The notes below the pieces were generated by a model. That model searched no databases. It saw nothing but the letters and a program-made list of their open reading frames with translations, and was not told the origin of the DNA. The position numbers and the translations under genes are program-made. A stretch of 64,000 nt of DNA from a virus, in the IMG/VR virus record IMGVR_UViG_3300050343_000218; one strand, 5' to 3'. Positions within the stretch are counted from its first letter, which is position 1; each line of letters begins with the position of its first letter. Below, one piece after another: positions 1-64,000 of this stretch.

Positions 1-650
1 GCAAAATCAATAGCTGCAAGATATGTTTCAGGAGATTGGTTCAGCATTTGCTGAAATCTAATTTGATTAGCGGGATCCAATGCCTGATGAACAGCAACTG
101 CACGCTTAGCAGAATACTGATCCATCTTAATAGAATTATCACCAACTCGAACGTCAGCAAATCCTTGGGTGTCTCCAATTTCGCCAGCAGCAAGTTGAGT
201 TGCTGTTGCTAGTACATCATTTTCCATAACAAATTCTTCTTTTTTAAACTTCTTAGTTTGATCGGATGCTTTCTTTTTAAAGTCAGAAAGACGTGCCTTC
301 ATCAGGGTGTCCATCTCTTTGGTTTTAGATTGCATCTTGCTCTTAGCTTCGTCTCTCTTCTTTTGGAGATCCTTAGCACGACCAAGTTTCTTGCCTTGCT
401 GAATTTGCTTTTGAGCTCTTTCAGTTTCGCTAGAAGCTTCAGTAATTTTCTTCAGTTCTTCAGACATTTTTCCTTTTCGATTTAGTAAAACGCGAGAGAC
501 GAGTTTACGACCTGCTTTAGTACGCCCATCATAGCGAGCGTTATTCTTTTTGTATTTAGTACGTGAACGTTTTCCAACAATGACGTGAGCAGGAGGCAAT
601 GCAACTCTACTGCCGTCACCAGCTGAATTTACGGGAGCATCCTCGTTCAT
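1..650 (-). CDS. Hypothetical late-region protein, partial (runs off left edge; not in ORF track)
   Basis: Hand translation: ATG at 650 (ATGA overlap with upstream stop), MNEDAPVNSAGDG...RYDGRTKAGRKLV...KMSEELKK...YLAAIDF, 216 codons with no stop to the window edge. Confidence 0.8.
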   Translation of the reverse strand, partial: MNEDAPVNSAGDGSRVALPPAHVIVGKRSRTKYKKNNARYDGRTKAGRKLVSRVLLNRKGKMSEELKKITEASSETERAQKQIQQGKKLGRAKDLQKKRDEAKSKMQSKTKEMDTLMKARLSDFKKKASDQTKKFKKEEFVMENDVLATATQLAAGEIGDTQGFADVRVGDNSIKMDQYSAKRAVAVHQALDPANQIRFQQMLNQSPETYLAAIDF

Positions 651-1006
651 AGTTGATCCAATTCCTCTAAAGTATATGTATCAATATAAGGATCGTCTAA
701 TTCTGCAGGCAATTGATTTATGTACTTAAGAAAAGACTTTAGTATTTGCCAATTAGACTTGTCTATCTTATGGAATAGCATAAGAGTAGAAGCTTCACCA
801 AAAATATTGTAGATAACAATAATATGATTAAGAATGAGATGAACCTTTAGTTCACCTGTCTTCTCATAACGTTTAAACAATCTCTTGATATATTTAAAAC
901 GTTTTAAATCCTCAAGGAAGTCCTCGTAAGTTATTCCTTGAGGATTGTTGTAGTTTTTTGAGGCAAAGAGAAGAAAGTTTTCATCATTTAAATAGTCAAA
1001 TCTCAT
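647..1006 (-). CDS. Conserved T4-like phage hypothetical protein (119 aa)
   Basis: MRFDYLNDENFLLFASKNYNNPQ...EDLKRFKYIKRL pattern recalled from T4-like cyanophages; coupled to next gene. Confidence 0.75.
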   Translation of the reverse strand: MRFDYLNDENFLLFASKNYNNPQGITYEDFLEDLKRFKYIKRLFKRYEKTGELKVHLILNHIIVIYNIFGEASTLMLFHKIDKSNWQILKSFLKYINQLPAELDDPYIDTYTLEELDQL

Positions 1007-1016
1007 TCTCTAACCA

Positions 1017-1595
1017 TTACGCAGTGGTGATAGCAGCTGTGTCAGAAACCAATTCAGGAGCACCGTTAGTAGAGTTAATCTTCACACGGTATGTGCCAGC
1101 ATTGGTTGCTGCATAGGTTCCAACAGTATACGTTGCAGCAGTTGCACCAGCAACGTTAGCGAAACGATTGCCAGACTTCTTCTGCCACTGATAGGTGAGG
1201 AGTGAAGCATCACCAGGAGGTGTACCAGTAGCGGTGACTGCGAGAGACATAGCAGCGCCCACAGCTACAGCAGCGTCAGCAGGTTGTGAACTGATAGCAA
1301 TTGCTGCAGCAACGTCAGCAGCGATTGAATCATCTGCCTGAGTCTCCGAAGCGTTAGCCTCAGGGTCTTGGATATTCACCAAGCACTCTGACTTGTGACG
1401 TGTGTTTCCAGCAGCGTCTGTATAAGTCTGATACGACCACCAACCAGGAGAAACCAAACCGCGATTACGATTAGCGGCAAGTGCTGCTTCAGTGGCATCG
1501 ATAAACACAACAGTAGCACCACTAGTATCAGCAACCAGAGTTGCTTCTACCGCAGTTTTTGCTGCATTGCTGTCTTCAGCTTTGTAGAGGGACAT
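1017..1595 (-). CDS. Putative virion protein with C-terminal Ig-like domain
   Basis: ISSQPAD...SLAVTATG...LTYQWQK...GATAATYT...AGTYRVKI Ig-fold pattern; late promoter at 1617-1624. Confidence 0.65.
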   Translation of the reverse strand: MSLYKAEDSNAAKTAVEATLVADTSGATVVFIDATEAALAANRNRGLVSPGWWSYQTYTDAAGNTRHKSECLVNIQDPEANASETQADDSIAADVAAAIAISSQPADAAVAVGAAMSLAVTATGTPPGDASLLTYQWQKKSGNRFANVAGATAATYTVGTYAATNAGTYRVKINSTNGAPELVSDTAAITTA

Positions 1596-1616
1596 CGTAC
1601 TAAATCTGTTTAAAAG

Positions 1617-1624
1617 TATTTATA
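1617..1624 (-). promoter_or_regulatory. T4-type late promoter TATAAATA
   Basis: Exact consensus in the short gap upstream of ATG 1595; gp55 is encoded in this window. Confidence 0.7.
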
Positions 1625-1626
1625 AA

Positions 1627-2217
1627 TCAGGATGATGGTGGAAGACCATTAATGGTTTCACGGGTCACGGAGAATTCTTCCTTACCCTTCTCATCAGGGA
1701 CTCCTAAAAGAATACCTCTAGTTTTGTGAGTCTGTTTCCTGAGACCTTGTGCGTGCTGTTCGCGCAGCAGTGCGTTCTGAGTATCAATCTCAGCAGCAGT
1801 CATATGTTCGATCCACTCACCTGTGTTAACAAGTGCCTTAGCTTGTGCTGGAACGATGCAATCCTGAGGGTTATCGACAACGAATTTGACATCCATATCG
1901 CCAGTGAATCCACTGCCGTTTCCTGCCATAGCCATCTCGACATCCATCAAGACTCCTTTAGAAGACATAACCACACGGAAAGATGCACCGTTATGATTGA
2001 TGTCATCACCATTGGCGTCTACTAATTGAACTCTAACATTAGCACCTTTCTTGTATCTACCTTTTTCGTAGACACGAACTGTGTCAATGGTTCCTAGAAT
2101 GTCAGGATTGCCCTGAAAGTATTTGATGGTACCGTCGGCTTGAGGAAGAGCAGTGATAATACCCTGCTCCTCTCTCTCAACGAATTGCGGTTTCCAATTG
2201 TTTGCGTCAACGCCCAT
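1627..2217 (-). CDS. Hypothetical protein (196 aa)
   Basis: Clean ORF filling the gap, with late promoter at 2247-2254; no recognisable motif. Confidence 0.7.
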   Translation of the reverse strand: MGVDANNWKPQFVEREEQGIITALPQADGTIKYFQGNPDILGTIDTVRVYEKGRYKKGANVRVQLVDANGDDINHNGASFRVVMSSKGVLMDVEMAMAGNGSGFTGDMDVKFVVDNPQDCIVPAQAKALVNTGEWIEHMTAAEIDTQNALLREQHAQGLRKQTHKTRGILLGVPDEKGKEEFSVTRETINGLPPSS

Positions 2218-2246
2218 TGGTTTTGATAAAAACTACAGTCTTGAGT

Positions 2247-2254
2247 TATTTATA
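2247..2254 (-). promoter_or_regulatory. T4-type late promoter TATAAATA
   Basis: Exact consensus 30 nt upstream of ATG 2217. Confidence 0.7.
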
Positions 2255-2266
2255 AAAAGTATAGAA

Positions 2267-2467
2267 CTACTCTTCGCGAGCAGCAATTGCTTTCGTGACA
2301 ACCTCAAGAAGTTGGTCATCCATCTCAGTCTTGGTCAACTTAACTGCCTTAGAAAGAATAACAAGACAGATCTCAACCATTTTCTCACCGAGTTCTTCAT
2401 TCTCAGGAATGTTTGAAACGGCATCTTTGATAATTTTCGATGCTAGTGGGAGTAGGAATGCAAGCAT
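2267..2467 (-). CDS. Conserved small cyanophage hypothetical protein (66 aa)
   Basis: MLAFLLPLASKII...AVKLTKTEMDDQLL; CTAAATA at 2492-2498 upstream. Confidence 0.7.
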   Translation of the reverse strand: MLAFLLPLASKIIKDAVSNIPENEELGEKMVEICLVILSKAVKLTKTEMDDQLLEVVTKAIAAREE

Positions 2468-2490
2468 TTTAATAAAGTTATAAGGCTCTA

Positions 2491-2979
2491 TTATTTAGAC
2501 TTCTTTTTGCCCATTGCCTTAGCAATTGCAGAACGTCTGTTCTTCAAATACTTGTCAGACTTATCCACGTCGCCATCATTGTCAACGTCAGAGTCTTCTT
2601 TACCTACGGGATCAAGCTTCTTCTCTTTGATCTCTTCACCAGTGGGTTCAAATCCTGCTTTGACACAGTTGTTGACTTCCTTACCACCTTTCTTTTTGGT
2701 GCCCTTCTTCTTATAACCTTTCCAGCAAGAGGTGTTGCCGTTGTCATCAACGCCGTCCATCTTGACTTCGACAAGATCATACTCCTCGCCGTCAATCTCA
2801 AGAGAGTACTCGCTACCAACACTTTCCTTCTTGACTTTCTTCTTCTTTAGTTTTACTTCTTTAGGATCATCGGAGTCTGCCTTGATTTCAGGCATCACTT
2901 CGATTTCTGATGTCTCTTCAAAGTGCTGAACGTTCCAGTGCTCAAGCGCTTCTTCAAGGAATTTCTTGAAAGGCTTCAT
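2491..2979 (-). CDS. Charged hypothetical protein with CWKGY and DxDxDG motifs; possible internal head protein
   Basis: SCWKGYKKKGTKKKGGKEVNNCVK and KLDPVGKEDSDVDNDGDVDKSDKYL modules; N-terminus MKPFKKFLEE; TATAAATA at 2999-3006. Confidence 0.7.
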   Translation of the reverse strand: MKPFKKFLEEALEHWNVQHFEETSEIEVMPEIKADSDDPKEVKLKKKKVKKESVGSEYSLEIDGEEYDLVEVKMDGVDDNGNTSCWKGYKKKGTKKKGGKEVNNCVKAGFEPTGEEIKEKKLDPVGKEDSDVDNDGDVDKSDKYLKNRRSAIAKAMGKKKSK

Positions 2980-2998
2980 CTTACTAAGTAATTTTAAT

Positions 2999-3006
2999 TA
3001 TTTATA
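2999..3006 (-). promoter_or_regulatory. T4-type late promoter TATAAATA
   Basis: Exact consensus overlapping the stop of the upstream gene. Confidence 0.7.
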
Positions 3007-3235
3007 AAACAGAATGTTCTCTTAGATCCTTGACCCAGGATCTAAATATTTTATTGTTCTCACCCAGTGCAATAACATAGTTTGGACCACGACGGATCAC
3101 TTTACCCGTCTTACCATTAGAAATGTGCTGAACCCAATCTCCTTCGGAGAATATAAGGTCTTTTCTGTAGTCCTCCTGAACGTCTTTTTCAAATCTTTCG
3201 GTGATAGATTTTCTAAATTGACGAAAAGATTTCAT
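3002..3235 (-). CDS. Small KOW/SH3-like domain protein (77 aa; start revised from 3280)
   Basis: MKSFRQF...FSEGDWVQHISNGKTGKVIRRGPNYVI...FRSWVKDL; ATG 3235 lies next to the upstream stop at 3237. Confidence 0.65.
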   Translation of the reverse strand: MKSFRQFRKSITERFEKDVQEDYRKDLIFSEGDWVQHISNGKTGKVIRRGPNYVIALGENNKIFRSWVKDLREHSVL

Positions 3236-3236
3236 A

Positions 3237-3809
3237 CTAGCAGTTCCACTTTCTAAGAGATTTTGACAAACGGTCATCACCCGTGTTGTTGGATGATTTC
3301 TGTCTCTTTCTCATACCTTTCATTCTAGCACAGAAGGATGCCCTACGGGGATTTCCAACCTTTTTTGATGGTGCCTTAAGGTCTGATCCAGGATTTTCTC
3401 TCTCGTAAGACTTGCGTCCTTTTTCGTTGAGTCCTCCTTCTTTGTTCTTACCTGACTTCTTTGTCCAGGCAGCTCCTTCATCCAGTCCCAGTTCCCTTCG
3501 CTTTTCAGCAAGATCGGGGTGAGGGGCGTACAAAGGTCCTTCATAATTTCCAGCGAATTTTGTTTTTGGTTCTCCATCTACAGTCGATTGTTCGGACACT
3601 ATACCAGCGTCAACTGCAGCAGCTTCTTTCTCTGAGTCGGAAGCGTCTGTTACGGAATACTTGTCCCATCCTGCTGAACCGTATCCACACACAGATCGCT
3701 TCTCACGCTTACCGCAAAGGCGACAATATCTTTCCTCGTTTTTGCCGCCTTTACCACAGCTCTCAAGTACAGCTTCAGTGAGCGTTTTAAATTCGTTTAA
3801 ACTTTTCAT
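3237..3809 (-). CDS. Conserved cyanophage hypothetical protein (DUF6321-like)
   Basis: AAWTKKSGKNKEGGLNEKGRKSYERENPGSDLKAP...RRASFCARMKG module; CRLCG...C motif. Confidence 0.7.
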   Translation of the reverse strand: MKSLNEFKTLTEAVLESCGKGGKNEERYCRLCGKREKRSVCGYGSAGWDKYSVTDASDSEKEAAAVDAGIVSEQSTVDGEPKTKFAGNYEGPLYAPHPDLAEKRRELGLDEGAAWTKKSGKNKEGGLNEKGRKSYERENPGSDLKAPSKKVGNPRRASFCARMKGMRKRQKSSNNTGDDRLSKSLRKWNC

Positions 3810-4375
3810 TTAAAGTTTGATGGTAAGGCGTCAGCAATTTCTTTCATTAACTTTTGGCATTCAGTGTCACTAAGGGCACGAGGAATACCTTCTCGAAAGG
3901 TTGCAAAGTCACCAGCAAATGCTGCTCTTCGCATTTTAGTACCAGAGATGGCAAACGTATCTCCGTCTGCATCACGGTTACCTGAGGAAACCACATCGAG
4001 TTTACGGAAGAAATATTCCTTCCCGTTATATTTATGTATGAATTTGAAAGCATCTACTCTATCCGACCCAACCACAAGAGTAGCATCATCATATCCAGCT
4101 GCTTGAATTTCTTGCAAGCACTCAATCACATCTTTCTTAGCACCTGTAATGTTACTGGCATATAACCTGAACATTTTTTTCATCCACGATACTTTATTTT
4201 CTGGGCGTAATGGATTTTTACCTTTGCTATCGTGAGAACGAGAAGTATAAATCCTCCAATCGCAGCTGCCAGCAGCATTTTTAACTCCTTTGATATTTTC
4301 TTCGTGACCTGTAGTGGGTGGTTGAAACCTACCGAAGGTAAAGTAACAACACTTGTAAATATGATCTACCGCCAT
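3806..4375 (-). CDS. HIGH-family nucleotidyltransferase (cytidyltransferase-like)
   Basis: FTFGRFQPPTTGH (HIGH equivalent), VVGSDR, ISGTKMR (KMSKS equivalent). Confidence 0.85.
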   Translation of the reverse strand: MAVDHIYKCCYFTFGRFQPPTTGHEENIKGVKNAAGSCDWRIYTSRSHDSKGKNPLRPENKVSWMKKMFRLYASNITGAKKDVIECLQEIQAAGYDDATLVVGSDRVDAFKFIHKYNGKEYFFRKLDVVSSGNRDADGDTFAISGTKMRRAAFAGDFATFREGIPRALSDTECQKLMKEIADALPSNFK

Positions 4376-5571
4376 TGCTTTTGTATAGTGAAGTTATTGT
4401 ATGCAAACTCAATTCGATTGACCAACTTAATCATATCACCATTCTGATGTAGAACATATCCTTCAGGGGTAGTGACCTTATAACCGTTGTCAGTCTGAAC
4501 GAATGTTCTGAATTGTTCTAGGTGATCTAGTTTATCTATAACAAATTTCTTTGCTATCTGCATCTCTTTGTAGAGTGCCAGCATAGCTTTAAACTTTCTT
4601 TCGTTGTGATCAAGGAACTGTTCACTCTCATATACAAGCTGACGTTTCTTAGTTAGGTTTGCTTGCGTCTTAATCTTAGCCAACTCTTTCTTTGTCTTCT
4701 CGTGATAAAAAATAATCAAATTATCAAGTGCTCTTCTGACATTTTGAACCTCTCTACCTTCACGAATCTCATTATTAAAATACTGCTTTAAGTAAGAAGC
4801 AACGTGAAATTTTTTATCTCCTGTAGTGCCTATATTAGAAACCACAAGGTTTAAAAAATCTCCACATAAATCACACATCTTCTCAATTTTTTTAATGTGA
4901 TTATGAAATTTAACAATCTCGTTACTACTTAAGGTAACACTGTTGATAGGAGTATCATTAGAAATAACTAGTACCTCTGGCACCTTTACAAAGGTATTGA
5001 TAGGAGCACCAGCACGAGCTTGCATTGACTGGAAGTCATCACCAGTATAGTGAGTATGAAAAACTACACCGATCTTCGATACCTTTGCTGCTCTACCAAT
5101 AGGATGATCTATTGGAATGCCATAAGTGATAGTGTTAGGTCTAAAGGTATAAAGTTTCTCTCCATCTACAGTCTCTGTATCAAGTGTGCTGCTGGTGTAT
5201 AACAAGTCACCTTGTACAATACCAGGGATATTAAGCTTACTAAAATATGCCAGTGAGAACTTAAGTTTCTCTGCCAGGTCACCCTCGTAATACATATCCA
5301 CATCTATATCGCTGTAACAAGCTTTAGGTGTCTTGGCAAATACAGACTTAGTACCCACGAAAAACATACCATTTTGAGGATTCTTTCCGCAGATGATAGA
5401 GGGAGCGCCATCCCATTTGGTCTGCATAAATCCATCCGACTTAGACTTTTTACCCAGCATTGCTAACAGTTCTTCAAGAAATGATACTGCTGCCATACAT
5501 CCATCGACGCCGTAGTTCAGCATCTCATCTTCAAGATGCTCCAGGTGCTTAAGCTGTTTTACATTTGCCAT
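4366..5571 (-). CDS. DUF6267-like protein with ligase-type nucleotidyltransferase motifs
   Basis: HLEHLED N-terminus; TKWDG, QGDLL, PEGYVL and IKLVN in the order of ligase motifs I, III, IV, V. Confidence 0.7.
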   Translation of the reverse strand: MANVKQLKHLEHLEDEMLNYGVDGCMAAVSFLEELLAMLGKKSKSDGFMQTKWDGAPSIICGKNPQNGMFFVGTKSVFAKTPKACYSDIDVDMYYEGDLAEKLKFSLAYFSKLNIPGIVQGDLLYTSSTLDTETVDGEKLYTFRPNTITYGIPIDHPIGRAAKVSKIGVVFHTHYTGDDFQSMQARAGAPINTFVKVPEVLVISNDTPINSVTLSSNEIVKFHNHIKKIEKMCDLCGDFLNLVVSNIGTTGDKKFHVASYLKQYFNNEIREGREVQNVRRALDNLIIFYHEKTKKELAKIKTQANLTKKRQLVYESEQFLDHNERKFKAMLALYKEMQIAKKFVIDKLDHLEQFRTFVQTDNGYKVTTPEGYVLHQNGDMIKLVNRIEFAYNNFTIQKQWR

Positions 5572-6713
5572 TAGTCGTCGTAACCTTCGTCTGATGTACT
5601 GAACAATAGTTCATCTTTAAACTTATACGCTGACTGCAATTTGTCTGGCCAAGGTAAACTGCTACCAGATGTATCACGAATATTAAATTTCAACTCCATA
5701 ACTGGTGTCTTCACTGTAATATCAACACGTTGACCAGTACCAGTTTTACCTCCATAATGAACTATGACAGATGTAATGTTAGTTGCATCATCACATTTCT
5801 GTTTAGTCATAGGAAAGCTTTTTATCTTTCCACCAGTCTGCAAATGAGTATAGTGGTATCCATACCCTATAGATCCTCGGATCATACTTTGCAGTAGTCC
5901 TCTATTATACGTAGGGTTTGTAACGTTACCGCCACTGACTACTTCACCCGCAAGAGCTTCTTGAAATATCTTACAAAGTCTTTGATTATCTATACCAAAC
6001 GTTTCAAGAACTTTCAATCCAACTTGATTGGTAATTTTTCCCACAGACAATTCACTCTGAGGAAATATTTTTTTCATACCTAAGTTGGACATCGTTGTTG
6101 TCCCACCTTTCTTTAGAGAAAGATAAATTTCCTGATCCGCTTTCCCTTTACATTTAGTTTTCAAGGTCAAGTCAGTGACAATAGAACCAATGTCATAATT
6201 GGTTGCTGTAGCATCACCAACTTTCCAACTAGTACCAGAAAATACTAATGGTCTTTTCTTGTTCAACTCACCTTCAGAAACAAGAACAAACTGACAGTCA
6301 TTTAAATCATACGTCTTAACAAGATCTTCAATAAAAGCTTTGTATGGATTGTTAGTATATTCATTAGTCTCAATCCAATCATTTAAACCATTCTCCAACT
6401 GCTTCTCAAACAAGTTGCCTGTGTTTGATGCACCACGATTACCTCTGCTACCATCGCCTGCAGTAAATTTAAGATTACTTATCTTTAACTTCGTCTTCAA
6501 TTGCGCTTCTGTAAACTGTCCTTTCAATGCACGTGCATACTTAACATCATTCTTCCTGTCAGAAGCGAAAGCAAGTGGATCGGGAAGCAGTTTCCCATAC
6601 TCAGTCACTAGATAATTCCACAGTCGTGTCGCCTCAATAGCGGACTGCGGATTCATATGGGACACAGCTGCGCTGAGTTCCTTATAATCTTTAGGGATGA
6701 CGTTGTATGCCAT
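5571..6713 (-). CDS. Hypothetical protein, putative PD-(D/E)XK nuclease fold (380 aa)
   Basis: GNLFEKQLE...VTDLTL...IYLSLKKG resembles the E...D...(S)xK core of restriction-like nucleases. Confidence 0.5.
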   Translation of the reverse strand: MAYNVIPKDYKELSAAVSHMNPQSAIEATRLWNYLVTEYGKLLPDPLAFASDRKNDVKYARALKGQFTEAQLKTKLKISNLKFTAGDGSRGNRGASNTGNLFEKQLENGLNDWIETNEYTNNPYKAFIEDLVKTYDLNDCQFVLVSEGELNKKRPLVFSGTSWKVGDATATNYDIGSIVTDLTLKTKCKGKADQEIYLSLKKGGTTTMSNLGMKKIFPQSELSVGKITNQVGLKVLETFGIDNQRLCKIFQEALAGEVVSGGNVTNPTYNRGLLQSMIRGSIGYGYHYTHLQTGGKIKSFPMTKQKCDDATNITSVIVHYGGKTGTGQRVDITVKTPVMELKFNIRDTSGSSLPWPDKLQSAYKFKDELLFSTSDEGYDD

Positions 6714-6750
6714 AAAAAAAGACCCTCCGATGTATTTATCAGAAGGTCTT
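6714..6750 (-). terminator. Terminator-like hairpin carrying late promoter ATAAATA and SD GGAGG
   Basis: AAGACCTTCTGAT-AAATAC-ATCGGAGGGTCTT (13 bp with 2 G:U) with a T7 run directly before ATG 6713. Confidence 0.75.
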
Positions 6751-6757
6751 TAGTCTA

Positions 6758-7429
6758 TCAGAGGTGCCCGTTGTTTTCAAGCCATTCTCGGGTCATCGGG
6801 GTCAGTTCATAATCTGACCACATCGTACCAGCAGCGCAAGACTCAAGTGCATTTTGTGTCATACTCTCAGTTCGTGCTGCCCAAAACGCTTCCTTCTCCC
6901 AAGGAATAGCACTAGGTTGACTTCTGTAGGTATCTTTAGCCATATCTTGCCAGATCTGAGGAACGTCTTCCTCATTATGAATGATACCAATAAAGTTATT
7001 ATTGATACCACCTGCCATACAATCCTGTGCAGCGTGCCATCCTTCGTGACGGACAACACTCATCAACACTCCAGGACGATGAACATATCTTTTGTTAAGA
7101 TAGAAGTGATTGCTAACAGTATGATAGACACCACGATGTCCTACTGGAAAATACTTTTCATCAGCAAGATACACATTAACTCCAACCTGTCCGAATGCAA
7201 CCATAATTTGATTGAACTCAGCTGAAACAAGGTCCCAATTAGAATCAGGATATGCTGAACGAAGATCACCAGAACTATGAATTTGATCAATGCCTTCAGT
7301 GCATTCTTTCAAAAGCATACATCCCATAGCATCCATCGAGAAGTATCCCTTGGTAGGTTTAGCGATTACTGGTGACAGCAATGCAGCTGACAGACCTAGA
7401 AGGGTGCTAAGAATAATAGCGCGTTTCAT
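6758..7429 (-). CDS. Signal-peptide-bearing putative zinc metallopeptidase
   Basis: MKRAIILSTLLGLSAALLSPVIA leader; RHEGWH (HExxH) and downstream WEKEA. Confidence 0.65.
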   Translation of the reverse strand: MKRAIILSTLLGLSAALLSPVIAKPTKGYFSMDAMGCMLLKECTEGIDQIHSSGDLRSAYPDSNWDLVSAEFNQIMVAFGQVGVNVYLADEKYFPVGHRGVYHTVSNHFYLNKRYVHRPGVLMSVVRHEGWHAAQDCMAGGINNNFIGIIHNEEDVPQIWQDMAKDTYRSQPSAIPWEKEAFWAARTESMTQNALESCAAGTMWSDYELTPMTREWLENNGHL

Positions 7430-7602
7430 TTTTTGTCCTCGTAATAAAGATCTAGTTTAGAGTCAAGTTGTCCAATCACTTCGCGAAGTTTTTTGATGCG
7501 ATAGGGGCAACAGGTTTCATCTGTTGTATAGTCTCTCTGCTCACGAATTAGTGCTTGCAGAATTGATACCGCCATTTCAGGGGTAAGTTCTAATTCAATC
7601 AT
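7426..7602 (-). CDS. Small hypothetical protein (58 aa; not in ORF track)
   Basis: MIELELTPEMAVSILQALIREQRDYTTDETCCPYRIKKLREVIGQLDSKLDLYYEDKK; start overlaps the mazG stop and its stop overlaps the next ATG. Confidence 0.75.
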   Translation of the reverse strand: MIELELTPEMAVSILQALIREQRDYTTDETCCPYRIKKLREVIGQLDSKLDLYYEDKK

Positions 7603-8024
7603 CAGATGTCATCCGTCTTACGATTCTCGGAACGATAGATATCAAACGAACCTTCTGGATATCGGGAAAGAAGTTTGACCATATTCTGTGTCAGGATGTG
7701 ATCCAGAGTTACGTCAAGACAAATACAAGCTTGAGTGACATACCACATCACATCTCCCAACTCCTTAACCATATGAAGTTTATTATCGTTGGTAAGTTCT
7801 TTACCTTGGAAAGCAACCTTCTTAACGATCTCAGTAAACTCCCCACCTTCAGCACTGATACCTACAGCAGCAGTTAGAAGACGAGCGATAGGCACACCCT
7901 GTTCTTGCAAATCTTGAATGCGACGAATAAACTCGTCATCATTCTTAGAGGGAATACTTGTAACTTCGTTTACAAACTGAGCATACTTAATGAAATCAAC
8001 TTCTTGATTGTCGGGGGTTTTCAT
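7602..8024 (-). CDS. mazG: MazG nucleotide pyrophosphohydrolase
   Basis: AEGGEFTEIVKK...KELGDVMWY all-alpha NTP-PPase motifs; usual position after gp41. Confidence 0.92.
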   Translation of the reverse strand: MKTPDNQEVDFIKYAQFVNEVTSIPSKNDDEFIRRIQDLQEQGVPIARLLTAAVGISAEGGEFTEIVKKVAFQGKELTNDNKLHMVKELGDVMWYVTQACICLDVTLDHILTQNMVKLLSRYPEGSFDIYRSENRKTDDI

Positions 8025-9400
8025 ACTACAAAATCGGAAAATTTGGATTGAGATTCCTTAGAGAAATCTGGTTGGAAATTTGTCGTGTTGGCAACAGCCT
8101 CAGAGTCTTGTTCCTGCTGCACATCATACAGCTTCATCTTCGCTCTGTCAATACCTATGGTGAATCTTTTGAAGATGGTCGGGTCATTGTATCTGTTCTT
8201 GAGTTGCTTGACCATAATCTGGTTCTGCGCCTCAAGTTCTTCAGTAGAGATAAGAGCAAACATAAGATCCGCAGTGGCAGGTAGACCAAATGACTCAGAG
8301 GTGTCGGTAAGATCAACGTCAGAATTGCCATACCCAGACCTAGTAGTCTGAGTAGCAGATACAATTGGTAAATTAAACTCGACAGCAAGACCCCGAAGCT
8401 CTTCTGCAATTGCTTTAACATACGTATAAGAATTGACAATTGCGCCTTTATACCTAGAGGATGCGCAGATATTTAGATAGTCAATAAAGATAATATCTGG
8501 ACTGAAGGATTTTTTTAATGCTAGTTCACTGAGAAGTGCACGAAAATGCCCAACGTGAGCAGAAGCTGTAGGATACTCTTTGATAATAAACTTACCTTCT
8601 GTCTTACGTGACAGGTCAGCAACCTTAGTTTCAAATAGCATCCTAGGCAATTCAGCAATGTCTTTGATGTTTACATTGAGAAGATTAGCATCAATACGTT
8701 CAGCAATTTTCTCCTCTGACATCTCCATCGTGATGTACAAGACGTTCAGACCCATCGTCAAGCAACCAGCTGCTTGATGGCACATAAACAGACTCTTGCC
8801 CACTCCTGTACCTGCCAGAGCAACGTTCAAAGACTTGTTAACCAGTCCACCCTTGGTGATCTTATTGAAGAAGTCCAAGTCAAAAGGAATTCGATCCTCA
8901 TTCTTGGTATAGAAATCAAAACGTTCTTCATAATCTTCCAGGTAGTCGTGACCAATATGATCATCGAAAGAAACAGACAAAGCTTCCTTCAGAATGTCAG
9001 GGATAGAATCTCGCGACTTCTGTTCATCCTTGCCATCAGCAAGTTTAATGGACTGCATCAATGCCAAATAGATGGCACGATCCTTACACCACTTCTCCGT
9101 GGCATCCAACAACCAGTCCTTTGTTGGATCTTCTACTACATCCTGGAAAGACTTACAGACACTTCGGACTTCACCAAACGTCTGATCAGAAACATCGTCC
9201 CGTCCTTCGACTTCAATAAGAACAACCTCTGTGGTCGGGAGACGGTCATACTTATCAGCGAACTTTCTGATCTCTTCAAAAATGATCTTTTCGTTAAGTT
9301 CTTCATAATATTCAGATTTAATAAATGGTAAGACCTTACGAAAGTAGTCATCATTTCTGAAGAGATTTCGTAAGATCGTTTGTTCAATGCGTTCATTCAC
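8021..9400 (-). CDS. gp41: Replicative helicase (T4 gp41-like); GTG start at 9400
   Basis: AGTGVGKS Walker A, IFIDYL, ATQTTR; AAGGAG SD before GTG AAT GAA CGC. Confidence 0.95.
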
Positions 9401-10406
9401 CGTATTTAAACTCCTTTGCAGCTGCTTCATCCAGAGCTTGCATCACTTCATCGGTGAAATACTTTTCGGGTTCTGCAAGGATCTGTTTAGGATAAAGAGA
9501 CTTGTCTCCAATCTTGTAACGATTACCCACTCGCTCAAAGACTCCATACTCATCGCCAAGTTCTAGCAATCCAAAGTAACGGTCAAGTCCACGCTCGTCA
9601 TAAAATAGGCGTGTCTTCACTTTACTATTTTCTTTCGTGAATCTAGACTTTTTATTTGTAGCGGTGATAATGTTACCGACAACCTCAGTACCGTCTTTCT
9701 CTTTCGCCTTCGACAAGAAGACAATGTTGGAAGCTGCATACTTAAGTCCTGTACCGCCGCCCATTTCTTTTGTTGGAACATAAGCACCAACAACTTCATA
9801 AGTGTGATTGGTAACAATCAAAGGAATGTTTGCTCTACCAAGATTAAGAGTCAACACTCGGAAGATGGATTTGATGACCTGTGCTCTAGTCATATCACGG
9901 GTCTCTTTTCCTGCTGCAGAATCTTCCATCTCTTTAGATGTAGAAAGATTGCCTAGACTATCCAGGACCATAAGCAGGGGAGGACGATCAGCTTCTTTAA
10001 TCTTTTCGTACTCGCTAACAATTTTCATAGCTTGTGTACGAAATTCCTGCACAGTGACGACAGGAACTAGTCCCACACGATCAGTATCGATCGCACGGTC
10101 TGACATCATATCTTTGGAGATAGCAGATTCAGACTCAAAATAAATGACATTACCTGTAGGATTAGCGTTAAGGAAAGACCGAACGATACTAAGAGCAAAA
10201 AAAGTTTTTCCAGTGCTTGATTCTCCTGCAAGAGCGGTGACTTTGTTTGAAGGAATACCTCCAAAGACCGAACCACTAACAAGGGCATTGAAAATATAAG
10301 AGCCAGTGTCAACCCAACCAGCAAGGTCACCTGAAGTAACCCCGTCGCTAACAACTGAAGCATACTCATTACCAATTTCCTTGATAACGCTATTCAAAAA
10401 CGACAT
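9393..10406 (-). CDS. uvsX: RecA-like recombinase UvsX
   Basis: [32 protein letters not shown]. Confidence 0.95.
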
Positions 10407-12895
10407 TAAAAAAATTCCAAAAGACTACCAGAGCGTTCCGGCTTCCAACCAATGCATTCTAACACGGAACGCAGAGGTTCGTAGAACGACTTGTTAAATT
10501 GTTTGTCAAAGTCAATGTACTGTTCCAACCCAAACTCTTGGGGCAGCTCCTGGAAAAAGGAGATGACGTTCTCGCCAAGGATGTTTGGTTCTTTCAAGTA
10601 AATGAATTTGATCTTCTCGCCCTCTTGAATGCGAGCGTGTTTGTTTTCGATACCGTACTTTTTAATGTAGTAGTTGTACAAGAGAGAACCACGTACGTGA
10701 ATAGGACACCCCTTCTCATAAATGTTTTTGGGATGTGAATACGTACCGAGGTTATTACAACCACGAGGGAAAGCAATCTCAGAGATAGTTGCTTGCCTAG
10801 TTTCTTTCTTACACTTATCGATAAACTCGATGACGGTATCATTGTCCGAAGACATAATCAATCGGTAAGCTTTCTTAAGACGATCACGAAAGAATTGAGG
10901 GACTGATGAACGGGCAGTTTCCAAACCCATAATTTTCATCTTAGGTTCTTTATAAGCAACCCCCTCACTGTTCCAAACGTTGAGAATGTATCGCTTCTTG
11001 GCAGTCCAGATGCCACGGTCAGCAATGTTCTCACGTTTCATAATCATTTTTTGATCGTATGCCGAAACGTACGACGCAAGTTCTTGATATGAACGTTCGA
11101 TAAAAGGTTCCAGTTTCTCTTGGCAGATCTTATCAAGTATGGAAACAATTGCTGCTTTGTTGCTAGACTTATTACTAAAAAATTTAGTAACAAGAGGTCC
11201 CATATTAAGATAAATTGAATCAGTGTCAGATGCAATTACGTAGTCCTCACCTTCTGTGGAAAGCGTTTTATTTAGGTACTCATTAATCTTCAGTTCGATC
11301 CACCGAATCGAGACTTGACCGCTGAGAGTAATCGCCTCAGCATTCGCCAGCTTGTAGTATCGGAAGTATTCGTTTCCGATAGCACCGTATGCTGAGTTAA
11401 GTTGGATCTTACGTGCCATCTGGAAGTTGTTGTATCGAGAAATTCTCTTTTGAACATCCAGGGTCGGAGAAGCTTCGTATTCTTGTTTTGCATCCAGCAT
11501 CTTACGCTTGTAAATCGATCGTTCATCATAGATTTTCTCCATTAGTTCAGGTAAAAACCCACGCACGTCTTTACGATACTGAGCGCCATTAGCACAAACA
11601 CAATACTCACCATCAATATCAATCTTCTTATTAAGAAGACCATCAACTGTGGCAGAGGGATGACGAACATCCATCAATGTCTCAGGTGAGATATTGTACT
11701 GCATAATGAGGTGGGGATACAGAGAGTTAAGGTCGAAGTTTACGACCCACTCATATATTCCAGCTATAGGTTCCTTTACGTAAGCGCCAGCATACTTGTC
11801 TTTTTTGACAGACGTTTGCTTGGGAGGAATTGCAATATTCCTTTTACGTAAGTAGTTATAAATGATTGCGTCCCACATACGAACCTGTGAGAACACATCT
11901 TCAAGATTAACCTTAGCATCATACGCTAGAGTGAATGCAAGATCCATCAGCTTCATCTTGTCTTCTAGTTGGTCTACAAGACGAACGTCAATGATGTTGT
12001 ATTCAACGAACTTTTTCCAGTCGTTTGTATAGAACTCTTTGAAGGTATCAAACTCAGAGTGATCGAGTTTTTTTCTACCTAGTTCTACAAATGCAATATG
12101 ATCTAGGCGATAGGACTCCTGGTTTGTATAAGTAAATTTCTTATACAGATCCAGGTAGTCCAACACCGTGATCCCCGAAACATCATAAGAGATGTTTTTA
12201 CGACCTTGAATATAAATTTCACGGGAACTAAGAAGTTTCCAAGGTGAAAAGAGTTTCGTAGTCTTGTCTCCAAGAATGCGAGCAAGACGATTACAGATGT
12301 ATGGAACGTCGAACAGATTGACATTCCACCCTGTAATTACGTCGGGATAATTCTCGGTCCACCAAGCGAGGTACCTCTGAAGGAGCTCCTGCTCGTTAGC
12401 GCAATGTGTGTACGATACATCAGCCTGTGGGGTCTGGAAGGGGCGTGAACCCCAAACGTGGTAGATCCCTGTAAAACTGTCCTTGACTGTGATAAGTAAG
12501 ATCTCCTGATCAGCAGACTCAATGTCGGGAAAACCATTCTCTGCTGCGGTTTCAATATCGATCGTAAACACACGGATCTTACTAGGATCATACTTGACTT
12601 CACCAGGGAAGTTGTCGCTGATCCATTGATAGAGGTACGCTTGATTACCATATACGGTGAAGTTTTCAACGTTCTCGTAACGTTTGCAGAATTCTCTGCT
12701 GTCACGAATACCGCCTGGACGGATAGGTTTAACAGTGTCACCCTCAAGTGTGGTGTACCCTGTATCCTCTCCGTTATTACTTCTCACATATAGGGTGGGA
12801 TAGAACTCGTCACGAAGACGAACCTCTTTGTTTCCATCCCACCCGCGAACAAGAATGCGATCACCAACTTGATCAACGTTCTTGTAAAATTTCAT
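10406..12895 (-). CDS. gp43: Family B DNA polymerase
   Basis: DIET exonuclease motif, [28 protein letters not shown]; 829 aa, uninterrupted. Confidence 0.98.
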
Positions 12896-13163
12896 CGTAA
12901 GCTTTGACTAGGTGCGAATTTGGTTCAACAAGCGTGAGAATCGTATCGCTGTGGATCATCATCTCATCTTGTATGGTAACACTCTTAAGGAAGCGTGTCA
13001 AGGTTCCGTCTTCATCTAGTTCATACGGTTTGACAAGCAACACATCGGGTTCTCCAGGAAGATCAGCCCCCGTCTCCTCCATCTGTGTCAGGAGCACTTT
13101 GTTGTTCTTCAGCAGGACGACCTGCAGTGAGTTGCTCGTCTTCTGCTCCGAATCGTTCGACAT
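12873..13163 (-). CDS. Conserved cyanophage hypothetical protein (Sm-like fold suspected)
   Basis: VVLLKN...GEPDVLLVKPY...IHSDTILTLVEP; typical small gene directly upstream of gp43. Confidence 0.7.
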   Translation of the reverse strand: MSNDSEQKTSNSLQVVLLKNNKVLLTQMEETGADLPGEPDVLLVKPYELDEDGTLTRFLKSVTIQDEMMIHSDTILTLVEPNSHLVKAYDEILQER

Positions 13164-13428
13164 AATGATCAGTTAGGGCTTGTAGGGGGTTAGTAATAGT
13201 AGTGAAGCTGTGTTCTTTAACAAGGAACCGACGCTCAGAAGACAAAGGTGCCCAGTTCTCAAACGTAACGTTGGGACCTGCTTCAGGGTCTTCCATATTT
13301 TTCATAATTCGCACGATCTGAGGGTCGCGCAAGATGAAACCAACGTCATCGCTGGTCTCAGAACGTGTCTCATAGACATCAGCGATGACATCCTCACCGC
13401 TTTTCATCAGAATCAGTTGGATCGACAT
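13063..13428 (-). CDS. Conserved cyanophage hypothetical protein (start revised to 13428)
   Basis: MSIQLILMKSGEDVIAD...WAPLS...ITNP; ATG lies about 20 nt after a sigma70 promoter. Confidence 0.75.
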   Translation of the reverse strand: MSIQLILMKSGEDVIADVYETRSETSDDVGFILRDPQIVRIMKNMEDPEAGPNVTFENWAPLSSERRFLVKEHSFTTITNPLQALTDHYVERFGAEDEQLTAGRPAEEQQSAPDTDGGDGG

Positions 13429-13449
13429 ATTAGTTCTAGGTGAATCTCT

Positions 13450-13478
13450 ATTATAAAGGACCCCTCGACCGAAGTCAA
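13450..13478 (-). promoter_or_regulatory. Sigma70-type promoter TTGACT-N17-TATAAT inside a GC hairpin, upstream of the gp43 operon
   Basis: GGACCCCTTGAC-TTCG-GTCGAGGGGTCC-TTTATAAT; spacer counted as 17 nt. Confidence 0.8.
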
Positions 13479-13512
13479 GGGGTCCAGTTGGCACGCAGGG
13501 GGTCACACGTAT

Positions 13513-13947
13513 TTAGAGGAAATCCTGACGTTGGAAATGTTCAGGTACTACCTTCTGTAGGGTGACGGATAACAAACCGTCCTCAAATTCAACTGCATCG
13601 ACTCTCCAATCTTCAGTCAAAGTCCAAGCTCGAGTGAAACTACGTTGCGCGATTCCTTTATGGGAATAATTAACGTCAGTTTCTTTGTCTTCTTTCTGAC
13701 CTTCGACAAACATTTTGCCGTGTTCAGTATAAACAAAGACTTCTTCTTTCTTGAATCCAGCAAGTGCAATTTCAATACGAGTTTTTACATTGCTCTCGTG
13801 GATAACATTATAAGGGGGATAATTTTTAGTGGTCTCGTGCAGTGCACCTAGTCGATCGAACCAATCATCAGCACCAATTGAGTGCTTGACAATCCTGTCC
13901 ATCAGCTCGGGAAGATCCGAGGCAGTATAACGTACTAGACGTTCCAT
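13513..13947 (-). CDS. hsp20: Small heat shock protein (start revised to 13947)
   Basis: NYPPYN...IEIALAGF...HKGIAQRSFTRAWTL...FEDGLLSVTLQK alpha-crystallin domain; AGGAG SD. Confidence 0.93.
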   Translation of the reverse strand: MERLVRYTASDLPELMDRIVKHSIGADDWFDRLGALHETTKNYPPYNVIHESNVKTRIEIALAGFKKEEVFVYTEHGKMFVEGQKEDKETDVNYSHKGIAQRSFTRAWTLTEDWRVDAVEFEDGLLSVTLQKVVPEHFQRQDFL

Positions 13948-14021
13948 TATGGTAGCTCCTATAAAGCGAGTTTGTGTTTTGTGGACCCCGAAGGCATCCA
14001 ATAATAATTATATCAGAACAT

Positions 14022-14048
14022 AAAAAAAGACGAGTGGCGAAACCCGTC
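14022..14048 (-). terminator. Rho-independent terminator
   Basis: GACGGG-TTTCGCCA-CTCGTC followed by T7; TATAAT at 14007-14012 just downstream. Confidence 0.7.
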
Positions 14049-14101
14049 CATTGGTAGCGTATATTCCGTATGTAGAGGTCGCGCACGAAAGAGCGACACT
14101 A

Positions 14102-14350
14102 CTATTTAGGTGGATTCCACATCCTTGGGTTGATCTTTCCTTTAGATTGTGCGAAACCTACGAACTCTTTACCATACTTATCATAGTAATAGTCAAATAA
14201 GTCTACAGTTTTTGTACACTTAGCAATATCATATTTTGCAAATCCTTCAGATTTATATTCTACAAGATATGCAGTATACGGAAGAGTCGTATCATCTGCA
14301 AGAGATGCATCGCAATCTTCGTGAATGATTTGAACTCTGTTCTTAGCCAT
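14102..14350 (-). CDS. Conserved cyanophage hypothetical protein (82 aa)
   Basis: IIHEDCD...LPYTAYLVEY...DYYYDKY...GKINPRMW, usual gene upstream of hsp20. Confidence 0.75.
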   Translation of the reverse strand: MAKNRVQIIHEDCDASLADDTTLPYTAYLVEYKSEGFAKYDIAKCTKTVDLFDYYYDKYGKEFVGFAQSKGKINPRMWNPPK

Positions 14351-15170
14351 CTTTTTTAGTAATGAATGAACTTTTGTTCGCTGGTGGATTGGTTAGCGCC
14401 AACATCGCAACTAAAGAATATCTAACGTGACCATCATTATACTGCTTATCATCATAATAGGCAGTGTGGAAAACAGAACCTCTGTATCCAGAGCAGACAT
14501 TAAATCCTGCAGGAACAATACCTTCTAAGTTGTAAACCTCATCACCTTGGAAGCATTCCCAGGAAGACATCTTGCCGACGCCATCTCTACCAACATCCAT
14601 CAAAGATGCAATAGTTGAGCTGCGATATCCTCCTTGCTTTTCCAACAGTCTAACGTCCAACCATTTTGTGCCTTCAACATTAATGGAGTACATTGCAGTA
14701 CCATCATTAACTAGATCATCAGAAAGAAACAAGTTAAACGCAAAGTCACCAGGGTCAACGTGAGGACGATAGTTACTATCGATTGATTGCATACCCTTCC
14801 AAAAAACATTGTTGTAGCAAGAGAAATCGTGCCACGTCATAGATTTGGTAGTAATCTTCCAGTCAAACAAAAGTTTGCGCAAGTAACTTACATAAGGCTT
14901 TACCCATTCATTCGCAACAGGCTGCTGCATACCAGGTGCACCAGTCTTAGTCGGCATAAGATCATTGGTGCCAGTAATATACGAAGAATTGATTAGAAAA
15001 TCCCTAACATCATAAGGATTGACTAGGCAGTTCTCTACAGCAATATAACGTAAATCAAAATCGGGCGAAATTTTCTCTACGTATTCTTTTCTATTTGGAT
15101 TAATAGCAAATAATTTTTCCAATCTCTCGGGAGTTACCACACGAGAGTCGAAATCACCTAACGTCAACAT
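14343..15170 (-). CDS. Putative 2OG-Fe(II) oxygenase (DUF6445-like)
   Basis: YRPHVD (HxD), FNLFL...GTAMY, distal VFHTAY. Confidence 0.6.
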   Translation of the reverse strand: MLTLGDFDSRVVTPERLEKLFAINPNRKEYVEKISPDFDLRYIAVENCLVNPYDVRDFLINSSYITGTNDLMPTKTGAPGMQQPVANEWVKPYVSYLRKLLFDWKITTKSMTWHDFSCYNNVFWKGMQSIDSNYRPHVDPGDFAFNLFLSDDLVNDGTAMYSINVEGTKWLDVRLLEKQGGYRSSTIASLMDVGRDGVGKMSSWECFQGDEVYNLEGIVPAGFNVCSGYRGSVFHTAYYDDKQYNDGHVRYSLVAMLALTNPPANKSSFITKKDG

Positions 15171-15172
15171 AA

Positions 15173-15598
15173 TTATTCAGGGGTTTTTTTCTTTCCAATA
15201 TTATACTTAGACTCTAAAATCCATTCAGATTTGTCTTTAAAGGAAAGAACTTTGATCTGGTTAAGAGGAGCTACGTTGAGTATTTTCTCTTTACTTAGAT
15301 CACAAATAGTAACGAGACCCCAGTCTACCAGGAGCTGCACGATACGATTTCTTCTTTGGATATCGTTCACACTCAAGTTTGTCTGCTTGCCATCCAAGGC
15401 AAACAATTCTTTGAAGTGAACAATATAATACTTACCACGTTTATGGAGGATGTGACAAGATTGATAAATTTTCTTCTCTTTGCGAGAAGCGACACCAATA
15501 CGTGTTAGCGTTTCTCTCACTTTGAGGAAGTCATCGGGTTCCCCAAGCACGACTTCGACCATTTGGGTCTCGTCCCATTGTACAAATTCTTCGCTCAT
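15173..15598 (-). CDS. regA: Translational repressor RegA
   Basis: PDDFLKVRETLTRIGVASRK...QSCHILHKRGKYYIVHFKELFALDG. Confidence 0.97.
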   Translation of the reverse strand: MSEEFVQWDETQMVEVVLGEPDDFLKVRETLTRIGVASRKEKKIYQSCHILHKRGKYYIVHFKELFALDGKQTNLSVNDIQRRNRIVQLLVDWGLVTICDLSKEKILNVAPLNQIKVLSFKDKSEWILESKYNIGKKKTPE

Positions 15599-15969
15599 CT
15601 GTTGCCACCTGTGTCAATTAAGGATTTAATCTCAGTGATTTGAGAAGTGGTCAATACCTGTAGCGCTTGTCGTGCCTTTTCATTACTATAACCATAGTAA
15701 GTCTTCACAGCTTCAAGATCATTAAGTTTTGACTGCTTCAACCAAGGAGAAAATCTTTTCCTAGGTCTCAGTGTATTTATGTAGTAGTCATACTGCATTT
15801 TTTTATCGAGATGATGTGCTTGATTCATCTCATTAACGTGCAATATACAATCTAAGTGTCCAGAAAGACATCGGTTAATCACAAATGGTGGGTAGTTTTT
15901 GTGATTATCTTCATCCCAAATATCTTTCTTAGACTGATTGATTGAATACAAGTAGTCCTTGAGTTCCAT
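15595..15969 (-). CDS. gp62: Clamp loader small subunit
   Basis: YPPFVINRCLS...MQYDYYINTLRPRKRFSPW...YYGYSNEKA. Confidence 0.93.
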   Translation of the reverse strand: MELKDYLYSINQSKKDIWDEDNHKNYPPFVINRCLSGHLDCILHVNEMNQAHHLDKKMQYDYYINTLRPRKRFSPWLKQSKLNDLEAVKTYYGYSNEKARQALQVLTTSQITEIKSLIDTGGNR

Positions 15970-15984
15970 AATAAAAAATTAAAG

Positions 15985-16221
15985 TTAAAGCTTACCGCTT
16001 ACCACACTACTAAAGGTAGATTGGATTCCATCGTAACCATCAATAGCCCATTTAAGATGCCAGTAAGTCATCGAGACGACTGCATCTAACTCACCGCCAG
16101 TTAAAATAGTATGACCTTTGAGGGTAGCTTCACCAACACTGCTATACAATCCATAACGTGTTTTGAAAAAACGTACTTTACCTAGACGTTCTTCTCCAAC
16201 GTAGTAAGACCACTCAGTCAT
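15985..16221 (-). CDS. Small hypothetical protein (start revised to 16221)
   Basis: MTEW...KTRYGLYSS...VVSGKL; the longer start in the track would overlap the upstream gene by 86 nt. Confidence 0.6.
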   Translation of the reverse strand: MTEWSYYVGEERLGKVRFFKTRYGLYSSVGEATLKGHTILTGGELDAVVSMTYWHLKWAIDGYDGIQSTFSSVVSGKL

Positions 16222-16243
16222 CCACGTCGCAGATGCAGGAAGT

Positions 16244-16450
16244 TCAAAAAGTACGGACTGGTCCAAAGACTGTTCTCCCACTACTGTTGAATCTGTAGAT
16301 CTGGGTCTTTCCATTTGTGAGGTTGACAACTACTTCGTCTCCTTGAATAAGTGCATTTTGTACATCGACCCCGAAGGTCTGAATGACACCAGCAGAGGTG
16401 TCTACGATTTGAGCGCGACCATTCGCAGCTCTGGCAATAATATTTCCCAT
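16244..16450 (-). CDS. Small conserved hypothetical protein (start revised to 16450)
   Basis: MGNIIARAANGRAQIVDTSAGVIQTFG...; TAATG overlap with the dam stop. Confidence 0.7.
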   Translation of the reverse strand: MGNIIARAANGRAQIVDTSAGVIQTFGVDVQNALIQGDEVVVNLTNGKTQIYRFNSSGRTVFGPVRTF

Positions 16451-17313
16451 TACTTGTACCACTTTCCTGTACTGTTATCTATGTTGTAATTGACTAGCAT
16501 CAATTCCTTACGCTTGTCTTGATCGGACCCATAGGATGCTGTCGAACGCATCGTATAAGTCAAGTCCCACTTCAATTTTGAGAATGATGGATAGAGCTCT
16601 TCTACTTCATCACAGGAATTGTAAGTGATCATAGTATTACCTTTAAAGTCCTTAAGAGTTTCGGACATTCGTACGTGATCAAATGATTTGTGAAGATCTC
16701 CCTTCTTCCCGTATAGATTATCTTTAATCAAATATGGAGGATCCAAAAAGTTAAATGCATCTTCTCTAATAACATTGGCATAGTCCTCATTAAGGATATT
16801 CCAGTTTTGGATTGCCTGATGATACCAGGTCAAAGAATTGATACCATTGAAACTGAAGTTAGACTGCGATGCTTGAGCTGAGAAAGAACTGTTCTCACTC
16901 AGACCAGAGAAAGAACATTTATTACAGATATAAAAATTGACAGCAGACTCATACACCCCAATGTCTTCATTGAGCTTTTGCTTTGCTTTTTGAAATGCCT
17001 CACGGTGAGCAGCGATCACGTCATCCTGATCCTCAAATCTATTGAGGTAGGTTTTGATGTTGAAGAGGTGATCCTGCAGTTGGGGACCTATATCGCGAAG
17101 CACCAACCAGAAGCGGTACAGAGGCGTATAGAGGTCGCTCACGGTCACCTTAAGGTCAGGGTTGGTACGGGTCAAGGCAATCGCCATAGAACCGCCACCC
17201 AAGAAACCTTCAGTGTAGTGCTCGTAGTTTGATGGAATATAGTCCAACAGGATCTTAGTGGCGCGAGACTTGCCACCAGGATACCTAAGAGGAGTTTTAA
17301 ATCTTTTACTCAT
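16450..17313 (-). CDS. dam: DNA adenine methyltransferase (D12/Dam class)
   Basis: LRYPGGKS, EGFLGGGS SAM-binding motif, FLDPPY catalytic motif. Confidence 0.92.
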   Translation of the reverse strand: MSKRFKTPLRYPGGKSRATKILLDYIPSNYEHYTEGFLGGGSMAIALTRTNPDLKVTVSDLYTPLYRFWLVLRDIGPQLQDHLFNIKTYLNRFEDQDDVIAAHREAFQKAKQKLNEDIGVYESAVNFYICNKCSFSGLSENSSFSAQASQSNFSFNGINSLTWYHQAIQNWNILNEDYANVIREDAFNFLDPPYLIKDNLYGKKGDLHKSFDHVRMSETLKDFKGNTMITYNSCDEVEELYPSFSKLKWDLTYTMRSTASYGSDQDKRKELMLVNYNIDNSTGKWYK

Positions 17314-18106
17314 AACAAGGAATAGGTACTAGATTAGTATTAAACATACTAACTTGACGTTCAAATACAGGGTACGCTTGGCATACACCTTTCTCAGAAC
17401 TGCAGCTCTGTAGAGGAACCCAGTTCAGATCATCGATAATATCATACCCAATACTAACACGTATGCCATCATACTGTCTAGGAATTACCCGATGCAATAA
17501 AGGACCAGGACCAATGTAATGCTGTCCTTGCTTATTAGGAATGACACGTACGTTTTCAGTATCATTCAAAGGATGATCATCACGTGAGTCTGGATTATCC
17601 ATATACCACTGAGTGATTTCATCTCTTTCTCTCAAGTGAGCGAGATGATCGCAGAAGACAGTATCAGTAGGACGATCACTCAAGTGAACAAATCCGTGGT
17701 ACTTACAGTAACTATGATTATGCCACCCAAGAGAAAGCTTTCCAAGTTCCTCATACCTATGGACATTCATCCAAGCGTGGATCCACAAAGGTTGACTCTT
17801 CAGTTCTGGATGGGAACGAATCTGCTTAAACATATCCTGCCAAAGGTAGAAGAAGTTAGGCATTGTCGAAGACAGCATAATCAAATTGTATGCATTCTTC
17901 CCAAGGGTCATATCCCAATCGCCATCCTTCACACTACCGTCACCCATAGATTGAGAAAAGAATTGTTCAGCTGAATGCTGTCTGATATTCTGATCCCAAA
18001 GGTTGTAGCACGCACGTGCTTCAGTTAAGAGACCTTCCCAATTAGTGTGAGGGACGATCTCATAGGTCTTGATATTATACAGAAACTCTTTTATAGCTTC
18101 ACTCAT
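17306..18106 (-). CDS. Putative 2OG-Fe(II) oxygenase
   Basis: AWMNV...WHNH...GFVHL...LLHRV...RVSIGYD double-stranded beta-helix pattern. Confidence 0.6.
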   Translation of the reverse strand: MSEAIKEFLYNIKTYEIVPHTNWEGLLTEARACYNLWDQNIRQHSAEQFFSQSMGDGSVKDGDWDMTLGKNAYNLIMLSSTMPNFFYLWQDMFKQIRSHPELKSQPLWIHAWMNVHRYEELGKLSLGWHNHSYCKYHGFVHLSDRPTDTVFCDHLAHLRERDEITQWYMDNPDSRDDHPLNDTENVRVIPNKQGQHYIGPGPLLHRVIPRQYDGIRVSIGYDIIDDLNWVPLQSCSSEKGVCQAYPVFERQVSMFNTNLVPIPCYE

Positions 18107-19041
18107 TTGAATTCACACTCCACCATAATTTGTGTCATACACGCAAGAAGATTAATTTCCTGGTCAGCAACAAAAGAAGACTTGTACTGATACTCAGCAA
18201 TAATAAGAACTAACTGTGGTACAGACTTGCCAGATAATACTTGCGAAAGAGAATCGTAGATCTTACGTAGGATAACGTTAGGATCATTATCCAAACTCTC
18301 CACAACCCACTGACGAACAGAGTTGAACTCTTTGTTCTTCAAAGACTTGATCAATGTAGTAACGTCCAAGTCTGCAATGTCTGCCAGAATGCCACTATCT
18401 ATTTGACCACTAGCAGAGTGACGTTGCAGTTCATTGAGGCAACGTCTCCAATCAGGGAAGTGTTTCTGTACCAGTTTGACTAGTACTTTATCCTCAGCTG
18501 TTACACCATTCTCATTCAGAATGAATTTAACACGACCAAAGAAGTTACCCTGCAGCTGCATCTTCTCTTCTTTCTTAAAAGTAAAGTCGAAGTTAGAGCA
18601 CCGAGACTGCAGTGGTTGGATGATCTTATTCTTGTAGTTGCAAGTAAAGATAAACCGACAGTTGTTCTGATACTCCTCAATAGCAGCACGAAGTTGCGAC
18701 TGCACATCAGGAGTCATATTGTCTGCCTCATCAATGATGACGCACTTGTGCTTAGATCCAGTCAGAGAGACCGTAGAAGCAAACGTTTTGACGCGGGTTC
18801 GTACCGTATCAAGGTATCTCCCCTCATCGGAACCGTTAATAACAATGGAGCTAACACCCAGCTCAGAACAAAGAGCGCGAGCAATCGTCGTTTTACCCAC
18901 ACCTGCAGGTCCCGAGAATAACAAATTTGGAAACTCACCTGCATCAACAAACTCCTGAAATGTTTTTTTCAATCCACTAGGAAGAATACAGTCCGCAACA
19001 GTTTGAGGACGGTACTCTTCAACCCAAAGAAATTTACTCAT
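18103..19041 (-). CDS. gp44: Clamp loader large subunit
   Basis: LWVEEYRP, GPAGVGKTT, IIDEAD, LQSRC. Confidence 0.97.
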   Translation of the reverse strand: MSKFLWVEEYRPQTVADCILPSGLKKTFQEFVDAGEFPNLLFSGPAGVGKTTIARALCSELGVSSIVINGSDEGRYLDTVRTRVKTFASTVSLTGSKHKCVIIDEADNMTPDVQSQLRAAIEEYQNNCRFIFTCNYKNKIIQPLQSRCSNFDFTFKKEEKMQLQGNFFGRVKFILNENGVTAEDKVLVKLVQKHFPDWRRCLNELQRHSASGQIDSGILADIADLDVTTLIKSLKNKEFNSVRQWVVESLDNDPNVILRKIYDSLSQVLSGKSVPQLVLIIAEYQYKSSFVADQEINLLACMTQIMVECEFK

Positions 19042-19065
19042 AATATTTTAAAATGTGGAAAGGGT

Positions 19066-19767
19066 TTACGGTTCAAGGGCAATAAAATATGTCAGGTCAA
19101 ATTCAGAAAACTTCCATTCAGAAATCATACGAGAGGACACACTGACTGCATAATGGCATTTATCAGTCCGTTGAATAGTATTGATACCAAAGAGTTTCAG
19201 ATTCTCCACCTTAAAATCCAGGGTATATTCGTCATCGGCATTACCACTAACAATCTGATCGTAGGTGTTACTGGTGTCATCTTCCTTGTCTCTGCTTTGG
19301 AGAGTGACAGTATCTTGCTCACTCCGTACAGTAAAGTCAGGCAGACCGTAGACAGCGGCAGCTTTAGTAAGAGATTTAAGATTGCCATTACTGACTTCAA
19401 AGTTGATGTTGCCACCAGGAAACTTAATCTCACGATCTGGAGCATTACGCATCGTGATCTCAGGGTTGCTGAAGTAATACTTCGAGCGGCGACCCTTAGT
19501 AGAGTCCTTGATAGTGACATAGTTTTTGTTATCAAAGACCAAGACAGGTTCGTCAAACAAACAGATAGCAGCAAGAAGCTGACTCAAATCATAGATAGCA
19601 AAATCTTGAGGAAATTCTTCTTCGACTACAGCACGAGCAAGAATGTTCTGAGCATTACTAATAGTCTTCAGAACATTACCTTTCTTGAAAAGAATACTAC
19701 TATTAATAGTAGCAAAGTTTTGCAAGATATCAATCGTAGTGGTGGAGAGTTTTACAGTGTTGCTCAT
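19066..19767 (-). CDS. gp45: Sliding clamp
   Basis: NFATINSSILF...FAIYDL...KVENLKL...YFIALEP. Confidence 0.93.
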   Translation of the reverse strand: MSNTVKLSTTTIDILQNFATINSSILFKKGNVLKTISNAQNILARAVVEEEFPQDFAIYDLSQLLAAICLFDEPVLVFDNKNYVTIKDSTKGRRSKYYFSNPEITMRNAPDREIKFPGGNINFEVSNGNLKSLTKAAAVYGLPDFTVRSEQDTVTLQSRDKEDDTSNTYDQIVSGNADDEYTLDFKVENLKLFGINTIQRTDKCHYAVSVSSRMISEWKFSEFDLTYFIALEP

Positions 19768-20048
19768 TGGGGGTAGTCCTCACGGATAGAATTTTTGTCA
19801 TTGAAGTGCATTAGAAGAACAGCATAGTGCAGGATCTTCATAAGGTCACGTCGGGCTGTACCCTTCTTATCATATCGTGATGCATACTTGAGGATGTTGC
19901 TACGACAGAATGCCTCGCCATCACCGCAAGCTTCGATTAGATCCAGGGTTTGGATCTTGTCGTCACCAGATGAATAATGTTGACTGTAAGTTGAGCAAAT
20001 GTAATCACGTAGTTCTGAAATAATGTGGTCTTCGTTGTACTTGTTCAT
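19764..20048 (-). CDS. Conserved hypothetical protein (DUF3310-like)
   Basis: KYNED...TYSQHY...FCRSNILKYASRYDKKGTARRDLMKILHYA. Confidence 0.75.
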   Translation of the reverse strand: MNKYNEDHIISELRDYICSTYSQHYSSGDDKIQTLDLIEACGDGEAFCRSNILKYASRYDKKGTARRDLMKILHYAVLLMHFNDKNSIREDYPQ

Positions 20049-20350
20049 AATAAGAAATCAAGGAGATTGATTTTCACTTTTGGTTTCGGCATCGCAGTAT
20101 ACGGTGTCGTATCTTTGATGTCTATGGAGTCACCCAGTTGTTTGTGATTGATCGGACTGTAGTAGATTCCCCGTTTGGTGTCATAGAATCCCCAGATACA
20201 ATAACTGTCATTACCATCATTGTAAATAAACTCACGATCACATACAGTCCAAATTGATAACACATTAGCTTTCTTACGAAAGACTTCGTATCTGTATCCA
20301 TCAGGTGCCTCGTGGGTAAACGTTATAGGAAGTTCTATTGTATCACTCAT
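20045..20350 (-). CDS. Conserved cyanophage hypothetical protein (start about 20350)
   Basis: FTHEAPDGYRYE...WGFY...YSPINH...TTPYTAM. Confidence 0.7.
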   Translation of the reverse strand: MSDTIELPITFTHEAPDGYRYEVFRKKANVLSIWTVCDREFIYNDGNDSYCIWGFYDTKRGIYYSPINHKQLGDSIDIKDTTPYTAMPKPKVKINLLDFLL

Positions 20351-21365
20351 CTCCTGAGATTTCAACCTTGTCATCAACTTTGCTATAAAGATCTAAGAAT
20401 GCTTGCTTGGTCTCATCATCGAAACGATTCAGACAAAGCTGAACTGCCTCAAGACGATCCTGGAAGATGTCAAATGCCTTGACAATATGAACCAAGCGAC
20501 GGGTGGAGATGATCTCATCAATACCACCATCATAAAATGTCTTACGGATGATGTCTGCCCAATCAGAAAGACGCTTGCAGAACTCAGCATCCGAACAAAG
20601 CTTATTCAGGATTTTGATTTCGATAGCAGCAGTAGGATATTCCTGCTCAAAAGTCAATGGGAATCTTTCCAAGAACGCTTCGTTAAGGACATTCGTCCCA
20701 ACAAACCTACCGTCATCAGAACCCTTACCTTTCGTGTTGGCAGTAGCAACCACCGTGAACCCTTTAGCAGGAGTGACCCAACGTCCGATTTTTTTGAGGA
20801 ACACCCCTTTGCCTTCAAGGATGCTCTGAAGACACAGAATTTTGTTAGAAGCAAGGTCAATCTCGTCAAGCAAAAGAACAGCACCGCGTTCCAAAGCATC
20901 GATAACAGGACCGTTGTGCCATACAGTATTACCATCAACCAACCTGAAACCACCAATGAGATCATCCTCATCTGTTTCGATAGTAATGTTAACACGGATA
21001 AGTTCTCGATTGAGTTGAGCACAAGCTTGTTCTACACTAAAGGTTTTGCCATTACCAGACATTCCAGTAACGAACAGTGGATAGAAAATTTCGGATTTGA
21101 AAACTTTCTTGATACGATTGAAGTTACCGAAAGGAACAAAGGAAGAGTCTTGTGCAGGAACAAGATTCTGATTAGCAACAGTTTGTTCAAACTGCTCACG
21201 TGCTTCTTTGACAGTCAGGTTCCAACTGCCACGTTTTACTTTGTACTGTTCGATGTGACGAGTCACGGTAGGATAGGACAGACCTTGCTCGCGAGCATAT
21301 TTTTTGACTTCTGTGGAACTGATGTCAGAACCAAAGCGGTCGCGAAGATCAGAAACGATAGACAT
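20343..21365 (-). CDS. cobS: CobS-like MoxR-family AAA+ ATPase
   Basis: TGMSGNGKT, VNITIETDEDDLIGG, LLLDEID, ATANTKGKG, AFLERF. Confidence 0.9.
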   Translation of the reverse strand: MSIVSDLRDRFGSDISSTEVKKYAREQGLSYPTVTRHIEQYKVKRGSWNLTVKEAREQFEQTVANQNLVPAQDSSFVPFGNFNRIKKVFKSEIFYPLFVTGMSGNGKTFSVEQACAQLNRELIRVNITIETDEDDLIGGFRLVDGNTVWHNGPVIDALERGAVLLLDEIDLASNKILCLQSILEGKGVFLKKIGRWVTPAKGFTVVATANTKGKGSDDGRFVGTNVLNEAFLERFPLTFEQEYPTAAIEIKILNKLCSDAEFCKRLSDWADIIRKTFYDGGIDEIISTRRLVHIVKAFDIFQDRLEAVQLCLNRFDDETKQAFLDLYSKVDDKVEISGDE

Positions 21366-21388
21366 TGGTTTTCTGTGTTGATGTAGTT

Positions 21389-21433
21389 ATTATAGAGGAA
21401 GATGCCCCCGTGACCAGGGGCAAATGGACAGTT
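21389..21433 (-). promoter_or_regulatory. Probable early/middle promoter: AACTGTCC motif, GC hairpin, TATAAT
   Basis: AACTGTCCATTTGCCCCTGGTCACGGGGGCATCTTCCTCTATAAT, 24 nt upstream of the cobS ATG; no consensus -35. Confidence 0.55.
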
Positions 21434-21435
21434 AA

Positions 21436-23502
21436 TCAGCTGACCATAGCAGCGAAAGAAGACAAGATTTTTTTGTTGACAGACTTGTTTCCAAGAGATT
21501 TCTTGAAAGCAGATTTGATTTGAGCTTTACTAGCATTATTATCAACTTCAAAATCAGTGTCAAGTGACAGTGACTTTGTAGTAATCAAATAGAAGGCATC
21601 ATAACCAAGACCTTTACCCACAACCATAGTACGTTCCTTACGAAGACGACTACGGAATTTATCGGTGTCTTCAATCCCAAGCATCCAAGAAGCAGTACGA
21701 ACCCAAGCACCAACATCACGATTATCAATCATTCGGAAACAAACAATGTTTGATTCAGGAAAACTAATTTTTACATTATCAATATAGATTTTCATATTAC
21801 CAAGATAACCTTGGTCAAAGACTGGGTGAATCACACCACAGTTGCGATTGCGAAGTTGTGCACGACCTTCAACCTGTCGAACAAGGTAGCTCTCAGGGTC
21901 ATCATAAGATTGAATATCTCCTGCAAAACCACCAGCACCAGCTTCACCATCAGATAAAACAATGACATTTAATTTTTCAACCTTGTACTTCTTGCGGAAG
22001 TAAGGCATCACAGTGTGCAAGGAGTTGATAGCATCAGAAAGAGGAGTGCCACCAAGTTGACATCCAATTGGATAACCTAAAGCGTTAGCAGCATAGAAGA
22101 CAGGTACATTTCCATAACTAGAAAAGAAAGCACTAAGACGAAACAAATATTTCAGCTGGTTTTCAAACTCTCTTGCAGAAACATCAGTAGTGATCACGTT
22201 GATCAAACTGAAGTTGCTATTAAAACAATATGTATTAGGAGTAGCACGAAAATTGGTATGCTCACGTGGCCATTCTGTGGTAAACAGATATGCGTTAAAA
22301 GGAATCTGAACTTTCTTACAGAACCAAGCAATGTTTGCAAGCTGCTTGATCATATTAAAAGAGACATCAGCAATAGAACCAGACCAATCAATTAAAGCAA
22401 TTAAACCGTGATTCTTTCCATCAGGAATTACGTTGATCTTTCTGAAGATATCATCATTATATTTGTACGTATGCAACTTGGCAGTGTCAAGGACACCTGT
22501 CTTAGACACTGTAGTCCGAGCATATGCAGCTGCAGACTTCTTACACTCAAACTCTTTGACAAGATAATTAACCTCACGTGCAGCAGACTTACGGTACATA
22601 GCAAACTCAGAGTCAGCAATAGAAGTATCCGTATGAGAATAGTGCTCCTCACATACTTTAAGAAAATCAGAATTGCTTACTACTAAGTCTTCGACTTTCA
22701 TACCAGGAATCTCGATGACTGTATTCTCATCGTAATGATTAGTGCTGGCACGATTCTCCAGAGCATCAGAGAAATGCTCAGCAGTAGTCACAGAGTCGTG
22801 CCAACCGCTACCACCAACCGAAGAATCGCTTTCTTCATTTACATCTTCCCCATCGTCTCCAGAATCGTCTGTATCACCCTCATCTGCTTGCTGCTCTATA
22901 GGACTGGAAGAACCACTGTTAGACCCTTCCTGAGTGCCATTCAAAGGTATCTCCACGCTCTGCTCATCATTACTATGGAGTGCTGCCATCAAACGTGCTG
23001 CTTCAACAGCTTCATCAAACGTTTCTGCCTGATCTACCAAAGAAACAATGTGCTGCTCCTCAACAGAAAATTTGATGTCGATGAAGTGACCGATCTTGAA
23101 GTGAAGATTGACACGATCAGCAAGAGACATTGCGTTGACATCTTCATTGTCAATGCCAAAGAAATCCATCGCTTGGAGCTGACGGTAACCTTCAAAGAAA
23201 TCTTTACGGAGACCCAAGTACTTACGCTTCATTAGTTTCTCAACACGAGCATCCTCAGTCACGTTGACATAATCCTTAGGAGCTCCACAGTCAGTCATAT
23301 CACGATCAGGAGTAAACAGAGCGTGACCAACTTCGTGACCCACTAGAAGATCATAGACGCGAGACGAGAGACCTTTCCAAATAGGAAGAGTCAGCATACG
23401 ACTGTGCACATCAAAGGAAGCAGTCTTAACTGCCTTGTGTTGAACCAGCAAATTTTCTGTAGCAAGCAGTTTAGCAAGGTTGCCTTTGATCTCTTGGTTC
23501 AT
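21436..23502 (-). CDS. Peptidase-like plus VWA domain protein, partner of the CobS-like ATPase
   Basis: N-terminal HEVGH; acidic linker; MIDAS DWSGS...GGTPL...LSDGE. Confidence 0.8.
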   Translation of the reverse strand: MNQEIKGNLAKLLATENLLVQHKAVKTASFDVHSRMLTLPIWKGLSSRVYDLLVGHEVGHALFTPDRDMTDCGAPKDYVNVTEDARVEKLMKRKYLGLRKDFFEGYRQLQAMDFFGIDNEDVNAMSLADRVNLHFKIGHFIDIKFSVEEQHIVSLVDQAETFDEAVEAARLMAALHSNDEQSVEIPLNGTQEGSNSGSSSPIEQQADEGDTDDSGDDGEDVNEESDSSVGGSGWHDSVTTAEHFSDALENRASTNHYDENTVIEIPGMKVEDLVVSNSDFLKVCEEHYSHTDTSIADSEFAMYRKSAAREVNYLVKEFECKKSAAAYARTTVSKTGVLDTAKLHTYKYNDDIFRKINVIPDGKNHGLIALIDWSGSIADVSFNMIKQLANIAWFCKKVQIPFNAYLFTTEWPREHTNFRATPNTYCFNSNFSLINVITTDVSAREFENQLKYLFRLSAFFSSYGNVPVFYAANALGYPIGCQLGGTPLSDAINSLHTVMPYFRKKYKVEKLNVIVLSDGEAGAGGFAGDIQSYDDPESYLVRQVEGRAQLRNRNCGVIHPVFDQGYLGNMKIYIDNVKISFPESNIVCFRMIDNRDVGAWVRTASWMLGIEDTDKFRSRLRKERTMVVGKGLGYDAFYLITTKSLSLDTDFEVDNNASKAQIKSAFKKSLGNKSVNKKILSSFAAMVS

Positions 23503-23523
23503 TGCTCTCCTGTGTATGCAGAC

Positions 23524-23568
23524 ATTATAAAACCCCTGTCCCGTATTAGGAGATCAGGGGTGCCAGTT
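23524..23568 (-). promoter_or_regulatory. Probable early/middle promoter: AACTGGCAC motif, CCCCTG/CAGGGG hairpin, TATAAT
   Basis: Same layout and the same 34-nt AACTG-to--10 distance as at 21389; GGAGAG SD before ATG 23502. Confidence 0.55.
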
Positions 23569-24133
23569 GTGAAAGTGTCAGTGCCTCAGTTTCAGCAGTG
23601 ACTGGTGGTTTCCATTCCAGGTTTCCAGATACAGAAACTCGCGGTTCGTCTTCTGTGTGCTCTATGACAGAATGAACAATGGCAGAAGGAAAAATTATGA
23701 TATCACCAGCTGCAAAACTAAAGTTAATAGATTCGTAGAAGTGTCCTTCCTTATGTTCAAACTCTCTTAGAATTCTAAACTGATCAAAGACGTTTGGATT
23801 TTGTAGTTTCAATCCTGTGGAATCTGTCAGATACCAAACAAACGACAGATCAGCTCCAGGATGGCAGTGAGGAACGTTCTCATCTCCTTTACGATTAATG
23901 TTTACCCAAGCAGACTGTAATTTAAATGCAGAAACTGCATTTGCCAAATAAGTTTTTAGAGGATTCAAATAAGGATCGTTACGACAGTCTTTAGATTGCC
24001 ACCCACCCCTATTAGATTTTTTTCTTCCTGAAGAAAGATCGGATTGAGTCAACCAGTAAGGCAGTGAACCATCAGGGATATCAATATGCCCTTTAAAAAT
24101 AGGAGTGGCAAATATAGGAAAGTAGTCAAGCAT
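23546..24133 (-). CDS. Putative 2OG-Fe(II) oxygenase (TIGR02466-like)
   Basis: SNRGGWQS, AWVNIN, PHCHP, VWYL, IIFPSAIVHSV, RVSVSGN. Confidence 0.8.
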   Translation of the reverse strand: MLDYFPIFATPIFKGHIDIPDGSLPYWLTQSDLSSGRKKSNRGGWQSKDCRNDPYLNPLKTYLANAVSAFKLQSAWVNINRKGDENVPHCHPGADLSFVWYLTDSTGLKLQNPNVFDQFRILREFEHKEGHFYESINFSFAAGDIIIFPSAIVHSVIEHTEDEPRVSVSGNLEWKPPVTAETEALTLSQLAPLIS

Positions 24134-24134
24134 A

Positions 24135-24317
24135 TTATTCTTCTTCGTTCATATGTTGAAGAAGAGATTCAATCTCTTGGATATGCTCAACATTAAAGAT
24201 CATCTCTCCAATGCTTTTAATGATGAAAGGACTCTCTGCTCTAGCAGCAAATGCCAACGCTTCACGTAAATGCTTTTGAGCTTCTTTGAGAGAATCTTGT
24301 ACTTGTTCGGAAACCAT
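24135..24317 (-). CDS. Small hypothetical protein (60 aa)
   Basis: Fills the gap after gp46; AQKHLREALAFAARAE pattern. Confidence 0.65.
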   Translation of the reverse strand: MVSEQVQDSLKEAQKHLREALAFAARAESPFIIKSIGEMIFNVEHIQEIESLLQHMNEEE

Positions 24318-24318
24318 T

Positions 24319-26061
24319 TTAAACTACTGCGATACTATGGGGTGATTCTTGAACTTCTAACTTAGAGAAGTTTTGAGGTTTTGTAAATTGCAGAACCCTA
24401 TCGAATTTATCGGTAAGGTTATCTCTATGAGAAATGACAAAGACGTTTGCGTTTTCGTTGAACGACCTTAGGATAAAGGATAACTCATCAGACCCAACTG
24501 TGTCAAGAGACCCGTCAAAGATCTCGTCAAGAATCAATAGATTAGTATCCACAGAATTCTTGAGCTTAGCAACAGAACGCCAAGTAAGCAGAAGACTGAT
24601 GTCAATACGAGCTTTCTCTCCTTCCGAGAAATTTTCATAACTAAATTCGTCGATGTAACGTGACTTCAGGACTTCTTTAAATTCTTCATCTAAAGTAAAA
24701 TTGCAGAAGAATTGCAACTGATTCAAATACTTATTGATCAGCTTGTTCATTACGGGAAGATACTTCTTGATGATCCTCGTTTTGATCCCTGAATCTTTTA
24801 GCAGCAGACCTGCTGTTGAATGCAGGTCCATCTGTTTCTTCGATTCTATAAGATCGCCAGTGACTTGTTTGAGAGATTCATTCATCTGTAAAAGTTTCTT
24901 AGCTTCTTCTTTGACAGAAGACTCATCAGATACCAGACCTTTGATCTCTCTTTGAAGTCCTTTACGCTGACCATCAAGAGTAGATATCACCCCCTGTTGT
25001 TTGTACGTGATCTGAGTGCAGTCCCTGATAGCATTTGTATACTCCGTTAGTTGTTCTAATGGTGAAATAATTTCAGTAAGGCGTTGATCGATGTCAGCAA
25101 ACGCGACTTCGATTTCTCCGATCTTACCGTCAAGTTGTTCAATCTGTTCAAATTTAAAATCCTCACTGATTGGTTGCTTGCAGGTAGGGCAGTGTTCAGT
25201 ATCGAGATAGAATCTCTTATCACCTGAAAGCTTACTTACCCTTCGCTGTAACTTCATTGATAACGATTCGAGATCTGCTCTACGCTTCTGGGGGTTGTTG
25301 AGAGAATCAATCTGTTGAGTGATCTCCTCAATCATTTTAGTAGCGTCAGTAATCTTTTCTTTACAAGAGTCTTGACTCTTGATAATGTCACGAAGTTGAT
25401 CTTTCTTCTGTTCGATATCTTTAGTCTTCTTTTCCTCCAGTTGTTGGATAAAACCTTTTTGAAGTTCAATCTTCTCTTTAACACTTTGTGCGTTTAAATT
25501 GTGCGTTTGCACAGCGTCTCTGATTTGCTTGAGGCGAACCTTGAGAACTTCATTCATTGAGGAGAATACATTAATATCTAGGAGATCTTCAATGATCTCT
25601 CTACGAGCTGGAAGAGGCAAACGCATAAAAGGTACGAATGTACTGCTACCCAGAACCACAATCTGTGTGAAAGATTTGTAGTTTAGCTTAAGAACGTTCT
25701 GCTCTAGATTCTTTTGCTGATCTACAGCATTGCTGTTTTGATCAAGCATCCGACCATCCACATAGATCTCAAATATGTTTGGTTTGATGCCACGAATTAT
25801 TTTATATTCTTTACGTCCAATACTAAATTCAATCTCAACTAGAGTGCCTTTCTCATTGACACTGTTGACTAGTTGAGGTTTGTTAACTTTACGAAATGGT
25901 TTACCAAATAGTCCAAAGGTAAACGCATCTAAGATAGTTGATTTGCCAGCACCATTAGTGCCAATAATTAAGTTTGTTGCAGCTCCAGTAATCTGCACTT
26001 CGGTAAACGTATCACCCGTGCTTAGGAGGTTCTTCCATCGAATCTTCTGGAACAGGATCAT
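24319..26061 (-). CDS. gp46: Recombination endonuclease ATPase subunit (Rad50/SbcC-like)
   Basis: GTNGAGKST, CPTC zinc hook, FSEGEK signature, LILDEIFD. Confidence 0.96.
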   Translation of the reverse strand: MILFQKIRWKNLLSTGDTFTEVQITGAATNLIIGTNGAGKSTILDAFTFGLFGKPFRKVNKPQLVNSVNEKGTLVEIEFSIGRKEYKIIRGIKPNIFEIYVDGRMLDQNSNAVDQQKNLEQNVLKLNYKSFTQIVVLGSSTFVPFMRLPLPARREIIEDLLDINVFSSMNEVLKVRLKQIRDAVQTHNLNAQSVKEKIELQKGFIQQLEEKKTKDIEQKKDQLRDIIKSQDSCKEKITDATKMIEEITQQIDSLNNPQKRRADLESLSMKLQRRVSKLSGDKRFYLDTEHCPTCKQPISEDFKFEQIEQLDGKIGEIEVAFADIDQRLTEIISPLEQLTEYTNAIRDCTQITYKQQGVISTLDGQRKGLQREIKGLVSDESSVKEEAKKLLQMNESLKQVTGDLIESKKQMDLHSTAGLLLKDSGIKTRIIKKYLPVMNKLINKYLNQLQFFCNFTLDEEFKEVLKSRYIDEFSYENFSEGEKARIDISLLLTWRSVAKLKNSVDTNLLILDEIFDGSLDTVGSDELSFILRSFNENANVFVISHRDNLTDKFDRVLQFTKPQNFSKLEVQESPHSIAVV

Positions 26062-26320
26062 CTTTATCGAGTGGGGGAATAACGAGAACGTCTGGAGTAA
26101 TAATACTATATTTGCAGTTAACCTTTTCGCAAGTGGAAATCACTTCCTTGTCTGCGACCTTGGTAACTACGATTGGTGGGAAGTCTTCTGCTTCCAATAA
26201 TCCAGCATACCGCATTGCATCATCTTTGTCAACAAACAAATAGAGGACGTTTTCACCGTGCTCATCGTGCACAGCGTAAGCGCCCTCTCCTTGGTGACCG
26301 TCTAAAGTGATGATAAACAC
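26012..26320 (-). CDS. Conserved cyanophage hypothetical protein
   Basis: EGAYAV...LFVDKDDAMRYAGLL...IITPDVLVIPP, usual gene between gp47 and gp46. Confidence 0.75.
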   Translation of the reverse strand: MFIITLDGHQGEGAYAVHDEHGENVLYLFVDKDDAMRYAGLLEAEDFPPIVVTKVADKEVISTCEKVNCKYSIITPDVLVIPPLDKDDPVPEDSMEEPPKHG

Positions 26321-27366
26321 TATGCTACTTCACAACTTTCAATATATAGTGATTTCATTAAATTCTTAAGTGCGGTTTTGTCTACATCGACAGTCACTTC
26401 ATCTAAGTATTCGTCAAGCAATGTCAGAGTATCTTTGACATCTAAAGCATCAGCTTCAGGGTCATCAAACACTCCGACTTTTTCCACAACCTTAACATCG
26501 TGAGCACCTGCATCATACAAAGTATTAAGCATTAGCTCAAAGTCTGAGTAGTTAGTTTTTTGCTCGACAATAACTTTTACGTATTTGCTGGCATAGTCAT
26601 TGGGATCGAGTTGAGCAGGACAATCTGCAGAATCATTCCAATAAATTTTAGCAAACATTTCGTACGGGTTTTTCACCATACGTATTTTTAATGTTTCTGT
26701 ATCAAAGGTGTGGAAACCACGAGTGTCACCGTAGTCATTCCAATACATCTGATACGGGTTACCAAGATAGGTAATGTTACCCTTAGAGTTCTTATGGTGG
26801 AAGTGTCCGCTCAGTACAACATCAAAGTTAGAAAAGAGGTTAGCGTCCATTCCACTGTCATAGCGGAAACCAGGGCGAGCAAGATACCCGTTGAGCTCGA
26901 GATGCCCCATTGCAACTCTTGAGGAGGAATCACGAACTTTCGTAAGGGACAGGTCATAATTGTCAGAGCAAATCCAAGGAACAAAAAGAATACTTGTTCC
27001 ACCGATCTCAACGTCAGTGGGTTCTTTGTATACAATCACATTGTCATACTCGTTGAGCAACAGCTCCATCGAATTGACTTTGTTGGTGTTCTTATAGTAT
27101 GCAGTGTGATTGCCAACAACGGTATGGACAGTGACGCCCATATCGCGGAGAACATTATAGTAAGTCTCCTTTGCCCATTCAAGAGAAACAAAGTCGATAC
27201 TCTTGCGGTTGTCAAAAGTATCACCGAGATCAAGAACGGTTGTGATTTTGTTCTTCTTCAAATAAGGGAAGAACACGTTCTCATAGAAGCGTTGATAATA
27301 CTCTCGGTAGATGTAACTACCTTTATGAGAACCAAAGTGTTGGTCGGTAATTACAGCAACCTTCAT
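26320..27366 (-). CDS. gp47: Recombination endonuclease nuclease subunit (Mre11/SbcD-like)
   Basis: ITDQHFG, LGDTFDNR, VGNH, GHLE, SGHFH. Confidence 0.96.
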   Translation of the reverse strand: MKVAVITDQHFGSHKGSYIYREYYQRFYENVFFPYLKKNKITTVLDLGDTFDNRKSIDFVSLEWAKETYYNVLRDMGVTVHTVVGNHTAYYKNTNKVNSMELLLNEYDNVIVYKEPTDVEIGGTSILFVPWICSDNYDLSLTKVRDSSSRVAMGHLELNGYLARPGFRYDSGMDANLFSNFDVVLSGHFHHKNSKGNITYLGNPYQMYWNDYGDTRGFHTFDTETLKIRMVKNPYEMFAKIYWNDSADCPAQLDPNDYASKYVKVIVEQKTNYSDFELMLNTLYDAGAHDVKVVEKVGVFDDPEADALDVKDTLTLLDEYLDEVTVDVDKTALKNLMKSLYIESCEVA

Positions 27367-27854
27367 CGCGACATTCTAATCTCAATGTTTTCTTTAATGG
27401 AATTGAGTCCCGAATCCGATTCGTTCATCCCTGACATACTACCATCAAACCGATCAGAATGCAACACCTCGGCATACCCACACCGCTCAATGAGCTTAGT
27501 GCGAATCTCGAGCTGCTTTTTCTCCTTCTGAATACGACGCAAGAAGGCGTAGTAAATGATCTGGGTGAAGTAAGCGAACGGATTCTTAGACTTCTCTGGA
27601 TCGAAATTATCGACGTACTGCAAGCAGTTCTCGATACCATCGCAAACCATATCTTCGCGAAACATATAGTTGACGAAGTTAGGTTTATAACTTAGGTGAG
27701 TGGCAATCTTGAGAAAACACTCGGCAATGTACCGTGGAAGAAGAGGACGAGTAAGATCATTCATCTTGGCATAAGCAACCTTGTCACGAAATTCAACGAT
27801 CGCGGCAAGGAATTCTTTGTTATTAACGTAATACTCTGTTTTAGCTTTTGCCAT
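27363..27854 (-). CDS. gp55: Late transcription sigma factor
   Basis: YYVNNKEF...KIATHLSYKPNFVNY...NPFAYFTQIIYYAFLRRIQKEKKQ. Confidence 0.96.
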   Translation of the reverse strand: MAKAKTEYYVNNKEFLAAIVEFRDKVAYAKMNDLTRPLLPRYIAECFLKIATHLSYKPNFVNYMFREDMVCDGIENCLQYVDNFDPEKSKNPFAYFTQIIYYAFLRRIQKEKKQLEIRTKLIERCGYAEVLHSDRFDGSMSGMNESDSGLNSIKENIEIRMSR

Positions 27855-27876
27855 TTGTCGATAATTCGATGTGTTT

Positions 27877-27885
27877 ATTATAGCA
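27877..27885 (-). promoter_or_regulatory. Extended -10 promoter TGcTATAAT for gp55
   Basis: TGCTATAAT 23 nt upstream of the gp55 ATG. Confidence 0.6.
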
Positions 27886-27910
27886 TATAATGGTGGATCT
27901 AGGGGTAAGC

Positions 27911-27939
27911 TTGACAGCCCTCTAAGATATCTGTATAAT
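27911..27939 (+). promoter_or_regulatory. Perfect sigma70 promoter TTGACA-N17-TATAAT on the plus strand, antisense to local genes
   Basis: TTGACA 27911-27916, 17-nt spacer, TATAAT 27934-27939. Confidence 0.75.
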
Positions 27940-27979
27940 AACAGTGTCGCTGTTGAGAAACACCAGAGCTTCTAAAGGG

Positions 27980-28387
27980 TTAGCTTCTATAGAGTTTTTC
28001 AAATTTGAATCTGTATTCATTGATCGTACCTATGTGACCCATATCAGCTGTTGGTTTGATCCTATTCGACATAGAGTTGCGGAATACCATAGAGATATTG
28101 TTCTCATAGAATTTCCCGATCGACTCGTTCGCTTCGGTCATCGTAATTATTCTATCAGTAGTTAGCAGAAAAAACTCATCTTGTTCCATAGCAGATTTCA
28201 TCCAGAGATCCAACTTGAATCCTTTGATCATATGACTTTCGTCTTTGCTGCTTGCTTCCACAACCATCATAGGATTTTGGAGCATCAAAACATTATCTTC
28301 TTCTGACCAAGCAACCCAAGAAATGAGCTCCTCACCAGTAGTCAATTTAAGTATTCCGATAAAAGGTTCTTCTAATGGATCTAACAT
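27980..28387 (-). CDS. Conserved T4-like hypothetical protein (uvsW-adjacent, Sm-like)
   Basis: FIGILKLTTGEELIS...WMKSA...IITMTE. Confidence 0.75.
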   Translation of the reverse strand: MLDPLEEPFIGILKLTTGEELISWVAWSEEDNVLMLQNPMMVVEASSKDESHMIKGFKLDLWMKSAMEQDEFFLLTTDRIITMTEANESIGKFYENNISMVFRNSMSNRIKPTADMGHIGTINEYRFKFEKLYRS

Positions 28388-28390
28388 AGG

Positions 28391-29848
28391 CTAAAATTTA
28401 GAACGTACTTTGATTACTTCGTAATCGAATTTTTCTTCCATATAGATTTTGACACGTTCTTCAAAATGTTTATAAGTAAAATTCTTCCACTCCCCCCGAG
28501 AGATATCATCAGCGATATCATATAGAGTGGCAACGTGTTTGTCTTTTGATTTTCTCAGCACTCGTCCAATGGATTGTAAGTTGCGAATACGCGACTTGGA
28601 CGGTGAAGCAAAAATAATATTGTGTAGCTTCTTTATGTTGATGCCAGTTGAGAATGTTCCGTAAGACGCAATGATAATTGCATCGCGTTCCGTTTCCGTA
28701 ATCCTACGAACTTCTTCTCGGTCTTCTACATCAACACCCCCGTGGACAAAGAACACTTTCCTATCCGTACTATTATTTATCAACTCGTATAAAGGTTCTC
28801 CGTGACGTTCTACGTAGTTGAATAGCACAAGACTATTGCCTGATGCATCCAAGCACAGATTTTTAATAAGCTTATTACGTTTGGGATGTGTAATCAAATA
28901 ATCAATCTCATCGTGGTACGTATCAAATATACTCCACTCGTGCTTAAGCAATAGACATTTTACTTTAAGCGGAGTAAGATACCCACCTTCCATTAACTCC
29001 TTAGTTTTGACTAGTTGCTCGCACGGTCCAAACAATCCTTCTAGGATCCACTGGTGTGTTTGAATACCGTCAAGTGTACCTGTAAAACCAATCCTATATT
29101 TTACATTATGACATTTAGTCATAATCTTTGTGAGAGACTTTGACTTAAACAAGTGAGCTTCGTCACCAATCACACAGTCAAACTTTTCAAACCATTTACG
29201 TGGTTCTTTGTAAATAGATTGCCAAGTTGTGATTACTACGTTAGACTCCTTATACTTATCCTGACCCGCGTAAATCTTGTGACAATGCTTGCTAGCATTC
29301 CAACCGTAATCTTCAAAGTCCTTGTACATCTGTTCTACCAAGCTTGTGGTAGGAACAATCAGCAAGACCTTGCGCTTCATAGCGACGTGGTATCTGGCAA
29401 TGCCATAGACCATCAAAGACTTACCACTGGCAGTCGGGGACAGCAGCAGTTTACGATTATATTTCAGAGCTTGGTATACACCTTCGATCTGATAGATCCT
29501 AGGTTCGAGTTTAGTAATGCCTTGCATAAAAGTACGAACACCAGACAGACTAACCTCTTGGTTCATCTCGTCAGGCATACCGAAGAACTTATTATCTTCG
29601 TACGAGATGGTGTATCGCATTGTTTTACACCAATGCAACAGGTGTTCAGTTAGTCCGCCATATATTTCTCCATTGCCAGGAGAGTATAGACGGATCTTTC
29701 CGTCCCATACTTTCTTCCTGTATAGAGGCATAAATTTTGCTTCGGGAACCTCAAAAGTAAAGTACTCGGAGAGCTCTCTATGAACGTGAGGTTCCGCTGT
29801 GATGACGTTATATACTTCGTTCTTTTTCTGGAGGTTAATGTCCGCCAC
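28391..29848 (-). CDS. uvsW: SF2 DNA helicase UvsW; GTG start at about 29848
   Basis: SPTASGKSL, IGDEAHLF, GFTGT, FSTGINIK, QSIGRVLR. Confidence 0.95.
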   Translation of the reverse strand: MADINLQKKNEVYNVITAEPHVHRELSEYFTFEVPEAKFMPLYRKKVWDGKIRLYSPGNGEIYGGLTEHLLHWCKTMRYTISYEDNKFFGMPDEMNQEVSLSGVRTFMQGITKLEPRIYQIEGVYQALKYNRKLLLSPTASGKSLMVYGIARYHVAMKRKVLLIVPTTSLVEQMYKDFEDYGWNASKHCHKIYAGQDKYKESNVVITTWQSIYKEPRKWFEKFDCVIGDEAHLFKSKSLTKIMTKCHNVKYRIGFTGTLDGIQTHQWILEGLFGPCEQLVKTKELMEGGYLTPLKVKCLLLKHEWSIFDTYHDEIDYLITHPKRNKLIKNLCLDASGNSLVLFNYVERHGEPLYELINNSTDRKVFFVHGGVDVEDREEVRRITETERDAIIIASYGTFSTGINIKKLHNIIFASPSKSRIRNLQSIGRVLRKSKDKHVATLYDIADDISRGEWKNFTYKHFEERVKIYMEEKFDYEVIKVRSKF

Positions 29849-30281
29849 TTCTAAATTTCTCCCACTCAATAGCATTTTTAATTTGATATTGACGAGTAGA
29901 GATTTGTTTAAGAACCGATTCTAAAAAGAACAAGATCATTTTGTAATACTCTATCTTTGCGGTGACCTTTGCTAGGTCTTGATCCGCATTAATAAACATC
30001 TCTACTTCGTCTTTAGTAGTCAACTTGAGATCGAACGGCACGTCCTTGTATGCTGTAGCAGGTGCCTTCTTTTTATAATACAACCACTTATCTTTGTACT
30101 GAAATTTGTATGCAAACTCCTGGTCAATTAATCTTGACTTGGTGTCGCAAAAAATTTCTAGATACTTAGAGTGTAGGTAGGGTGTTTCATTACAAGCTTT
30201 AAGAAAATCTGGGTAACCATCATTTCCTTCTAGGACAGCGGAATCATTCTTCCACATCTCCTTCAATTGGTCAAGGTTCAT
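29835..30281 (-). CDS. uvsY: Recombination mediator UvsY
   Basis: TPYLHSKYL...WLYY...LKQISTRQYQIKNAIEWEKF; position between gp3 and uvsW. Confidence 0.85.
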   Translation of the reverse strand: MNLDQLKEMWKNDSAVLEGNDGYPDFLKACNETPYLHSKYLEIFCDTKSRLIDQEFAYKFQYKDKWLYYKKKAPATAYKDVPFDLKLTTKDEVEMFINADQDLAKVTAKIEYYKMILFFLESVLKQISTRQYQIKNAIEWEKFRSGGH

Positions 30282-30792
30282 ACTTACGGGATTCTATATT
30301 CAAGAATTCATAGAAGGCGTACTTAAAAGTAACTGTGCCTACTAAGTATTCTACATCAGATGCTCCCACATTGAAAGGCAACGTAGAAAGTTGCGTGGGA
30401 AACAAACTGTCAAAATTAACAACGAAGTTAGCGTTGTAGTTATTTGTCAGCACGAAAAGCTGACCAGTACTGAACACTGCGTCATCGTCAGTGTCGGGTT
30501 CGTATGCGTTTGTAGTTTTAGTGATCCAGTTCCAGAGCGAAAGATAATTTTTTAGATCTTCGTCAATTAGGAACGAGAGTGTTAGGTCATCGAATCGGGT
30601 TCCTCCTCCAGAGGGTACCGCTAGCGGTCTGCGAGGAGTATCAAATTCTGTAACTTGAGCTGTTGTGCCAGGGATTGAAGCGCTTTGACATAAGAAATCA
30701 ACACCAGGAAAGATATCAAGTTTTAGCTTGAACCCAACAGGTGAAAGATAGTTTCTATTGTCTAGTTGTTTGACGTGCCAATCGGCAGGCAT
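30271..30792 (-). CDS. gp3: Tail completion / tail tube terminator protein
   Basis: NRNYLSPVGFKL...DFLCQSASIPG...FLIDEDLKNY; late promoter at 30817-30823. Confidence 0.85.
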   Translation of the reverse strand: MPADWHVKQLDNRNYLSPVGFKLKLDIFPGVDFLCQSASIPGTTAQVTEFDTPRRPLAVPSGGGTRFDDLTLSFLIDEDLKNYLSLWNWITKTTNAYEPDTDDDAVFSTGQLFVLTNNYNANFVVNFDSLFPTQLSTLPFNVGASDVEYLVGTVTFKYAFYEFLNIESRKYEP

Positions 30793-30823
30793 AACAATTC
30801 TCTGTCACTACTACTGTATTTAG

Positions 30824-31003
30824 TTACTTATTCAGAACCCAGTTTTCAGCAAACTCGTCTGCTTCTACCTCCCTATCAAATATTTTTTTCTCTAAAGTTT
30901 TTTCTAGAGTCTGTGTACATAGGACTTCAAATCCATTCCTGTTGTAAGTCACTATTGCGTGACGGTCTCCTTCGGGTGAGAAGAAATTCGAGAGGGTGAG
31001 CAT
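30824..31003 (-). CDS. Small hypothetical protein (start revised to 31003)
   Basis: MLTLSNFFSPEGDRHAIV...EADEFAENWVLNK; TATAAT at 31028-31033 upstream. Confidence 0.6.
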   Translation of the reverse strand: MLTLSNFFSPEGDRHAIVTYNRNGFEVLCTQTLEKTLEKKIFDREVEADEFAENWVLNK

Positions 31004-31038
31004 AGGGATATAATAAGACCCATAATAATTATACTCAT

Positions 31039-31061
31039 AAAAAAGGACCCTGCACGGGTCC
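31039..31061 (-). terminator. Rho-independent terminator
   Basis: GGACCC-GTGCA-GGGTCC followed by T6. Confidence 0.8.
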
Positions 31062-31066
31062 ATAAG

Positions 31067-31246
31067 TTACGTTAGAATTTCCCTACATATTCGTTTGCAA
31101 TGCGGCGTGTCTCCTGCGCATTCAATTAAACATTCAAAGTAATCATTTAGTACCTCTACGTTTTCATCTTTGATATCTGCCAGACTGATTGTAGATGCGA
31201 AATGCTTCCATTCGTCTAGCTGACCGCGTGAAATAATGTTATGCAT
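31067..31246 (-). CDS. Small cysteine-motif protein (59 aa; not in ORF track)
   Basis: MHNIISRGQLDEWKHF...DYFECLIECAGDTPHCKRICREILT; own late promoter ATAAATA at 31314-31320, AAAGGT SD and own terminator. Confidence 0.75.
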   Translation of the reverse strand: MHNIISRGQLDEWKHFASTISLADIKDENVEVLNDYFECLIECAGDTPHCKRICREILT

Positions 31247-31354
31247 AAGTTACCTTTTTAGTACGTCATAATGAAGTAGGTTTCATCTCATAAGTTTAAC
31301 TCGTTATCTGCAGTATTTATGTCAGGGATGCCTGATATAGATAATTATTTACAT

Positions 31355-31382
31355 AAAAAAAGACCCCCCGTGAGGGAGGTCT
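31355..31382 (-). terminator. Rho-independent terminator after gp23
   Basis: AGACCTCCC-TCAC-GGGGGGTCT followed by a T run. Confidence 0.85.
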
Positions 31383-31422
31383 GAAAGGACAGTCGGGGCA
31401 ACCTGCCCCGCAACATCCTGGA

Positions 31423-32847
31423 TCACATAAGGTTGCGAACAAGTACACGTCTGTAGTACTGGTTGCGTCCCTTGCCGTTCGTACCAAGAAGATCTTCGCC
31501 CACAGCAGAACCGTCTGCTTTGAACACGAAGGGGTTGGCGACCATACCGTAGCGGGTCTTGAAGCCAATCTTGGGTTGGAAGGATCCCTGATCCACAGCG
31601 CGGACCATCTGGAGGGGCACATATGGGCAGTAGAAGAGTCCTGCGTCATATGCACTGCTACCCTTGTAACCAGCCACGTAGTAGTGGTCGTTAGCCAGGT
31701 TTGCAGAATAAGGATCCACATACACTTTCACGCCACCGTTGAGAGTACCAACGAAGGTGTTACCAGTGTCATCGGGGAGACCGTTGGTTGACAGTGCAGG
31801 GGTGTAATCCAGCACGCCAGCCATATTCAGAGCGGAAGCAACATCAGCAGAGCAGAGGATGAAGTTGCCCTTCCCTCTACGAGTTTGCTGTGCAATAGCG
31901 TTGGCGTCACGCTCGATCTGATAGATCAGACCTTTGAACTTCTCAACACTCCAACGTCCGTTGGAATCAGTGTCAAGGTTGAAGATGCCAGCGTTAGCAA
32001 CGTTGTTCTGAGCACCGACCTTTGCCTGCATATACACAGTACGGATCACTTCACGGTTGATCTCAGCCAAGATCTCAGAAGAGAGGATGTTGGCGAGTTC
32101 CGTTTCAGCATCCAGACCGTGGATTGCCTTAAGGTCTTGAGCAAGCTCAAGGGTGTACTCTGCTTTCAGAGCGCGTGATTTGGCGGTAACAGACACCTTG
32201 TCGATGCTGAATGCCATCTCGCGGAAGTCAGGTGAACCAGAGGTTCCCAGTGCTTCCAGGTAGTCACGTGAAGCGCCTTGAGCGTTCTCGTAACGCACGT
32301 CGCCAGAAGCGTACGTGGTGCTATCATTGAGGATAGCGGGGTTGTCGCCTTCAGCGTCGTTGTTAGCAGAAGCAGCTTGGTTAGAACCATCGCCACCGTT
32401 ACCAGGACCAACGTAACCAGCGGTAGGATCGTAACCGCTGCCACCCTCGGCAGAGAAACCAGGGTTAGGCTCGTTGAACAATGCTTCAGCGCCACTACGA
32501 TCGTTGTAGTGGGACTTCATTGCGAAGATGAGTCCAGTAGGACCGCTCATTGGTTGAACGCCACACACGTCATATGCGACGAGGTTAGGCATTGCGCGGC
32601 GCATCAAGCTGATCAGGATTGGATCGAATCCAGCCAGACCTGAGGAACCGTGAGAATTTTTAAGACCGTCAGCACCAACTGAGTTGATAGGTGCGGCTTC
32701 GTTTAGGAGAGCAGACTCGTTAAGGCAGCGCTCTTGGTTTTCGAGGAGTTGAGCAGTGACTTGACGACGGTGACCATCCTTAATAGGACTGTGATCGCCG
32801 TGGTCAAGAACAGGTGCCCACTTTTCCTGCAACTGATGGGTATCCAT
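31423..32847 (-). CDS. gp23: Major capsid protein
   Basis: KWAPVL, RRAMPNLVAYDVCGVQPMSGPTGLIFAM, KSRALKAEYTLELAQDLKAIHGLDAE, FQPKIGFKTRYG. Confidence 0.98.
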   Translation of the reverse strand: MDTHQLQEKWAPVLDHGDHSPIKDGHRRQVTAQLLENQERCLNESALLNEAAPINSVGADGLKNSHGSSGLAGFDPILISLMRRAMPNLVAYDVCGVQPMSGPTGLIFAMKSHYNDRSGAEALFNEPNPGFSAEGGSGYDPTAGYVGPGNGGDGSNQAASANNDAEGDNPAILNDSTTYASGDVRYENAQGASRDYLEALGTSGSPDFREMAFSIDKVSVTAKSRALKAEYTLELAQDLKAIHGLDAETELANILSSEILAEINREVIRTVYMQAKVGAQNNVANAGIFNLDTDSNGRWSVEKFKGLIYQIERDANAIAQQTRRGKGNFILCSADVASALNMAGVLDYTPALSTNGLPDDTGNTFVGTLNGGVKVYVDPYSANLANDHYYVAGYKGSSAYDAGLFYCPYVPLQMVRAVDQGSFQPKIGFKTRYGMVANPFVFKADGSAVGEDLLGTNGKGRNQYYRRVLVRNLM

Positions 32848-32890
32848 TTGTTTGGGAAATTTGAGTTAACGTTTTTTATAATTTAATGAA

Positions 32891-33979
32891 TCACTTTTTG
32901 CCGAGTGCTTTCACATACGCCGCCATAGCGGGGTTAGCGAAGCTCTCAGTCAAACCTTCGACAGGTGTCTCAGTTTGCTCAGTGGCAATAGACTTGCCTT
33001 CAGAGAAGTAAGAACCTTTGATGGTGTTGAGTTTTTCTCTATATGTCTCTTCGTCCTTGAAAGAAACAGCTTCCGCGAGGGCAGCAAATTTTTCTTTCTG
33101 GGTGTCGGTGAGACCTTCACTCATTTCGGCAACAATGCCTTCACGAGAGAATTCAGAGATGCGATTAGACAGTTTCACATTCGCGTCAATTTGTTCGTTG
33201 AGGCGATCTTCCATTTCACGAAGGGAGACGTTCATTGATTCAAGAACATCTTCTTTGCCCTCAGGCACATCAATATAATGGTCATCGAAGAGGGACTTGA
33301 GTCCACCAATAAAGGACTCGGTGAGTTCCACCTTCAAACCATTGTCGATAGCAACTTGGTTCTCTTCGAGCCAACGCTCGGAAGTATACTTAAGCATACC
33401 ATCGACTTCTTCTGCCAAGGAAGCACGAACTTTTTCGACTTCCTCGGCAAGCTTGGTGTTGTACTGTGCTTCCAGTTCCTCTACAATAGAACCAATCTTT
33501 GTTTTAACTGCTGCTTCAAAGATGGTTGCTGCTTTTGAGAGAAACTTCTCAGACAGTTGTTCGCCTTCTGCGAGTGCTGCAACGTCAGCACTGAGGTCAA
33601 CTTCGATGTCCTCACGACGGGTGCCATAGGCAATTCCCTGATCCAGTTTTGGTTCAGAACCGTCTGGCAGATCAGTACCGTCACTACGTGTCTGACCATC
33701 TTTAGCAGCACCCAAGGTTGCATTGTCCTTGAGTTTGTTGCTATCGTCAGTAGACTTATTGTTAGTGGGGGTAGGACCACCTAGATCCTGAATTGCCTGA
33801 CCAGGCACCAGGGATGGATCGAGTTTTCCAGGAGTTTGATCACCAGCTTCTGCCTTGGCATTCACTGCAGTTTTCGACTGAGTGGATGGTGCAGCGGGCT
33901 CCGAGCCAGGCACAGTGCTACTGGGAAGTTGCATTTCTGCAACCATCTCCTCAAATTTTTCGTTAATCAATTGGGACAT
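32891..33979 (-). CDS. gp22: Prohead core scaffold protein
   Basis: LSEKFLSKAATIFEAAV...WLEENQVAI...GLTDTQKEKF; TATAAATA at 34025-34032. Confidence 0.9.
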   Translation of the reverse strand: MSQLINEKFEEMVAEMQLPSSTVPGSEPAAPSTQSKTAVNAKAEAGDQTPGKLDPSLVPGQAIQDLGGPTPTNNKSTDDSNKLKDNATLGAAKDGQTRSDGTDLPDGSEPKLDQGIAYGTRREDIEVDLSADVAALAEGEQLSEKFLSKAATIFEAAVKTKIGSIVEELEAQYNTKLAEEVEKVRASLAEEVDGMLKYTSERWLEENQVAIDNGLKVELTESFIGGLKSLFDDHYIDVPEGKEDVLESMNVSLREMEDRLNEQIDANVKLSNRISEFSREGIVAEMSEGLTDTQKEKFAALAEAVSFKDEETYREKLNTIKGSYFSEGKSIATEQTETPVEGLTESFANPAMAAYVKALGKK

Positions 33980-34024
33980 CGGGAGTTAACCTCTAAGCTT
34001 TTTATACTGTTGTATGTCTAGATT

Positions 34025-34032
34025 TATTTATA
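34025..34032 (-). promoter_or_regulatory. T4-type late promoter TATAAATA (gp22/gp23)
   Basis: Exact consensus between gp21 and gp22. Confidence 0.75.
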
Positions 34033-34034
34033 AA

Positions 34035-34679
34035 TTAAAGAGTGTTCAAGAAATCGTGAAACACTCTGAGTTTCCGCGTTTCTAATTCGCGGCGCTCACT
34101 CTCAGAAATGAACTTCTGATATTTAGCAACTTTTGACTCGTGAATGGCACCGTTATTCCAGACCCATTCTTTACCTTCCATAATTCCATTGACGAAAGCA
34201 TCAGGTGCGGAAGGATCGGCAACAATGTCAGCAGCGGTTGCTAACATAAAGTCGTCTTTAACGTAAGAAGTATTCTCACGACGGTCAACGGAACCAAGAC
34301 CCCTAGATGACACGCCTAGTTTTACGCCTTCATCTAAAAGATTTCTTGCAATATTGCCCATAGGCGTATTCAAGATCTTTGCTTTACCAATAAAATTATT
34401 GCCTTCTCTCTTGAGAGAAACGATGCGATGCGATACGCGATCAAGATTAATGGTGGGACCATCTGGGTGACCTAGTTCACCAACAGCACGATTAGCTTGT
34501 ACGTGCTCAGTGACATACTTATTCACTTCGCGCTCAAGAACGTTCATAGGATAGACCCTATTGTTACGGTTCTTAAGTTCCGCTTGAAGGAAGACACCTT
34601 CGATGTAATGATTTTTCTTACCATTAGATTCCTCTATGATAAGATTAACCTCTTCAATCGTTTCCGTTATTAGTTTCAT
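34035..34679 (-). CDS. gp21: Prohead protease (start revised to 34679)
   Basis: MKLITE, YIEGVFLQ, GELGHP, GVSSRGLGS, ADPSAPDAFV. Confidence 0.95.
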   Translation of the reverse strand: MKLITETIEEVNLIIEESNGKKNHYIEGVFLQAELKNRNNRVYPMNVLEREVNKYVTEHVQANRAVGELGHPDGPTINLDRVSHRIVSLKREGNNFIGKAKILNTPMGNIARNLLDEGVKLGVSSRGLGSVDRRENTSYVKDDFMLATAADIVADPSAPDAFVNGIMEGKEWVWNNGAIHESKVAKYQKFISESERRELETRKLRVFHDFLNTL

Positions 34680-34884
34680 CTGTTGTGGGTTCAGCAGTTG
34701 CTTCTGGTTCTGCGCCGACATCACCAAAATAAGATTTGGCAATGACATCTGCATATGTGTCTAATGTCTCTGCGGATTTACCATAGAGCATTTGGTTAAT
34801 CGCATCTACAGCTGCAGCGCGGTTGCCATCAGCAATAGCATCAACTGCCGCTCGTGCGGAAGCTTCGGGAGTCGTGTTTTCCAT
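34654..34884 (-). CDS. Small acidic protein between portal and protease (prohead core protein candidate)
   Basis: Position equivalent to T4 gp67/gp68; CTAAATA at 34907-34913. Confidence 0.55.
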   Translation of the reverse strand: MENTTPEASARAAVDAIADGNRAAAVDAINQMLYGKSAETLDTYADVIAKSYFGDVGAEPEATAEPTTDETNNGND

Positions 34885-34909
34885 TATTAAGAGACCAGAA
34901 TAATATTAT

Positions 34910-36502
34910 TTAGCTATCTAAGTCGCTAGAACTTGCGCTTCCTAGATCAGGTTGGTTTTCGGGGAGTACTGCATCGATAGGAACAACGCTAGGAATGATA
35001 CCAGCTGCTCTCTCTGCTTTGATCTGAGTTTCAATTTCTTTCCGTTCTTGATCACTCTGCTGAAGTACTTGCTTTTTGATGTACTCAGCTGAGAAGTAAC
35101 GTCCCAGGTATGGTTCCATCTTGACAGCAAGATCCATACGATTGTTGTTAAGTTCCGCGTCTTTTAGTTCTTGGAAATGATTATCGAATAGGAAATCATA
35201 TTGAATATGCTCACGCATATCCTCCCACTCTTCTACACTGATAACTCGCTTGAGAACAAGCTGAGTCTTCAGAAGATCATCAAATAGAACAGAAAACTTT
35301 TTGCGGAGACGACCAACAAACTTACCAAACTTAAGTTCATCACGGAGAATTTCATTGCTTCTTCCGAGACTAAATCCTTTTTCGCCATCCAATCTACTTG
35401 GTGGTAAGTTGAGTGACTTGAATAATTTCGTTCTGAAATATTCTACATCCTTGAGTTCACCAAGGTTTTGCCCGCCAGGAAGGGTGGAGATTTCGGTACC
35501 GCGCCCTCCCTCGCGGCGTGGAAGCCAGAAGTCTTCCAGCATAGACATATGCTTTTTGTCATCGCGAATCTCACCCGTGTTAGCATCATATACCAGCTTA
35601 TTGCGATACCGATTCATTACATCGCGAAGGTATTGTTCTGCCTTAACTTTGGGCAGGTTACCAACATCGATGTAAAAAATTCTGCGCTCAGGTGCTCTAC
35701 TCAAACGGTAGATAACCAAAGCATCTTCAATCATTCTCAACTGGTTAAGAGATTTGATTGCCTTGTGTAGGAATGAAAGACCAATCTTTTGATTGAGATC
35801 CATCAGTCCTGAATTGGTGTGAGCAATAGCATCCATCGCGATGCGGATACCTTTTTGCTCAGGTCCATTCATATTCAGGAAACCTTTTGGGTTATAGATG
35901 TAATACTCATCGTGGTTTCCAAAATCATAATCAAGAGCAGACGGTTCAGATCCACCATTAGCACGTCGTGCTGCGTTGGGATCCTTATCGTTCTTTCTGA
36001 TCTCGCGCACTCTCTTGATCTTTAGGGGATCAATATAGCGAAGTTCGGTGATACCGAGTTTAGGACTATTGAGATCGATTACTTTGTGGTAGTGAAGTCT
36101 TCCATCAATATACCATCGACGAAAAATTTCGTGGGATTTACGATCAAAATCAAGCAGACGCTTGACGTTCTCGAATTCCTCACGAATTTTTGTCTTGATA
36201 TTATCTCCAACTTCAAGGTTAGACAATTCGATCTGAACTGGAGTATCATCCAGATCGGAAATGATAGCTTCATTCACCACTTCATCGATAGCAGTATCGA
36301 CTTCTGGGTGAAGTGCCATATCACGATAGCGGCGAATCAGCTCGTATTCATTACGAGACGATGCGCCGCCATCTAGGTCTACATATTGCCCAAAGTAACC
36401 ACCAGCAATTGTGGTGATACTATCATCCTGTGATGGAGGGATCGGGGACTGACCCTTCGGTCCCTCCTTTCTCTTAATAGAGAATCCAAATAATTGAGCC
36501 AT
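34910..36502 (-). CDS. gp20: Portal vertex protein
   Basis: MAQLFGFSI, YRDMALHPEVD, YRLSRAPERRIFYIDVGNLPK, EDFWLPRREGGRGTEI. Confidence 0.98.
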   Translation of the reverse strand: MAQLFGFSIKRKEGPKGQSPIPPSQDDSITTIAGGYFGQYVDLDGGASSRNEYELIRRYRDMALHPEVDTAIDEVVNEAIISDLDDTPVQIELSNLEVGDNIKTKIREEFENVKRLLDFDRKSHEIFRRWYIDGRLHYHKVIDLNSPKLGITELRYIDPLKIKRVREIRKNDKDPNAARRANGGSEPSALDYDFGNHDEYYIYNPKGFLNMNGPEQKGIRIAMDAIAHTNSGLMDLNQKIGLSFLHKAIKSLNQLRMIEDALVIYRLSRAPERRIFYIDVGNLPKVKAEQYLRDVMNRYRNKLVYDANTGEIRDDKKHMSMLEDFWLPRREGGRGTEISTLPGGQNLGELKDVEYFRTKLFKSLNLPPSRLDGEKGFSLGRSNEILRDELKFGKFVGRLRKKFSVLFDDLLKTQLVLKRVISVEEWEDMREHIQYDFLFDNHFQELKDAELNNNRMDLAVKMEPYLGRYFSAEYIKKQVLQQSDQERKEIETQIKAERAAGIIPSVVPIDAVLPENQPDLGSASSSDLDS

Positions 36503-36512
36503 TATATTATGG

Positions 36513-36539
36513 AAAAATACCTAATACTAAGGTATTTAT
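36513..36539 (-). promoter_or_regulatory. Late promoter ATAAATA in the 5' arm of an AT-rich terminator-like hairpin upstream of gp20
   Basis: ATAAATACCT-TAGTATT-AGGTATTTTT. Confidence 0.55.
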
Positions 36540-36543
36540 GCGA

Positions 36544-37128
36544 TCAACTAATCTGGTTGTTGAACTCAGGGCCGTTGTCGCCAGCAGTCCAGTACTGAAC
36601 TTGGAACTCAACGGTGAACTCTTCGATCTGATCATTGCTGTCATAAGCAAGATCGATCTGGGAGATCTGAGTAGGGAAACAACCCCACATCTTGTAGGTT
36701 CTGATCTTGTCGGACTCTTTACCAGAGCGACCCAACTGATGAACAATCAGGTTCTTGGTGTATCCTTCGGAACCACCACGTGGAAGGGTGAGATCAGCTA
36801 CGTTATCTTCGTGTGCGTTGATGTTCTGAATCCACTCTTCAAACAACTGACGAAGTGCGAAGTCAGTATCGTTGAACAGGGTGATACTCCAGGTGTCGAA
36901 AGTTCTGTCACCAGCAACCTTCACGACGCGCCCACGGAAAGGAACGTCGATAACACCAATGTTTGATGCAGGAAGAGCAGCAGACTTGCACAAGAAAGAA
37001 GCTAGTTCTTTATCAGGAGAGGATGCTCCCAACCCAGTGGGCCAATCAAGATTGACACGGAATAGATTGGGTTTTACACCACTTTTTACTTTTGAAAGGA
37101 AGTCCTTTACGTTACTTGAGACTGGCAT
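36544..37128 (-). CDS. gp19: Tail tube protein
   Basis: KPNLFRV, FLCKSAALPAS, PFRGRVVKVAGDRTFDTW, IEEFTVEFQVQYW. Confidence 0.96.
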   Translation of the reverse strand: MPVSSNVKDFLSKVKSGVKPNLFRVNLDWPTGLGASSPDKELASFLCKSAALPASNIGVIDVPFRGRVVKVAGDRTFDTWSITLFNDTDFALRQLFEEWIQNINAHEDNVADLTLPRGGSEGYTKNLIVHQLGRSGKESDKIRTYKMWGCFPTQISQIDLAYDSNDQIEEFTVEFQVQYWTAGDNGPEFNNQIS

Positions 37129-37171
37129 TGGTTTTTATACCTCTATGAATTTATTTAGAAAGAAAATTTGA

Positions 37172-39355
37172 TTATCTACCAACAATTTCATCGAAGCTAA
37201 TACCGCTACGGGTAGCAACGAAGGTGATCGTAATGAAGTTGATGGAGCGCGAAGGCTTCAGGTAGATCTCGGCAACAAATTCGTTGCGGTCGATCACATC
37301 GCCCGTGTTGTTTGTCTCATCGCAAACGACTAGGTAATCAGTGATACCACGACGTGCTTGGACTTCACGGAGGAAACCGCCAACAGCGTTAGCGAAAGAA
37401 GAACGAGTAATTTCATCGTTCAAATCAAACAGAACGTTCTTACCAAGATTCTCAACTTGTCTTTCGACAGTCAAGAACAAACGGCGAACATTGATACGGT
37501 CGAATGCGGAAGGAGTGCTGAGAGCAGTCTTATCACCATAGAGGACGGTACCGCGACCAGGGAATGTCGAGATTGGGTTGATACGTGCTTGGTACAGCTT
37601 GTCACGATCTGACTTAGCAGGGGTGTAAGCAAGCTTGATGACACCACGGAGAACACCGCGAGTGAAACCAGCAGGTGAGAACCAAGGATCCAGATCTGCA
37701 CCCGTCTCAACACAGAGACCAGCAACGTCGCCGTTGCAAGGTACGTAACGATAAGTATCGTTGAAACGATCGTAGACATACTTCCAACCGCTATCAAACA
37801 CAGCGTAAGAAGTAGGAGATCCAACGCCATCGAAGAAGTCGATTACGTTATCTCTTTGCTGCTCCACACTAGCGGCAAGCGTGCCAATCACGGCTGCCTT
37901 GTAAGGAGAAACAAATGCCATACAATCCTTTCTGCTAGAAGCGATGTTGATGCACTTCTGAGCAACTGTGATCGAGTCAACGCGAGTACTGAGTAGAGGA
38001 CCAGCAAGGACATAATCAAGATTGATTGCTTCTGTATCAGCGAAGTAATCGTAACCAGAGGTAAGATCGCCAGCATCAACGTTGTAACCATCCACGCCAC
38101 CAGCAAGGGTGTAGGACTGGTAACCCAGCATTGTGTAGTTGCGACCGTCTTGGATGCCGCTGCCCCAGATGCCAGTGGTGTAACCAGCGTAGCTAGCGGT
38201 AACGTTAGTGCTGTCGTGCTTACCGAAGTACAGGTACTCGGAAGCAAAACGGAGAACGTTGGCGTAGTAGTTATCGCCACCTTCAGAAGTTTGCGCATCG
38301 GCAGACTTGGAAAGGTTTTGGAATTTTTCTAGAACAGTGTTCTTGGTACCACTGATCTTGCCAGTAGCATCCAGAACCACGATGCTCAGTTCGTCATACT
38401 TAGAACCGAAGTTAGCAGCATACTGCGAAGTACCAGGACGGGAAACCAGAGTGTTCCAGTTGATGTTCGTTCCACTGATCTTCACATTGTCCCACCACTT
38501 CATCGATGTGGTGATGTCTGCTTGGGTCAGTTCAAATACATCTGTTCCGTCTGTTTGAGCAGCTGCGGCAGTACCAAACTGTCCACGGTCAACACCCAAA
38601 TCAGGAGCAGAAGCAATATCTGTGACCTTGACGATTTCGCCAGATGCCAGAAGCAGGTGCTCGCCAACAGCGATGTTTGTAGCAGCGGTGACAGTGATAG
38701 TAGCATCACCAGATGCAACAGCACCGTTAAGTGTAGTAGCAGTAGCGCCAGTTTCCTTGACCAGCAGGTTCGCAGAACCAACAGGGAAGTTACCAGTGGT
38801 TTCGATCAAGAGGAGTGATGATCCACCAGCTGGATCGGTGTAAACCTTACCAGATGCACCAGAAGAGGTGTATGCGGCGTTACCAGCACCAGCAGTCAAA
38901 GCAACGCTGGTTCCCAAAGTTACATCGTAACCGTGGTCAATAGCGTGGACGCTGATGTTGTTGCCGTAACTACCTGCTGTCTTAGCACCATAATGCCAAG
39001 CTTGTGCGCCATCGTAGTGGTTGACGACATACTCAGTATCGTTTTCAATCAGTGTTGCGGTAGCACTATCGGACACTGCGTTAACTAGTGCTGCCGTGCC
39101 GACTCGGACAACCTGAAGTTGTCCACCATACGAGAGGAAGTTAGTTGCTGTGAACCAAAATTCTGCGTTGTTCTCGTTCGGGCGACCGAAAGTGTCGAGT
39201 AGTGCTTTTTCGTTAAGGATGTTAATCATCTCATTAACAGGACCGCGTTCAAACGGTGCTGCTAATGCGCCAACGTTATCGACGGTATTGTCAATACGGG
39301 CGTTCGTTAGGTCGCGTTCCTTAATAACGACCCCAGGTGATACTTGACCTGCCAT
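37172..39355 (-). CDS. gp18: Tail sheath protein
   Basis: VSPGVVIKERD, WFSPAGFTRG, FDRINVRRLF, PSRSINFITITF. Confidence 0.97.
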   Translation of the reverse strand: MAGQVSPGVVIKERDLTNARIDNTVDNVGALAAPFERGPVNEMINILNEKALLDTFGRPNENNAEFWFTATNFLSYGGQLQVVRVGTAALVNAVSDSATATLIENDTEYVVNHYDGAQAWHYGAKTAGSYGNNISVHAIDHGYDVTLGTSVALTAGAGNAAYTSSGASGKVYTDPAGGSSLLLIETTGNFPVGSANLLVKETGATATTLNGAVASGDATITVTAATNIAVGEHLLLASGEIVKVTDIASAPDLGVDRGQFGTAAAAQTDGTDVFELTQADITTSMKWWDNVKISGTNINWNTLVSRPGTSQYAANFGSKYDELSIVVLDATGKISGTKNTVLEKFQNLSKSADAQTSEGGDNYYANVLRFASEYLYFGKHDSTNVTASYAGYTTGIWGSGIQDGRNYTMLGYQSYTLAGGVDGYNVDAGDLTSGYDYFADTEAINLDYVLAGPLLSTRVDSITVAQKCINIASSRKDCMAFVSPYKAAVIGTLAASVEQQRDNVIDFFDGVGSPTSYAVFDSGWKYVYDRFNDTYRYVPCNGDVAGLCVETGADLDPWFSPAGFTRGVLRGVIKLAYTPAKSDRDKLYQARINPISTFPGRGTVLYGDKTALSTPSAFDRINVRRLFLTVERQVENLGKNVLFDLNDEITRSSFANAVGGFLREVQARRGITDYLVVCDETNNTGDVIDRNEFVAEIYLKPSRSINFITITFVATRSGISFDEIVGR

Positions 39356-39397
39356 TGTTGTAGTTCTCCTGAAATGAAATCCAGTGGTTTCTTAAGT

Positions 39398-39404
39398 TAT
39401 TTAT
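39398..39404 (-). promoter_or_regulatory. Late promoter ATAAATA for gp18
   Basis: Consensus core upstream of the AGGAGA SD and ATG 39355; a second core at 37152-37158 precedes gp19. Confidence 0.65.
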
Positions 39405-39441
39405 TATTTGCAGCTCTTTCAGTGGGGAAACACCGCGTGAA

Positions 39442-39666
39442 CTACCAGTCTGGATACATCTCTGTTGAACGAGACTCCTTTCTCCTATTAGTAATTCTCT
39501 TTATTGTGCATTCCTTACACTCATAGGAATAAGAGCTAGGAACGTTTCCCCTAGTTTTTCTAGTTAAATAAAACCCATCTACCAAATCTTTAGTCACACC
39601 GCAAGTCCTACACGTACGTGTCTGAAATAGAACGTGTTCAATTGAAAACTGTTCTTCTAGATCCAT
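39442..39666 (-). CDS. Small zinc-finger protein
   Basis: RTCRTCG...SYECKEC (two CxxC pairs). Confidence 0.7.
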   Translation of the reverse strand: MDLEEQFSIEHVLFQTRTCRTCGVTKDLVDGFYLTRKTRGNVPSSYSYECKECTIKRITNRRKESRSTEMYPDW

Positions 39667-41330
39667 TAGATGTATGGCATCATATATTCAACAGCATATT
39701 GTTTCGATCCATATTCGTCTACTTCCCAAACATTGCCCTCTTCATCAACTACAGTATCGTTATCTAAACCATTGTCAACAAATCCGAAGGGTGCCATATC
39801 CTGTTCAATCTCATTAGAACGCTCATCGTAAATACGTTTGCGGATATCTTGATCCGTCATTTCTCTGAAGTAATCTTGCATTACCATCCAAGAGAAGATG
39901 ACGTGACACATCACCAAGTCATCATTGTATCCTTCATCAGCTTCAAAGGAATCTTTCTTCTGTACAAAAGTTGTCAGTTCTGCAATAGTTTCGTAATCAC
40001 TAATTAAAAGTTTATCTTCTTCAATCAAAGCTTTGAGGTTGGAGCAACCAATCTTTTTGACAGTCTTAGACATCTTGACACCAAGCTGTGCTCTGCCACC
40101 AGAGAAACCAGATCCCATAACTTGTCCTGCACGACCACGCATTGCGCACATTAAAAGGTTTTGATACTCTAGGTCAAACTGGATGATCGATGCAACTTGA
40201 TCTCCAATGTCATTAACCTCTACCATAATATGTGCATTATTATAGTTACGAGCTGTCTCTACAATAATGTTGGGGAATAGAATAGGTTTGATTTCATTGT
40301 TTCGATACTTGCCTATCAAACGATATGGGAACTCTGTGATATCAAATATGCAGAAGGCAGAGTAATCCTGTGAGGTACCACGTGCCACGTCAACTGTCAT
40401 TACATAGTCGTGCCCTTCTTTCCTAGGTTCGTAAATATCTAATCCTCCACTTTTCTGTAGAGGTGTGTCAAAAGATAATGCTTTTAGTTTTGATGGTGCA
40501 ATCAGAGTGTCCTGAGATCCTAGGAATTCGCACTCAAACTCTTGAGTAAACTGCCTTTGCGATGTATTCCTAATCGTCTGTTCTTTCCATTTGTCATCTC
40601 TACCAGGAACTTCAGACCAATGAACTTCTGTTGATATGTACTCATTTCTTCCCTTAAGAGAATCGTTCCACATCTTGTAGAACATATTCATCCCGTTAGG
40701 GGTAGAAACTATAATTACTTTTGATTTCTTTCCGCTACTAATCGTCGGGTAAACGGAACTAAAAAACTGATCACATATATGGTTGGGGATAAACGCAAAC
40801 TCATCCAGGAACACAATATTGAAAGACATACCACGGATAGCACTGGCACTAGTAGAAGCCGCAATAATTTTTGAACCATTTTCTAACTCCAGTGAACCAC
40901 GGTTCCACGCTACAATGCCTTGCTGCATCCAACGCGGTAAATTTTCATAACTTAACTGCAGACGAGAAAGCATCTCTCTCGCCGTAGCAGCTTTGTTTGC
41001 TAGGATAGCGATGTTAACGTTCTCATTGAACAACGCATAGTGAAGCAGGTAAGTCGTCACGATTGTGGACTTACCAGACTGTCTAGGAAGCTTCGCAATG
41101 TTGAATCTGTTTCTGTGGAACTTCCACATCATTTCTTTCTGGAAATCATACATATCAAAAGATATGAGACCAGCGTCAACGTTGACGATTTGCAGATACT
41201 TTTCAGTAAAGTAAACAGGGTTATCCCTACACTTAATATATTCAGCTACTTGTTTCTTGGTAAAATTTTGAGAAGTATTAGCTTTCTTAAGATTGGGATT
41301 ACCAAGATATACATCACTATGTGCAGGCAT
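39666..41330 (-). CDS. gp17: Terminase large subunit
   Basis: YLGNPNLK, PRQSGKST, FLDEFAF, VSTPNG, DVARG, HIMVEVND, NDDLVM. Confidence 0.98.
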   Translation of the reverse strand: MPAHSDVYLGNPNLKKANTSQNFTKKQVAEYIKCRDNPVYFTEKYLQIVNVDAGLISFDMYDFQKEMMWKFHRNRFNIAKLPRQSGKSTIVTTYLLHYALFNENVNIAILANKAATAREMLSRLQLSYENLPRWMQQGIVAWNRGSLELENGSKIIAASTSASAIRGMSFNIVFLDEFAFIPNHICDQFFSSVYPTISSGKKSKVIIVSTPNGMNMFYKMWNDSLKGRNEYISTEVHWSEVPGRDDKWKEQTIRNTSQRQFTQEFECEFLGSQDTLIAPSKLKALSFDTPLQKSGGLDIYEPRKEGHDYVMTVDVARGTSQDYSAFCIFDITEFPYRLIGKYRNNEIKPILFPNIIVETARNYNNAHIMVEVNDIGDQVASIIQFDLEYQNLLMCAMRGRAGQVMGSGFSGGRAQLGVKMSKTVKKIGCSNLKALIEEDKLLISDYETIAELTTFVQKKDSFEADEGYNDDLVMCHVIFSWMVMQDYFREMTDQDIRKRIYDERSNEIEQDMAPFGFVDNGLDNDTVVDEEGNVWEVDEYGSKQYAVEYMMPYI

Positions 41331-41494
41331 TATTCTTCCAAGAACTCAGGTTCGTATAAAGGGCAAGGTTCTTCCCTCAATGTTTCGCTACGTTTTTTGG
41401 TAAGCTTACGTTGTAGCTCACGCATCTGCTCTTCTTCTAAGTATTCTCTATTTTCTTCCATTGCGTCGTAAAGTAAAGACCAAGAGTTTGTCAT
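41330..41494 (-). CDS. Small hypothetical protein (54 aa; not in ORF track)
   Basis: MTNSWSLLYDAMEENREYLEEEQMRELQRKL...EPEFLEE; TGATG and TAATG overlaps at both ends. Confidence 0.65.
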   Translation of the reverse strand: MTNSWSLLYDAMEENREYLEEEQMRELQRKLTKKRSETLREEPCPLYEPEFLEE

Positions 41495-41694
41495 CAGGTT
41501 TCGTAAAGATTATATTCCATCATCATAGCAAACATTCGTTTCTTTAGAATGTCCATCCAAATTTGTTCTTCGTATGGTCTAGCGGGAGAACCTGGCCACA
41601 TCCTTATGGAGTAGTCTAGATGATCATACATCATACGAACTTCATCAATACCTAAGGTCATCGTACAATGCCACTCGGTATTTTCCTCATTCAT
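41494..41694 (-). CDS. Small hypothetical protein (66 aa)
   Basis: WPGSPARPYEEQ motif; coupled to both neighbours. Confidence 0.7.
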   Translation of the reverse strand: MNEENTEWHCTMTLGIDEVRMMYDHLDYSIRMWPGSPARPYEEQIWMDILKKRMFAMMMEYNLYET

Positions 41695-42148
41695 CGAGAG
41701 TACCGTGTGCTCTACGAATCTCTCTCAGTGCTTCAAGGTTCATATCCTTGGTGCCACCATCGTATGCGTGAGCATAACCTTCCGTGATCATTTGTTCGTT
41801 GAGTGACACTGTGTCATCCCCGATGTATAACCAACCCAGAAGACGCCCATACTTGCCAGTGCCACCGACAAGTTCAGTCCTAACAGACAACTCATCATCA
41901 CCAGCCAACGTACCTTCCAGTTTTTCTTTGAGCCAGTTGGTTGCGTCGATTCCAAGAGCTTTCTCCTCTAAGTTTTTCGTCCTTTTCTCTGGCGTATCAA
42001 CGCCTGCAACTCTAACTCTTTCTTTCTTGTATAGATCAAACCCGAGGTCGATAGTAACGTCAATAGTATCACCATCAAGGACACGATTGATCTCCGTCAC
42101 TCGGAAGTTGTAGCAGCTCTTCCTGCTTGGTGGTGTCATTGCTCCCAT
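41687..42148 (-). CDS. Staphylococcal/thermonuclease-family nuclease
   Basis: DGDT, RVAGVDTPE, GKYGRLLG, NEQMITEGYA. Confidence 0.88.
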   Translation of the reverse strand: MGAMTPPSRKSCYNFRVTEINRVLDGDTIDVTIDLGFDLYKKERVRVAGVDTPEKRTKNLEEKALGIDATNWLKEKLEGTLAGDDELSVRTELVGGTGKYGRLLGWLYIGDDTVSLNEQMITEGYAHAYDGGTKDMNLEALREIRRAHGTLDE

Positions 42149-42284
42149 CTTTTAATTCTGTAAATGATATCCTTAATATGTATATGACATAACCTAGTGC
42201 CAATCCGACAGCAATGATTACCAAGATAATCACTGACCATACAGGATCGCCTGGATTATCTAAGGGACGCAATAGTAAATTCAT
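42075..42284 (-). CDS. Small single-pass membrane protein (69 aa)
   Basis: DPVWSVIILVIIAVGLALGYVIYIL hydrophobic helix; ATGA overlap upstream. Confidence 0.65.
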   Translation of the reverse strand: MNLLLRPLDNPGDPVWSVIILVIIAVGLALGYVIYILRISFTELKDGSNDTTKQEELLQLPSDGDQSCP

Positions 42285-42358
42285 TTCTTAACTGGTAGAG
42301 TTAACTCCATACCAATAGTAAGTAGTAGTATAAAAACAAAAACAAACAATGTACTCAT
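42281..42358 (-). CDS. Membrane microprotein (25 aa; not in ORF track)
   Basis: MSTLFVFVFILLLTIGMELTLPVKK; starts 3 nt after the upstream stop and its stop overlaps the next ATG. Confidence 0.55.
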   Translation of the reverse strand: MSTLFVFVFILLLTIGMELTLPVKK

Positions 42359-42361
42359 AAT

Positions 42362-42571
42362 TTATTGAAAATAGATATCATCAAAAGGTGGTACCAGTTG
42401 ATACGCCATTTTATCTCTCAACTTATTAATCCTCTCATCATCATATTGCTGAAAGTTTCCTCGCTTCTCAACTTTCTTATAGTAGTGTAATGCATTGAGG
42501 ATGATTGTATAATCCTCCATACTAAGTTCAAAGTATGCTGCAAAGCTTGGTTCTAGGGGTTCATAGTTCAC
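42362..42571 (-). CDS. Small hypothetical protein (69 aa)
   Basis: LSMEDYTIILNALHYYKK...RINKLRDKM; ATGA-type coupling. Confidence 0.65.
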   Translation of the reverse strand: MNYEPLEPSFAAYFELSMEDYTIILNALHYYKKVEKRGNFQQYDDERINKLRDKMAYQLVPPFDDIYFQ

Positions 42572-42717
42572 GGGTTTCTCGGATCAATTCCTAAACTTTT
42601 CAAATATTCTTGCCACCAATCCTGATCTTTAATATATCTCCAATTAGGAACAGGTTTGCCTCTTTCTATTGTGTAGTATTGATATAGAGCTTCATCGATA
42701 GTCTGTGCGATCTCCAT
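42568..42717 (-). CDS. Small hypothetical protein (49 aa; start revised to 42717)
   Basis: MEIAQTIDEALYQYY...PNWRYIKDQDWW; GAGG SD before ATG. Confidence 0.6.
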   Translation of the reverse strand: MEIAQTIDEALYQYYTIERGKPVPNWRYIKDQDWWQEYLKSLGIDPRNP

Positions 42718-42901
42718 ATTCCTCTTCCTCATCGTCAACATCTGCATATGCATTCGCCACGAAGGGTCCTCGTTTTCGTAGAGGTTCTTTTCCGACATAA
42801 GAGTTTTCTGTATTAACAGCAGATACCCATACGGCAAGTTTCATTACTATAAAAATTAAAACCAGCGGCGTAAAACAACCGATTAAAATTACTGGATTCA
42901 T
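42692..42901 (-). CDS. Small single-pass membrane protein (69 aa; start revised to 42901)
   Basis: MNPVILIGCFTPLVLIFIVMKLAVWV; TAATG overlap. Confidence 0.65.
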   Translation of the reverse strand: MNPVILIGCFTPLVLIFIVMKLAVWVSAVNTENSYVGKEPLRKRGPFVANAYADVDDEEEEYGDRTDYR

Positions 42902-43023
42902 TAATGTTTCCTCGTAAAAGGTTCCCAGTGCTCCCAACCATATTTATGAACGAGATCCATTCCTATAATAGGAACTACTATTAAGATCATTGATAGGAGA
43001 CCCAAACTCCACTGATGCTCCAT
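42901..43023 (-). CDS. Membrane microprotein (40 aa; not in ORF track)
   Basis: MEHQWSLGLLSMILIVVPIIGMDLVHKYGWEHWEPFTRKH; its stop overlaps the next ATG. Confidence 0.6.
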   Translation of the reverse strand: MEHQWSLGLLSMILIVVPIIGMDLVHKYGWEHWEPFTRKH

Positions 43024-43030
43024 CGTATAT

Positions 43031-43129
43031 CTAATAAGGATAAGCATTACCCAACCCCCATACTACAAATAGTGCTATAAAACTGAGTAGAAAAAATCCT
43101 GTTGCTCTTACGTTAGAAACTTTATTCAT
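43031..43129 (-). CDS. ndhQ: NdhQ-like NDH-1 small subunit candidate (32 aa; not in ORF track; symbol tentative)
   Basis: MNKVSNVRATGFFLLSFIALFVVWGLGNAYPY aligns without gaps to the NdhQ C-terminal helix as I recall it (LILGFIAGLIWWALHTAYA); TAATG coupling. Confidence 0.55.
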   Translation of the reverse strand: MNKVSNVRATGFFLLSFIALFVVWGLGNAYPY

Positions 43130-43293
43130 TACTCAATAAACTCCCGCCAAGGATCTGAATTGTGTAGGCACGATCTAGGATGAACCCACTCGTTATTTAA
43201 TTGATCAAGCTTAAGCTTTAATAACAAATTTTCTTGTTTCAAGATATTAATTTGTTCGTTTAAAATATCAATTGATAACTTAGATAGATTCAT
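43129..43293 (-). CDS. Small coiled-coil protein (54 aa; not in ORF track)
   Basis: MNLSKLSIDILNEQINILKQENLLLKLKLDQLNNEWVHPRSCLH...; overlaps both neighbours. Confidence 0.6.
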   Translation of the reverse strand: MNLSKLSIDILNEQINILKQENLLLKLKLDQLNNEWVHPRSCLHNSDPWREFIE

Positions 43294-43480
43294 TCCTGGT
43301 TTTCCAAAGTTCTAAAAAATACCGATCGACGTTATACAAATCACTTTGAGGTGGTTGCTCTTCGATCTTAGACCATTCGTTACAAAGATCTCTCATCTCA
43401 AGTGTAATATGATCTGGTCTAAACATCCTACCAAATGAGGACATAGCAAAAGCAAAACGCATTTTAATGCGCTGTTCCAT
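43280..43480 (-). CDS. Small hypothetical protein (start 43480 or 43462, not 43588)
   Basis: MRFAFAMSSFGRMF...VDRYFLELWK; the upstream part of the track ORF is occupied by ndhP in another frame. Confidence 0.6.
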   Translation of the reverse strand: MEQRIKMRFAFAMSSFGRMFRPDHITLEMRDLCNEWSKIEEQPPQSDLYNVDRYFLELWKTRNESI

Positions 43481-43595
43481 TTCCTGAGTAGGCGTCGGTT
43501 TCATAATAGTTATTCTCACCTCTTCTGTGCCCGAAATAAATGGTGGCACATATAAAGGGTAGTGATCCGAAAAGTAGGACATCAGCAAAAGTCAT
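43464..43595 (-). CDS. ndhP: NdhP, small subunit of cyanobacterial NDH-1L (43 aa; not in ORF track)
   Basis: MTFADVLLFGSLPFICATIYFGHRRGENNYYETDAYSGNGTAH: one TM helix, then FG...Y(D/E)TDxYxGNGxAH, the NdhP C-terminal signature; ATGA overlap with the gnd-like stop. Confidence 0.85.
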   Translation of the reverse strand: MTFADVLLFGSLPFICATIYFGHRRGENNYYETDAYSGNGTAH

Positions 43596-44062
43596 TCAAC
43601 GTTCCCTGGTGATAGTGATTGAAAAATTCTAGAGCAGGCATCGACAGCATAGGGTGCGCCATATACTCCAGAGAAGATATATGAGATGCCAAGCTTAGAG
43701 CAATACTTCTCAAGCTCCTGACATTTTGGTATGTCTTTGTTACTGTGATCAATAATTATATCACCTTCTTCAAGTAAAGGTAGCAACTCATCAAGTGTGT
43801 CTTCTACTTTTACTTCTGGGAGTGTGATCTGAAAAATACCAGGAACTTTACCAGCACTAGTAAATTTCTTAGTATCAGATTTAACTGCTTGAACAAGATA
43901 CTCCAGTGAAGTTACACACCCACTAAGATGTCCTGCTTCATATTGTCCACAGGCATTTTCGTAGTTAGTACTACTGTAACCCCAGACTTCAATTCCTTTC
44001 TCAAGCATACGGCGAGCCATACCTTCACCAGTACGACCCAACCCAATCATTCCAACTTTCAT
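43592..44062 (-). CDS. gnd: Truncated 6-phosphogluconate dehydrogenase (Rossmann domain only, 156 aa)
   Basis: MKVGMIGLGRTGEGMARR...GDIIIDH...SGVYG...IFQSLSPG; lacks the catalytic helical domain. Confidence 0.75.
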   Translation of the reverse strand: MKVGMIGLGRTGEGMARRMLEKGIEVWGYSSTNYENACGQYEAGHLSGCVTSLEYLVQAVKSDTKKFTSAGKVPGIFQITLPEVKVEDTLDELLPLLEEGDIIIDHSNKDIPKCQELEKYCSKLGISYIFSGVYGAPYAVDACSRIFQSLSPGNVE

Positions 44063-44069
44063 CTTTACC

Positions 44070-44393
44070 TCAATTTACGTGAATTACTCCAGTCATACCT
44101 GCGCCCTGATGAGGACCGCAGAAGAAATTATAGTCCCCTTTGTCTGCAAATACAACGTCTTGTGATTCTCCTGGAGCAAAAAGTAATGCTTCTCTAGAAA
44201 GATCAGGACGTGCCTCAACAATAATATTGTGGGGAGGTAGAGCTTCGTTGACAAAGTGAAGCGTGTCTCCTGCAGAGATTGTAATATCGTTAGGTTCAAA
44301 TACCAAGTTACCGCCAGCTCCCATCACTACATCTACTGCCCAAGCAGGAGACGCCAAAAATAGTACTGTGATGCAAGCAAATAGAAATTTCAT
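44070..44393 (-). CDS. petE: Plastocyanin
   Basis: Signal peptide ending AWA; LVFEP, PPHN, FFCGPHQGAGM with all four Cu ligands. Confidence 0.95.
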   Translation of the reverse strand: MKFLFACITVLFLASPAWAVDVVMGAGGNLVFEPNDITISAGDTLHFVNEALPPHNIIVEARPDLSREALLFAPGESQDVVFADKGDYNFFCGPHQGAGMTGVIHVN

Positions 44394-44430
44394 AAAAAAT
44401 ATTCAACTACAATATCTAGTAGTGATATTT

Positions 44431-44832
44431 TTATGCAACACCTATTTTGTTGATAAACAAATAAACCGTGTATTTGTGTCCATTATTGGACGCTGCAACT
44501 GTGATAGGTAACGTAGATCCCTCGTGTTCGCAGACTTGACCTTCAAAATCAATGTCTCCGCTACCACCCAAAACCAATACGGTATCAGCAGCACGCTTCA
44601 GTTCTACGTAGTGAGTAGCATCTTGACTATAGATGACTCTGCAGATTTCTAATCTTTCTGCAACCTGAACTCTATCAGCAGAACCACTACTGCCAGATGC
44701 GCCAAAACCTACATCACCAGATTCAACTTTAACTGTGTACGAAAGATCAGCAGCTGCAATATCAGTTGTGTTTTCACTCACAACTTTTACTACGGCTTTT
44801 GTCTGTGTATTTTTGAGTACAACCTTGGACAT
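44431..44832 (-). CDS. Hypothetical protein (133 aa)
   Basis: Beta-rich ORF with late promoter CTAAATA at 44855-44861. Confidence 0.65.
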   Translation of the reverse strand: MSKVVLKNTQTKAVVKVVSENTTDIAAADLSYTVKVESGDVGFGASGSSGSADRVQVAERLEICRVIYSQDATHYVELKRAADTVLVLGGSGDIDFEGQVCEHEGSTLPITVAASNNGHKYTVYLFINKIGVA

Positions 44833-44837
44833 TGTAA

Positions 44838-44996
44838 TTAAGACTCTTTATTAGTATTTAGATCAGACCATTTACTGTGAGACCAGCAACCGTCCCTAAC
44901 TCCGAATGTAGTTTTGTTACTAAACTTAAAACGTTCGTTGATCTTTTTCAATCCTGCATCCTCTAAATCCTTGAGGATTTCTTTAAAGGAGCGCAT
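44838..44996 (-). CDS. Small hypothetical protein (52 aa; start revised to 44996)
   Basis: MRSFKEILKDLED...; late promoter at 45023-45029. Confidence 0.45.
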   Translation of the reverse strand: MRSFKEILKDLEDAGLKKINERFKFSNKTTFGVRDGCWSHSKWSDLNTNKES

Positions 44997-45022
44997 ATTT
45001 TTAAAATAGGAGTTTCCCCAAC

Positions 45023-45040
45023 TATTTATCAACATAAATA
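45023..45040. promoter_or_regulatory. Back-to-back late promoters (ATAAATA on each strand)
   Basis: TATTTAT 45023-45029 (minus) and ATAAATA 45034-45040 (plus) at the strand switch. Confidence 0.7.
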
Positions 45041-45071
45041 TTTTTGGATAAGCTCTCTATCTCTCTATCTA

Positions 45072-45566
45072 ATGACTAAATTATTGCCATTAGTAATGAT
45101 TCTGATGACCGCATCTGCTGCACAAGCTGGCGGACTTGTATCAAAACACGCTTCTAGCGTTCAACTAACTGTTGATGCAGCTAGAACTCAAGCGACAAGA
45201 ATTGGTTCCTCATTTAGTATCTCTGGTTCAAACATTGATACTACTGACGGTAACACAGCAGGCACAGTGTCTGTAGGCACGATCACGTCTGGAGTATATG
45301 CTCCTGGCACTATTGCTGCTACTCAAGACACAGCAGGTACTGCGTTCTCATTTAGTCAGTCTTATACACAGGCTGATGCGGTCCCAACTGGTGCTCCTAC
45401 TGTAGGAGCTGTTCCTAACTTCAGTAATGTAACTTCTTACACTGCTGGTACTGCTGGAGCATTAGCTGGTACAATTACTTCGGCAGGGGTAATCGGAGTG
45501 ACTGCTGGCGGGGCTGGTACGACAGCTACTGGACAATTTGTGAGTGAGATCACTGTCATTGACTGA
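45072..45566 (+). CDS. Secreted beta-rich hypothetical protein
   Basis: Signal peptide MTKLLPLVMILMTASAAQA; Thr/Ser/Gly/Ala-rich. Confidence 0.8.
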   Translation: MTKLLPLVMILMTASAAQAGGLVSKHASSVQLTVDAARTQATRIGSSFSISGSNIDTTDGNTAGTVSVGTITSGVYAPGTIAATQDTAGTAFSFSQSYTQADAVPTGAPTVGAVPNFSNVTSYTAGTAGALAGTITSAGVIGVTAGGAGTTATGQFVSEITVID

Positions 45567-45577
45567 GGATAGTAACA

Positions 45578-46015
45578 ATGAAAACTATGATTCGTTGGTC
45601 TGTCCTTGCTGCGGTGGGTGCAAGTGCCATACTTGCTCCTGCCCAGGCGGTCCCTGTGGTCCCAAATTTCACACAGGGATCAATGTCGAGCCACACGGAG
45701 ACAACACAAACGATAACAGAAACGATAAACAGTATGGATTATTCCACTGGTTATCAATACTCCGCGACTGGTTCGGGAGTAACCGCTAGCGGGAATCTTT
45801 CCCCTAGTATGAATGAAAATAACATTACTATTAATGGAGTGGCATCGAAATGGATTGGGGTGCAATCAAAACCTTCCTTCACGCAAACGACACCAGGATC
45901 AGCTTTCCAGTTTACGGAAACTCTTTCAGCACCTGGATTGCAAAATCACACAATTATAAACAGAGTGACCGAGGTTACAAGCGTAACCGACACGACAAGT
46001 ATCTTCTCGCAATAA
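45578..46015 (+). CDS. Secreted beta-rich hypothetical protein
   Basis: GAGGA SD; signal peptide ending PAQA, then VPVVPNFTQG. Confidence 0.8.
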   Translation: MKTMIRWSVLAAVGASAILAPAQAVPVVPNFTQGSMSSHTETTQTITETINSMDYSTGYQYSATGSGVTASGNLSPSMNENNITINGVASKWIGVQSKPSFTQTTPGSAFQFTETLSAPGLQNHTIINRVTEVTSVTDTTSIFSQ

Positions 46016-46821
46016 AAGCATTATGTCTATCTGCCCTATCTGTAAGTGTAGCTGCCCCTGTAAATGCGGAAACTGTGGGGGGTGTAAGTGCAACCGCATC
46101 TCCCGTAGCAAATAGCTCTGGCTCAGTTACCAATCAAGCTATTCAGGTATTACAAGGACCGTATATCACTAACACATATGGTGGTGGAATCCAGTGTCAA
46201 GGACCCACCAGAAACTTCACGCCATATGTAACAGGAAGTGCGTCTGCTTCCAAACCATACGAAGATTATTATAACGATCCAGTATATGATATCAGTGATA
46301 ATTTTGGTGCCTTCGATGATGATGGAAATGCTGTTGGGGACGGCATTATCGACAATCCAGGTGACATTCTCTTCCATAAGAGAACACGTACTGGACAGAA
46401 AGATAACTACAGTCTAGGTGTTGGTTTCTCTATGACGTGGAGTACACCTACCGACAAGAAACTGCAGGAGCTATGTAAAGAAGCAGCTGCTTCTAACATT
46501 GAGATGATGAAACAGCTGACTGCCAATAAAAGATTGGATTTTGAGATTGCGAGACTTAAGAATTGTGGTCAACTAATGAAGGATGGAATTAGTTTTCATC
46601 CCAGAAGTCCTTACTATAAAATATGTGCCGATGTCGTAGTGCAGAACGTAAATACTATCCAACAGCATAATCATTCTATACCTGTTGCTATTCCTATTAC
46701 TTCTTCTTCTTCTGACTCTTCGCCGCAACAGACCGAAGCTTTGCAATCGCTTCATTCCGAAGACGCTGCTCTGCTCGGCGTTCCGTTACAGATTCAACCT
46801 TTGGTTTCTTCCCCCGAATAG
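46012..46821 (+). CDS. Secreted hypothetical protein with Cys motifs; probable ATA start at 46012
   Basis: (I/M)KALCLSALSVSVAAPVNA signal peptide starts at ATA overlapping the upstream TAA; IQCQGP, LCKEAA, LKNCG, ICADV. Confidence 0.7.
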   Translation: MKALCLSALSVSVAAPVNAETVGGVSATASPVANSSGSVTNQAIQVLQGPYITNTYGGGIQCQGPTRNFTPYVTGSASASKPYEDYYNDPVYDISDNFGAFDDDGNAVGDGIIDNPGDILFHKRTRTGQKDNYSLGVGFSMTWSTPTDKKLQELCKEAAASNIEMMKQLTANKRLDFEIARLKNCGQLMKDGISFHPRSPYYKICADVVVQNVNTIQQHNHSIPVAIPITSSSSDSSPQQTEALQSLHSEDAALLGVPLQIQPLVSSPE

Positions 46822-47515
46822 CAGCAACCTTCTTCAGAACTTTCTTCACTGTAGGTTTGATTACCTTCAGAAGAATGTCAGCGAATGGTTTAGCAAGCAG
46901 TGCAGATGTAGTAGCAACTACAGCAATACCCCCAGTGGTGATCACAACACCAGTTGGGGGTAATCCATTTAATACTTGTGTAACTATAGGTACATCACCT
47001 ACCTCTCGGATACATTGGTCTCCAACCAACTTGTATCCTAATACTTCTTTGCGTCCACTATCGAACAGGAACCCCACGGGTTCTTTAGATAACTGTTCTT
47101 GAGTAGGACACTGAATGTTTGGTGGTGGTGGAGTAGGTGGTGGTGGAGTACCTGGTGCTTTTGTGTCTGTAGGTGGATTAGTTTCTGATCCTTTGTATGC
47201 AGGTACAGGAGCTTCACTACTAAAATCGAGATTTTTTTTATCGTAGTCCATCGGATTGTACGATGGAGTTCCAGCATCACAAAATACCTTTACGCCTTTA
47301 GGATCTTCTACATTAATTGCAAAGTTATCTTTTTTATTCTGCTCGTGAGCTTCTACACATCCAGGCATATTAATGACAGGGACGCCAATATTTACAACTA
47401 CAGGTTGTGTTTGATATACTTGAGGTACTGATGGCAACCTGTTGGTAATTGGTTTGAAATTAATATCATCAATTGAGATACTATCAGTGTTTATCTCATT
47501 AATAATGATGTCCAT
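46697..47515 (-). CDS. Pro-rich hypothetical protein with C-terminal TM segment and basic tail
   Basis: IGVPVINMPGCVEAHE, PPPTPPPP linker, VVITTGGIAVVATTSALL, KKVLKK; TGATG coupling. Confidence 0.75.
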   Translation of the reverse strand: MDIIINEINTDSISIDDINFKPITNRLPSVPQVYQTQPVVVNIGVPVINMPGCVEAHEQNKKDNFAINVEDPKGVKVFCDAGTPSYNPMDYDKKNLDFSSEAPVPAYKGSETNPPTDTKAPGTPPPPTPPPPNIQCPTQEQLSKEPVGFLFDSGRKEVLGYKLVGDQCIREVGDVPIVTQVLNGLPPTGVVITTGGIAVVATTSALLAKPFADILLKVIKPTVKKVLKKVAAIRGKKPKVESVTERRAEQRLRNEAIAKLRSVAAKSQKKKK

Positions 47516-48117
47516 CAGCAATCATCAAATACACTACCAACTGTAGAACCGAGACTCGATCCTACTTTCTGTCCTAAGAGCAATGCCCATCCACCTGCCA
47601 ACCAACCCACGTAGGGGACGCTAGCAAGGGCAGGAGCAGCAACACCAGCAGCTAGAGCACTACCTGCCATTGCACCTTGTGAGCGTGCGCCAGCGTCCGC
47701 TATTAAACACTGTACGTCTTTCGCAGACTTTCCCTCGCTGTCAACACCCCCAATATTTCTAGTCCCATCCATAGTGTATTGATCACTACGAAACTCGGTG
47801 CGGTCTTCAAATGTCTTACCACCAAAGAAACCACTTTTACTTTTAGTAAGGTCTAAGGATTTCTGTGACTCAAGGATAGCAGGATCGTTTGCTTTGTATT
47901 CGATACTGTAACCTTCCTTACCTGCTTGAATTTTGTAAGAAGAATACGGTGTGCCGCGTGGGATATTGATGGTAGGGACTTGAGGATGCTCTGGTCTATG
48001 AATGACATACCCCAACAATCCAACGTGCGCTAGTGCAAAGAGTCCACCCAAGGTCAATGCAATACCTTTAATAGGTGACTTGCGTGGTGCTTGGTCGGTT
48101 GAGTTGAGGTCAGACAT
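47515..48117 (-). CDS. Membrane protein with glycine zipper
   Basis: N-terminal TM IALTLGGLFALAHVGLLGYVI; C-terminal GAMAGSALAAG...GWLAGG...GSSLGSTVG. Confidence 0.75.
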   Translation of the reverse strand: MSDLNSTDQAPRKSPIKGIALTLGGLFALAHVGLLGYVIHRPEHPQVPTINIPRGTPYSSYKIQAGKEGYSIEYKANDPAILESQKSLDLTKSKSGFFGGKTFEDRTEFRSDQYTMDGTRNIGGVDSEGKSAKDVQCLIADAGARSQGAMAGSALAAGVAAPALASVPYVGWLAGGWALLLGQKVGSSLGSTVGSVFDDC

Positions 48118-48119
48118 AT

Positions 48120-48353
48120 CTAGAAAGGCAAAGCGGGTCCTGTTGAAGTTGGTAGTTCTGGCATCTCAGGCATAGCAGCATCCATCATTCCAGGAAGTGC
48201 TCCTGTAATTGCTTCTGCAGCTGCAGCTGCGATTTGATCTTTTGCGTTTTCGATCATTGCATCTTTATTTGCATATACATATGCACCGCCACCAACGATG
48301 GCACCAGATACGGCAAATGAAAGAATTGAAAGTACGTTAATAATTTTTTGCAT
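48120..48353 (-). CDS. Small membrane-anchored protein
   Basis: MQKIINVLSILSFAVSGAIVGGGAYVY, then a helical/Pro-rich tail. Confidence 0.75.
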   Translation of the reverse strand: MQKIINVLSILSFAVSGAIVGGGAYVYANKDAMIENAKDQIAAAAAEAITGALPGMMDAAMPEMPELPTSTGPALPF

Positions 48354-48355
48354 CG

Positions 48356-48775
48356 TTACATTTTGTAGGTTTCATCTGTAGAAATTTTGATTGGTCCCTG
48401 CTCAAGACGAATAGTCTGCGAAGGTGCAGTTTGTGCTGCTTTCTCAATCAATCTTTCCATCTGGTCTTTTGTGATACCACCATTACTACCACCACCTTCT
48501 CCTGCTTTCTTCGCTGCCTGGACACCAAAAGTAGCTAAAACTCCAGTGAAGACGCTGGCAATAAAAGTCGGATCTAGTTTCTGCTCTGGGATACCCAGTG
48601 CAGGTGGAAGTTTGATGTATGCAAGCGTGAGAATTCCCCCGCTCCACACAAGAATGCCGAGCCTAACAAAAGTAGACAGAATAGCAAGCTGTTCTTCTTT
48701 GTCATCTGCTGCCTCTTTAATTTTACCGAGAAGACCTTTCTTTTTAGGGTCTTCTTTTTTAACTTCGTCAGGCAT
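48356..48775 (-). CDS. Two-TM membrane protein (start revised to 48775)
   Basis: Charged N-terminus, LAILSTFVRLGILVWSGGILTLAYI and FIASVFTGVLATFGV; ATAAATA at 48797-48803. Confidence 0.75.
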   Translation of the reverse strand: MPDEVKKEDPKKKGLLGKIKEAADDKEEQLAILSTFVRLGILVWSGGILTLAYIKLPPALGIPEQKLDPTFIASVFTGVLATFGVQAAKKAGEGGGSNGGITKDQMERLIEKAAQTAPSQTIRLEQGPIKISTDETYKM

Positions 48776-48795
48776 CGAATACAATCAAGGCTCTT

Positions 48796-49233
48796 CTATT
48801 TATCTATTTGCTCCTCATTTCCTTCTAGTTCTGCACGTTTCAGCATCTTCGCAAGATCGGCAGTACTACCAACAAACATAGTATTGTTTACTGTTGACGG
48901 ACCCTTTGCGTCTTTTCCTTCTTTTACTTCTTTAGTATCCTTCTGGAGTTTCATCAACTTATCAGTTGTATCTCCTAAATTTTTAATCATCAAAGCTGCA
49001 ACTTCGTATGCTCTGGGATGATCAGACGATGCAGCAACGTCAAGAATACCGTTCAAAGCTTCTTGACCTTTTTCTATTAGGTTGTAAAGTTGACCACGAG
49101 TATATTCATAGTCCTTCGTGACATCTTCTTCTCTGACTTTCTTTTCTTCTGGAACAACTGTAGACTGTACCACTTCGACTTCCTCGTCAGGAAGATTAAA
49201 AACGTCTTGCATATTTTCGTCTAGTTTGCTCAT
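48796..49233 (-). CDS. gp16: Terminase small subunit
   Basis: DYEYTRGQLYNLIEKGQEAL...SDHPRAYEV...NNTMFVGSTADL. Confidence 0.92.
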   Translation of the reverse strand: MSKLDENMQDVFNLPDEEVEVVQSTVVPEEKKVREEDVTKDYEYTRGQLYNLIEKGQEALNGILDVAASSDHPRAYEVAALMIKNLGDTTDKLMKLQKDTKEVKEGKDAKGPSTVNNTMFVGSTADLAKMLKRAELEGNEEQIDK

Positions 49234-50024
49234 AAGAATTCAAAACCTTCATTAAAACCAAAGTTGTCATCTGGTGCTACTAAAGCATCATCAGCTGATG
49301 TAATCACACCATCGCCATCTTTATCTTCCAGTGCCTTAGGTGTATATGTAAGACGAATATCTTTTCTTCTATTCGAGTCAGACATATTACCAATCTCCAT
49401 AATAGATTTCTTAATAACACTGATGTTGGTAAGAGGACCGTAGAGATATGTTTTTACTGTAAAACTTAATCTGTATTCTAGGTAACGACGTTGCTTAAAG
49501 TCTCCATCATATTGATCGGTGTAATCAACATTGTTAAGAACAACAGGAACGTCTCTAACTTCATCCATATCAGGAATCATCTTGATAGGGATATTAAAAG
49601 CTGGTTGGAAATATGGAAGAATTTGTTCCAGGATACTCAAACCATCATCTTGAGACTTAGCAAGAATACCTAATTCAAATCCTATGTTATAAGGAACAGG
49701 CATATATTGCTTTCTGACACCGCCAGTTGCGTCATCCGTATTCTTGTATATTTGAATAGGACTAGTCTTTCTCGTACCATCGTACGTATAACTAGTCATC
49801 TCAAAATATAATCTCGGAAGAGTCACCTGAGACTGTTTGTCTACATTAGGTAGATCTTCCAATCTCACGACAAATTTATCTCTAGGACCATATGCTAGAG
49901 GAACCTTTTCGCGAATCACTTCGTTGCCAGCTTCGTCTAAGTCACGCAATTCGATATTATTAAAAATAGTACCGAACGCAATGACTGTACGCCGAATAGT
50001 GCCGTTATAGAAATACTGTAACAT
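49230..50024 (-). CDS. gp15: Tail sheath stabiliser / completion protein
   Basis: YFYNGTIRRTVIAFGTIFNNI, VPLAYGP, LPRLYFEM, EQILPYFQP. Confidence 0.95.
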   Translation of the reverse strand: MLQYFYNGTIRRTVIAFGTIFNNIELRDLDEAGNEVIREKVPLAYGPRDKFVVRLEDLPNVDKQSQVTLPRLYFEMTSYTYDGTRKTSPIQIYKNTDDATGGVRKQYMPVPYNIGFELGILAKSQDDGLSILEQILPYFQPAFNIPIKMIPDMDEVRDVPVVLNNVDYTDQYDGDFKQRRYLEYRLSFTVKTYLYGPLTNISVIKKSIMEIGNMSDSNRRKDIRLTYTPKALEDKDGDGVITSADDALVAPDDNFGFNEGFEFL

Positions 50025-50887
50025 TAGAAACTACCTGTCTTATTTCCGATATCTCCGAATGGATTTCTTTCGGAGAAGTCAATGACATCATCTGCCTTGA
50101 ATTCAATAATTTGATTATCGTCATACTGTATACTTTCTATGGTAACAGTAGTGAACGATTGAATAGTACCGCTGCCGTTTGGACCTGTGACAATCTCATT
50201 TTCTTGGAACGATCCTTTAGGATAGACAACGGTAAGTTTACCAGTGCCAGAATCAAAGTCTACGACAGTACCAGAAGCACCACCAGCTGCTGTAAAGTCT
50301 TCACCTTCAGCAAAGGTGCCAGTAACATTGATCAGTGTAATCGGGAAGGTATAAGCTTCCTTCTCTAGTTGATCAACAGCAAGATCGCCAGTATCAAAGA
50401 GAGTGTTACCACGCTCCATAATTTCAGCGGTGATGGTGTAGAAATAAACTTTCCCCAATTGGAAGAAAGGCATTTCTTTTTCAACGAATTTGATTTCGTA
50501 ATTATCACCTGTTAAGGGATAATGAATGATATCTCCTTCATTGGGTCGATCAGGAAGTTGCGGATTTGCTGCATCAACTTGACTCCACCTATTGACAGAA
50601 ACAACAAATGTTGCTTCGTCTGTGATACGGAGACCAAACTTTGTAACGAGCTCAGCACCCATTCCACCGAATCCTTCTACGTTTTGTAGAAGCATCTCCA
50701 CTACGTATATATCCTCAAAACGTGAAAGAACGACATCATTCAACACATCGTCCTGAATCATCACTCTTGGAATATACTTAATGTCACTCCCAAAAAGTTT
50801 AATTTGTTCATCTACAAGATCTTGTACAAGACCCTGTTCTCCAGATGTACCGCCGTGTAAAGCGGGAAAGTAAGGACTAGTAGGCAT
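50024..50887 (-). CDS. gp14: Neck protein
   Basis: EQGLVQDLVDEQIKLFG...YIPR, RPNEGDIIHYP, PFFQLGK, DFSERNPFG. Confidence 0.95.
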   Translation of the reverse strand: MPTSPYFPALHGGTSGEQGLVQDLVDEQIKLFGSDIKYIPRVMIQDDVLNDVVLSRFEDIYVVEMLLQNVEGFGGMGAELVTKFGLRITDEATFVVSVNRWSQVDAANPQLPDRPNEGDIIHYPLTGDNYEIKFVEKEMPFFQLGKVYFYTITAEIMERGNTLFDTGDLAVDQLEKEAYTFPITLINVTGTFAEGEDFTAAGGASGTVVDFDSGTGKLTVVYPKGSFQENEIVTGPNGSGTIQSFTTVTIESIQYDDNQIIEFKADDVIDFSERNPFGDIGNKTGSF

Positions 50888-51690
50888 TACCCGATAAGAT
50901 CGTAGGGCGGTAAGGCATAAGTAGAAAGAATCTCAGATTCTATTTTTTCTACTTCAGCAACAGCTTCGGTGTAAATCTTTTCTCCATTGAGAGAAATCCC
51001 ACCAGGCAGTTGAACACCAGTATATTTTGTCAAGTTGGTACCCCATTGTCTCTTTACGAGAGCGGTGAGATACTTCTTCAGGAATGGATCATTATAAATT
51101 TGTGTGTATGTGGTGGGATCCAATGCTCTATAGCATTCGATAATCAGGAACTCACCTTTTTTAATATCCTCAGCTGCTGTATCAAGATAAAGACGATCTT
51201 GTCTCTGATTCCATCTATACTGAATAAATGTTCCGTTGTTCAAAACAAAGTCAAGAGTTTCTAGATAACTCTTAGTCATATAATAATTTAAAATATCTAC
51301 AGCACCAAAGTGGTAGAGGTCATTAAGAAATATTTGATACTCAATACCAAAAAGAGCACCTCTGATCCCACTAGACTTAATACCAAAAATACGATTAATA
51401 CCATAAACGTGTTCAGGGATAGGGATGTAGTTATCCCTTTCAGTCCACTCGCTTCCTGAAACTGATGTGGTTTGATTTTGCGATTTAAATCTTGTGACAT
51501 CATCTTCCGTAATCTCGTGCTTCAGCATCATTTTTTCGGTGCCGTTGTATGTCCACTCTGCAAATTTTTGCAAAGCGTCATCCGTCAGATCATCGATCTG
51601 CTCTTGGGCAACGTTAACTTGCAAGACAGGTTCGCCAAGCTGCCTCTTGCAATAGTTCTGTAATTCAGTTCTCGTACTTGGTGACGCCAT
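50887..51690 (-). CDS. gp13: Neck protein
   Basis: YCKRQLGEPV, FLKKYLTALVKRQWGTNLTKY, QLPGGISLNG; CTAAATA at 51714-51720. Confidence 0.95.
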   Translation of the reverse strand: MASPSTRTELQNYCKRQLGEPVLQVNVAQEQIDDLTDDALQKFAEWTYNGTEKMMLKHEITEDDVTRFKSQNQTTSVSGSEWTERDNYIPIPEHVYGINRIFGIKSSGIRGALFGIEYQIFLNDLYHFGAVDILNYYMTKSYLETLDFVLNNGTFIQYRWNQRQDRLYLDTAAEDIKKGEFLIIECYRALDPTTYTQIYNDPFLKKYLTALVKRQWGTNLTKYTGVQLPGGISLNGEKIYTEAVAEVEKIESEILSTYALPPYDLIG

Positions 51691-51776
51691 CGCACAAAAA
51701 TACCCTTCTTATCTATTTAGCCGTACGTAAAGTACTGCTTTAACAGAGAGAAGGGTAGAAAGTCGGATACTAAAGC

Positions 51777-51989
51777 TTAGGCAACCTCTGCTTCGGTAAG
51801 CAGTTCACGCTCGGGTGCTTCGCCATCTGGTTCATTTTGATCCTGCAGGATATTCAATCCTTCTACAGCACCTTGGAGTTTCAGGTAACGCTCTTTGGCA
51901 TTTGCAAGCTTCTGTTCGTAGTCAGCAATCTCTTTCATCAGGTCTTTAGCCTGAGTAGAGAAGTTGAGAATAAGTTCTTCAGTGGTCAT
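51777..51989 (-). CDS. Small coiled-coil hypothetical protein
   Basis: EQKLANAKERYLKLQGAVEGL heptads; follows the giant structural gene. Confidence 0.7.
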   Translation of the reverse strand: MTTEELILNFSTQAKDLMKEIADYEQKLANAKERYLKLQGAVEGLNILQDQNEPDGEAPERELLTEAEVA

Positions 51990-52009
51990 TTTGGATTCTT
52001 TAATTACGT

Positions 52010-52035
52010 AAAAAAGAGGGGACCGAAGTCCCCCC
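52010..52035 (-). terminator. Rho-independent terminator with cUUCGg loop
   Basis: GGGGAC-TTCG-GTCCCC-TC-TTTTTT; CTAAATA at 52046-52052 immediately upstream. Confidence 0.85.
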
Positions 52036-52078
52036 TAGTATAGAGTATTTAGTTGTCCAGGTCAATCGGTTTCCCGTA

Positions 52079-55000
52079 TTATGCCTGAGACTCACTCCAG
52101 GAAATACGACCCGTGACGGTGAAGGGTGAGGTGTTGTTCACACCCGTAAGGTCAACAGGTTCAGCGATAACAGTCAGGAGGTCAGGTCCGTTCGGGAAGA
52201 TACCGTCACCGCCGAGGATGGAGTTACCCATCTCAACCAGGGTGCTAATATCATACGAGATGGAACCTGTACCACGCTTACCAGAGTTGTCAATCTGACC
52301 ACCAGCAGCACGGAAGGAGAAGATCTCAAGACCACCAGCGTAGGTGTCGTCCACCGTGTGCTTGATCAACTGAGACAGTGACGGAGGTGCCACGTCTAAG
52401 TATTGGTCAGTGGACAGCGACGGGTTCAAGATCAGTTTGATCTCGCACTCGTGCGTGTTCACGATGTCAAGAGAGTTGAGCTGCAACTGCATTCGGTTGA
52501 TGATCTCACGTTCACCCAAGGAACCAGACAGCGAAGAGTCCACAGAAGGCGACAGGCGAATAGACACCAACGGAATCTGCGAAGGCACCACGTTGTCAGT
52601 ACCAGTAACTGCACCAACCGAGAATTGAGTGCCACTAGGAACAGCAGGACTACCCAGATCACTATTAATGATGCTGGTACCTCTGTTGTACTGGAAGCGC
52701 TCGTTACCGTTAGTATCGATATACAAGAAGTCAACTTCTAGATTACCGCTCGAAGAACGAGAACGATAGATAGCGCGACCATCTACGAACCAACCATTAG
52801 CAATGGTAGTCTGATACACAGTAGTACCCTGTGTTAGCTTACCAGACTCACTAGTTGGGAAGAACGTTCTAATGTAGAAACGCATATTACGCGACCAACC
52901 TTCACCAACGTTATATTGGGATTGGATTGACGAGTTTTGGTTCGTTGTAGCGCTTTGTGCAACTTCGTTGGTAAACTTCAGCAAGTTACCAGATGCAGTA
53001 AACAGATACGCTTTGTCACTATCGAATCTACCATCGGTGATAACAGAAGTACCCCAGTGGAACAGAGACGGAATGTAAGTCGGAATACCAACGTTCTGAA
53101 TCTCATAACGTGCAGGCAAGTTACCAGATCTGAAGTATGCCTCGGTCAAGCGGTTGTTGTGCTTGAACTCGTGGATGTACTTAACGTGACCGTTCTGATC
53201 CTTAAATCCGAAACGAATCTTACCAGCACCATACCAGGAGTAGTCCATATACGCCATCTGGATCTTACTGATGTCTAGAATAAATCCAGACTTACCAGAT
53301 CCATCACAGTTATCGACGTTCCATTCGCCCTGAGGCTTCTTGGTATCGATTGTCTTAGTCAGAATGATGTTAGCAGCGGTGATACCCTTGTATTGTGGTT
53401 GAACAACAATCTGGTTGTTGTTAACAACACGAATAACTTTATGGGACTGACCACGAATAACAACGTAATCATTCACGGACAGCTGTGAGATGAACGCAGT
53501 GTCATCACCATCAACCACATTAGAACCACGAGTCACAGAAACGCGACCAGTCAGTTGTGTAGTAGAAGAACGACGGACACAGTTCAGTACTGAACCGTTG
53601 TACTCAAAGAACATACCGTTCTGGAAGTCGTACATACCGCAACGGACGTTGGAACCACTCCAGTTAAGAACGTGGTAACCTGTGAAACCGCCAGCAGCAG
53701 ATGATGTAGGCTCTTGATCAAGAATGAAAGTATAAGTAAATTCGTCAGTTATAGTGGCAACACTATAGGTGCCGTTATAAGAAACGTCATCAGCATCAAC
53801 GAACTTGATAGTTGTACCAACTTCAAGGTTATGTGGAAGCTTCGTCTCAACAATAACGCGGTGATAGGTTGTACCATCAACGTAAGGTGAGTAGAAGACT
53901 CGGATTGCAGGGTTCTTAGGACAGAAGTTAATAGCAAGTGAACACTGGATACCTTTACCTGACTGGTAACGGAAATATCTACGTGTCTGTCTTACAATCT
54001 GACCGTCTGGAGACTTACTAGTACCAATCTCCATACCACCGTCAAATGGTCTGTGGAGGAAGAATCCATCAGGACGCACATAAATTGCGGTGTCGATGAA
54101 GTATTCGGTAGGACCAGAAGAGTTGACAGCTCCTGTAGTAAATACTGCATCATCAGTTGTCAGCAGTTCAGTGTCATCCTTAATTGCTGCAATAGTAGTC
54201 TCGATAATCGAGAACGTTCCAGCAGAATTATTATTAACATAACGGAACGGATCACCCACTTTAAAGTAGCGTGTGAAGTTCGTATCAGTACCAATAACAA
54301 TACGTGAACCAGTCTGTGTAGCAACCAAACCAGCACCAACCACACGACCGTCCATATTAGTATGGATCAGTTTCTGCAGAGGTGTCTGCGAACCACCAGA
54401 AGTGAACTGGACATTAGTACCAGCAAGAGCACCTGCTAGTGATTCTGATAGTTTGAGATGATCTTGATCAATCACGATCACGAAGTAGTCACGGTTATCA
54501 ACCAGACCACCAACGGTTGTACCGCCAGCATCCTGATAAATTACACGCTGACCAGTCTTCATAAAGTGATTTTCGATGCGCAAGGTGTGATCAGTAGTAT
54601 CGACCATACCAGAGCTACCAGTTTCACGTGCGTCGAACGTCTTCGTGGAAGGAACGATCTGGAACGGAACTTCGATAACAAGTTGAGTTGCGTCTTTGAC
54701 ATCACTAACACTATAGGCACCATCAGTAGCACCGAATGCAGCAGTCTGGTTCTCAAACACTTGAGTACCTGAACCACCAGAAGTGACATCGATTTCTCCA
54801 CCAGGATAGCTGAAGGAAGAACTCGAACCAAGGGCAAAACGATCGTTGCTAACAACCTTAACGTAATACTGACTACTAGGCGTCAAGTTACCAATTGCGG
54901 TACCAGCCGTGGTGTAGAACAAACGCTCGCCGTTAGACAAGTTATGGTTCTCGTAGTAGAAAGAGTTACGGAGAGGGTTGGAGAAGATACCCGTCATACC

Positions 55001-57457
55001 ATACGTACCCACAGCATCGATCAGACGATACGGAGAGGCACCTGTAGAGGACTTGATACGGAAACGGTTGTTATCAACCTTCTCGACGTATACAGTCGCT
55101 GGTAGGGTCAAGCTTGAGATACCACTCTCACTGGAGTAGTAACGAGGATCCGCACCTGCTGTGCGAGTCATTGCGATCTGGTCGTTAGTGACCGCGCCGT
55201 GGTTCTCTACGTAGAACGTATCATCATCGGTAGAACGATCCTGAACAAGCATCAGGAAAGCGTTGCCGTAGTAGTCACTGTTCCAGTTCCAAACCCAGGA
55301 TCCGTGACCTCTATAGTATCCATTCCACCAGTCGTAACCATAACGGAAGTGGAATCCGTTGCCGTGGTCGAGAGAATAGTTATAACGATATCTGTTAGTA
55401 CGATAGTGATTTCTGTCGTACAGAGGGTTCCAGTTACCGTTAGTCAGAGATGTTTCGCTCTCTGGCAGATAGTCATCGTAGTTCCAACCTGGACTATATC
55501 CCCAGACCGAATTACTACCGTTATACCAGTTGTTATTAAAACGACCGTCGTAGTTAGAGCTGTTCAGATCACCGCTAGAATTATACTGACGACGGTTCAT
55601 CGTCATAAAGTAAGCACGGTTCCAGCTAGAGTTGGAGATGCCTCGGTTGCTACTAACTTCCGCAAAGTCTCTACCAGAGTGAGTAGAGTTTACGCTGTTA
55701 GACATCCAGCGATAACGCCAGTACCAATCCCACCAAGGCTTCTCATCACTGGCATACTTATGAACTAAAGCAAAGTTATGCTTACCGTAGTTATACGTTG
55801 CAGCGTTTCCTTGCAAAGATCCAGAGTCATTGCGAAGGTTGATGATACCGTTGCTACCAGGGTTACCACCACTTGCTGCAGCATAACAAGCGTTAGACAG
55901 TTTAATAACTGCAGTACCACCATCAGCAGATGAGGTAGACTCAACACGGGTGTAATATACACCGTTACGCTGAAGGTTCTCGATGCAATAATCACCCGCA
56001 TTTGGGTAATACATCAATGCATAACGCGAACGGAAGTTGTTTGCGTTCGTACCTGTCAGGGTGATAGTACTGTTGGTGTAATCGACGTTAGAATCGTCAA
56101 CAGTGTAAAGCGCTGTAGGCTTGTGATCATATGGTTGGAACTCAGCCATATCAGGGTTGAGAGTACCAGAGAAGGTATTCTCATAATCAATCACTGCACG
56201 ACCGTCAGCAGCAGTTGCTGTTGTATTGCCGATAGACAGAATCTTAGGTGAAATCGTGTTAACGAAGTACAGTGCTGTACCGTCGCTAAAACCATTCTCG
56301 AAAGACGTTGAAAGAACAACCTTTGTTGTAGCAACAGGATTGAACTGAATCTCGAAACCAACGCCAGTGTTACCAGCATTAGCATCATATGCATATAGAG
56401 TTGCAGGGGTGTTCTCAGTAACGTAAACACGAACATAAGAACCAGCAACACCTTCTGTGCTGTTTACATATACACCATCTGTGTATGCAACACCACCACC
56501 GTGAATACCATCAGCAGTTGTGGATACGCGGAATGGATGTCCAATGTTGGATGCATCATCCAACTTAAAGATGTACATTCCGTTTTTGTTGAGCTGGAAC
56601 GGTGTTCCACCTGGAATAGTTCCGTCAATAGAGAAGTAATCCTGACCGCCTGCAGAATCGACAGTAACGGTATACTCAAAAGTATCTGCCACGATGCCTT
56701 TATCAGTCTGGAGACTGATAGCAGAACCTTCGTAGAAGAGACCAGGAATGATAGAGGTATAAGAACCCACCACGTTCGCCGTAATCGACTGTGTAGCGCG
56801 TGCTTTATACGTGAATGTGGTTGGAGTAGGAACAGACTGAATCAGGTAAGAACCTTCAGCAGTTGTAACTGCAAGACCAGTAACCACAATAGGAACACCA
56901 GCAGTCAGTGAGTGCTCATAAAGAGTCGAGACTGTGATGGTATCCGAGTTAGCTTGAGTGATGACACTCTCGATAAACGGAATTGTTGTGTCACTCGTAG
57001 CGGAGTACGTTGACGGAATGTTGTTGACAAGCTGAAGAGTTTCCCACTTCGTTGCCTGCGGACCATACTCAAAGTCCGTGTCAATCATCGTTTCTGGGTT
57101 TGAAACTCTGAGTTTGGACACAGGGTCAACAAACGTTTCAGCTGGTTCAAACGTAGAAGCAAACGATTCCACGAAAATTTGTAACTGGTCCGTCGCACTC
57201 ATCGTGGACGTATCAGTTGCAAGCGAGATGATTGTTTTCTCGAAATCCTCGTTATAATCGCAACCAGTACCATTAACGGTAGTCTGGAATCCCTTAGTAG
57301 GGTCTGAGAAGTTATAAAGAATCTCGTTATTTGTAACGTTAGTGATGAGAAGAATCCTCTCGCCACTAAGGTTGTCTTTAAGCGTGACCGTACCACCCGT
57401 AAGTGTATTGGGATCATACGGTACAAATTCGTAGTCAGTGACTAGTTTCTTTGCCAT
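52079..57457 (-). CDS. Large virion structural protein (1792 aa), multi-domain, tail/baseplate-associated candidate
   Basis: DTDFEYG motif, repeated H-x-L-x-x-G-x-x-(V/I) beta modules, concanavalin-like QIDYSWYGAG-type segment (QMAYMDYSWYGAGKIRFGF); location among fibre genes. Confidence 0.8.
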   Translation of the reverse strand: MAKKLVTDYEFVPYDPNTLTGGTVTLKDNLSGERILLITNVTNNEILYNFSDPTKGFQTTVNGTGCDYNEDFEKTIISLATDTSTMSATDQLQIFVESFASTFEPAETFVDPVSKLRVSNPETMIDTDFEYGPQATKWETLQLVNNIPSTYSATSDTTIPFIESVITQANSDTITVSTLYEHSLTAGVPIVVTGLAVTTAEGSYLIQSVPTPTTFTYKARATQSITANVVGSYTSIIPGLFYEGSAISLQTDKGIVADTFEYTVTVDSAGGQDYFSIDGTIPGGTPFQLNKNGMYIFKLDDASNIGHPFRVSTTADGIHGGGVAYTDGVYVNSTEGVAGSYVRVYVTENTPATLYAYDANAGNTGVGFEIQFNPVATTKVVLSTSFENGFSDGTALYFVNTISPKILSIGNTTATAADGRAVIDYENTFSGTLNPDMAEFQPYDHKPTALYTVDDSNVDYTNSTITLTGTNANNFRSRYALMYYPNAGDYCIENLQRNGVYYTRVESTSSADGGTAVIKLSNACYAAASGGNPGSNGIINLRNDSGSLQGNAATYNYGKHNFALVHKYASDEKPWWDWYWRYRWMSNSVNSTHSGRDFAEVSSNRGISNSSWNRAYFMTMNRRQYNSSGDLNSSNYDGRFNNNWYNGSNSVWGYSPGWNYDDYLPESETSLTNGNWNPLYDRNHYRTNRYRYNYSLDHGNGFHFRYGYDWWNGYYRGHGSWVWNWNSDYYGNAFLMLVQDRSTDDDTFYVENHGAVTNDQIAMTRTAGADPRYYSSESGISSLTLPATVYVEKVDNNRFRIKSSTGASPYRLIDAVGTYGMTGIFSNPLRNSFYYENHNLSNGERLFYTTAGTAIGNLTPSSQYYVKVVSNDRFALGSSSSFSYPGGEIDVTSGGSGTQVFENQTAAFGATDGAYSVSDVKDATQLVIEVPFQIVPSTKTFDARETGSSGMVDTTDHTLRIENHFMKTGQRVIYQDAGGTTVGGLVDNRDYFVIVIDQDHLKLSESLAGALAGTNVQFTSGGSQTPLQKLIHTNMDGRVVGAGLVATQTGSRIVIGTDTNFTRYFKVGDPFRYVNNNSAGTFSIIETTIAAIKDDTELLTTDDAVFTTGAVNSSGPTEYFIDTAIYVRPDGFFLHRPFDGGMEIGTSKSPDGQIVRQTRRYFRYQSGKGIQCSLAINFCPKNPAIRVFYSPYVDGTTYHRVIVETKLPHNLEVGTTIKFVDADDVSYNGTYSVATITDEFTYTFILDQEPTSSAAGGFTGYHVLNWSGSNVRCGMYDFQNGMFFEYNGSVLNCVRRSSTTQLTGRVSVTRGSNVVDGDDTAFISQLSVNDYVVIRGQSHKVIRVVNNNQIVVQPQYKGITAANIILTKTIDTKKPQGEWNVDNCDGSGKSGFILDISKIQMAYMDYSWYGAGKIRFGFKDQNGHVKYIHEFKHNNRLTEAYFRSGNLPARYEIQNVGIPTYIPSLFHWGTSVITDGRFDSDKAYLFTASGNLLKFTNEVAQSATTNQNSSIQSQYNVGEGWSRNMRFYIRTFFPTSESGKLTQGTTVYQTTIANGWFVDGRAIYRSRSSSGNLEVDFLYIDTNGNERFQYNRGTSIINSDLGSPAVPSGTQFSVGAVTGTDNVVPSQIPLVSIRLSPSVDSSLSGSLGEREIINRMQLQLNSLDIVNTHECEIKLILNPSLSTDQYLDVAPPSLSQLIKHTVDDTYAGGLEIFSFRAAGGQIDNSGKRGTGSISYDISTLVEMGNSILGGDGIFPNGPDLLTVIAEPVDLTGVNNTSPFTVTGRISWSESQA

Positions 57458-57490
57458 TTTTTAATCTCTGGGTTTATGTTGAAAATGGAA

Positions 57491-57718
57491 TTAGCCACCG
57501 AGTGCGATGGACAACGCAGCAATGGTAGATGTGATACCCACACCTCCCACTTTAAATGTTTTATTAACTCCAGTGAGGTTCACATCTCCACCGATGTCCA
57601 GGTTTCCCGTGATGTTTCCCGATGTAATGTTACGTAAGTTACGAGAGCCGTCAACGACTTCGGTGCCAGCTACGGATAACCCGTTCTTGGCATTAAAATT
57701 GATATTTGACGTTGCCAT
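57491..57718 (-). CDS. Small fibre-associated protein (75 aa)
   Basis: NFNAKNGLSV start and ALSIALGG end; TATAAATA at 57766-57773. Confidence 0.7.
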   Translation of the reverse strand: MATSNINFNAKNGLSVAGTEVVDGSRNLRNITSGNITGNLDIGGDVNLTGVNKTFKVGGVGITSTIAALSIALGG

Positions 57719-57765
57719 CGTGGTTCCCTTTCCCCCGATAGGTTCGGATATAGGTTTTCAGAATA

Positions 57766-57773
57766 TATTTATA
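57766..57773 (-). promoter_or_regulatory. T4-type late promoter TATAAATA
   Basis: Exact consensus after the upstream stop. Confidence 0.7.
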
Positions 57774-57777
57774 CCAA

Positions 57778-58947
57778 TTACACGTTCATCGTGAAGCGAG
57801 TATATTGAATGAAGGTTCCAATTGTTGCAGTTGCTCTGACCTCTACATTACCACCCACAAGTTCTACTGTAAATGTAGAGACAGCGTTGCCAGGATTGGT
57901 ATGAACATCACCGAACATAGTTACAAACGCATCAGTTCCGTCGTGCGTTACAATAATTTCACTGGTAGAAACATCGCCACCTTGAGAAGCGTAAACTAGA
58001 TACTTGGCACCTCTAATATTAGTCGCATTTAAAGTGTCGAAAGCTTCTGTAGCAGCAGTAGTTGTAACTGTACCAGCAGAAATGCCAGTGTAATTGGTGA
58101 TGTTGATATGATCACCAGTGTTGTAAGTTTCAATCTGTAGATATGTTCCAACGTTGAGTTGGTTGCTGATCATCATATTGTAGTTGCAATTCGTTTCTCT
58201 GTTAAGAGTAATGCCAACGTTGCTTACTACCAATCCAGGAGTTGCTGTGTTCCCAGCATTACTGAATTGCATTATATTTCCAGACCCTACAATATTTGTA
58301 GTGCTACTGTTTTGAGCAATAGTCAGAGTGTTATTCATAACCACTGACGAACCATTCAATTGAATAGATCCATTCAAATCCGCAATATTAGATTTCAATA
58401 CGAGGTTTTGATCTGCACCTGTAATTTGAGATCTGTTAATACCAGTACCCCAAGTTAAATTGTTGGAGGGATCAAGCTCGATATCACCAGCAGATACTGA
58501 TAATCTATTAGAAGGAGATGCAGTACCAATACCAACTAGGTGATTGATTTCGTCTACAACTAAGGTAGAACTATCAATAGCAATAGGACCATTAACATTC
58601 AAACCACCCATCGTAAAGGTGGCACCTTGGTTTAATTTAACCGCATTAATTGTATTATCTGAAGGCTCTCCAACATCGATGGTATCACCAATGACAAGAC
58701 CAAAGAAATCAATACCAGGGTTCGGAGGATCTGAAAATGTAATCTGATCGTTATTGATCTGATAAGAAACATTTGCTTCCTGCATCACACCACCAAGTGA
58801 GATGAGGATTTGCAGAGGCGAACCAGGAAAAATTACTTGCCCACCAACACGCATATTGAAAGTAACCGCCACACCATTAAACTGTGCAGCAACGTCATCC
58901 AATTTACGGATGTTACCAATTTTGGGTGTGACTCCTAAGTACGCCAT
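57778..58947 (-). CDS. Tail fibre-like structural protein
   Basis: MAYLG...LDD...FNG N-module, VGIGTASP fibre repeat, C-terminal AKYLV...SEIIVTHDGT module. Confidence 0.7.
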   Translation of the reverse strand: MAYLGVTPKIGNIRKLDDVAAQFNGVAVTFNMRVGGQVIFPGSPLQILISLGGVMQEANVSYQINNDQITFSDPPNPGIDFFGLVIGDTIDVGEPSDNTINAVKLNQGATFTMGGLNVNGPIAIDSSTLVVDEINHLVGIGTASPSNRLSVSAGDIELDPSNNLTWGTGINRSQITGADQNLVLKSNIADLNGSIQLNGSSVVMNNTLTIAQNSSTTNIVGSGNIMQFSNAGNTATPGLVVSNVGITLNRETNCNYNMMISNQLNVGTYLQIETYNTGDHINITNYTGISAGTVTTTAATEAFDTLNATNIRGAKYLVYASQGGDVSTSEIIVTHDGTDAFVTMFGDVHTNPGNAVSTFTVELVGGNVEVRATATIGTFIQYTRFTMNV

Positions 58948-58969
58948 CTGTCTTTAAAAAATATTTATG

Positions 58970-59956
58970 TTAGGTGCCAATGATGGCGAATTTACCGTCT
59001 GTCCCAGACTGATTGGGTATACCACCCTGCCCAGCAACTCCTCTATTGGGATCTGCATCATTACCAGGGACTTCATTTGAACCAGCAGAATATGATCCAG
59101 CAATGATACGAGTCTGATCTATGAAACCAGCTCCGCCACCACCACCGTGACCATTAACGTCGCCACTACCGCCGCCACCGCCACCGTAGTAACCGCCACC
59201 GCCGCCACCGCCTGGATATGTCAACAGAGATCCTGCTCTGCCACCTGATAATCCAGAACCAGAAACTGAATCAGTAAAACCAGCGAAACCTCCCTCAGTT
59301 TGGGAACCTCCACCACCGCCTCTTTGATCGAACAGTTGACCGATTTGACCGTTGGAAGAACCGCCTGCTCCACCACGTTGATCGGCACCACCGCCCCCGC
59401 CACCAGCTGCAATCAAAAGTGCGTTTGATTGAACAGCAGAATCACGGAAGATTCCTGTGAATCCTCCACCACATCCACCATATTCATTACCCAAAAGACC
59501 TCCTAAGGCACCTCCACATTCGCCGCCAGTAGTGACTGATGCAGATGATCTAGAATCCCCACCACCACCAACACAAATGTGATACAGTTGAGTTGAGAGC
59601 AGTCTCAAACCGCCAGCTGTATATCCAGCACCGCCACCAATGCCGCCAGTGTTTTTACCGCCAGCTCCACCAGCTCCCCACATTACGAATTGCACTGTAA
59701 ACATAGCATCATCAGAAACAACTGTTTCTAATTGATACTCTCCTATGTTTAAAACTAAAGATCCTTGAGTATCTAAGTTCCAGTTAAAAGCTGCGGATCC
59801 ATCTTGAGGAGTCACACGAACAATTCTTGCTGCCTCAAAAGGAGTCTTGCGAATTTTAGTAGTGTCATAGAAAGGACGCAAATGTCCTTCATCGGTCAAG
59901 TCATCCAACCGACTTTCGTAATTTTGAGTTTTTAAACTGCCGATGCGAAAAGGCAT
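58970..59956 (-). CDS. Glycine-rich structural/adhesin-like protein
   Basis: MWGAGGAGG, GGGAGY, CVGGGG, IAAGGGGGG, GGGYYGGGGG. Confidence 0.75.
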   Translation of the reverse strand: MPFRIGSLKTQNYESRLDDLTDEGHLRPFYDTTKIRKTPFEAARIVRVTPQDGSAAFNWNLDTQGSLVLNIGEYQLETVVSDDAMFTVQFVMWGAGGAGGKNTGGIGGGAGYTAGGLRLLSTQLYHICVGGGGDSRSSASVTTGGECGGALGGLLGNEYGGCGGGFTGIFRDSAVQSNALLIAAGGGGGGADQRGGAGGSSNGQIGQLFDQRGGGGGSQTEGGFAGFTDSVSGSGLSGGRAGSLLTYPGGGGGGGYYGGGGGGSGDVNGHGGGGGAGFIDQTRIIAGSYSAGSNEVPGNDADPNRGVAGQGGIPNQSGTDGKFAIIGT

Positions 59957-60334
59957 TTATGACTCCTTATCGCCAATTAGAATGATTGTAACTTTGTTTG
60001 CTGTGTCAGTCAGACCATAAATTGCATCATTCGCGTCTTCGAGAACGATGGGATAGTTTAGTTCAACGTAGAACGTTTCACCAGAACTTAACTCTTGTCT
60101 AACAAACTGCTGTGGCTTAGTTGCAGCATCGATAGTATCGAGTGCACCTACGTTATCTTCAGCGAGATACAAGTTAATAGTTTCAGTAGTAGTGTTGCCA
60201 TTAAAAACAACAAAACCCTTGAAATATGTCTTTGTAGCTGCAGGGTTTACGTAAACCGTACCAGGAGTGCCTGTGGGAACGAACTGAATGTTCTTCCCTC
60301 CAGTGCCTGATAATTTTCCTCTTGAAAGAGCCAT
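59957..60334 (-). CDS. Small beta-rich structural-cluster protein
   Basis: GGAGG SD; CTAAATA at 60356-60362. Confidence 0.7.
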   Translation of the reverse strand: MALSRGKLSGTGGKNIQFVPTGTPGTVYVNPAATKTYFKGFVVFNGNTTTETINLYLAEDNVGALDTIDAATKPQQFVRQELSSGETFYVELNYPIVLEDANDAIYGLTDTANKVTIILIGDKES

Positions 60335-60358
60335 TGTATATTGTATCCTCCTTGATAT

Positions 60359-61729
60359 TTAGCTGAACAACCAGATGTCCCGCATTTCATTGCGGTCGCT
60401 GAATTCCATATTTACAGTCCCATCAATATTGCTGCTAACAACCACGAGGTTATAACCAATATCAGCAGTTTGGGTAGCAGGGTAAATAACGTTTCCAAGA
60501 CGAATCCTATTGGGAGTAGGACCACCAGGATCAGCTTGAATGCTAACCCCATTAATAGTTGCGTTATTTAAGGTTTGTAAGTTAGTAGTACCATTAGTAG
60601 CATCTGCTTTCAATGAGATAGCATTGTTAATGGTGACAGAAAAATTAGGGTCATCCCCTAATGCTGTACTCAATTCTTGTAATGTATCGAGTGCGCCTGG
60701 TGACGACCCAACCAAATCAGCAACTTCCTGACGGACAAATGCCGTTGTAGCAATTGCAGTAGTATTATCATTCAGTGCTTTAGTTACACCAGATGAATCA
60801 CCTGCAATGTTAACAGTAGTTCTATCAGCAGGACTACCAATAGAATTCTCAGTTGTAATATATCCTTGAGTTGCTACAAAGATATCAGTAGTAACACCAC
60901 CAGCTGTGGCGAACATATGGAAGTCATCACCATTTTGGATGAACTTTGTAGTACCACCTGTGTTGGAAGATTCTAAAGTAATCGTTGGCAAAGACTGTGC
61001 CTGTACCCTGAGGCAATTAGAAGTCCCAGAACCACCGTCGATATCAACCTTAAAGCTAGGACTAAAATTACCGACGCCAATAGAACCGTAACAGTCAACG
61101 TCTCTAACATTTACGTCATCCGTATTGAGAAGTTCGACAGCACCAGATCTTCCGTAGAAAGAACTAACAGCACTAGTGGGTCCAACCAGAGATGAAGAGA
61201 ACCCAATGTGAGTAACTTCAATAACCGAGTTAATACTAGGAGCATCATCTAAACGAAGAATTAGGTTTTGACTAGTCAGAGTGTATGCATCTTTATGCTG
61301 CACCAGACCATCAATAGTCACCAAAATTGCGTGAACATTTGGTGGAGATTTTGACATTGTAAAGTCAACGTCAATTCCGTTAGCAACAAACGATTCGGAG
61401 AAAATCTCCGAACGATCCATATTGTTAACAACTGAATTTTGAACGTGACCGAAGAAAACATCTCCAGTACTAGGAGCTTCTGAGAAATAAAGTTGATCTC
61501 CCTGAACCCAAAAAGATCCAGGACCACCAGAAGCACTAGCAGTATTGGGTTGTTGCAGAACACCGTTTAAACTAACGGTGAGTTGCATTGATTGAGAAAC
61601 AGTGACTATATCACCGTTGGTAGTACGAAGCGGAAAATTTACATCAACGCCGTTAAATGACGACGAAATATCTTGGAGCTCCTTAATTTTAGAAACATAT
61701 GCTTCGGGATTTAATCCAAGATATGCCAT
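60359..61729 (-). CDS. Tail fibre-like structural protein
   Basis: MAYLG module, VTIDGLVQH repeat, NTTAIATTAFV and SPGALDTLQELSTALGDDPNFS fibre motifs. Confidence 0.75.
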   Translation of the reverse strand: MAYLGLNPEAYVSKIKELQDISSSFNGVDVNFPLRTTNGDIVTVSQSMQLTVSLNGVLQQPNTASASGGPGSFWVQGDQLYFSEAPSTGDVFFGHVQNSVVNNMDRSEIFSESFVANGIDVDFTMSKSPPNVHAILVTIDGLVQHKDAYTLTSQNLILRLDDAPSINSVIEVTHIGFSSSLVGPTSAVSSFYGRSGAVELLNTDDVNVRDVDCYGSIGVGNFSPSFKVDIDGGSGTSNCLRVQAQSLPTITLESSNTGGTTKFIQNGDDFHMFATAGGVTTDIFVATQGYITTENSIGSPADRTTVNIAGDSSGVTKALNDNTTAIATTAFVRQEVADLVGSSPGALDTLQELSTALGDDPNFSVTINNAISLKADATNGTTNLQTLNNATINGVSIQADPGGPTPNRIRLGNVIYPATQTADIGYNLVVVSSNIDGTVNMEFSDRNEMRDIWLFS

Positions 61730-62373
61730 TAGACTGAGACCTCCATAATACTAGAAATGCAATCTAGAGCTGAATTAGTATCACAAGTAACTATGATTTC
61801 ATCACCCAACCCAACATCAATTTTTTGAACAGAATCTCCACTAGTATGAGTAGTAGGAGTAGAGTTTGCTTGCGCTCTGTCTACGTTAAGTATTTCGTCA
61901 CCTGTACCCTGAAGGGAGGTGATCTGCATAATTTCGTTATTGATCTTGATATAGTCTTGAGCGTTAAACTTAGGACCAGTGTTATCTGTAACAGTTAAAG
62001 ATACGACACTGGCACTAGTCATATTAGCTGCTAATGTATCGCTTACATTAGGTGTCGATAGTCTATATCCATCTGGATTATATTCCAGAATAATCTTTTG
62101 ACCCTGCATAATTTCAAATGATGATCCTGCAGGAATTGGAACATTCTTTACGATGAATACATCATCTTTAGGATACTGCGGATCGATAGAATATGCTGGA
62201 TATCGACTGACCTTTACAGCAGCGATAACAGCTGTCTGTGTGGTATTGGATAAGTTGCATCCAATTAACACGCTCTGTTTTTCAACCTGAGTACCTTGCA
62301 GTTCTACTGCGTAGATACTAGTGTCGGAAACACCAACGCCCGTTTTAGAAGTGGATAGGAATTTATTTGCCAT
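61729..62373 (-). CDS. Fibre-associated protein with inserted domain
   Basis: MANKF...IGCNLSN...VKNVPIPAGSSFE...SIMEV frame with an insert of about 80 aa. Confidence 0.7.
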   Translation of the reverse strand: MANKFLSTSKTGVGVSDTSIYAVELQGTQVEKQSVLIGCNLSNTTQTAVIAAVKVSRYPAYSIDPQYPKDDVFIVKNVPIPAGSSFEIMQGQKIILEYNPDGYRLSTPNVSDTLAANMTSASVVSLTVTDNTGPKFNAQDYIKINNEIMQITSLQGTGDEILNVDRAQANSTPTTHTSGDSVQKIDVGLGDEIIVTCDTNSALDCISSIMEVSV

Positions 62374-62379
62374 TTTTTA

Positions 62380-63033
62380 TTAACCTAAAGCGATAGCGAG
62401 AGCAGTAGCGTCGAGACCTGCTTCCACAGATACACCAACCTGAGCAGCAAGAGTGTTTACCTCAATTTGCAATTCGTTAATAGCATTAATAAGGTTTGCT
62501 TTATTTTGTGTAGTGAGGTTGTTTAAGTTTCCGATAGTAGTATCTTTAATTTCATTAATCGCAGCAACGATACTGGATTTGGAAACTGTACTTAAGTTAG
62601 AAAGAACACCAACAATGACATCTTTTGTTTCGTTGAGAGCAGCAACTAAGCTTGAATGGTCTACAATGTTAGCAGACAGAGATGTCAAGTCGCCTACATC
62701 TTGATCTAGTTCATTAACAGCATTAACAATACTAGTTTTATCCACAGTAGTTAACTGGGATAACGATTTAATGATAGTATCGGTGATATAATTAACTGCT
62801 TCCACCACGTTATCTTTATCGTTAGCAGGAATTTCGCCAGTGATAGAGGCGATAGGTCCCAACTCTGTATCTAATTCAAGTAAGCAATCAGTAATTGTTT
62901 GAGCAATAAGGTTATTTACCACAGCTTGGCCAATGACCTTGCCAGAAAAATCACCATTGTCAGCGCCAATGTCATTAATCTCAAGGCGCTGTTGCTCAAA
63001 CGTATAATTTTTCGCTACGTTTCTGACAGTCAT
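62380..63033 (-). CDS. Fibritin-like repeat protein
   Basis: TFEQQRLEIN start; five copies of K-x-x-(I/V/L)-(V/I)-x-A-(V/I/L)-N-(E/Y) spaced about 22-24 aa; ALAIALG end. Confidence 0.7.
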   Translation of the reverse strand: MTVRNVAKNYTFEQQRLEINDIGADNGDFSGKVIGQAVVNNLIAQTITDCLLELDTELGPIASITGEIPANDKDNVVEAVNYITDTIIKSLSQLTTVDKTSIVNAVNELDQDVGDLTSLSANIVDHSSLVAALNETKDVIVGVLSNLSTVSKSSIVAAINEIKDTTIGNLNNLTTQNKANLINAINELQIEVNTLAAQVGVSVEAGLDATALAIALG

Positions 63034-63061
63034 TTGTGATAGGGCAACTAGTATCTGGGTT

Positions 63062-63069
63062 TATTTATA
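63062..63069 (-). promoter_or_regulatory. T4-type late promoter TATAAATA
   Basis: Exact consensus right after the upstream stop. Confidence 0.7.
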
Positions 63070-64000
63070 TCAGGATCTGATGAGTGATCTGAAGTACTTG
63101 ACAGTATTAGTAGCGTATGACGGAGTGAATATAACTTCGATGTTTGCTCCATTATACTGTGCAGTAATAGTACCTAGTGCACCTTCATTAAGACCACCAG
63201 AAGTCATAGTGGCATATTCTTCGATGAAAATGTCAGTACCATCGTGCATAATCAGGACTTCTTTGACCTGAACGTAAGCACCAGATACAACCTGAACAAC
63301 ATACTTGCCGCTGTAGTAATCGGCAATTGTGAATGTATCAATAACGGCTGCTTGAATAGTTGCTGTAACAACTTGTCCGCAGTCTTGACCGTGAATATCA
63401 CGAGTTAAGACTAGTGAATCTCCCTGATCATTATAAAGAATTTTCTCAGCACCACCAAGACACAATCCCATTTGATCGGAAGATGGTCTATAGAAACCAT
63501 TATCCTGATCTTGGAAGAATGACATACCAGGAATGGATTCCGTACCATCGCCTGCTCCAGTAAAACCAGACAGGTTAGTCAGACCGTTACCATCACCGAT
63601 AAATGCAGTAGCACCGACAGTACCCTGAACTTGCAAGATTTGCGCAAGAGCATTGTTGGGCTCTTGACCGATACCCATCTTATTGTTAGTGGGATCAACC
63701 TTCAGCAAAGGAACATTAGATCCAGTTGGTTCAATAGTGACTACTGCACCATCGAAAGTAACTGAAGAACCAACACCAGCAACTGCGATAGAAGCTGCTT
63801 CTAAATCAGCAATTAAAGTTCCTCTGGTAATACCGAGATCGCCAGAAGTTGTACCAGTAAAGCTACCAGTTCCAATTGCAAATTTATCTTCTGATTCATC
63901 ATAACCGATGAATGCATTGTCTTCACTACCACGCTCAAATACAATACCACTGTCTCCAGCTGGAGAACCAACAACACCATTGCCAAGTTCGATCAGTTTA
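63070..64000 (-). CDS. Tail fibre-like protein, partial (5' end beyond window)
   Basis: Frame stays open from 63999 (KLIELGNGVVG...DSGIVFERG...) through track ORF 63070..63708; FIGDGNGLTNL and EVLIMHDGT modules. Confidence 0.8.
   Translation of the reverse strand, partial: KLIELGNGVVGSPAGDSGIVFERGSEDNAFIGYDESEDKFAIGTGSFTGTTSGDLGITRGTLIADLEAASIAVAGVGSSVTFDGAVVTIEPTGSNVPLLKVDPTNNKMGIGQEPNNALAQILQVQGTVGATAFIGDGNGLTNLSGFTGAGDGTESIPGMSFFQDQDNGFYRPSSDQMGLCLGGAEKILYNDQGDSLVLTRDIHGQDCGQVVTATIQAAVIDTFTIADYYSGKYVVQVVSGAYVQVKEVLIMHDGTDIFIEEYATMTSGGLNEGALGTITAQYNGANIEVIFTPSYATNTVKYFRSLIRS

Follow-up and report, generated by a model that had tools for sequence, protein, structure and literature searches.

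In the solved structures of cyanobacterial NDH-1L, the small subunits NdhP and NdhQ sandwich NdhD and contact NdhF, lipids and carotenoids (PMC6992706), and deleting either one disassembles the complex (PMC6992706, PMC4131877). The gene ndhP is known from cyanophages (Schwarz et al. 2013, as cited in PMC6596454), including copies in P-TIM68 and S-SCSM2R (PMC12801897), as the initial annotation of the present locus had noted. Phage ndhP is already published; for a phage NdhQ, no report or other mention was found in the literature searched. Here, both genes are described in a 64,000-nt stretch of viral DNA (IMG/VR record IMGVR_UViG_3300050343_000218, the window). The reading put forward, with a probability of about 0.6, is that the region belongs to the hypervariable auxiliary-metabolic-gene island of a marine T4-like Synechococcus myovirus, whose NdhP and NdhQ would replace the host subunits and sustain NDH-1L.

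Positions 42075-44393 carry 12 tightly packed co-directional genes on the minus strand, beginning with petE at 44393, and an SNase-like nuclease gene follows as the thirteenth:

44070-44393, minus strand: petE, plastocyanin precursor, 107 aa, matched by PF00127, TIGR02656 and phrog_515
43592-44062, minus strand: gnd remnant (gndN), 156 aa, the NAD(P)-binding Rossmann domain alone, matched by PF03446 and phrog_3646
43464-43595, minus strand: ndhP, 43 aa, one helix, ATG overlapping the gnd stop (ATGA), matched by PDB NdhP and phrog_2173
43280-43462, minus strand: phrog_593 gene, soluble, 60 aa in its true form, with a conserved TAA/TAG-N-ATG after the ndhP stop
43129-43293, minus strand: phrog_2352 gene, soluble, 54 aa, conserved W-x-HP-x-SC-x-HN, phrog_2352 E 7.7e-9
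43031-43129, minus strand: ndhQ, 32 aa, one helix, C-terminal FVVWGLGNAYP, start overlapping the preceding stop (TAATG), with NdhQ profile matches
42901-43047, minus strand: phrog_1184 gene, 48 aa, one helix, near-invariant VPIIGMxLVHKYGWEHWEPF, phrog_1184 E 2.3e-24
42692-42901, minus strand: phrog_2832 gene, 69 aa from the ATG at 42901, N-terminal helix and acidic C-terminus ending in RTDYR, matched by phrog_2832
42568-42732, minus strand: phrog_2075 gene, soluble, about 54 aa, phrog_2075 aligned to residues 36-89 of an 89-aa ORF
42362-42571, minus strand: phrog_835 gene, soluble, phrog_835 E 6.4e-34, start uncertain between GTG 42571 (69 aa) and ATG 42520 (52 aa)
42281-42358, minus strand: single-helix micro-gene of 25 aa, family MSxLFVFAFIxLLxxGMELTWPxRYRG (alignment A3)
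42075-42284, minus strand: phrog_814 gene, 69 aa, one helix, conserved MNLLLRPLxNxNDPVWS, phrog_814 E 1.2e-38 (alignment A6)
41687-42148, minus strand: SNase-like endonuclease, 153 aa, phrog_452 endonuclease E 1.6e-75, a downstream neighbour beyond the 12-gene range

The initial annotation had described thirteen contiguous minus-strand ORFs joined almost throughout by overlaps or short gaps, and both statements hold: 12 ORFs lie within 42075-44393, or 13 when the nuclease at 41687-42148 is counted, and refinement of the starts leaves gaps of 1-7 nt or else overlaps. In particular, gaps separate petE from gndN (7 nt), ndhP from the phrog_593 gene (1 nt) and the phrog_835 gene from the 25-aa gene (3 nt). 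Overlaps join gndN to ndhP (4 nt, ATGA), the phrog_593 to the phrog_2352 gene (14 nt), the phrog_2352 gene to ndhQ (1 nt, TAATG), ndhQ to the phrog_1184 gene (17 nt), the phrog_1184 to the phrog_2832 gene (1 nt), the phrog_2832 to the phrog_2075 gene (41 nt), the phrog_2075 to the phrog_835 gene (4 nt), the 25-aa to the phrog_814 gene (4 nt), and the phrog_814 gene to the nuclease (74 nt). Downstream of the chain, the nuclease is followed by a terminase. The chain itself comprises petE, the gnd remnant, ndhP, ndhQ and eight further small conserved phage genes; six of its products are single-helix membrane proteins, and four are soluble proteins without an assigned function. Every chain gene has homologues in contigs of related phages. 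Pairwise dN/dS, computed for all but the phrog_593 gene, stays below 1 throughout, indicating purifying selection; on both grounds, the ORFs are more than chance.

The ORF at 43464-43595 is, by sequence, an NdhP homologue of the same family as the phage genes annotated NdhP, in agreement with the initial call. A phmmer search of the PDB with its product returned, up to E 10, only the NdhP chains 6KHI_P (E 1.4e-4) and 6HUM_P (E 1.3e-3); the match to the T. elongatus chain is modest for a single sequence (25 bits), and the phage and PDB chains have the motif Y-x-TD-x-Y-x-GNG-x-AH in common. The gene also matches phrog_2173 (E 1.9e-26), and its codon-position entropy in its own frame (20.8/12.9/35.8) places the variation at third positions. 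Moreover, 395 phage records have a tblastn match to it, among them the CDS annotated as 'NdhP protein' in S-SCSM2R, so that ndhP is common rather than rare in phages. Most of these records are labelled hypothetical, as are most database entries for the gene, and PHROGs gives the family no function.

The evidence that 43031-43129 is a true NdhQ homologue, which the initial annotation had called only NdhQ-like, comes mainly from profiles. The 32-aa ORF searched alone against the PDB had no match, its ESM Atlas look-up gave sub-threshold rows only, and a cellular homologue searched alone (P0067, on a 67.5-kb cellular contig among housekeeping genes for thiamine, riboflavin and pheS) missed T. elongatus NdhQ; the distance to that protein was thus bridged by profiles only. 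A phage-only profile (A2) had NdhQ chains as its top three PDB matches (E 1.2e-3), and a wider profile (A4) matched NdhQ chains exclusively, with 6L7O_Q at E 4.5e-7. Further, BLASTP against NdhQ of Prochlorococcus MIT 9211 (UniRef100_A9BBN7, P9211_13181) gave 18 identities in 30 residues (60%, E 3e-10), and hhalign related the phage and host families with 98% probability (E 2.3e-13). The hydropathy maximum of 2.25 falls at residues 11-27, which agrees with a single-helix protein in the 30-45 aa range, and dN/dS is 0.26-0.56. The idea that this copy is a 'minimal' NdhQ was rejected, as its 32 aa are close to the length of marine host NdhQ (34-44 aa); most other phage copies have only 29-30 aa. 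Among 83 confirmed IMG/VR relatives of ndhQ, ndhP lies within 2.5 kb in 28 of 79 loci. A culturable relative grown on Synechococcus WH7803, ACG-2014h, also has the two genes, with ndhP at 102821-102949 and ndhQ at about 103287-103373 of NC_023587.1. GenBank relatives mostly have no annotation at the position of ndhQ, and give ndhP as 'hypothetical protein'. Pfam and NCBIfam match neither ndhP, ndhQ nor any other micro-ORF; these nulls are uninformative, because a bona fide Prochlorococcus NdhQ is also unmatched, and since neither database has a model of NdhP or NdhQ, there is no curated cut-off for either.

A complex prediction that paired host NdhD (NU4C_PARMW) with the phage NdhQ alignment scored 0.37, compared to 0.00 for the best of three controls, which gives weak support, as the pass may reflect memory of the already solved NDH-1L with NdhQ. 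Of 80 solved complexes, 58 reached the mark applied, as did 2 of 110 mismatched pairs, and passes at or below 0.60 comprised 7 of the 80 solved complexes and both of the passing mismatches. The runs agreed in 100% of contacts, with a partner pLDDT of at least 69.

The plastocyanin call is supported. The petE product passes both curated cut-offs (PF00127, 71.7 bits against 21.2; TIGR02656, 92.1 bits against 87.85), matches phrog_515 (E 2.7e-58), and its translation has a signal peptide and all four Cu ligands (H..C-x2-H-x4-M); dN/dS is 0.11-0.14. A petE search of genome contigs had a 'Verrucomicrobiales' MAG contig as its sole return. The next gene is, as initially described, a Gnd ORF reduced to its Rossmann domain: PF03446 matches with 54.9 bits over profile positions 1-123 of 161, covering the N-terminal NAD(P)-binding domain, and phrog_3646 (158 aa) matches with E 7e-96. 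The GTSGG loop and the entire C-terminal 6PGD domain are missing, the NCBIfam gnd models score 33-57 bits, far under their cut-offs of 271-427 for the whole protein, and no C-terminal catalytic domain was found anywhere in the window. Aligned to full-length phage gnd, the remnant has an identical end point in the related loci L014, L059 and L004, and its dN/dS of about 0.1 (0.08-0.15) indicates that the short form is conserved. No zwf is present in the window, and together with the lost catalytic domain this argues against a simple programme of more NADPH plus more cyclic flow in this phage.

Two of the soluble genes had to be separated from shadow reading frames. The 102-aa ORF at 43280-43588 consists of the phrog_593 gene and an N-terminal shadow frame of ndhP: codon-position entropy rejects the long frame, the 'TAA/TAG-N-ATG' directly 3' of the ndhP stop is kept in relatives, and the N-terminal part accompanies ndhP even in relatives without the C-terminal part. 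Similarly, the upstream extension of the 89-aa ORF at 42568-42837 is a shadow of the 69-aa phrog_2832 gene; in the overlap upstream of the phrog_2075 gene, entropy agrees with the 69-aa frame alone, and every position of the last 40 nt is under constraint. The phrog_2075 gene has a dN/dS of 0.09-0.17. The phrog_2352 gene has homologues in relatives and a dN/dS of 0.15-0.25, and the heptad-like sequence of its product suggests a coiled coil. Relatives of the phrog_835 gene start 6 codons before MEDY, where the window phage has no ATG.

The further membrane microproteins proposed initially are real, conserved phage genes. The phrog_1184 gene occurs in 333 phage records with a dN/dS of 0.06-0.31 (alignment A1); its identity as NdhP or NdhQ was ruled out, as profile A1 matches just an olfactory-receptor helix in the PDB. 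The phrog_2832 family (E 8.3e-40) aligns to residues 13-81 of the long ORF and has 22 invariant columns (alignment A5), and its profile had no PDB match. The 25-aa gene is present, in varying places, at 41 of 80 related loci, with a dN/dS of about 0.2 and saturated dS, and has no match in PDB, Pfam, PHROG or NCBIfam. The phrog_814 profile (A6) gave spurious PDB matches only. Overall, these four helix families match no solved photosynthetic or respiratory subunit in the PDB.

Across about 160 related loci, gene order and content vary widely. In relatives, ndhP usually lies between full-length gnd and zwf, while ndhQ, the 25-aa gene, petE and gnd occupy differing places or are absent, and one variant contig skips 43007-43420. 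Rather than a fixed cassette, these auxiliary metabolic genes form a mosaic island. A promoter and terminator scan, including the T4 late-promoter motif, found nothing above chance in the region. RNA-library contigs from two studies cover the region, and one of 851 nt spans petE, gndN, ndhP and the next gene, which shows presence in RNA libraries only, as such libraries can carry DNA; two rRNA-depleted metatranscriptome runs leave parts of the stretch without cover.

These observations bear on how the whole should be read. The initial annotation had proposed that the 13 ORFs make up a single cassette devoted to electron transport, whose members together adjust NDH-1, cyclic flow and the ATP:NADPH balance, and the tight packing with start-stop overlaps, the place of petE, ndhP and ndhQ in photosynthetic electron transport and the six single-helix membrane proteins are all in line with it. 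However, the variable synteny among relatives weakens the proposal, the profiles of the four other helix proteins link to no solved subunit, four of the genes are soluble, and the chain runs on into a nuclease and a terminase; a single cassette of 13 ORFs is therefore not upheld, and is considered very unlikely. That the micro-ORFs are chance or untranslated frames, resembling NdhP and NdhQ through hydrophobic composition, is hardly credible. Very short hydrophobic peptides do give weak statistics, and the single NdhQ sequence lacks a PDB match, but ndhP varies at third positions in its own frame, ndhQ has a dN/dS below 1, the ORFs are intact in dozens of diverged loci, the PDB matches are exclusively to the named subunit with low bias, and four control helix families of similar composition match no such subunit. 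As far as sequence evidence goes, this explanation is refuted.

A distinctly unlikely alternative is that phage NdhP and NdhQ act as modifiers or competitors: in displacing the host subunits, they would alter the make-up or activity of NDH-1, for instance by loosening NDH-1L or by tipping the ratio of NDH-1L to the CO2-uptake forms. The divergence of phage NdhQ, with 60% identity to a host copy and a few residues missing at each end, and the mere 29-30 aa of most other phage copies would fit such a role. Against this, what phage and host have in common are the C-terminal motifs that are also conserved among the host copies compared (for NdhP, T. elongatus; for NdhQ, T. elongatus and marine picocyanobacteria), as expected of a functional subunit, and the NdhQ of the window comes close in length to the shortest forms in marine hosts (34 aa).

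The replacement of host subunits by functional phage copies is thus preferred, and we infer that phage NdhP and NdhQ enter host NDH-1L. During infection, both would be inserted into the thylakoid membrane and would take up the host subunits' positions flanking NdhD1/NdhF1, so that NDH-1L could stay assembled while host protein synthesis falls. ATP supply would be maintained through continued cyclic electron flow and respiration, and phage plastocyanin would keep electrons flowing to PSI. The genes may be packed for co-transcription and translational coupling, yet they are independent movable units. It is also plausible that NDH-1 and cyclic flow would be retuned. A bolder and rather unlikely extension is that cyanomyoviruses carry the complete NDH-1L clamp pair together with small phage-specific subunits, or modulators, of the host's thylakoid complexes (phrog_1184, phrog_2832, phrog_814 and the 25-aa family), and that the Rossmann-only Gnd is an NADP(H)-binding regulator, not a dead enzyme.

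A phage with both clamp subunits points to NDH-1L, and thereby to cyclic flow and respiration, as a complex that the virus must keep running. Moreover, gene callers mislabel such loci: ndhQ usually goes unannotated, and family databases now include shadow ORFs that overlap ndhP (the N-terminal part of phrog_593). Surveys of auxiliary metabolic genes are affected by both.

Compared to known systems, petE is a full-length cyanophage plastocyanin gene with intact ligands and no notable difference. The gnd remnant keeps the N-terminal NADP-binding domain and GxGxxG of the cyanophage pentose-phosphate gnd; unlike cyanophage gnd/zwf, it is missing the GTSGG loop and catalytic C-terminal domain and has no zwf in the window, and the short form is still conserved (phrog_3646). 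As in most cyanomyoviruses, ndhP follows gnd, but here gnd is truncated and the phrog_593 gene, not zwf, comes next. Its product has 43 aa compared to 44 aa in NdhP (sml0013 / tsl0520; 6KHI chain P), with one helix in both, and the pattern YFG-x-R...Y-x-TD-x-Y-x-GNG-x-AH is conserved with 6KHI chain P and the known cyanophage copies. The NdhQ of the window, phage-encoded and known here from its sequence, differs from T. elongatus NdhQ (45 aa) in being without the longer N-terminus; it has one helix and the C-terminal W-G/A-L-x-x-A-Y(P) in common with NdhQ (chain Q of 6KHI, 6L7O and 6HUM), is 60% identical to a marine host NdhQ (Prochlorococcus MIT 9211), and is at most 2 aa from the shortest marine host forms.

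The stretch comes from a T4-like cyanomyovirus of a marine lineage. Wherever two IMG/VR contigs cover its ORFs, identity is 100%, and the nearest isolates are S-RIM44, Syn1, S-CAM8 and ACG-2014b, with about 85% nucleotide identity, but over only half of the region.

Features discussed in the text
39666-41330, large terminase
43592-44062, minus strand, short gnd (gndN)
43464-43595, minus strand, ndhP, 43 codons, its ATG overlapping the gnd stop
43031-43129, minus strand, ndhQ, 32 aa
42281-42358, minus strand, 25-aa gene

The initial annotation had read 42075-44393 as one hidden electron-transport cassette of thirteen contiguous minus-strand ORFs. The tight chain exists, but it has twelve genes between petE, itself included (44393), and 42075, and the SNase-like nuclease that follows is the thirteenth. 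Counted from petE, neighbouring genes meet with a gap of 7 nt, an overlap of 4 nt (ATGA), a gap of 1 nt, overlaps of 14, 1, 17, 1, 41 and 4 nt, a gap of 3 nt, and overlaps of 4 and 74 nt. Every chain gene has homologues among 80 related viral loci, which were collected with the phrog_1184 alignment as query, and dN/dS is below 1 for all chain genes computed, the phrog_593 gene being outside that set (phrog numbers denote PHROGs families). In particular, pairwise values are 0.11-0.14 for petE, 0.08-0.15 for gndN, 0.17-0.51 for ndhP, 0.26-0.56 for ndhQ, 0.06-0.31 for the phrog_1184 gene and about 0.2 for the 25-aa gene. At the nuclease end, the phrog_814 protein finishes with 23 residues, GSNDTTKQEELLQLPSDGDQSCP, that are an alternative frame of the nuclease N-terminus (42075-42148) and are kept even with a different gene upstream of the nuclease, which itself covers only positions 55-200 of phrog_452 (201 aa); the two genes may truly overlap over this length, the tail may be a shadow, or the nuclease may be membrane-anchored and frameshifted. 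Three plus-strand ORFs (45072-46821) that diverge from the petE chain have signal-peptide-like N-termini and are rich in Thr, Ser, Gly and Ala.

The gnd ORF, 156 aa long, retains the NADP-binding Rossmann domain and has neither the GTSGG loop nor any part of the catalytic domain; its product cannot be a 6PGDH. Neither zwf nor the gnd C-terminal domain was found within the 64-kb window. Other contigs carry the same short gnd with an identical end point (phrog_3646, a 158-aa family), and the strong purifying selection on it shows a maintained protein rather than a fresh pseudogene. Related phages have other truncations, of 197 and 168 aa (loci L016:1845 onward and L023:2116 onward), so the catalytic domain was lost more than once. 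Further, NYWG01000069.1 (35.7 kb), part of a MAG labelled Verrucomicrobiales, has both petE and the short gnd at 86% identity to the copies here; this is probably a mistakenly binned cyanophage contig.

Across all PDB chains, the sole phmmer match of the ndhP ORF is the NdhP subunit of NDH-1L from T. elongatus (6KHI_P, E 1.4e-4; 6HUM_P), with which its product shares the C-terminal Y-x-TD-x-Y-x-GNG-x-AH. It matches phrog_2173, of unknown function according to PHROGs, end to end. By tblastn, 395 phage records have a match, in nearly every case under a hypothetical label; one match coincides with the S-SCSM2R CDS that is annotated 'NdhP protein'. What hides the gene is a longer ORF in another frame (43280-43588, 102 aa, phrog_593) that overlaps it. 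Variation across 28 distinct sequences, 20.8/12.9/35.8 by ndhP codon position, fits the ndhP frame; in the frame of the 102-aa ORF, position 2 would vary most. Moreover, 'TAA/TAG-N-ATG' is kept in relatives directly after the ndhP stop, and thus the real downstream gene has 60 aa and starts at 43462. In most relatives, as in most cyanomyoviruses, ndhP lies between a full-length gnd and zwf (for example, loci L065:1555-1700, L046 and L068); there no stop codon interrupts the zwf frame within the last third of ndhP, and zwf therefore probably starts before ndhP ends. Phage ndhP is already published (PMC6596454, PMC10452541, PMC12801897), as the initial annotation had noted. A 2025 paper calls it uncommon in cyanophages (PMC12801897), whereas 395 phage records bear it; the discrepancy lies in annotation rather than in biology.

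As a single query, the 32-aa ndhQ ORF has no match in PDB, PHROGs or Pfam. Twelve phage homologues from related loci share WGLxNAYP, and the top three PDB matches of their profile are NdhQ chains (E 1.2e-3). Searched exhaustively with a profile, 1.84 billion proteins yielded 19 matches, mostly 29-30 aa long, and the widened profile matches only NdhQ in the whole PDB (E 4.5e-7). One 44-aa match lies on a cellular contig amid housekeeping genes (thiamine, riboflavin, pheS), and a search from it leads to Prochlorococcus MIT 9211 P9211_13181, named 'NADH dehydrogenase subunit NdhQ' in UniRef, with which the phage ORF shares 18 of 30 residues, ungapped (E 3e-10). Aligned with each other, phage-only and host-only profiles match at 98% probability (E 2.3e-13), while control profiles of four other single-helix families match no photosynthetic or respiratory subunit. 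Marine host NdhQ has 34-44 aa, and the phage copy is therefore near full length. The Gnd Rossmann domain, ndhP and NdhQ-like ORF initially proposed are thus all borne out. In the searched literature, 'ndhQ' and 'phage' co-occur only via a reference title in one paper; IMG/VR holds 83 confirmed relatives of ndhQ.

The single cassette finds no support in about 160 related loci, where gene order differs widely: petE lies upstream in some and downstream in others, ndhP directly follows petE in some, and ndhQ sits after zwf, before gnd or beside unrelated genes. With ndhP within 2.5 kb of ndhQ in 28 of 79 loci, their co-location is frequent, not fixed. The 25-aa gene also changes position; it belongs to an unannotated 25-30 aa family, MSxLFVFAFI..TWP.RYRG (also L014:1456-1539, L048:1024-1104 and L016:2909-2992), found in the petE-gnd gap, upstream of gnd, before phrog_1184 and after the nuclease, and behaves like a mobile micro-gene. 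RNA-library contigs from two studies cover the region, including an 851-nt piece from petE through the gene after ndhP, which is weak evidence of expression because such libraries can contain DNA; another joins 43006 to 43421 and represents a variant phage without the three genes skipped (phrog_593, phrog_2352 and ndhQ). A promoter and terminator scan of the region gave no signal above chance.

Complex prediction with host NdhD and the phage NdhQ alignment lends weak support to their contact (0.37, against 0.00 for the best control), with 100% contact agreement between runs and partner pLDDT of at least 69. Of 80 solved complexes 58 reach the mark, as do 2 of 110 mismatched pairs; passes with a score no higher than 0.60, however, number only 7 among the solved complexes and include both mismatches. 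The pass may reflect memory, since NDH-1L with NdhQ is already solved. Phage NdhP and NdhQ conserve the same residues as the host copies with which they were compared, which points to replacement subunits as their likeliest role: they would hold NDH-1L together and keep it assembled during infection. In the solved NDH-1L, NdhD is sandwiched between NdhP and NdhQ, which touch NdhF, lipids and carotenoids; if either of the two is lost, the complex comes apart (PMC6992706).

What the first reader, a model, noticed from the sequence alone, without database searches (positions are those of the whole stretch)
43031..43129. 32-aa NdhQ-like peptide missed by the ORF track
FLLSFIALFVVWGLGNAY aligns without gaps to the NdhQ helix as I recall it from Thermosynechococcus (LILGFIAGLIWWALHTAY), giving 8 of 18 identities including FIA, W, L and AY. 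It lacks the N-terminal NRGIMKF-type segment, so it may be a minimal or altered subunit, or a competitor of the host one. The reference sequence is from memory and needs checking.
Basis: partly seen in the sequence, partly recalled or inferred. Interest (0 to 1): 0.8.

Follow-up and report, generated by a model that had tools for sequence, protein, structure and literature searches.

The report
Cyanophage copy of NDH-1 subunit NdhQ
This marine T4-like cyanophage carries a real, normally unannotated 32-codon gene that is a shortened copy of its host's NdhQ, and it lies 335 bases from a phage NdhP gene, so the phage encodes both one-helix proteins that hold the host's photosynthetic NDH-1L energy complex together.

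Summary

- **Conserved family.** A degenerate DNA pattern for its C-terminal motif found 87 IMG/VR viral contigs. In every one the motif sits in frame in a 27-35 codon ORF that stops 0-3 codons after AYP.
- **Link to host NdhQ.** A profile of 38 phage peptides matches an 18-member family from marine Synechococcus and Prochlorococcus chromosomes at hhalign probability 98.4%, E 8.5e-15. Some sources name that family NdhQ.
- **Link to the solved structure.** The host family's best PDB matches are the NdhQ chains of Thermosynechococcus NDH-1L (E 0.0045). A bridging cyanobacterial sequence matches that chain at E 4e-15. The phage profile's only PDB match is the same chain, at a weak E of 3.2.
- **How the phage form differs.** It lacks the acidic N-terminal segment and has a short neutral or basic tail instead.
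- **Linkage to NdhP.** A 43-aa NdhP gene lies 335 nt upstream. NdhQ and NdhP are linked in 63 of the 87 loci, in several gene orders.
- **Rejected or absent.** PetN is not the match. No Pfam, NCBIfam or PHROG family covers the peptide.
- **Novelty.** No paper I could search reports a phage NdhQ. This scan has noted the same thing before on other DNA.
- **Function.** Stabilising host NDH-1L during infection is an inference, not shown here.

The parts
43031..43129 (-). ndhQ-like gene: 32 codons plus a TAG stop
   Evidence: ORF. The identical peptide occurs on 28 metagenomic contigs (P0003). Family of 38 distinct peptides. hhalign to host NdhQ gives 98.4% probability, E 8.5e-15.
43127..43131 (-). 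TAATG: the stop of the upstream 54-aa ORF overlaps the ndhQ start by one base, a likely translational coupling
   Evidence: Read directly from the sequence. Coupling is inferred.
43052..43111 (-). Predicted single transmembrane helix, residues 7-26
   Evidence: The 20-residue cores of the phage family average Kyte-Doolittle 2.0. The segment aligns to the helix region of host NdhQ and of PDB chain Q.
43037..43069 (-). Conserved C-terminal motif FVVWGLGNAYP, shared with picocyanobacterial NdhQ
   Evidence: F, V, W, G, L, A, Y and P are invariant in the 38 phage peptides, although the retrieval pattern forced most of these. W, G, L, A and Y are invariant in the 18 host peptides, which were retrieved without the pattern. 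Synonymous codons vary at these positions: Leu uses 6 codons, Val 4, Gly 4. The Leu position allowed Phe in the pattern, but only Leu was found.
43464..43595 (-). ndhP, 43 aa, on the same strand 335 nt upstream of ndhQ
   Evidence: phmmer to PDB 6khi_P gives E 1.4e-4, collinear to the C-terminus. A homologue sits on the same strand near ndhQ in 63 of 87 IMG/VR loci.
43129..43293 (-). 54-aa coiled-coil protein directly upstream, with its stop overlapping the ndhQ start
   Evidence: Matches phrog_2352. Found beside ndhQ in 30 of 87 loci. Fused in frame to the NdhQ-like peptide in the metagenomic protein P0001.
42901..43023 (-). 40-aa one-helix peptide directly downstream, phage-only, function unknown
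   Evidence: phrog_1184, E 4.7e-22. On the same strand near ndhP or ndhQ in 53 of 87 loci. Homologues found only on contigs up to about 215 kb, none named.
43592..44062 (-). Short Gnd, 156 aa, dinucleotide-binding domain only; part of the same cassette
   Evidence: phrog_3646 positions 1-155 of 158, E 7e-96. NCBIfam gnd models match only their N-terminal ~125-130 positions.
44070..44393 (-). petE (plastocyanin), the first known gene of the same-strand cassette
   Evidence: Annotated as plastocyanin under the DNA matches in related phages.

Best explanation
The ORF is a phage auxiliary metabolic gene: a shortened NdhQ taken from marine picocyanobacteria. NdhQ is one of two one-helix subunits that sit on opposite sides of NdhD1 in the distal NdhD1/NdhF1 module of cyanobacterial NDH-1L. 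The other is NdhP. Their loss lets NDH-1L fall apart into NDH-1M.

The phage peptide keeps the transmembrane helix and the C-terminal W-G-L-x-N-A-Y-P motif of the host protein. The host's acidic N-terminal segment of about 10 residues is replaced by a tail of 2-9 neutral or basic residues.

It is made from the petE / short-gnd / ndhP cassette, probably by translational coupling to the upstream gene. I infer that it inserts into the thylakoid membrane and takes the NdhQ position on host NdhD1/NdhF1, while phage NdhP takes the opposite face. This would keep NDH-1L assembled after host gene expression is shut off. [quoted passage not shown]

Shown here: the gene is real and conserved, it is homologous to host NdhQ, it lacks the N-terminal segment, and it is linked to ndhP. 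Inferred: membrane insertion, binding at the NdhQ site, and a stabilising rather than an inhibiting effect.
For: - **Real gene.** All 87 IMG/VR pattern hits are intact short ORFs that end 0-3 codons after AYP. A profile search of 1.84 billion proteins gave 36 hits at E<=1e-3.
- **Homology to host NdhQ.** hhalign of the phage profile against the picocyanobacterial profile gives 98.4%, E 8.5e-15, 30 columns, 50% identity. The window peptide is 62% identical over 21 aa to the protein that NCBI names NdhQ in Synechococcus WH 8101. The phage profile itself retrieves host-type peptides.
- **The host family is NdhQ.** Its profile's top PDB hits are 6khi_Q and 6l7o_Q, over their full length (E 0.0045 and 0.022). 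The bridge P0186 links both sides (E 0.04; E 4e-15). The phage profile matches P0186 at E 3e-5.
- **Only PDB hit.** The phage profile's single PDB hit is NdhQ.
- **Negative controls.** Two other one-helix peptides of the window score below 1%.
- **Linkage to NdhP.** NdhP is in the window. ndhQ and ndhP lie on the same strand in 63 of 87 loci, in at least four gene orders.
- **Known role of NdhP and NdhQ.** They sandwich NdhD, contact NdhF, lipids and beta-carotene, and each deletion disassembles part of NDH-1L (PMC6992706, PMC7021789, PMC11794437).
- **Precedent.** Phage ndhP, ndhI and ndhD are already described (PMC12801897, PMC10452541).
- **RNA libraries.** Contigs from two RNA libraries of one study cover the gene at 100% identity. 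This is weak support only.
Against: - Direct similarity to the structurally solved NdhQ is weak (E 3.2). The case rests on intermediate sequences.
- The N-terminal segment present in every cellular NdhQ seen here is absent. The net charge of the N-tail changes from -3..-1 in hosts to 0..+3 in phages. This could alter membrane orientation or contacts.
- The N-terminal half of the helix is nearly invariant in hosts but poorly conserved in phages. Pooled pN/pS there is about 0.8-0.9. Only the C-terminal half is clearly under the host-like constraint.
- No binding, expression or physiological data exist. The RNA-library contigs do not prove transcription.
Confidence: 0.6

Rival explanations
1. It is a true NdhQ homologue that acts as a competitor or modifier. 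The truncated, charge-reversed peptide would displace host NdhQ and weaken or change NDH-1L. For example, it might free NDH-1M for other NDH-1 forms, or change the coupling between NdhD1/F1 and NdhB.
For: The N-terminal segment is absent and the N-tail charge is reversed in all 38 phage forms. The N-terminal half of the helix is relaxed compared with hosts.
Against: It is linked to a full-length, host-like NdhP that aligns to the end of the PDB chain. It sits among genes thought to sustain electron flow (petE, gnd). Phages generally carry working copies of photosynthesis genes. There is no direct evidence for inhibition.
Confidence: 0.15
2. It descends from NdhQ but now works elsewhere. It could be a partner of phage-only membrane peptides of the cassette, such as the 40-aa phrog_1184 peptide or the 54-aa coiled-coil protein, or of another thylakoid complex.
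For: The 40-aa peptide accompanies it in 53 of 87 loci and the coiled-coil protein in 30 of 87. One metagenomic variant fuses the coiled-coil protein to it in frame (P0001). Only the C-terminal half keeps the host-like pattern.
Against: The retained motif is exactly the one that is most conserved in host NdhQ. The strongest and most varied linkage is to ndhP, which binds the same host subunit.
Confidence: 0.12
3. The resemblance to NdhQ is chance or convergence between hydrophobic helices. The peptide would then be an unrelated phage membrane peptide, or a PetN-like one.
For: The single peptide gives no PDB, Pfam, NCBIfam or PHROG hit. Two family members touch PetN at E 0.014 or weaker. The sequences are very short.
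Against: hhalign E 8.5e-15 to host NdhQ, with an identical 9-11 residue C-terminal motif at the same distance from the stop. Control helices score below 1%. PetN is missed by 36 of 38 members.
Confidence: 0.05

Closest known systems
NdhQ of marine and freshwater picocyanobacteria (37-51 aa as called; for example P0104 of Synechococcus sp. WH 8101 and P0072 of Prochlorococcus marinus MIT 9303/MIT 1342)
   Same: One transmembrane helix followed by F-[VI]-V-W-G-L-x-N-A-Y-P close to the C-terminus. The window peptide is 62% identical to P0104 over 21 residues. Profile-profile E is 8.5e-15.
   Different: The host proteins have a conserved acidic N-terminal segment and a nearly invariant N-terminal helix half. 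The phage form has neither: its tail is short and neutral or basic, and that helix half is variable.
NdhQ of Thermosynechococcus NDH-1L (chain Q of PDB 6KHI, 6L7O, 6NBY, 6HUM)
   Same: Same length class, one helix, and a W-x-L-x-x-A-Y signature one residue from the C-terminus in the full-length chains 6khi_Q and 6l7o_Q. It is the only PDB hit of the phage profile.
   Different: Direct similarity is weak (E 3.2). The roughly 20-residue N-terminal segment of the structural protein has no phage counterpart.
Cyanophage NdhP (reported for P-TIM68 and S-SCSM2R; PMC12801897)
   Same: A phage-borne copy of the other NDH-1L-specific one-helix subunit. It is present in this window and linked to ndhQ in 63 of 87 loci.
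   Different: A different protein family, as hhalign finds no relation. The phage NdhP is full length and host-like, whereas the phage NdhQ is shortened. Phage NdhP is published; I found no paper on a phage NdhQ.
PetN (PF03742), small subunit of cytochrome b6f
   Same: About 29 aa, one helix, and a V-V-W-G stretch near the C-terminus. Two of 38 family members touch the model.
   Different: Best E is 0.014, and the window peptide has no match. The A-Y-P ending is not part of that match. The NdhQ relation is stronger by many orders of magnitude.

Membership tests
NdhQ (NDH-1L subunit Q) | Statistically supported sequence relationship to accepted NdhQ proteins | tested here: met
   Against picocyanobacterial NdhQ: hhalign 98.4%, E 8.5e-15. 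Against Kastovskya NdhQ P0186: E 3e-5, 73%. P0186 to PDB NdhQ: E 4e-15. The direct match to the PDB chain is only E 3.2.
NdhQ (NDH-1L subunit Q) | Single transmembrane helix in a peptide of about 30-50 residues | tested here: met
   The peptide is 32 aa. The 20-residue cores of the phage family average Kyte-Doolittle 2.0, against 2.4 for the hosts.
NdhQ (NDH-1L subunit Q) | C-terminal W-[GA]-L-x-x-A-Y signature within a few residues of the end | tested here: met
   Present in all 38 phage peptides, where the retrieval pattern forced it. Also present in 18 of 18 host peptides and in the full-length PDB chains.
NdhQ (NDH-1L subunit Q) | N-terminal extramembrane segment ahead of the helix, acidic in picocyanobacteria and longer in other cyanobacteria | tested here: not met
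   Phage N-tails are 2-9 residues with net charge 0 to +3. Host tails are at least 11 residues with net charge -3 to -1. The corresponding PDB residues 8-21 have no phage counterpart.
NdhQ (NDH-1L subunit Q) | Physical association with NdhD1/NdhF1 in NDH-1L, and loss of NDH-1L stability when absent | not testable with these tools
   This needs purification from infected cells, complementation, or multimer modelling. Only the literature on host NdhQ is available.
Cyanophage auxiliary metabolic genes for NDH-1 | Host-derived gene carried in a phage genome among other photosynthesis and carbon-metabolism genes | tested here: met
   The window is a T4-like cyanomyovirus. The gene lies in a petE / gnd / ndhP cassette. 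The nearest cellular relatives are on Synechococcus and Prochlorococcus chromosomes of 2-2.7 Mb.
PetN (PF03742) | Match to the Pfam model above its 20.3-bit cut-off | tested here: not met
   The window peptide has no match at E<=10. Only 2 of 38 family members match, with a best E of 0.014.

The most novel reading that the evidence does not exclude
Cyanophages do not merely resupply NdhQ. They encode a redesigned distal clamp for NDH-1L. It would consist of an N-terminally truncated, charge-reversed NdhQ and a host-like NdhP. It may also include the phage-only 40-aa peptide and the coiled-coil protein, which is fused to NdhQ in one variant. Together these would lock NdhD1/NdhF1 onto NDH-1M and bias the infected cell towards cyclic electron flow and respiration at the expense of the CO2-uptake forms of NDH-1.
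Probability: 0.15. Interest if true: 0.8.

Novelty: new variant of a known kind. Interest (0 to 1): 0.55.

Why it matters
NdhP and NdhQ are the two subunits specific to NDH-1L, the form of the complex that carries cyclic electron flow and respiration. Phage NdhP was known, though described as uncommon in cyanophage genomes.

A widespread but unannotated phage NdhQ is linked to NdhP in several gene orders. This means many marine and other cyanomyoviruses carry the complete NDH-1L-specific pair. It strengthens the view that phages actively maintain or remodel cyclic electron flow during infection.

The natural truncation also defines a minimal NdhQ, consisting of the helix plus the C-terminal motif. 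That gives a direct handle on which part of NdhQ is needed to stabilise NDH-1L.

The case also shows that genes of about 30 codons are missed systematically. Every GenBank phage record checked lacks a CDS for this gene.

Tried and rejected
**Searches that found nothing**
- Single-peptide searches of Pfam, NCBIfam, PHROGs and the PDB gave nothing.
- phmmer of one host peptide (P0029) against the PDB also gave nothing. Only profiles and the bridging sequence reached the structural NdhQ.
- tblastn of a third family representative found no named phage.

- The search for homologous proteins and the search for related loci refuse queries under 40 aa.
- No whole genome is held for the window.
- The Nowaczyk 2011 paper is not held.

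**A wasted scan**
- I spent the single genome-contig scan on petE to get a cyanobacterial handle. It returned only a cyanophage contig binned into a Verrucomicrobiales MAG. No six-frame search of cyanobacterial genomes was therefore possible.

**Weak or uninformative results**
- The PetN reading is rejected.
- pN/pS on the 16 codons not constrained by the search pattern was about 0.8-0.9. This does not by itself show purifying selection there.
- The RNA-library runs are contigs only and cannot show transcription, strand or ends. One such contig of a related strain skips 43007-43420, but what lies between is unknown.
- I found no text stating the membrane orientation of NdhQ. The meaning of the charge reversal is therefore open.
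- I did not fold the peptide. A lone 32-residue helix would match any helix.

Full report
**Setting.** The window is a T4-like cyanomyovirus. A 3.5-kb stretch around the finding matches S-RIM44, Syn1, S-CAM8 and ACG-2014b at about 85% DNA identity. The matches lie over petE, gnd, an endonuclease gene and hypothetical genes.

On the minus strand a tightly packed cassette runs in this order:
- petE, 44393..44070
- a 156-aa Gnd reduced to its dinucleotide-binding domain, 44062..43592
- a 43-aa ORF, 43595..43464
- a conserved 102-aa protein, 43588..43280, in another frame
- a 54-aa coiled-coil protein, 43293..43129
- the finding, 43129..43031
- a 40-aa one-helix peptide, 43023..42901
- several more small proteins
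- the endonuclease gene, 42148..41687

**The observation.** The ORF exists as described. It has 32 codons, and its ATG overlaps the TAA of the upstream gene by one base (TAATG). The nearest in-frame stop is two codons upstream of the ATG, so this is the only possible start.

The 8-of-18 identity count is correct.

**Is it a gene?** tblastn found unannotated syntenic ORFs in S-MbCM7/ACG-2014h and ACG-2014f.

A degenerate DNA pattern for F-V-[VT..]-W-G-L-x-[NH]-A-Y-P found 87 IMG/VR contigs. By my own estimate from the pattern's information content, fewer than one chance match is expected. In all 87 the motif is in frame in a short ORF with an ATG 26-36 codons before the stop. Every ORF ends 0-3 codons after AYP. 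Many have a clear Shine-Dalgarno sequence.

Codon use supports selection on the protein. The motif positions use all synonymous codons. At the Leu position the pattern would have allowed Phe, but only Leu codons occur, six different ones.

A pattern-free profile search of 1.84 billion proteins returned 36 cluster representatives at E<=1e-3. Most are 29-37 aa and nearly all carry the same ending. The identical peptide (P0003) was seen on 28 contigs of up to 186 kb.

The pooled pN/pS of 0.8-0.9 in the unconstrained N-terminal 16 codons shows that only hydrophobicity is kept there.

**What is it?** No Pfam, NCBIfam or PHROG model covers it.

Among the 36 profile hits, several longer proteins have high-GC-looking extensions and a distinct N-terminus. 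Following one of them (P0029) led to a family of 37-51 aa peptides. They are encoded on Prochlorococcus and marine Synechococcus chromosomes, on contigs of 2.0-2.7 Mb. UniRef names the MIT 9303/MIT 1342 protein NdhQ, and NCBI names the WH 8101 protein NdhQ.

I checked that name independently:
- The 18-member host profile has the NdhQ chains of T. elongatus NDH-1L as its two best PDB hits, over the full length including the N-terminal G-x-DS region (E 0.0045 and 0.022).
- The host profile reaches a 46-aa protein of the filamentous cyanobacterium Kastovskya adunca (P0186) at E 0.04 in 5.8 billion sequences.
- P0186 matches PDB chain Q at E 4e-15.

The phage profile then ties in as follows:
- It matches the host profile at hhalign probability 98.4%, E 8.5e-15, 50% identity over 30 columns.
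- It matches P0186 at E 3e-5.
- Its single hit in the whole PDB at E<=10 is NdhQ (E 3.2).
- The window peptide is 62% identical over 21 residues to WH 8101 NdhQ.

As negative controls, the NdhP and the 40-aa peptide of the same window score 0.4% and 0.8% against the phage profile. PetN is touched by 2 of 38 members at E>=0.014 and not by the window's peptide.

**How the phage form differs.**
- Host peptides have at least 11 residues before the helix, with net charge -3 to -1. Phage peptides have 2-9 residues, with net charge 0 to +3.
- The N-terminal half of the helix is nearly invariant in hosts and variable in phages.
- The shared, invariant part is the C-terminal half of the helix plus W-G-L-x-N-A-Y-P.

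The phage gene is thus a minimal NdhQ. I could not find the membrane orientation of NdhQ in any text. Whether the charge change matters is therefore open.

**Context that bears on function.** The 43-aa ORF at 43595..43464 is NdhP. phmmer gives E 1.4e-4 to 6khi_P, collinear to the last residue.

Across the 87 IMG/VR loci, an NdhP homologue lies on the same strand as ndhQ in 63, in at least four gene orders:
- ndhP, 102-aa gene, coiled-coil gene, ndhQ, as in this window
- ndhQ directly followed by ndhP
- ndhQ, gnd, ndhP
- ndhQ, another gene, gnd, then ndhP further on

Several of the other 24 loci are cut by contig ends close to the gene.

In the host, NdhP and NdhQ sandwich NdhD1, contact NdhF1, lipids and beta-carotene, and occur only in NDH-1L. 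Deleting either disassembles about half of NDH-1L into NDH-1M, and deleting both disassembles nearly all of it (PMC6992706, PMC7021789, PMC11794437). Phage ndhP, ndhI and ndhD are already described as auxiliary genes (PMC12801897, PMC10452541).

The most economical reading is that the phage supplies both NDH-1L-specific clamps, to keep the complex assembled and cyclic electron flow running during infection. That step is inference.

**Named phages and annotation.** tblastn with two family representatives finds the gene in these phages:
- ACG-2014e, f, h, i and j
- S-CAM4 and S-CAM9
- S-RIM12
- Sf-CH3 and Sf-FP1
- DSL-LC03
- S-SCSM2R

In the four records I inspected there is no CDS for it. In S-SCSM2R it lies in the gap before talC. 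In S-CAM4 only the end of a neighbouring CDS touches it. In S-MbCM7 and ACG-2014f nothing is annotated under the match. The 6.4-kb region of S-RIM44 around gnd that I fetched has no copy.

**Expression.** Contigs assembled from two oligo-dT RNA libraries of one marine study cover 42873..43494 and 42757..43337 at 100% identity apart from one gap. DNA carry-over cannot be excluded, so this is weak support only.

**Literature and earlier notes.** A full-text search for NdhQ together with phage found one paper, and it holds the word NdhQ only in a reference title.

Earlier notes of this scan report phage NdhQ and NdhP on other DNA, in at least 13 genomes. They also flag the NdhP ORF in this window. 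I tested those claims here rather than relying on them.

Noticed in passing
window 43464-43595 (-): A 43-aa NdhP gene is hidden under the longer ORF 43280..43588, which is in another frame and matches phrog_593. NdhP matches PDB chain 6khi_P at E 1.4e-4. The downstream protein probably starts at a later Met, as annotated in S-MbCM7.
   Followed up: partly
window 42901-43023 (-): A 40-aa one-helix peptide (phrog_1184) ending in a conserved H-K-x-G-W-E-H-W-E-P-F stretch. It travels with ndhP or ndhQ in 53 of 87 viral loci. Homologues were found only on phage-sized contigs, none named and none from a host. It could be a further, phage-only partner of the NDH-1L module.
   Followed up: partly
window 43592-44062 (-): Gnd is reduced to its 156-aa dinucleotide-binding domain. 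It matches the 158-position phrog_3646 end to end, so this is a conserved short form and not a break.
   Followed up: partly
protein P0001 (metagenomic, 74 aa); window 43129-43293 (-): In one metagenomic variant the 54-aa coiled-coil protein upstream is fused in frame to the NdhQ-like peptide. This hints that the two act together.
   Followed up: no
L091 (NYWG01000069.1, 35.7 kb): A contig carrying a plastocyanin 86% identical to the phage's is filed in a Verrucomicrobiales MAG. It is almost certainly a cyanophage contig binned in error.
   Followed up: no
window 42281-42358 (-) and 42075-42284 (-): A 25-aa hydrophobic ORF is conserved in S-MbCM7 and unannotated there. A 69-aa one-helix protein (phrog_814) has a weak PetM-like stretch (E 0.04). 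These are further membrane microproteins of the cassette.
   Followed up: no
window 43007-43420: A contig from an RNA library, belonging to a related strain with 10 differences in 134 bases, joins 43006 to 43421. Some relatives may therefore lack the coiled-coil gene and ndhQ, or carry something else there.
   Followed up: no
L092 2501-2584 (S-SCSM2R, PQ898602.1 182753-182836): S-SCSM2R was published as carrying ndhD and ndhP. It also has an unannotated NdhQ-like ORF in the gap just before talC.
   Followed up: partly
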